Origin: Chiloscyllium plagiosum
Lineage: Eukaryota
DNA: 22,495 nt
Direction of reading: 5' to 3'
Assembly: GCF_004010195.1 (NCBI RefSeq)
Contig: NC_057717.1
Coordinates: forward strand, 104,568,003 to 104,590,497
The notes below the pieces were generated by a model. That model had not been told where the DNA came from, made no database searches, and worked only from the letters and a program-made list of their open reading frames with translations. Of this stretch, positions 1 through 22,495 are shown one piece after another. Position 1 is the first letter of the stretch. Each line of letters begins with the position of its first letter. Position numbers and translations under genes: made by a program.

Positions 1-269
1 AGCTGAGGAATTTGGGATTGTTGTCCTACTCAGCAATAGGATATTTTTAGTTTTATGACTTTAAAGGAAGATTTACATTTGGGACACTTTAAACTTACAA
101 AAGGAACGAAATAACAGACCCTTGTACAATTGTTATCACTTTCCTCAATCCATTCAAGTTTGCAAAAGGCTGTTCTCTCCCAGCCTTCACCAGTTACCTT
201 GTGACCCCCTTGACAGGCTCAGCTGTTCACTACCTCAGATATGTAGTGATTCTTAAACATGAACATAAA

Positions 270-680
270 CAGGAACATACAAATTAGAAAGAAGAGTAGG
301 TCATTCAGCTCCTCGATTCACCATTTGATAAAATCCCGGCTGATCTGTGTCTTCAACTCAGCTTTCCTGCTGACCCCGATATACTTAAATTCTTGATTAA
401 TAAGGGAATCTATCTACCTCTGCCTTAGTCGATATTCAATGACTCTGCCTCCACTGCTTTCTGGGATAGAGAGAGCTCCACAGACTCACGAAAACATTTC
501 TCCTCATCTCTGTATTAAATAGGAGATTCCTTATTTTTAAAACATGTCCTTTTGTTCTAGTGTCTCACAATGATAAACATCCTTTCAGGATCTACTCTGG
601 AAAGTGGCCTCACAATCTTCAATAAGATCACCTCTTATTTCTTTCAACTCCAGCCTAACCTATCCGACCTTTCCTTTATA
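270..680 (-). mobile_element. Degenerate CR1-type LINE 3' fragment
   Basis: Resembles the antisense CR1 tail (gagtaggtcattcagc...gactctgcctccactgctttctggg...tttctcctcatctctgt). Recognised by eye; boundaries approximate. Confidence 0.6.
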
Positions 681-819
681 AAATGGTCCGATGCGCACCT
701 CTGTCTGTTTAACTATGGGGAGCATCACTGCCAGATCTGATGCTGTCCTTGACTGGCCCTGGTATAAAGTAGTTCCCTGGTGGTGATGAGGGTCAGGCAA
801 ATGGCTTTCCCTTTAGACC

Positions 820-1310
820 TAAAGAACGTAAGAAATAGGAATGGACTATTCAGCCCTCAAGTCTGTATTGCCATTAATTAAGATTGTGGTTCACCTTAAG
901 TTGCACTGCCACTTTCCTGCCTGATCTCCATATCCCATGATTACTCCAAGTACAAAAGACCCGTTGATCTCACTGCTATCTTCTGGGTAGAGAATTCCAA
1001 AGATTCACAGTCCTTGAGTAAAGAAATTCCTCTTTATCCCAGTTTTAAAGATCAACCTCTCATCCTGTGACAATGCCCTGATTTCTAGATTCTCCAGCGG
1101 GTGGGAAGCATCTCTCCTTATCTCCTCAGATAAACATCTGTATCCTTCCTAGAGTTAGGACACCTAGGGTTAGGATACCCTAACCTTGACTCATCCTGTT
1201 CAAACTCTCCTCATAAGACAATTGTGTCATTCCCAGGATCCATCTAGTGAACCTTTTCTGCTCTAAGGTGAATTTATCTCTCCTTAGATGGGTGAACAAA
1301 ACTGTAGCCA
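820..1310 (-). mobile_element. Degenerate CR1-type LINE 3' fragment
   Basis: aagaacgtaagaaatagga...ctgggtagagaattccaaagattcaca...aagaaattcctc...ccaggatccatctagtgaacct follows the CR1 antisense pattern. Confidence 0.6.
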
Positions 1311-1324
1311 GTACAAAGACAGCA

Positions 1325-1424
1325 AAAAATGAAAACAGAAATAGCTGGGAAAGCTCAGCAGGTCTGGCAGCACCTGAGGAGAGAAATCAGAGTTGAGGTT
1401 TTGGGTCCAGTGACCCTTCCTCAG
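1325..1424 (-). mobile_element. Short interspersed repeat, Penelope-like terminal element family A, partial
   Basis: Nearly identical to 9810-9912 and related to 3282-3488 (aaacagaaa..gctgg..aagctcagcaggtctggcagca..gagagaaatcagagtt..gggtccagtgacccttcctcaga). Confidence 0.65.
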
Positions 1425-2351
1425 ATTTACAGCAAGACTTCCTTACTCTTGTATCCCAGCCTTCTGTCATTAAAGGCCAACATCTGACCTCTTGCCTTCC
1501 AGTTGCTAGCTGTACCTGCGTGCTAGCTTTCCATGTTTTGCTTACAAGGACACCCCAGTCTCTTTCTGTTGCCTGGAGGAGCAGTGGCCAGCTCTTGTAT
1601 GGAACGTGAAGCCATATCTTCCTGAATAATGGAGGATAACAATGTATTTGATTTGCTTGGCTTCCAGTAACCACTGGCTGGTTATAGGAAAATGAAACCC
1701 CTTTGGTTGTTTTAGGCAAGACACATTGGGTTTGCACGTTTTCCAGAAAAGTGTTAGAACTGTGGAACTCAACAAAAGAAATTCTAGAATTGTGTTAGAA
1801 ATGGAGCCTGGCATATTCAGTCGCCATCAGGAAGTGTTACAATTGACATTTAATACCCTCGTATTATGGTGGGCTGGGGCTAGCACAGGGAGTCCATGTC
1901 TTTCTGCTGTTCACTGGAAATGCACGTATGTGTGTGTGTATACACACACATGTGCTTGTCCACATGTGTCTAGGAGAAAAGGATGGCAGCCATTCCCAAG
2001 GTCAGGTGACCTGTGAACACTCATTGCTGACACTCAGTCCTAAGGAAAATCCACTTGGCTACAGTGTCCATCACCCAGAAAACTAACCAGGAAACATGTT
2101 GGGAAGAGAAGGGGGCTGGGGGATGGGAAGGGAAGGAAGAGCAGGATTGCTGTGAAGTGGAAGCTGTCAGACACTTGACAGTTCAGTTGTAGATCCTAAA
2201 AATCCATGTAGAGGGAGAGTTTGATAAAAAATGAAATCAGCCTGTAAGTGATTCTAATGTCAGTACAACTACTGCGTTTATATTCTGGCAACAGGCTCCA
2301 CAGCCATTTATTGCTGTGAAGTGGATTCATTTTCGCAAATGTCCAAAAGGT

Positions 2352-2667
2352 GGGCGATTTGGTGGCTCAGTGATTAGCACAGCACCAGGGATCCGGGTTT
2401 GATTCTAGCCTCGGGTGAATGTCTTGTGTGGAGTTTGCACATTCTCCCCGTGTCTGCGTGGGTTTCCTCCCACAGTCCTAAGATGTGCAAGTCAGGGTGA
2501 ACTGGCCTTGTAGTGTCCATGGATGTGCAAGCTAGGTGGGTTAGCCATGGGGAATGCAGGGTCACAGGGATGGGGTAAGGGGCTGTGTCTGGGTGCTCTT
2601 CAGAGGGTTGGTGCAGACTTAATGGGCCGAATGGCCTTTTCTGCATTGCAGGGATTTTATGATTCTA
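2352..2667 (+). mobile_element. HE1-type V-SINE (elasmobranch tRNA-derived SINE), near full length
   Basis: A-box-like TGGCTCAGTGA, B-box-like GGTTTGATTCT, V-domain tgtggagtttgcacattctccccgtgtctgcgtgggtttcctcc, and LINE-derived tail atgggccgaatggcc...gggattttatgattct. Confidence 0.85.
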
Positions 2668-3281
2668 GGGGATGGGTTCACATTCAAGACAGGGCAGCAA
2701 GTGTATGAAGCCAGCTATAATCTCTGAGACTTGGAGCCTGTTCCTTACCTTCTGCTGGTCTTCCTGAGACATGGATCCCCTGTTGTGGAGATTCAGACAC
2801 AGGCATCATTCCCACCTTGTTCAAATCCTACTCAGTCGAGTGGAACAAAAGTTTCTTCCATCTGCCTATTAGCATTTGAAGGCCAAAAGTGCACTTAGTT
2901 TGATGCCGTGAGTCTGCACTCTAGGAAATGTCATTGGGGCTTAATATAGGGAACTTCATGTTGTCTGTAACCAGAGTATCACAACCTTGGAGTGCTTGAT
3001 GCTAATGCTGAAAGGAGATTAAAAATTGGCCAAACATCCCTTACCTGAACAAAATAGCTTTTCTCTTAAAGAATAACCGTTGACCTTTGGAGGGAGAACT
3101 ATCATACAATCAGAATTAACTAGCATGGTTACTGTTATTAGTTTGCTCCCAGTGATCTGGTTCTCTGGGATTCAACACCGGTGACAAAGTGAAAGGCTAA
3201 AGTTAGGTGCAACAGCGATGAAGGGTCAGACCAATTGGTTTATGATGAATACTTGAAAAGATCAACTAAATATTAATAATG

Positions 3282-3488
3282 AACAAGAGCAGAAATTGCT
3301 GGATAAGCACAGCAGGTCTGGCAGCATCTCTGCAGAGAACTCACAGAAAGTCTTGAAGACCTTTGAAGAGTCACTTGAACCGAAATGTCAACTCTGATTT
3401 CTCTCCAGAGATGCTGCCAGACCCGCTCAGTTTATTCAGCCTTTTCTGTTTTTGTGTCTGCTTTACAGCATCTGCAGTAGTTTTGTTT
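3282..3488. mobile_element. Family A repeat in inverted (fold-back) arrangement
   Basis: Left arm cagaaattgctgga..cagcaggtctggcagcatctctgcagaga is the reverse complement of right arm tctctccagagatgctgccagacccgct..cagccttttctg. Confidence 0.65.
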
Positions 3489-4670
3489 TTTATTAAATAT
3501 TAATGATATTGTTTAAAAAGATTTATACTGTCACTGCCTAAATTCAGATACCTTTTATACAAAATAATCTAAAAAGTATTACTGAGCAAATGATCACTGA
3601 CTGCTGCACTGGCAGTAAAATTTGAGAACCAAAACTGGGGCGAACTGTGTGTTTGGGTAAGGAATTATATAAAGTGGGAGGTGAAATGATAAATCAACAT
3701 GTTTCTCATGGGAAGTGGTTTGGTCCAATGGAATTCTGCACAGTGGGAGCTGATGGTACACTGATTTCACTATAGTACTGAGGGCAGGGCTAAATGTTTA
3801 TCTATTTAGAAACTGTAGCCTTCCAATATACCGCAGCCCCATAGAACATGAGTTCTTTAGGAGCACAACTCAACTTGTTCCACCACCATCACAGAAGATC
3901 ACATTTTAGACTATCTACTGACACTCAGGATATTATGATCCAGTTACTGACAGAAAACTTGTTAAAGCCGCTGGAAAGAACATAATGCAGAAGAAACAGG
4001 CTCCAAAAAATTGCATAGTTGACTACTTCTCAAAGTAGAAAGAATAGCTTTAATACAACTTTTCCAAATGTCTAATTTCAAAAGTTGCTCCATTTACAAA
4101 CGGTAATTGGAACCCTAGAGTTCTGGGTAAAGAGTAAGGTGACAAGATGTGTGTCCTGCCTTGCTGAGTATGGGCTCTGGGGGTTGAAAGGGAATGTGTT
4201 AAATGGATTTGCAAATGTTCATTTTGGTTTGTCAGTGAGATCCATGGCCCTTCTAGTCATTTAGAGCTTCTCTCACACCTGTCAAAGGGTGTCCTAAAGT
4301 GATGACTGCACTTTTACCTGTAATCTGTGAGGAAAGATTTTTTTAGCTTAAAAAAAAGTAATTTAAAAAAAACATTTTTAGGGTAATGTGTATATATAGT
4401 TCTTATTTTGGCTTAACTATTGTCAATTTAAATTTAGTTTAAAGAGGGGGCAGATGGAAAAGATCATTCTACAAGTCCAGACTCATTGCTGATGGCTTGT
4501 TGTTGCTGTTGCCTTACCTGTATATCAGTGTCATCTGTATGTACTTTGTCTGTTCACCATTTTTAATATCATAGCAGTTTTGTACAAAATACTTGAGCAT
4601 AAATGTTTTTCCAGCTACTGCTTATATTGACCAATACTTGTAAAGTTTATGTATCACATAGCCTGTGACT

Positions 4671-4676
4671 ATTAAA
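4671..4676 (+). terminator. Candidate polyadenylation signal ATTAAA of an upstream + strand gene
   Basis: Ends an AT-rich, repeat-poor, UTR-like tract and is followed by the T-rich gtttttttccttctggtttagttattt. Confidence 0.4.
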
Positions 4677-4721
4677 AAGACAAGTTTTTTTCCTTCTGGT
4701 TTAGTTATTTACTGTCTCTGC

Positions 4722-5143
4722 TAGAACAAAGAAAATTTGCAGCCCAGTAATAGACCCTTTGGCCCTCCAAGCCTGAGCCGATCCAAATCCACTGTCTAAA
4801 CCTGTCGCCCAATTCCTAAGGATCTGTATCCCTCTGTTCCCCACCTACTCGTGCATTTAAATGAATTTACCGGGCCTGCCTCTACCACCTCTGCTGGCAA
4901 TGCGTTCCAAACGCCCACCACCCTCTGTGTAAAGTACTTGCCATGTATATCCCCCTTAAACTTTTCACCTCTCACCTCGAATGTGTGAACTCTCGTTATT
5001 GAATCCCTCACCCTGGGGAAAAAGCATATCGCTGCTCCTTGGATGCTGCCTGAACTGCTGTGCTCTTCCAGCACCACTAATCCAGAATCTGGTTTCCAGC
5101 ATCTGCAGTCATTGTTTTTATCTTTTCTATCTACCCTGTCTAT
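4722..5143 (-). mobile_element. CR1/HER1-type LINE 3' end (RT C-terminus) interrupted by a short repeat at ~5030-5120
   Basis: Translation HTFEVRGEKFKGDIHGKYFTQRVVGVWNALPAEVVEAG is the typical CR1 ORF2 end motif. Confidence 0.8.
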
Positions 5144-5319
5144 CAGTGACAGTCGGTGAATGAATGAACATTTGAATTAACTATACATTACAATCACTTC
5201 TGACACATTTCCATAATGGATAATACCTCTACTCAAATCGCAGTGAAAGATGTCAAATGTTTTATGGGATCTAATGACATGTGTTTTCCACAAATCTAAA
5301 CTTTATTCTTTGGATGTAT

Positions 5320-5517
5320 AAAGTCATCACAGTCCCAATGGAGAATAGATCTATTAGAAAGAGGCAGCCAGTAGTAGTTTAACCTGAGGGTCACTGCATA
5401 TCAGGGGTGAGGGGAGAGGTTGTGAAGGAGAGTCCTTCACGGTAAGCTCAGCTAGTGCAGGAATTGAACCCATGCAGTTGGAATAACACTGCTTCATAAA
5501 CCAGCCAACCAAACTAA
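5320..5517 (-). mobile_element. tRNA-derived SINE
   Basis: Minus-strand head ttagtttggttggctgg with B-box GGTTCAATTCC, then the body aaggactctcc...gaccctcaggttaaac...gggactgtgatgacttt. Confidence 0.6.
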
Positions 5518-6683
5518 TCAATTGTGAATAGGCTGCTGAATCACAAAACAGCAGGACATCCTCTGAAAGTATGACTTAGATGTTGGGGCAAACTTTTCAG
5601 ACCCTCGAGCGTGCTCCACCATTAAATAAAACTGAGGCTGATCAGACTGTGACCTCAACTCCACAAAGTCACTGGTCCCGGTCCCCCTCAGCTCACCAAC
5701 TCGATTTAAAATTGCTCACTCCCAGTTGCTGACCAAGGTGGGGACATGACACCAGGTGAGGGCAGGACATTGTCACCAAGTCTAACAGCCTACTGTCCCG
5801 GTTAGAGAATCGCTTTTAAAGGGTGTCAGTCAGACCTAAAACTCTGGCATCCGACATGGGGATAAAGGGACTGGATGAATAAAAATATCTGCTATTTATG
5901 ACAATTGTTTTGCTTCCCTCAAATCTCAACCAAACAATTGCACCTTTTATAGTAACTTCATGTTTAAACCCATGAGCCAAACTACAGAAAATATTATTGT
6001 GAAGGCAAACTAAGTGATTTTTTACATATGCTACAATGCATTCAAATGGCGCAAAGATAAAACACTCATTACTTGGACCCTACGCAGTGACATAAAATAT
6101 CCCACATCTGGGCTGTTTACTCTGATTGGCAGTTTACACAAAGTAAACGGAACTCACTCCCAAACTGGTGCATATCAATTGGATACCAGATAACATTGGA
6201 GGATGGTTGCTGCTTGTGGATTCATTGTCTTTAGGAAACAGCAGAGAAACCTGGCAAACAGAAGAGAGAGTAGGTGTATTCAGCCCATCAATACTGCTTC
6301 TTCTTTTGATGTGACCATAACTGTTCCTTTATCTTAATGCCATACTCCCACTCTCAACACCTTTGACCTGTAGAAATGTTTTTCTTTCTCAAACTTAAGT
6401 CAGTGACTTGCCCTCCACAGGTTTCTGTGACCCTGGCCCACTATAGGGAAGTAAAGCAATTGATAGAGCTGGAGCCGTCTCCAAGAAAAACTACATCTGC
6501 AGTCAAACAAACTGTCCAGGCAACAAGACCATAGCATTGAAGGGGAAGCTAGTGAGATACAGGAAGGAGAAATATGTTGATAGGGAGAGCAGATACTTGA
6601 GTGAGTCAGGAACGTTAGCACAGACCTCTCTGTCTTAAAAATACTACACAAGTGAGAGACAATGAATGATTTTAAATGCCTAT

Positions 6684-6689
6684 TTTATT
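6684..6689 (-). terminator. Candidate STX10 polyadenylation signal AATAAA, implying a ~1.7 kb 3' UTR
   Basis: AATAAA on the minus strand followed by CA dinucleotides and a GT/T-rich element (ttgtctctcacttgtgtagtattttt). A further AATAAA lies at 5307-5302. Confidence 0.45.
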
Positions 6690-7224
6690 ACAAATACCTT
6701 TGTACACAGTTTCAACTCTCTCCATTGTCATATTTTTAATAAGTGTTATGATGTAGTTATGAAACAATAACAGAAATATCCCTGCTGGAGTCACACACTC
6801 CTCCTAGCAATTATTTCCTCATCTTTAAACATCACCCCTTGCCCCAGTGAAAAAAAAAGTACCTTAAAGCATAAACACAGAAATGCATGTTCATTTACTT
6901 CTTTTGCAGAATTGGTTTCTGAACTCTGTACCACAAACAAGGTAACTGACAGCAGCCAGAAAGGAACAGAATTCATTGTATAAAGCACCTTTGAGATCTG
7001 TCCACATTGTCTGCAAAAGTTCTTCTTTTGTAACCTTATCAAAACTTATTTCTGGAATTTGCAATCCTCAAGTTGTGATGCCCCATGTGTATGAACTGGA
7101 AAGGGAATCAGCCTAGAAACATGCCAATCTCTGACTGCTAAGTCAAATCCAATCATTCATGAACTGGCACAGGGCAGCTGGTGCTGGGAATACTCACAGG
7201 ACTGGACATAGACACAACATATTC

Positions 7225-7480
7225 CATTCAACACCATCCAGGACAGAAGGAATCTATCTCTGCACTCCCTCTACGACTGGTACTTGAGGCTGTGATATGT
7301 ACCATCTGTAGGGTGTACTGAAGCAACTTGCTAAGATTATATTGACTGCATCTCACCACCTCCCCAGTGACTATTGACAATAAAAGTAGCAATATATAGC
7401 AATACACCAGCATGTCATATCCTGCTCAAAAACATACTCCCATCTTGACTGGGATATCCATTTCATTCTTGAAATGATCA
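7225..7480 (+). mobile_element. Old L2/CR1-group LINE fragment in the putative STX10 3' UTR
   Basis: Reverse-complement similarity to 12138-12455 (caccatccaggac...tgtaccatct...actgaagcaact...catcttgactggga). Confidence 0.45.
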
Positions 7481-7609
7481 AAATTTAAAATAACTATCAG
7501 AAATTCGAAATATTTTTTTTTAAAAATGGACAGAGCCTCCGTGACACTTTCAATCATGGTACAACCTTTGCTTCTGATCCATTCTAATAACAGAAGATCG
7601 CTCCTTTTA

Positions 7610-7720
7610 GATTGGACTGACAGATGGCACTTCTGACAGTGTCAGCCTGGATTGAGAGTTCAGGTCTCTGGACTGGGACTTGAATCCACAGTGTTCTGAT
7701 TGAGAACGGTAATGCACAAT
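7610..7720 (-). mobile_element. Degenerate DeuSINE/SacSINE1-like fragment
   Basis: tctgacagtgtcagcctggatt...tctctggactgggacttgaatccaca; B-box-like GATTCAAGTCC on the minus strand. Confidence 0.45.
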
Positions 7721-8333
7721 ACCTGCAAGGAAAAGGGGTTCTAGTGCATCTCCTTGAATAGGAGTCAGACTGCAGGAATTATTTCGCACGAGTTGCTGTG
7801 AGTTATTGAAACTCCAACCTATTGGGAAGACCTGCTGAAAGCCCAGGAAATCCCTCATCACCTCCATTCCTTAGCTGAAAGATTACTTTCCCCATTAATG
7901 CCACAATGCTTCATACATCTGACCTGACCACCGGTTCTGTCGGTCAGTGGGAGGAAGCCGAGTTTGCTGCTAACTGTTATTTATGAATAAGCCATGAAGC
8001 AGGTGGTTAGGTGTTGGTCCGATTCTAAAGTAACTACTTAGTGTCCACTATGAACGTTCTAATAGGTGCGAGCTAACCCATTACAAAAGTTAAAAAAAGG
8101 TATTTTACATTCCTCCCGCTCCACGTATGTGCGGCAGGTTCAGTCATATTGGATACAAACCAAGAGTTCCAAACAAAAGCCCTCAGAGCAAGTAGGTTTG
8201 GTCACTTGGAGAACTCTACCCCAGCTCCGGGGAACTTGCTGCTGCTGCTGCTGCCTCCCACCGTGAACACTCTAGTTGCTGACTGTCCCCGGCAACCCGA
8301 GTGGTTCACAGTTCAACGTCCCACGGTCAACGA

Positions 8334-8410
8334 TCAGAGGGTGAATAATAAGATGAGCACCATGATCAGGATGATGAGGAGAACGACAATGACACACCAT
8401 TGACGCCGAG
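8334..8410 (-). CDS. STX10: Syntaxin-10 last coding exon 8, tail-anchor transmembrane helix and stop
   Basis: Acceptor gttttggtag|CT. 77 nt encoding (A)RRQWCVIVVLLIILIMVLILLFTL followed by TGA at 8336-8334. Confidence 0.93.
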
Positions 8411-8888
8411 CTACCAAAACAGACACACAGGGTCGCCATCAGAGTCAGCCCAGAGGCACCATACAATTCAACATCATTTCACGATTCGGGAGGGTGAGCC
8501 TCCTGCACTTACGTAACGCTGCAGACGCGGTAAAACTCTCCCGTGCAGGGACAGGTATTTGAACAGCTGAGCAAAAGTTCAGACAAGGAGGTAAGTTTTA
8601 AGGATCATCTTAAAAGGAGGGGAGGGAGGGATTTCGGGAGGGAATGCCAGTGTTTAGGCTGCCAGGGGTGGTATGATAGAAATTCAGGACAAGTGAAATA
8701 GGTGTGACAACAGTAAATGGGAGCAGCCTGCTTAAACAATGAGAAAACACCACAGCAGAAGCGAAGGGCCAAATGGCCACCCGGGTAGACTGGGGAGTGG
8801 AGGGGGAAGTGTTGGGGGAGGAGGGAGGATGGTGTCGAGGGGCTGAGGCGTTGGCGAAGGGGGTGGGTTGTGCTGCTGGGAAACTTAC

Positions 8889-8983
8889 CACTGGTCATGT
8901 GAGAAACTTTGGCCAGTTTCTTCAATGTGCTGTCGAGCCGGGAGTGGGTGTTGTCCAATTCATGGGAAAATTCATCAAGCATC
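8889..8983 (-). CDS. STX10: Syntaxin-10 coding exon 7, C-terminal half of the SNARE motif
   Basis: Acceptor ttcccag|G. 95 nt encoding [31 protein letters not shown]. Donor G|GTAAGT. Confidence 0.93.
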
Positions 8984-9087
8984 CTGGGAAAGGCAAGTCA
9001 AGCCAGGTTAGAGAGCAACAGGGGGCCCACTCCCTGGGGCAGAGCGAACCTCTGGCACAGGCTACTGACTCATACAATATGATTAAA

Positions 9088-9380
9088 CTGTGGAGAGTCC
9101 GGAGGAGATTTACCAGGATGTTGCTGGGAATGGAGAGTCTGAGTTCTAGGGCAAGGCTGGGACTTTTTTCACTGGAGCGTAGGAGGTTGAAGGCTGACCT
9201 TAAAGAAGTTTATAAAATCATGAGGGGTATAGATAAAGTGAATTAGAAGGGTCTTTTCCCCAGGGTAGTGGAGTTCAAAACTAGGCTGCATATTGTTAAC
9301 AAGAGAGCAGAAAGAATTACAAAGACATGAGGGGCAACTTTTTTTGTTAAAACGCAGAGAGTGGTTTGTGTGGGCAATGA
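9088..9380 (+). mobile_element. CR1-type LINE ORF2 C-terminal fragment
   Basis: RVRRRFTRMLLGMESLS...LGLFSLERRRLKADLKEVYKIMRGIDKV matches the CR1 RT C-terminal motif; in-frame stop follows. Confidence 0.85.
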
Positions 9381-9550
9381 TTAGGTAGAAGAGATCCCTG
9401 AACATTGATCACAAGGTGCAGGTTGCTGGAGGCAGTAACAGGATCATAACCCATCTCAGAGGTAGTAAACAGCAGCTGCTTCACTGCAGCTCAATGACAA
9501 AGTAAATATTTTTGAGTGTGGCTCAGGTCCCATTAATATCTCAATCTTGA

Positions 9551-9585
9551 CACACATAAACACACACACACACTCACACACACAC
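9551..9585. repeat. (CA)n microsatellite, interrupted
   Basis: cacacataaacacacacacacactcacacacacac. Confidence 0.85.
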
Positions 9586-9659
9586 AGAGGCACAAAGACT
9601 CCTCCTGCACAGCAAGACTTCAAAAAGCAGGGGAGGGGGGAATGGGAAATGGCGTTTCA

Positions 9660-9785
9660 GTCTGTGCTGTGATTTCTAATTAACCCCACTTGAATATGCT
9701 GTGACACATCTCGGGGATGGGTGGGACTTGGAACCTGGACCTTCTAGCTCAGAGGTGGGGACACTACCAGCACGTCACAAGAGTC
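9660..9785 (-). mobile_element. tRNA-derived SINE head
   Basis: Minus strand reads tggtagtgtcccacctctgagctagaaggtccaggttccaagtccca, which is A/B-box-like. Confidence 0.5.
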
Positions 9786-9809
9786 CTCACGTTAATGAGT
9801 GTAAACTGG

Positions 9810-9912
9810 AAACAAAATCAGAAATTGCTGGAAAAGCTCAGTGGGTCGGGCACAATCTGTGGAGAGAAATCAGAGTTAACGTTTCAGGTCCAGTGACCCT
9901 TCCTCAGAAACT
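9810..9912 (-). mobile_element. Family A Penelope-like terminal repeat with a hammerhead-like core
   Basis: Minus strand CTGAGGA-A-GGGTC-ACTG-GACCT-GAAAC-GTTAAC (9907-9875). Confidence 0.6.
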
Positions 9913-10094
9913 GGGGTGTGGGATCACATCATTCTCCCTTTAGAAACTCCCCAAATGTAGCAGGGCTGGATTCCATCCCGAATCATTCACCCCTCTCACC
10001 CTCTGGCAGCCTCTGTAAATTCTCAACGTCTTCCATAACAGCCTACATCAAAATCCGTCAGGTGAACCTCCCACCACAGAACATATATGAGCTC

Positions 10095-10197
10095 ACCCGA
10101 AAGCTAGTGCTTCCAAATAAACCTGTTGGACTATAACCTGGTGTTGTGTGATTTTTAACTTTGTCCACCCCAATCCAACACCGGCTCCTCCACCTCA
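10095..10197 (+). mobile_element. Family B Penelope-like terminal repeat fragment
   Basis: ccgaaagctagtgcttccaaataaacctgttggactataacctggtgttgtgtga is homologous to the arms of 15855-16053. Confidence 0.6.
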
Positions 10198-10454
10198 GAG
10201 CTTATCTCTGTGAGAGTCAAATGGGGGAAACAGCTTCTCCCTAGTGCGCTCACATCTTGCACCACTGTTCACAACTTCATTACTTTCCAAATGCTTTACA
10301 ACCCAGAGAAGGTTAATTTCGATTTGGAGTCATCGTTTATGTGTGAACCACAGTGGCAAGTTCCCATGGATGATCAGCAATAACCCGATCAAATAATCAG
10401 TTTCAGTGGCACAGTCACGAGCTGGGTCACCGCGAGATTATGTGGTCTATTGGA

Positions 10455-10812
10455 GGAGGGCATTGGTCTGCCTGAAACATATCGGTCTTCCAGATGAGGG
10501 AGCTGACCCTGAACAGGTGTTGCAGACTGGCACATCCCAAGGTCCTGGACTACGTGCTGAGGGACACACTAACCTTGGGGCAACTGCAGCCCAGGCGGAG
10601 TGGGGAAAGAGCATTGTCTGAGGTCTTTCTGCTGAAGGGAAATGGGGATCTAGTCAGTTATCAATTCCTCCCCATTCCTAAAATGTACATAAGTATCATC
10701 TTGAACAAAATAAATGTCTTGGGTTTGTCTGTTCCCCATATGTAAAGTCTGTACAGAATCAAACTGCTCTAGTGACCATTTTATGAATGAAGTATACTTT
10801 TGAAATAAAAAG
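10455..10812 (+). mobile_element. L1/Tx1-like LINE 3' end
   Basis: Frameshifted ...CCRLAHPKVLDYVLRDTLTLG / AAQAEWGKSIV* resembles a Tx1-clade ORF2 C-terminus from recall. Ends in atgaatgaagtatacttttgaaataaaa. Confidence 0.55.
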
Positions 10813-10867
10813 GATGGAGGACCTTAGTCTAACTTGGCACCCAGAGTGCAACATCTTCTTGCAGTGT

Positions 10868-11130
10868 CACAAAGTCACAGATAAGGTTATTTGGCCCATT
10901 GAATCTGCACCAGCCTATCTACACTCATCCCATTTCCCAGCCCTTGGCCCACAGCCTTCAATATTACTCTTCAAGTGCTCATCCAGATACTTTGTAAAGG
11001 TTGAGAGGTTTCCCACCTCAACTACCCTCCCAGACCCACCCCTCCCCACTGCCTTCTGGGTGAGAAAGCTTTTCCTCAAATCCCCTCAAAACCTCCTGCC
11101 CTTACATAAACACTATGCCCGCCTGTTACT
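10868..11130 (-). mobile_element. CR1-type LINE 3' fragment
   Basis: tttggcccattgaatctgcaccagc...caagtgctcatccagatact...cagacccacc...ctgggtgagaaagcttttcctcaaatcccc. Confidence 0.65.
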
Positions 11131-11243
11131 GACGCCCATATCGGTACACGTTCATTGGGTTCCCGCCCCTCTCGTCTGACAGTTCAGCATCCTCTCATAC
11201 ATCCCTCTGACAGCTCGCTCTGCACTGAAACCTTCCTTACATA

Positions 11244-11812
11244 CCCTCAGAGGGCACGGCACCCCCTCTCCGCCCAAACTCAGAGGGCAGGGCACCCCCT
11301 CTCCGCCCAAACTCAGAGGGCAGGGCACCCCCTCTCCGCCCAAACTCAGAGGGCAGGGCACGCCCTCCCCACACACCCTCGGAGGGCAGGGCACCCCCTC
11401 TCCGCCCACCCTCAGAGGGCACGGCACCCCCTCCCTATCCATCCTCGGAGGGCACGGCACCCCCTCCCTGTCCACCCTCGGAGGGCAGGGCACCCCCTCC
11501 CCGTCCACCCTCGGAGGGCACGGCACCCCCTCCCCGTCCACCCTCGGAGGGCACGGCACCCCCTCCCCGCCCACCCTCAGAGGGCACGGGACCCCCTCCC
11601 TACCCATGCTCGGAGGGCACGGCACCCCCTCCCTACCCACCCTCGGAGGGCACAGCACCCCCTCCTTACCCACCCTCAGTAGACACGGCACCCCTCCTTA
11701 CGCACTCTCAGTGGGCACAGCACTCCCTACCTATCTACCCTCTGAGGGCACAGCACCCCCTTTTCCCATCCTCGGAGGGTGTGGCACCCCCTCCCGACCG
11801 ATCCTCAGAGTG
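11244..11812. repeat. 33-bp GC-rich minisatellite, ~17 units
   Basis: Unit CCCTCGGAGGGCACGGCACCCCCTCCCCGTCCA; gives the 11-aa periodicity in the overlapping ORFs. Confidence 0.95.
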
Positions 11813-11900
11813 CAGCGCTCCCTCTGGAGGTCACCGGAAGGGAGCTGCAAAGTGATCGGTTGTTTTGGTCTGACTTTATTAAGGAATGGAATCGACTTAC

Positions 11901-12007
11901 ACTGCCTGTTCCTCCAACTCGTCGCCTATTTGTGTTGACATGCTCTTTAGGACCGCACTGCTTCCCAGGACCAGATCCAGTTGGTCATCTTGCTGTTCCA
12001 TTATCAG
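11901..12007 (-). CDS. STX10: Syntaxin-10 coding exon 6, N-terminal half of the Qc-SNARE motif including the 0-layer Gln
   Basis: Acceptor tctgtgcag|CTG. 107 nt encoding [35 protein letters not shown](V). Donor GT|GTAAGT. Confidence 0.92.
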
Positions 12008-12137
12008 CTGCACAGACACCAGGGGGAAGAGTTATATCAGCACACACCCTGCCCTCCAGAAACTGAGGGATCTCCTTGTGCTTCACACCAAAGCAACACT
12101 TAAAATCCCAATTCGTTGAAATTCAGTTAAACTAGAA

Positions 12138-12455
12138 TGTATTGCCTGTCCCTAATTACCCTTCAGAAAATGGTGAAGGGAACTGAACCTCTACTGAGCC
12201 TGGGGTGGAGGGAGCCCGCAACACTGGGATTCAGGGATTTGGACCCAGTGACAGTGAAGGAATAGCAATATATTCCCAAGTCAGTATGGTGGGTGGCTCA
12301 GAGGGGGACTTGCAGGGTGTCCTGTTCCCATGTATCTGTTGCCCTTGTCCTTCTAGATGGAAGTGCTCATGGTTTTAGAGGGTGCTCTCAGAACAGCCTT
12401 GGTGAATTTCTGCAGTGCATCTTGTACATGACCCACACTGCTGCCAGTACAGCTC
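12138..12455 (-). mobile_element. L2/CR1-group LINE 3' fragment
   Basis: attgcctgtccctaattaccctt...gacccagtgacagtgaagga...ttcccatgtatctgttgcccttgtccttctagatggaagt...tctgcagtgcatcttgta. Confidence 0.65.
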
Positions 12456-12729
12456 CAATGGACTGAGCTGCTAACAGTCACAGTCTTGGATTTAATACAA
12501 GGATGGGATGCTTCAGAATAACACAGTCCTGGGCTCGAAATCCAGCCCACACTACTGAGTGTGTCCCAGGCTTCCGGGGCTGACTAACCATCAGTGCAAC
12601 CACACTGCCTTTGAAAACAAAACCCCCGTTCCAGGGCCTAATGAAGCCTCCTCCTGCCCATCGGCTACATACGAGAGAAAGGAAGGGGAAGGAAGGGGAA
12701 GGAGGAAACAGAAAAAGAATTCTCAGCAG

Positions 12730-12868
12730 CATGGCATGTGCTGGGAAACCCCAGAACAGGATACTATCGGCAGTGACATAGCATGGGCTGGGAAACCCGG
12801 GATTGGGATACTGTCGACAGTGACATGGGCTGGGAAACCCGGAGCGGGATACTGTCAGCAGTGACATG
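12730..12868. repeat. ~42-48-bp tandem repeat, 3 copies
   Basis: catgggctgggaaaccc....ggatactgtc..cagtgacat occurs three times. Confidence 0.85.
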
Positions 12869-13134
12869 CTGTAGCAGTGGAAAAGGATAAGTTGGACTCT
12901 CTTTACATTATCTTTATTCACGTTATTCTAAGTTAATGTACTATGCTCCTCTGTACAGAAACAGCACACAGTTTCCACTGTATTTTATACTGAATACACA
13001 CGAAAATAAAGGATATTCTAAAAGGATTTTCCAAACGGAATGTGTTCAAAACATATTGCTCACATACAGCTCTCACAGGATGGCAGATAGTTCAGTTTCA
13101 ACCTCAGTTAGTACACTACACACACTTACAACTC

Positions 13135-13400
13135 TCAATCCTGTCACCCCCTCCACCCATAAGCCCCCTCCCCATCTCAATCACCCATTCCAGCTCCTAC
13201 ACCCCTCCCCATCTCAATCACTCTTTCCAGCTTCTACACCCATCCCTATCTGTTACCTCCTCCAGCCCCTACATCCCTCCCTAGCTGTGTAACCCCCTCC
13301 AGCCCCTACACTCCACACTATCTCTGTCACCACCTCCAGCTCCTACAGCCCCTCCCTATCTCTAATCTCCTCCAGCCCCCTTCACTCCCTCCCTATCTCT
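13135..13400. repeat. C-rich ~36-bp minisatellite, left block
   Basis: Unit approximately CCTCCAGCCCCTACACCCCTCCCTATCTCTGTCACC. Confidence 0.85.
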
Positions 13401-13617
13401 TTCTGAATTCTTTAGGGATCAGGACACTATCGCAAGAATACCAAATCTCGCAGGGAACACCAATTTCTATTGTACAAAAAGACAATGCTAATCCATTTGC
13501 AGAAAGGTAGGATTTGGTAATCGTAATGTTTTCTCCTCAAGATTTGTATTAATTATGAATTGAATTAATTAATATTAATTGTTTATTGATATAGTAATGC
13601 ATTAAAGTTCAAACATT

Positions 13618-13945
13618 TAGAGTCATAGAGATGTACAGCACGGAAACAGACTGTTCGGTCCAACCAGTCAATGCCGCCCCATAATCCCAAACTAAACTCG
13701 TCCCCCCTGCCTGCTCTGTCACCCCCTCCAGCCCCAAATCCTTTCCTATCCATGTCCTTATCCAAAAGTCTTATAAACGTTGTTACCGTACCCACATCCA
13801 CCACATCCTCTGGCAGTTCATTCCACACATGAACCACCCTCCGTGTGTCAAGAAAATCACCTCCCGTGTCCTTTTGCAATTTTTCTCATTTCACTTCCGT
13901 GGTATACCCGTCGTCTTGAAATCTCCCACCCTGGGGAAAAGGTCG
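13618..13945 (-). mobile_element. CR1/HER1-type LINE 3' end
   Basis: FLDTRRVVHVWNELPEDVVDVGTVTTFIRLLDKDMDRKG plus the tail tagagtcatagagatgtacagcacggaaacaga. Confidence 0.85.
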
Positions 13946-13964
13946 CCTATCAATCACCCTCACC

Positions 13965-14135
13965 ATACAGTCTGTCACACCTCACCACCTCTGGGTCACT
14001 GTCACCTCCCCTAGCCCCTACTCCCCTCCCTATCTCTGTAACCCCCTCCAGCCCCTATACCCCCTCCATATCTCTGTCACCCCCTCCAGCTCCTACACCC
14101 CTCCCTATCTCTGTAACCTCCTCTAACCCCTCTCT
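13965..14135. repeat. C-rich ~36-bp minisatellite, right block
   Basis: Same unit as 13135-13400. Confidence 0.85.
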
Positions 14136-14408
14136 CCTCTGGAGTCGCTGCCTGGGATCTGGCTCCTTTTAGTCACTAGCTTCATATCTCTGCCTGTGAC
14201 TCTATACCCCTGCTGGATAACATAAATCACTTTGGAATGGTTTACTACACTTGAGCCAAACTTGTTACCATCTCTGTCAGAGACCGTGGAGCCCCTCTCC
14301 TCCCTTCTCCACCAAGCATAGGTTTTAAATTTTCAATCCTCTCTCTAGCTGTTGGTGTTATCCTGCACTCGGTGACAGAGGGAGTCAGACTCCTGTCTGA
14401 GCACTTAC

Positions 14409-14525
14409 CTGCTGCTGGGCCCTCTGCTCCTCAACGTACTGGGAGTTGACATTCTCCAGCTCCTGGTCTAGGCGCCTGTATCTGTCCATGGGCTTGTGCT
14501 GATCCTCAATGCCCCCAAGCAGACT
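14409..14525 (-). CDS. STX10: Syntaxin-10 coding exon 5, linker
   Basis: Acceptor ttgttgtag|AGT. 117 nt encoding SLLGGIEDQHKPMDRYRRLDQELENVNSQYVEEQRAQQQ. Donor CAG|GTAAGT. Translated by hand; not in the ORF track. Confidence 0.9.
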
Positions 14526-14669
14526 CTACAACAACAGCAAGAGTAGGTGAGTCCTTGCCTTGCCAAGTCTGTCACACAAAGGTGATGCTGCTTACCGTCT
14601 GAGAGCTCAACAATTTAAAAAAAAACAGACTGGGGTGTGTGTTACCCTTCTCAAGGGCTCAGACAGTTC

Positions 14670-14825
14670 GTAGAGATGTACAGCACAGAAACAGACCCTT
14701 CAGTCCAACTCGTCAATGCCAGTCAGATATCCCAACTCATCCATGCCAGTTAGATGTCCCAACCCATCAATGCCAATCAGATATCCCAACCCATCCATGC
14801 CAGTCAGATATCCCAACCCAATCTC
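14670..14825 (-). mobile_element. CR1/HER1 LINE tail carrying a 27-bp tandem expansion (4 units plus a partial)
   Basis: tagagatgtacagcacagaaacagacccttcagt, then ccaac at 14705, 14732, 14759, 14786 and 14813 (unit CCAACCCATCCATGCCAGTCAGATATC). Confidence 0.8.
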
Positions 14826-14862
14826 CAAGATCAAGGTCCAAGGAAGACCAGAGCTTTACCCT

Positions 14863-14926
14863 ATGGTTTCCATACACTCTGAAAGCAGAGCCAAATGGTT
14901 TCCATACACTCTGAAAGCAGAGCCAA
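14863..14926. repeat. Perfect 32-bp tandem duplication
   Basis: ATGGTTTCCATACACTCTGAAAGCAGAGCCAA x2. Confidence 0.95.
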
Positions 14927-15854
14927 TGACCGGAGAGAATATCTGGGAGGAAACCACTCAGCCCTTGGAAGGACTACCCCATCGTTCTATCATTTACCTC
15001 GAGAATTTTCTCCAGTTCCCTTTTGGAAGTGAGAGGGCGATGGGAACATCACAATGATTCACTGCGCAAAAGCATTTCTCTTCCCCATCTGGATCTTTTG
15101 CCAATTATTTTAAATCTGTGTCCTCTGGTTAAAACCCCCCGTCTCAACAGAAGCTGCGTTTTTTCATTCACTCTATTGAATCCTTCATGATTTTGCGCAC
15201 CTCCATGAAATCTTTGAGAAAGGGAATAATCCTATTCTCATCCTCCACAGAACAGTTTAACAAAACATTCCCTTCCCGTGGTGTCACTGACACTGTTTCC
15301 AGTTATTTGCAAGTTGAATATTTTTAGTCAAAATACAAAGGTTTTGTATTCCCAGAGGCAGCCGTGGTTCGGGAAGTGATGAGCAAGTGGAATAGCTGTG
15401 CTCACTGACTCTGTCAAACCCCAGCCCTCCAGTAGAATTCCCATTCCTCTTCACTATCCAGATATTGGACAAAATGAACAAGGTTTTAGCTGGGTGCCTG
15501 CGTCGGTGATTCTAAACATCTTTATGGAGGTCAGATGTAAAGTTTAAGAGCTGGACATTTTTCTTTACTTTCGGCTTTTATTTCTGCTGGGTTTTTTTAA
15601 AGTTCTGGTTTTGCAACCAAGATGGCCCCAGAGAATGGTGACATTGTACACTTTTCACTATCCTCACCTATATTCCTACAGAATTAGATTTTATGGTCAC
15701 ATACACTCGTGTATTCCTATATTTAATTACACATGACAATAAAATCTAATTCTATTTCTCTGAGATGTGCAAAAACATTGAAACATTTGACAGCACTCAG
15801 TATCTCAGCTCATGCAGGCAGACATGATGTAGACACATCGGTGTTCAACTGGGC

Positions 15855-16053
15855 TGGACAAAGTCAGATGTCACACGACACCAGGTTATAGTCCAACAAG
15901 TTTGTTTGGAATCACAAGCTTTTGGAGCACTGCTCCTTCATCAGGTGAAGTGTCTTCCACACCTGAAGAAGGAGCAGCACTCCAAAAAATTGTGATTTCA
16001 AATAAACCCATTGGACTGTAACCTGGGTGGCATGTGACATCTGACTTTGTCCA
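15855..16053. mobile_element. Family B fold-back element with two inverted ~93-bp Penelope-like terminal arms
   Basis: 15855-15947 is the imperfect reverse complement of 15960-16053, with a 12-nt centre. Confidence 0.8.
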
Positions 16054-16132
16054 CACTGACAGAGTAAGAGCAGAGGGTGCTGCGGAGCATGAGACTCAAG
16101 ACAGAGAAAGTGAAATTCAAACAGCCACCCAC

Positions 16133-16195
16133 CTGTCGGTTCCTCCTTTCTCCAAACGCAACAGCAGCAGGACTTGTAATGTGATCTTTCATTTC
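16133..16195 (-). CDS. STX10: Syntaxin-10 coding exon 4
   Basis: Acceptor ctctctag|GAA. 63 nt encoding EMKDHITSPAAVAFGERRNRQ, close to the recalled human STX10 EMKDHMVSPTAVAFLERNNRE. Donor CAG|GTGGGT. Confidence 0.92.
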
Positions 16196-16643
16196 CTAGA
16201 GAGGTGAGGAAAAGCTTGTTATAAACACCGAGCATCCCTAGCAATAATTCTAATTCAAGAGTCTTGCAGTTTATCGAGCCAGAGAGCTGGCAACAAGACT
16301 GAAATAGTAAGTTCAATTCCTAATGGTTCATGCAGTGTAGGTTTAGGTGTAGCATGTACCTTACTTCCACATGTTGTTCCTATTGGTTTTGACCGTGATC
16401 CTCAGCCCACTGTGACTGACTAACCTGACAACGTTCACGATCTCGAGCTGAAAGGGGTGAGCTACTTTCAAGGACAGGAGAGCATGAGACAACAGGACCA
16501 CTACACTGCTCCCAAATCAAGCTTCAGCCTCATGGTAACACTATTAACTCACTGACTGAAAGGCATTGGCACCCAGATTATTATTGAAGGATAATCAGAG
16601 AAATACTGTGACCTGGTGTGTGTTCAGCAGTGCATGTCGCTAC

Positions 16644-16738
16644 CTTCACAGTTTGTCTCATTCTGAGGACAAATGCTTTCCTCTCTTGCAGTTCTGCAGT
16701 CTCGATCTTGAACTTCCGAGGATTTGATTCCACAATGC
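16644..16738 (-). CDS. STX10: Syntaxin-10 coding exon 3
   Basis: Preceded by TTCCTTAAC-tatcgcaa-AC (U12 acceptor). 95 nt encoding (S)IVESNPRKFKIETAELQERKAFVLRMRQTVK. Donor AAG|GTAGCG. Confidence 0.92.
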
Positions 16739-16997
16739 GTTTGCGATAGTTAAGGAACAAGGATGCAATTAAAGGTAAGAGCAACAGTCAGGAAACCATG
16801 AGAAGGGCAATTCACTCAGCACAGAGTAAACATGTTGCCAATTGGAAAATGCAAATTCAATTAAATTACAATAAAATGGGATAAGATAAAACAAACCAAA
16901 TACAAAACATGAATTTGGCACTATTTTAAAGCACAATTTAATAAAAACATCACAGCAGTTACTGAAATCCTGAAGTCTGGTCTTGCAAGGTTAATTA

Positions 16998-17042
16998 AAC
17001 CCTTGAAAACCATTGGCAAACCTTTGAAAACCATTGGCAAAA
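16998..17042. repeat. 21-bp tandem duplication
   Basis: aaacccttgaaaaccattggc / aaacctttgaaaaccattggc. Confidence 0.9.
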
Positions 17043-17084
17043 CAAAAATCAAAGATGAGACCAGACAAATTTTGTTGCACAATT

Positions 17085-17285
17085 CAAGATTTATCAAGAC
17101 CTGTAAAAACGGTAGAAGCTGATTCCATCAATACCTTTGAGAAGGATTTGCTCCGATAGGCAAGGATGGAGAAAACAGAAAGTTCCAGACAGAATGTGGG
17201 GATGTTGGACAAAATGAGAGTGCTTTTTGAAAGAGCCAGCAGAGCACAATGGGCTGAACAGCCTCCTGTACTGATTCCATGAACC
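17085..17285 (+). mobile_element. Degenerate CR1-type LINE 3' end inside the U12 intron
   Basis: ggtagaagctgattccatcaatacctt...gaaagagccagcagagcacaatgggctgaacagcctcct. Confidence 0.55.
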
Positions 17286-17946
17286 AACTCAGCACAGAAC
17301 GGGCTAACACCTGGGAACGTTTCTGAGCAACAGGACATATAGGACCAACATTGGAGAGTGTTGTACTATGTGAAACAGAACCTCCTGTTGCAGGAGATAC
17401 TTTTGACCCTTCAGAGTCACTTTAATCTCTCAGCCACACACATAACATGAAATGTATTTGACATTGACCCACATATGGAAGAATTATAGAAACATACACG
17501 TGATCCTTTCAGCTTCTAGTTAGCCCGGGGTGTTCACTTTTTGACTACTTCCCTGGTGTTAATTTTCAGAAATTTACTGCTTTTCTCTTGATCACCTCAC
17601 ACCCAACTTGCTGAGCCAGCTCCTGCTCCCAGTTTATTCACTTCACAGAAACATTGACCCACAATCCCACACCCTGACCAGCAGCAGTTGGCAGGATATC
17701 TCTGTATATCCCTTCGCCTCAAACTCAAGGGGTAACTGCTGCCTCTGTGGGGGATGGGTGAACACGGCATTGGGAGAGAGGGTGGTGTGGGGGGGTTACA
17801 TTTTTCCCTGCATTTTCCCAGGTGATAAAATACCAACACGGCTCAGACAAACCAGAGCCTTGGCCCATCGGCATTCAATCTAACCTTAGCATGGGGTGAG
17901 ACTCAGAAGGGGAGCAGGAGGCTGTGCTCCTGCCACTGGAGGATAT

Positions 17947-18116
17947 TGATTGTCTCATCCAGATCCTCGAGGTCCCACTCGATACTGCGCAGGCTGTTCC
18001 GGAGCTCATTAGTCGTCCAGTCATATTCCTCTCTGCTGACGGCCTGGGTGTCCTGTAGTAACTCACCCCATCGCTGGTACAGTCCCCGGGCTGTGTTCAC
18101 TGCCTTCTGAACCTCT
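17947..18116 (-). CDS. STX10: Syntaxin-10 (STX6/STX10 family) coding exon 2, Habc domain
   Basis: Acceptor tttcattgcag|A. 170 nt encoding [65 protein letters not shown] is STX10-like. Ends at the U12 donor ATATCCTCC. Confidence 0.93.
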
Positions 18117-18794
18117 CTGCAATGAAAGAAAGACATCTCAGGAGCAGCTCATCTTGGGGCGGGGGAAGGTACCACCTTATACATCCTTTTAAAAGTGTAC
18201 TCACTGCTGTGTTGCCAATCTGAGCACAGCAAGATCCCACAAGCTGCAATGTTCCTTAGTTGCTGTTTGAGGGGATAATGGGGAACACACCAGCTTTTCT
18301 TCCACAGTGCCAGGCAGACGGGACCTCTGTTTACAAACAGGACCACTCTCCCACCCCACCTTGCCACAGCACTGGGGCATCTCTTCAGAGCTGACCCTGG
18401 GGTCAGATTCACACCCAGCCCAGGCTCCGCGATAGGCCTGGAACCCACATCAATAGCAGCCGGCAGCAAGGGTTCAGTGGGAAGCTCCTTTCACACTCTT
18501 TACCCCTAACTCAACCCCCCAACTCATTCTCCACACCCTCCTCTACACTTCCCCCAGACACCCCTCCCACCCCCCAGCACCTCCCCTCCCATCACTTATT
18601 CCCTCTCTACTACCGTTGACTCAACCCCCCACTACGAACACTACCTCCTCCAAAGCCACCCCAGTCTCGGGGAAGGGGTGGTGAGTGTACGAGGTACAGT
18701 CCCAGCCTGGTAACATGCAGACTGCAGAGATTCGGCACTAACAAACCCCAAACCCTTTTGCTACCCTTCTCCTCAAAGGCCAGTAAGGGGGCAG

Positions 18795-19525
18795 TGGGAC
18801 AATATCCTGACTGGGATCCCCTCACAGTGAAGGGGGGTGGGGGACAGTGTCCTGACTGGGATACCCTCACAGTGAGGGGTGGGGGACAGTGTCCTGACTG
18901 AGATCCCCTCACAGTGAAGGGGGGTGTGGGGACAGTGTCCTGACTGGGATCCCCTCACAGTGAGGTGGGGGTTGGGGGACAGTATCCTGACTGAGATCCC
19001 CTCACAGTGAAGGGGGGTAGGGGGATAGTGTCCTGACTGGGACCCCCTCACAGTGAGGAGGGGTGGGTGGGACAATGTCCTGACTGGGATCGCCTCACAG
19101 TGAGGGGGGTGTGGGGATCAGTGTCCTGACTGGGAGGACTGTGTCCTGATTGGGATCGCTCACAGTGAGTGGGGGGGCGTGTGGGGACAGTGTCCTGACT
19201 GGGATCCCCTCACAGTGAGGGGTGGGGGACAATGTCCTGACTGAAACGCCCTCACAGTGAGGGGGGGTGTGGGGAGACAGTGTCCTGACTGGGACCCCCT
19301 CACAGTGAAGGGGGGTGGGGGGACAGTGTCCTGACTGGGATCCCCTCACAGTGAGGGGAGGATTGGGGGACTGTGTCCTGATTGGGATCCCTCACAGTGA
19401 GGGGGGTGTTGTGGGGACAGTGTCCTGACTGAGACCCCCTCACAGTGAGGGGACAGTGGCCTGACTGAGACCGCCTCACAGTGAGGGGACAGTGTCCTGA
19501 CTGAGATCCCCTCACAGTGAGGGGA
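18795..19525. repeat. Palindrome-rich minisatellite, ~16 units of ~36-46 bp
   Basis: Core GGACAGTGTCCTGACTGGGATCCCCTCACAGTGA followed by a variable G-rich spacer. Confidence 0.95.
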
Positions 19526-19573
19526 AGGATTGCGTTGCAGTGCACTGACCATACTGGGTCATAACAGGTTGCA

Positions 19574-19636
19574 TGGTGGTTAGCACTGCTGCCTCACAGT
19601 ACCAGGGACCGGGGTTCGATTCCAGCCTCGGGTGAC
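19574..19636 (+). mobile_element. HE1 SINE 5' head (tRNA-related region)
   Basis: tggtggttagcactgctgcctcacagtaccagggacc with B-box GGTTCGATTCC (19613-19623), then agcctcgggtgac; collinear with the HE1 copy at 2352. Confidence 0.85.
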
Positions 19637-22495
19637 TGTCTGCGTGGCGTTTGCACATTCTCCCCGTGTCTGTGTGGGGTTTGCACATTCTCCCCGTGTC
19701 TGCGTGGCGTTTGCACATTCTCCCCGTGACAGTGTGGCGTTTGCACATTCTCCCCGTGTCGGTGTGGGGTTTGTACATTCTCCCCATGTCTGTGTGGCGT
19801 TTGCACATTCTCCCCATGTCTGTGCGGCGTTTGCACATTCTCCCCGTGTCTGTGTGGGGTTTGCACATTCTCCCCGTGTCTGCGTGGCGTTTGCACATTC
19901 TCCCCGTGTCTGTGTGGGAGTTGCACATTCTCCCCGTGTCTGTGTGGGGTTTGTACACTCTCCCCGTGTCTGTGTGGGGTGTGTACATTCTCCCCGTGTC
20001 TGTGTGGGGTGTGTACATTCTCCCCCCTATCTGTGTGGGGTGTGTACATTCTCCCCGTGTGTGTGTGGGGTGTGTACATTCTCCCCGTGTCTGTGTGGGG
20101 TGTGTACATTCTCCCCGTGTCTGTGTGGAGTTTGTACACTCTCCCCGTGTCTGTGTGGGGTGTGTACATTCTCCCCCTGTCTGTGTGGGGTGTGTACACT
20201 CTCCCCGTGTCTGTGTGGGGTGTGTACATTCTCCCCGTGTCTGTGTGGGGTGTGTACATTCTCCCCCCTGTTGTGTGGGGTGTGTACATTCTCCCCCCTG
20301 TCTGTGTGCGGTGTGTACATTCTCCCCGTGTCTGTGTGAGGTTTGTACGTTCTCCCCGTGTCTGTGTGGGGTGTGTACACTCCCCCCGTGTCTGTGTGGG
20401 GTGTGTACACTCCCCCCGTGTCTGTGTGGGGTGTGTACACTCCCCCCGTGTCTGTGTGGGGTGTGTACACTCCCCCCGTGTCTGTGTGGGGTGTGTACAC
20501 TCCCCCCGTGTCTGTGTGGGGTGTGTACACTCCCCCCGTGTCTGTGTGGGGTGTGTACACTCCCCCCGTGTCTGTGTGGGGTGTGTACACTCCCCCCGTG
20601 TCTGTGTGGGGTGTGTACACTCCCCCCGTGTCTGTGTGGGGTGTGTACACTCCCCCCGTGTCTGTGTGGGGTGTGTACACTCCCCCCGTGTCTGTGTGGG
20701 GTGTGTACACTCCCCCCGTGTCTGTGTGGGTGTGTACATTCTCCCAGTGTCTGTGTGGGGTGTGTACACTCTCCCCGTGTCTGTGTGGGGTGTGTACATT
20801 CTCCCCCCTATCTGTGTGGGGTGTGTACATTCCTCCCGTGTCTGTGTGGGGTGTGTACATTCTCCCCGTGTCTGTGTGGGGTGTGTACACTCTCCCCGTG
20901 TCTGTGTGGGGTGTTGACATTCTCCCCGTGTCTGGGTGGGGTGTGTACATTCTCCCCGTGTCTGGGTGGGGTGTGTACACTCTCCCCGTGTCTGTGTGGG
21001 GTGTGCACACTCTCCCCCTGTCTGTGTGGGGTATGTACACTCTCCCCATGTCTGTGTGGGGTGTGCACATTCTCCCCGTGTCTGTGTGGGGTGTGTACAT
21101 TCTCCCCGTGTCTGTGTGGGGTGTGCACACTCTCCCCGTGTCTGTGTGGGGTGTGCACATTCTCCCCGTGTCTGGGTGGGGTGTGTACACTCTCCCCGTG
21201 TCTGTGTGGGGTGTGTACACTCTCCCCCTGTCTGTGTGGGGTTTGCACATTCTCCCCGTGTCTGTGTGGGGTGTGTACATTCTCCCCGTGTCTGTGTGGG
21301 GTGTGCACATTCTCCCCGTGTCTGTGTGGCGCTTGCACATTCTCCCCGTGTCTGTGTGGGGTGTGTACACTCTCCCCGTGTCTGTGTGGGGTGTGTACAC
21401 TCTCCCCCGTGTCTGTGTGGGGTGTGTACACTCTCCCCGTGGCTGTGTGGGTTTGTACATTCTCATTGTGTCTGGGTGGGGTGTGCAGATTCTCCCCGTG
21501 TCTGTGTGGGGTGTGCACATTCTCCCCGTGTCTGTGTGGGGTGTGTACATTCTCCCCGTGTCTGTGTGGGGTGTGTACATTCTCCTGTGTCTGTGTGGGG
21601 TGTGTGTACATTCTCCCAGTGTCTGTGTGGGGTGTGCACATTCTCCCCGTGTCTGTGTGGCGCTTGCACATTCTCCCCGTGTCTGTGTGGCGCTTGCACA
21701 TTCTCCCCGTGTCTGTGTGGCGCTTGCACATTCTCCCCGTGTCTGTGTGGCGCTTGCACATTCTCCCCGTGTCTGTGTGGCGCTTGCACATTCTCCCCGT
21801 GTCTGTGTGGGGTGTGCACATTCTCCCCGTGTCTGTGTGGCGCTTGCACATTCTCCCCGTGTCTGTGTGGCGCTTGCACATTCTCCCCGTGTCTGTGTGG
21901 CGCTTGCACATTCTCCCCGTGTCTGTGTGGCGCTTGCACATTCTCCCCGTGTCTGTGTGGCGCTTGCACATTCTCCCCGTGTCTGTGTGGCGCTTGCACA
22001 TTCTCCCCGTGTCTGTGTGGCGCTTGCACATTCTCCCCGTGTCTGTGTGGCGCTTGCACATTCTCCCCGTGTCTGTGTGGCGCTTGCACATTCTCCCCGT
22101 GTCTGTGTGGCGCTTGCACATTCTCCCCGTGTCTGTGTGGCGCTTGCACATTCTCCCCGTGTCTGTGTGGCGCTTGCACATTCTCCCCGTGTCTGTGTGG
22201 CGCTTGCACATTCTCCCCGTGTCTGTGTGGCGCTTGCACATTCTCCCCGTGTCTGTGTGGCGCTTGCACATTCTCCCCGTGTCTGTGTGGCGCTTGCACA
22301 TTCTCCCCGTGTCTGTGTGGCGCTTGCACATTCTCCCCGTGTCTGTGTGGCGCTTGCACATTCTCCCCGTGTCTGTGTGGCGCTTGCACATTCTCCCCGT
22401 GTCTGTGTGGCGCTTGCACATTCTCCCCGTGTCTGTGTGGCGCTTGCACATTCTCCCCGTGTCTGTGTGGGGTGTGCACATTCTCCCCGTGTCTG
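19637..22495 (+). repeat. 30-bp minisatellite (~95 units, runs off the window end) derived from the HE1 V-domain
   Basis: Unit TGTCTGTGTGG(GGTG/CGCT/GGTT)TG(C/T)ACATTCTCCCCG; the single-copy equivalent is at 2420-2462. Confidence 0.95.

Follow-up and report, generated by a model that had tools for sequence, protein, structure and literature searches.

The analyzed DNA, referred to here as the window, is a 22.5-kb stretch (22,495 nucleotides) of the genome of the bamboo shark Chiloscyllium plagiosum. Exons 2-8 of a syntaxin-6/10 gene were found on its minus strand, running from 18116 to 8334; the exon and intron coordinates below all refer to this strand. Joined through one AT-AC intron and five GT-AG introns, these exons give a 240-residue open frame with a hydrophobic anchor at its end. 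Exon 2 (17947-18116, 170 nt) encodes the initial portion of the STX6/10/61 N-terminal domain (PF09177 positions 9-64, E = 1.5e-16), and exon 3 (16644-16738, 95 nt) matches positions 66-96 of the same domain (E = 2.3e-6, slightly below the curated cut-off). Both exons are also present in assembled contigs. Since they match consecutive parts of PF09177, the intron that separates them, intron 2, splits the N-terminal domain. Exon 4 (16133-16195, 63 nt) follows the 448-nt GT-AG intron 3 and was placed by sequence and by a 448-nt joint seen in all three of the assembled runs described below. Exon 5 (14409-14525, 117 nt) was placed by identity to a RefSeq protein of the same species (P0003, XP_043550936.1) and by loose contig ends at 16133 that run into it. 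Identity to the same record located exon 6 (11901-12007, 107 nt), where the SNARE motif starts, and exon 7 (8889-8983, 95 nt), which holds the remainder of that motif. The coding part of exon 8 (8334-8410), comprising the hydrophobic C-terminal anchor and the stop codon, was recognized by its match to the C terminus of the homologue record P0002.

The spliced product is 98% identical over 240 columns to P0002, which has both PF09177 and PF05739. The three features by which membership of the syntaxin 6/10 (Qc-SNARE) family was judged, namely the PF09177 N-terminal domain, the SNARE motif, and the C-terminal anchor, are all present. Exons 2-7 agree with XP_043550936.1 at 215 of 215 residues, the exon 2/3 junction included, and their product differs at three positions from a Chiloscyllium punctatum record. 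No exon 1 was found in the 22.5-kb window, and contig ends at 18117 run on into sequence that is absent from the window at that place.

The RefSeq record, annotated as "syntaxin-6-like isoform X1," has the same AT-AC junction as our model, but in place of exon 8 it ends with exactly the read-through of intron 7 and lacks a membrane anchor. Intron 7 is open in the exon 7 frame for ∼95 codons (8888-8608), and the record could stem from a soluble form of the protein or be an artefact of intron retention. At the exon 7/intron 7 point, a different ending is also seen in a chimaera STX6 record (P0056). The gene is also accompanied by repeats. Upstream of exon 2 lie a minisatellite of ∼46-48-nt units (18796-19525) and a tandem array (19637-22495) with a 30-nt unit, ∼95 copies, and 94% matches, which has long stop-free frames on both strands, continues past the end of the window, and probably sits inside intron 1. 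A further minisatellite (11243-11795, 33-nt unit, ∼17 copies) is found in intron 6.

Intron 2 is a phase 1 AT-AC intron of 1208 nt (17946-16739). It opens with the U12 5′ splice site ATATCCTCC (17946-17938). The donor criterion was ATATCCT(T) at +1 to +8, the consensus ATATCCTT being that given in PMC2831892, and seven of the first eight bases agree with it, the sole departure being at +8. The putative U12 branch-point sequence TTCCTTAAC (16757-16749) conforms to the branch criterion TCCTTAAC and ends 10 nt from the exon. Its candidate branch adenosines, 16751 and 16750, stand at -13 and -12, within the 11-13-nt optimum given for the distance from branch point to 3′ end in U12 introns (PMC3584512). 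The intron closes with the dinucleotide AC (16740-16739), and inspection of the 75 nt upstream of this AC revealed no AG. There is no pyrimidine tract between the branch site and the AC: four of the eight bases at -10 to -3 are pyrimidines, as against five to eight of eight in the five GT-AG introns, a weak contrast in small numbers. Donor, branch motif, and terminal AC are thus all found exactly where the initial annotation had placed them.

Four sequencing runs were aligned to positions 16100-18200: three assembled runs from three studies under three organism labels (X1, X2, and X6) and one run of raw reads (X20). The junction 17947/16738 is present in contigs of all three assembled runs, with exactly 1208 nt skipped, no letter of ambiguity, and a shorter side of 96 (X1), 32 (X2), and 96 (X6) letters; the RNA nature of these runs is a guess, their contigs lose rare variants, and the support consists of contigs rather than junction counts. 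The 448-nt intron 3 is likewise skipped in all three. No further joint at the exon 2/3 splice sites is listed in the contigs of X1, X2, and X6. X20, a single-cell run, gave no reads on the aligned interval from ∼6% of the run. Pieces of the introns were also assembled: in X1 those of intron 2 have depths of 6 and 3.7 and that of intron 3 a depth of 2.6, compared with 91.9 for the spliced contig, and in X2 there is an intron 3 piece of depth 5.9 and none for intron 2, contig depth being no measure of retention. A reading of these depths as intron retention was rejected, and no inference was drawn from them.

The same intron has known counterparts. Human STX10, human STX6, and mouse Stx6 appear as minor-intron genes in the supplement of PMC6717393, as the initial annotation had stated for the two human genes. 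The listed donors, ATATCCTGG in human STX10, ATATCCTTT in human STX6, and ATATCCTTC in mouse Stx6, follow the same exon bases, and the introns measure 134, 2593, and 3698 nt, respectively. The human STX10 intron (chr19:13149594-13149727), which belongs to the same gene according to the tree favored below, lies near the transcript 5′ end and shares the TC-purine/ATATCCT context with the shark intron; primate STX10 records run into it at the same residue as the shark junction. It is, however, far shorter than the shark intron, its donor continues with GG where that of the shark continues with CC, and its branch site CCCTTGAC has a lower score in PMC6717393, in contrast to the perfect shark motif. 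In human STX6 and mouse Stx6 the TCA/ATATCCT context is identical to that of the shark (PMC6717393), and phase and position are the same as judged from read-through in STX6 records. These two genes are paralogous to the shark gene, and their introns differ from that of the shark in length and branch sequence (PMC6717393).

Three lines of evidence support the assignment of intron 2 to the U12-type AT-AC class made in the initial annotation: its sequence, the spliced joint found in three assemblies, and the human and mouse orthologues already catalogued. Intron 1 of Drosophila Syx6 (CG7736) is also AT-AC and is given as U12-type in both the fly gene and its human STX6 orthologue in Table 2 of PMC2831892. 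Fly Syx6 represents the pre-duplication state as a single gene and has two introns in total, and the orthology of the intron position is as stated in that paper, for STX6. As fly Syx6 and human STX6 share the intron, it would date from the bilaterian ancestor or earlier. The proposal that the intron predates the STX6/STX10 duplication is therefore supported and understates its age.

Human STX10, which acts in endosome-to-Golgi transport and is missing from mouse and rat (PMC2213607), is credited in PMC4066798 with a U12 intron at the transcript 5′ end; in human cells this intron decays slowly and is stabilized by exosome knock-down (PMC4066798). STX10 is also treated as a minor-intron gene in PMC13135317 and PMC8767276. 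The main texts of PMC11347168 and PMC13550442 do not mention STX6 or STX10, and the searched supplements of PMC4066798 and PMC2831892 hold no entry for either gene. No paper on the shark version of the intron was found in the open-access literature, and multi-species intron databases may list it. The intron itself is already known: it is catalogued in human, mouse, and fly counterparts, and the RefSeq model splices the shark AT-AC junction correctly.

A homologue search returned 961 matches, and the best 120 of the 961 were examined at the junction. In 79 of these 120 records the junction is collinear, in two it is otherwise, and in the remaining 39 the protein reads through into the intron via an AT-type donor. 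Read-through of this kind can be recognized as the tripeptide [N/D/Y]-I-[L/P], the translation expected of a model that runs through a phase 1 donor beginning AT-ATC-C, where the exon supplies the first base and Ser, Gly, and Cys junction codons turn into Asn, Asp, and Tyr; the 39 records comprise 18 N-I-L, 18 D-I-L, two Y-I-L, and one N-I-P. It occurs in STX10-named records of primates, ungulates, turtles, and a lizard and in STX6-named records of rodents, a snake, a coelacanth, a chimaera, a bowfin, and teleosts. An AT-type donor therefore occupies this position in both paralogues. No GT-type read-through was found in the best 120 of the 961, which is weak evidence in that mis-modelling is less frequent for GT-AG introns. 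Some of the unnamed read-through records may be true intron-retaining transcripts rather than prediction errors.

The expectation that GT-AG-only gene predictors would mis-model this junction is borne out by these 39 records, a catshark model among them. The Scyliorhinus record GCB77746.1 enters the donor and returns to exon 3 through the branch-site region, and its read-through residues resemble the translation of the window in that frame. Ten of the read-through records are from teleosts (P0032, P0043, P0050, P0085, P0087, P0090, P0092, P0103, P0114, and P0121), four of them from cyprinid-type fishes and nine with the STX6 signature. Fish syntaxin-6 orthologues are said in PMC2831892 to have switched from AT-AC to GT-AG, the fishes being zebrafish, Fugu, and Tetraodon. 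Judged from their sequences, the ten teleost records would narrow this statement without contradicting it, none of them being from those three species and their intron 3′ ends being unreadable in protein. It may be that only certain lineages, or only the other paralogue, switched to GT-AG.

Taken singly, the U12 motifs carry little weight. RTATCCTY occurs three times in the 22.5-kb window, with 2.23 occurrences expected and 42 of 100 shuffles reaching three; TTCCTTRAC occurs once, with 0.51 expected and 37 of 100 shuffles equaling that. Each motif by itself is within chance for a window of this size. RTATCCTY matches at 1140-1147 on the plus strand and 13009-13016 on the minus strand were rejected as donors, as they are at chance level and fall at no exon end of the gene model. 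The signals of intron 2 go beyond chance because donor, branch motif, and AC coincide with a junction that homology and assembled transcripts define independently; the joint probability at the exact junction is ∼4e-9 by a rough independent-base estimate. It could still be argued that the true splice uses nearby GT-AG sites and that the U12 motifs, each at chance frequency, are incidental. We tested 176 GT-AG pairs around the junction (16 donors × 11 acceptors), and 13 of them are in frame and free of stops, so that the earlier claim that no such pair restores the frame was too strong. Against this reading, the 13 pairs yield 38-72 residues compared with 88 via the AT-AC junction, each costs the conserved domain 16 residues or more, and the conserved junction shared by most of the examined homologue records is not restored by any. 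The AT-AC joint is, moreover, the only one listed at these sites in the assembled contigs. Splicing at GT-AG sites is accordingly exceedingly improbable.

The contigs themselves might derive from a processed pseudogene in DNA rather than from spliced RNA, a reading left room by the guessed nature of X1, X2, and X6. We regard this, too, as a negligible prospect: the joined contigs match the window at 99% or more in X1 and X2, have a far greater depth than the pieces of intron, and come from runs with three different organism labels, and a retrocopy would itself stem from an mRNA spliced at the same junction. A few U2-type AT-AC introns are known, and they provide the precedent for supposing that intron 2, for all its AT-AC ends, is removed by the major (U2) spliceosome. 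Its donor is, however, ATATCCT and not the U1-type ATRAGT, its perfect U12 branch motif lies at the U12 optimum distance, and its 3′ end has no adjoining pyrimidine tract. The human and mouse orthologues are, in addition, classed as minor introns in PMC6717393. Removal by the major spliceosome is thus very unlikely, and splicing of intron 2 as a U12-type AT-AC intron is the reading adopted here.

The identity of the gene as STX10 or STX6 was addressed with a tree of 40 rows, consisting of the window and 39 of the 120 homologue records picked for length and spread. The window falls within an 11-row clade of sharks and rays (support 100/99), and a separate 14-row STX6 clade (100/99) includes other cartilaginous-fish proteins (P0021 and P0056). 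Heptranchias has one protein in each of the two clades. When the tree is rooted on a hemichordate row together with two unnamed rows, the window clade joins bony-vertebrate STX10 at 94/87. An AU test in which the shark clade was held together with STX6 did not reject that arrangement (p = 0.166). The label "shark STX10" of the initial annotation thus stands as regards the shark, given the complete match to the C. plagiosum RefSeq protein, and as regards STX10 is favored by the tree and not proven in view of the AU result; we consider the gene very probably STX10 rather than STX6. The claim of an AT-AC intron is independent of this label.

The gene might instead belong to the STX6 side, as a second copy in cartilaginous fishes, and not be an STX10 orthologue, a matter that concerns the name only. 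Besides the AU result, many (most) of the shark records are named "syntaxin-6-like," and the junction codon of the window is Ser, as in STX6 records, and not Gly. Gly is found at the junction in the remaining sharks and rays of the window clade, however, as in STX10 records. A distinct cartilaginous-fish gene is already present in the STX6 clade, Heptranchias has both genes, and the hemichordate-rooted tree places the window clade with bony-vertebrate STX10. A position on the STX6 side would also require an extra duplication and losses. It is for these reasons improbable, and STX10 is retained as the preferred name. No neighboring genes were recognized for an assessment of synteny: 48 further frames of the window, drawn mostly from the 60 listed for 1-8300, were scanned against Pfam and gave one weak match below the cut-off.

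The junction codon (17947-17949) is Ser in both Chiloscyllium records and Gly in the other sharks and rays of the clade, and the last base of exon 2 has therefore changed in the genus. Position -1 of the U12 donor is variable across vertebrates, where A, G, and T are found. Public records name the proteins of this one shark and ray clade (P0002-P0015) inconsistently, as "syntaxin-6-like" or "syntaxin-10."

We conclude that the locus is almost certainly intron 2 of the bamboo-shark syntaxin-10 gene and an ancient U12-type AT-AC intron. By the pathway set out in PMC3584512, the U11/U12 di-snRNP would bind the donor ATATCCT and the branch site TTCCTTAAC as a pair, and U4atac/U6atac.U5 would then join to complete the spliceosome. 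The adenosine 12-13 nt upstream of the AC would attack the donor, and the AC would be picked according to how far it lies from the branch site, a pyrimidine tract being unnecessary (PMC3584512). The window agrees with every sequence requirement of this pathway. Once the 1208 nt are removed, exons 2 and 3 are connected in phase 1 and the conserved N-terminal domain is whole again. Translation of the window with the intron retained reaches a stop after 14 intron-encoded codons, so failed splicing would cost the protein its SNARE motif and anchor and would probably trigger decay of the transcript. The intron would descend from the one Syx6 gene of bilaterians, with its position unchanged in both STX6 and STX10.

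A more speculative view is that sharks keep the ancestral strong form of the intron, long and with a perfect branch site, that slow splicing together with the early stop on retention amounts to a conserved control of STX10 dose, and that the fish syntaxin-6 switch to GT-AG may hold only in some lineages. We consider this combination doubtful. The finding extends the record of an intron already catalogued in human, mouse, and fly to a cartilaginous fish and goes little beyond annotation. About one-third of the examined homologue records (those 39 of the best 120 of 961) run into the intron, and STX6/STX10 protein records therefore need care at this junction. Such read-through is at the same time a cheap readout of donor subtype from protein records alone. 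The presence of the intron in a shark agrees with the known strong conservation of vertebrate U12 introns.
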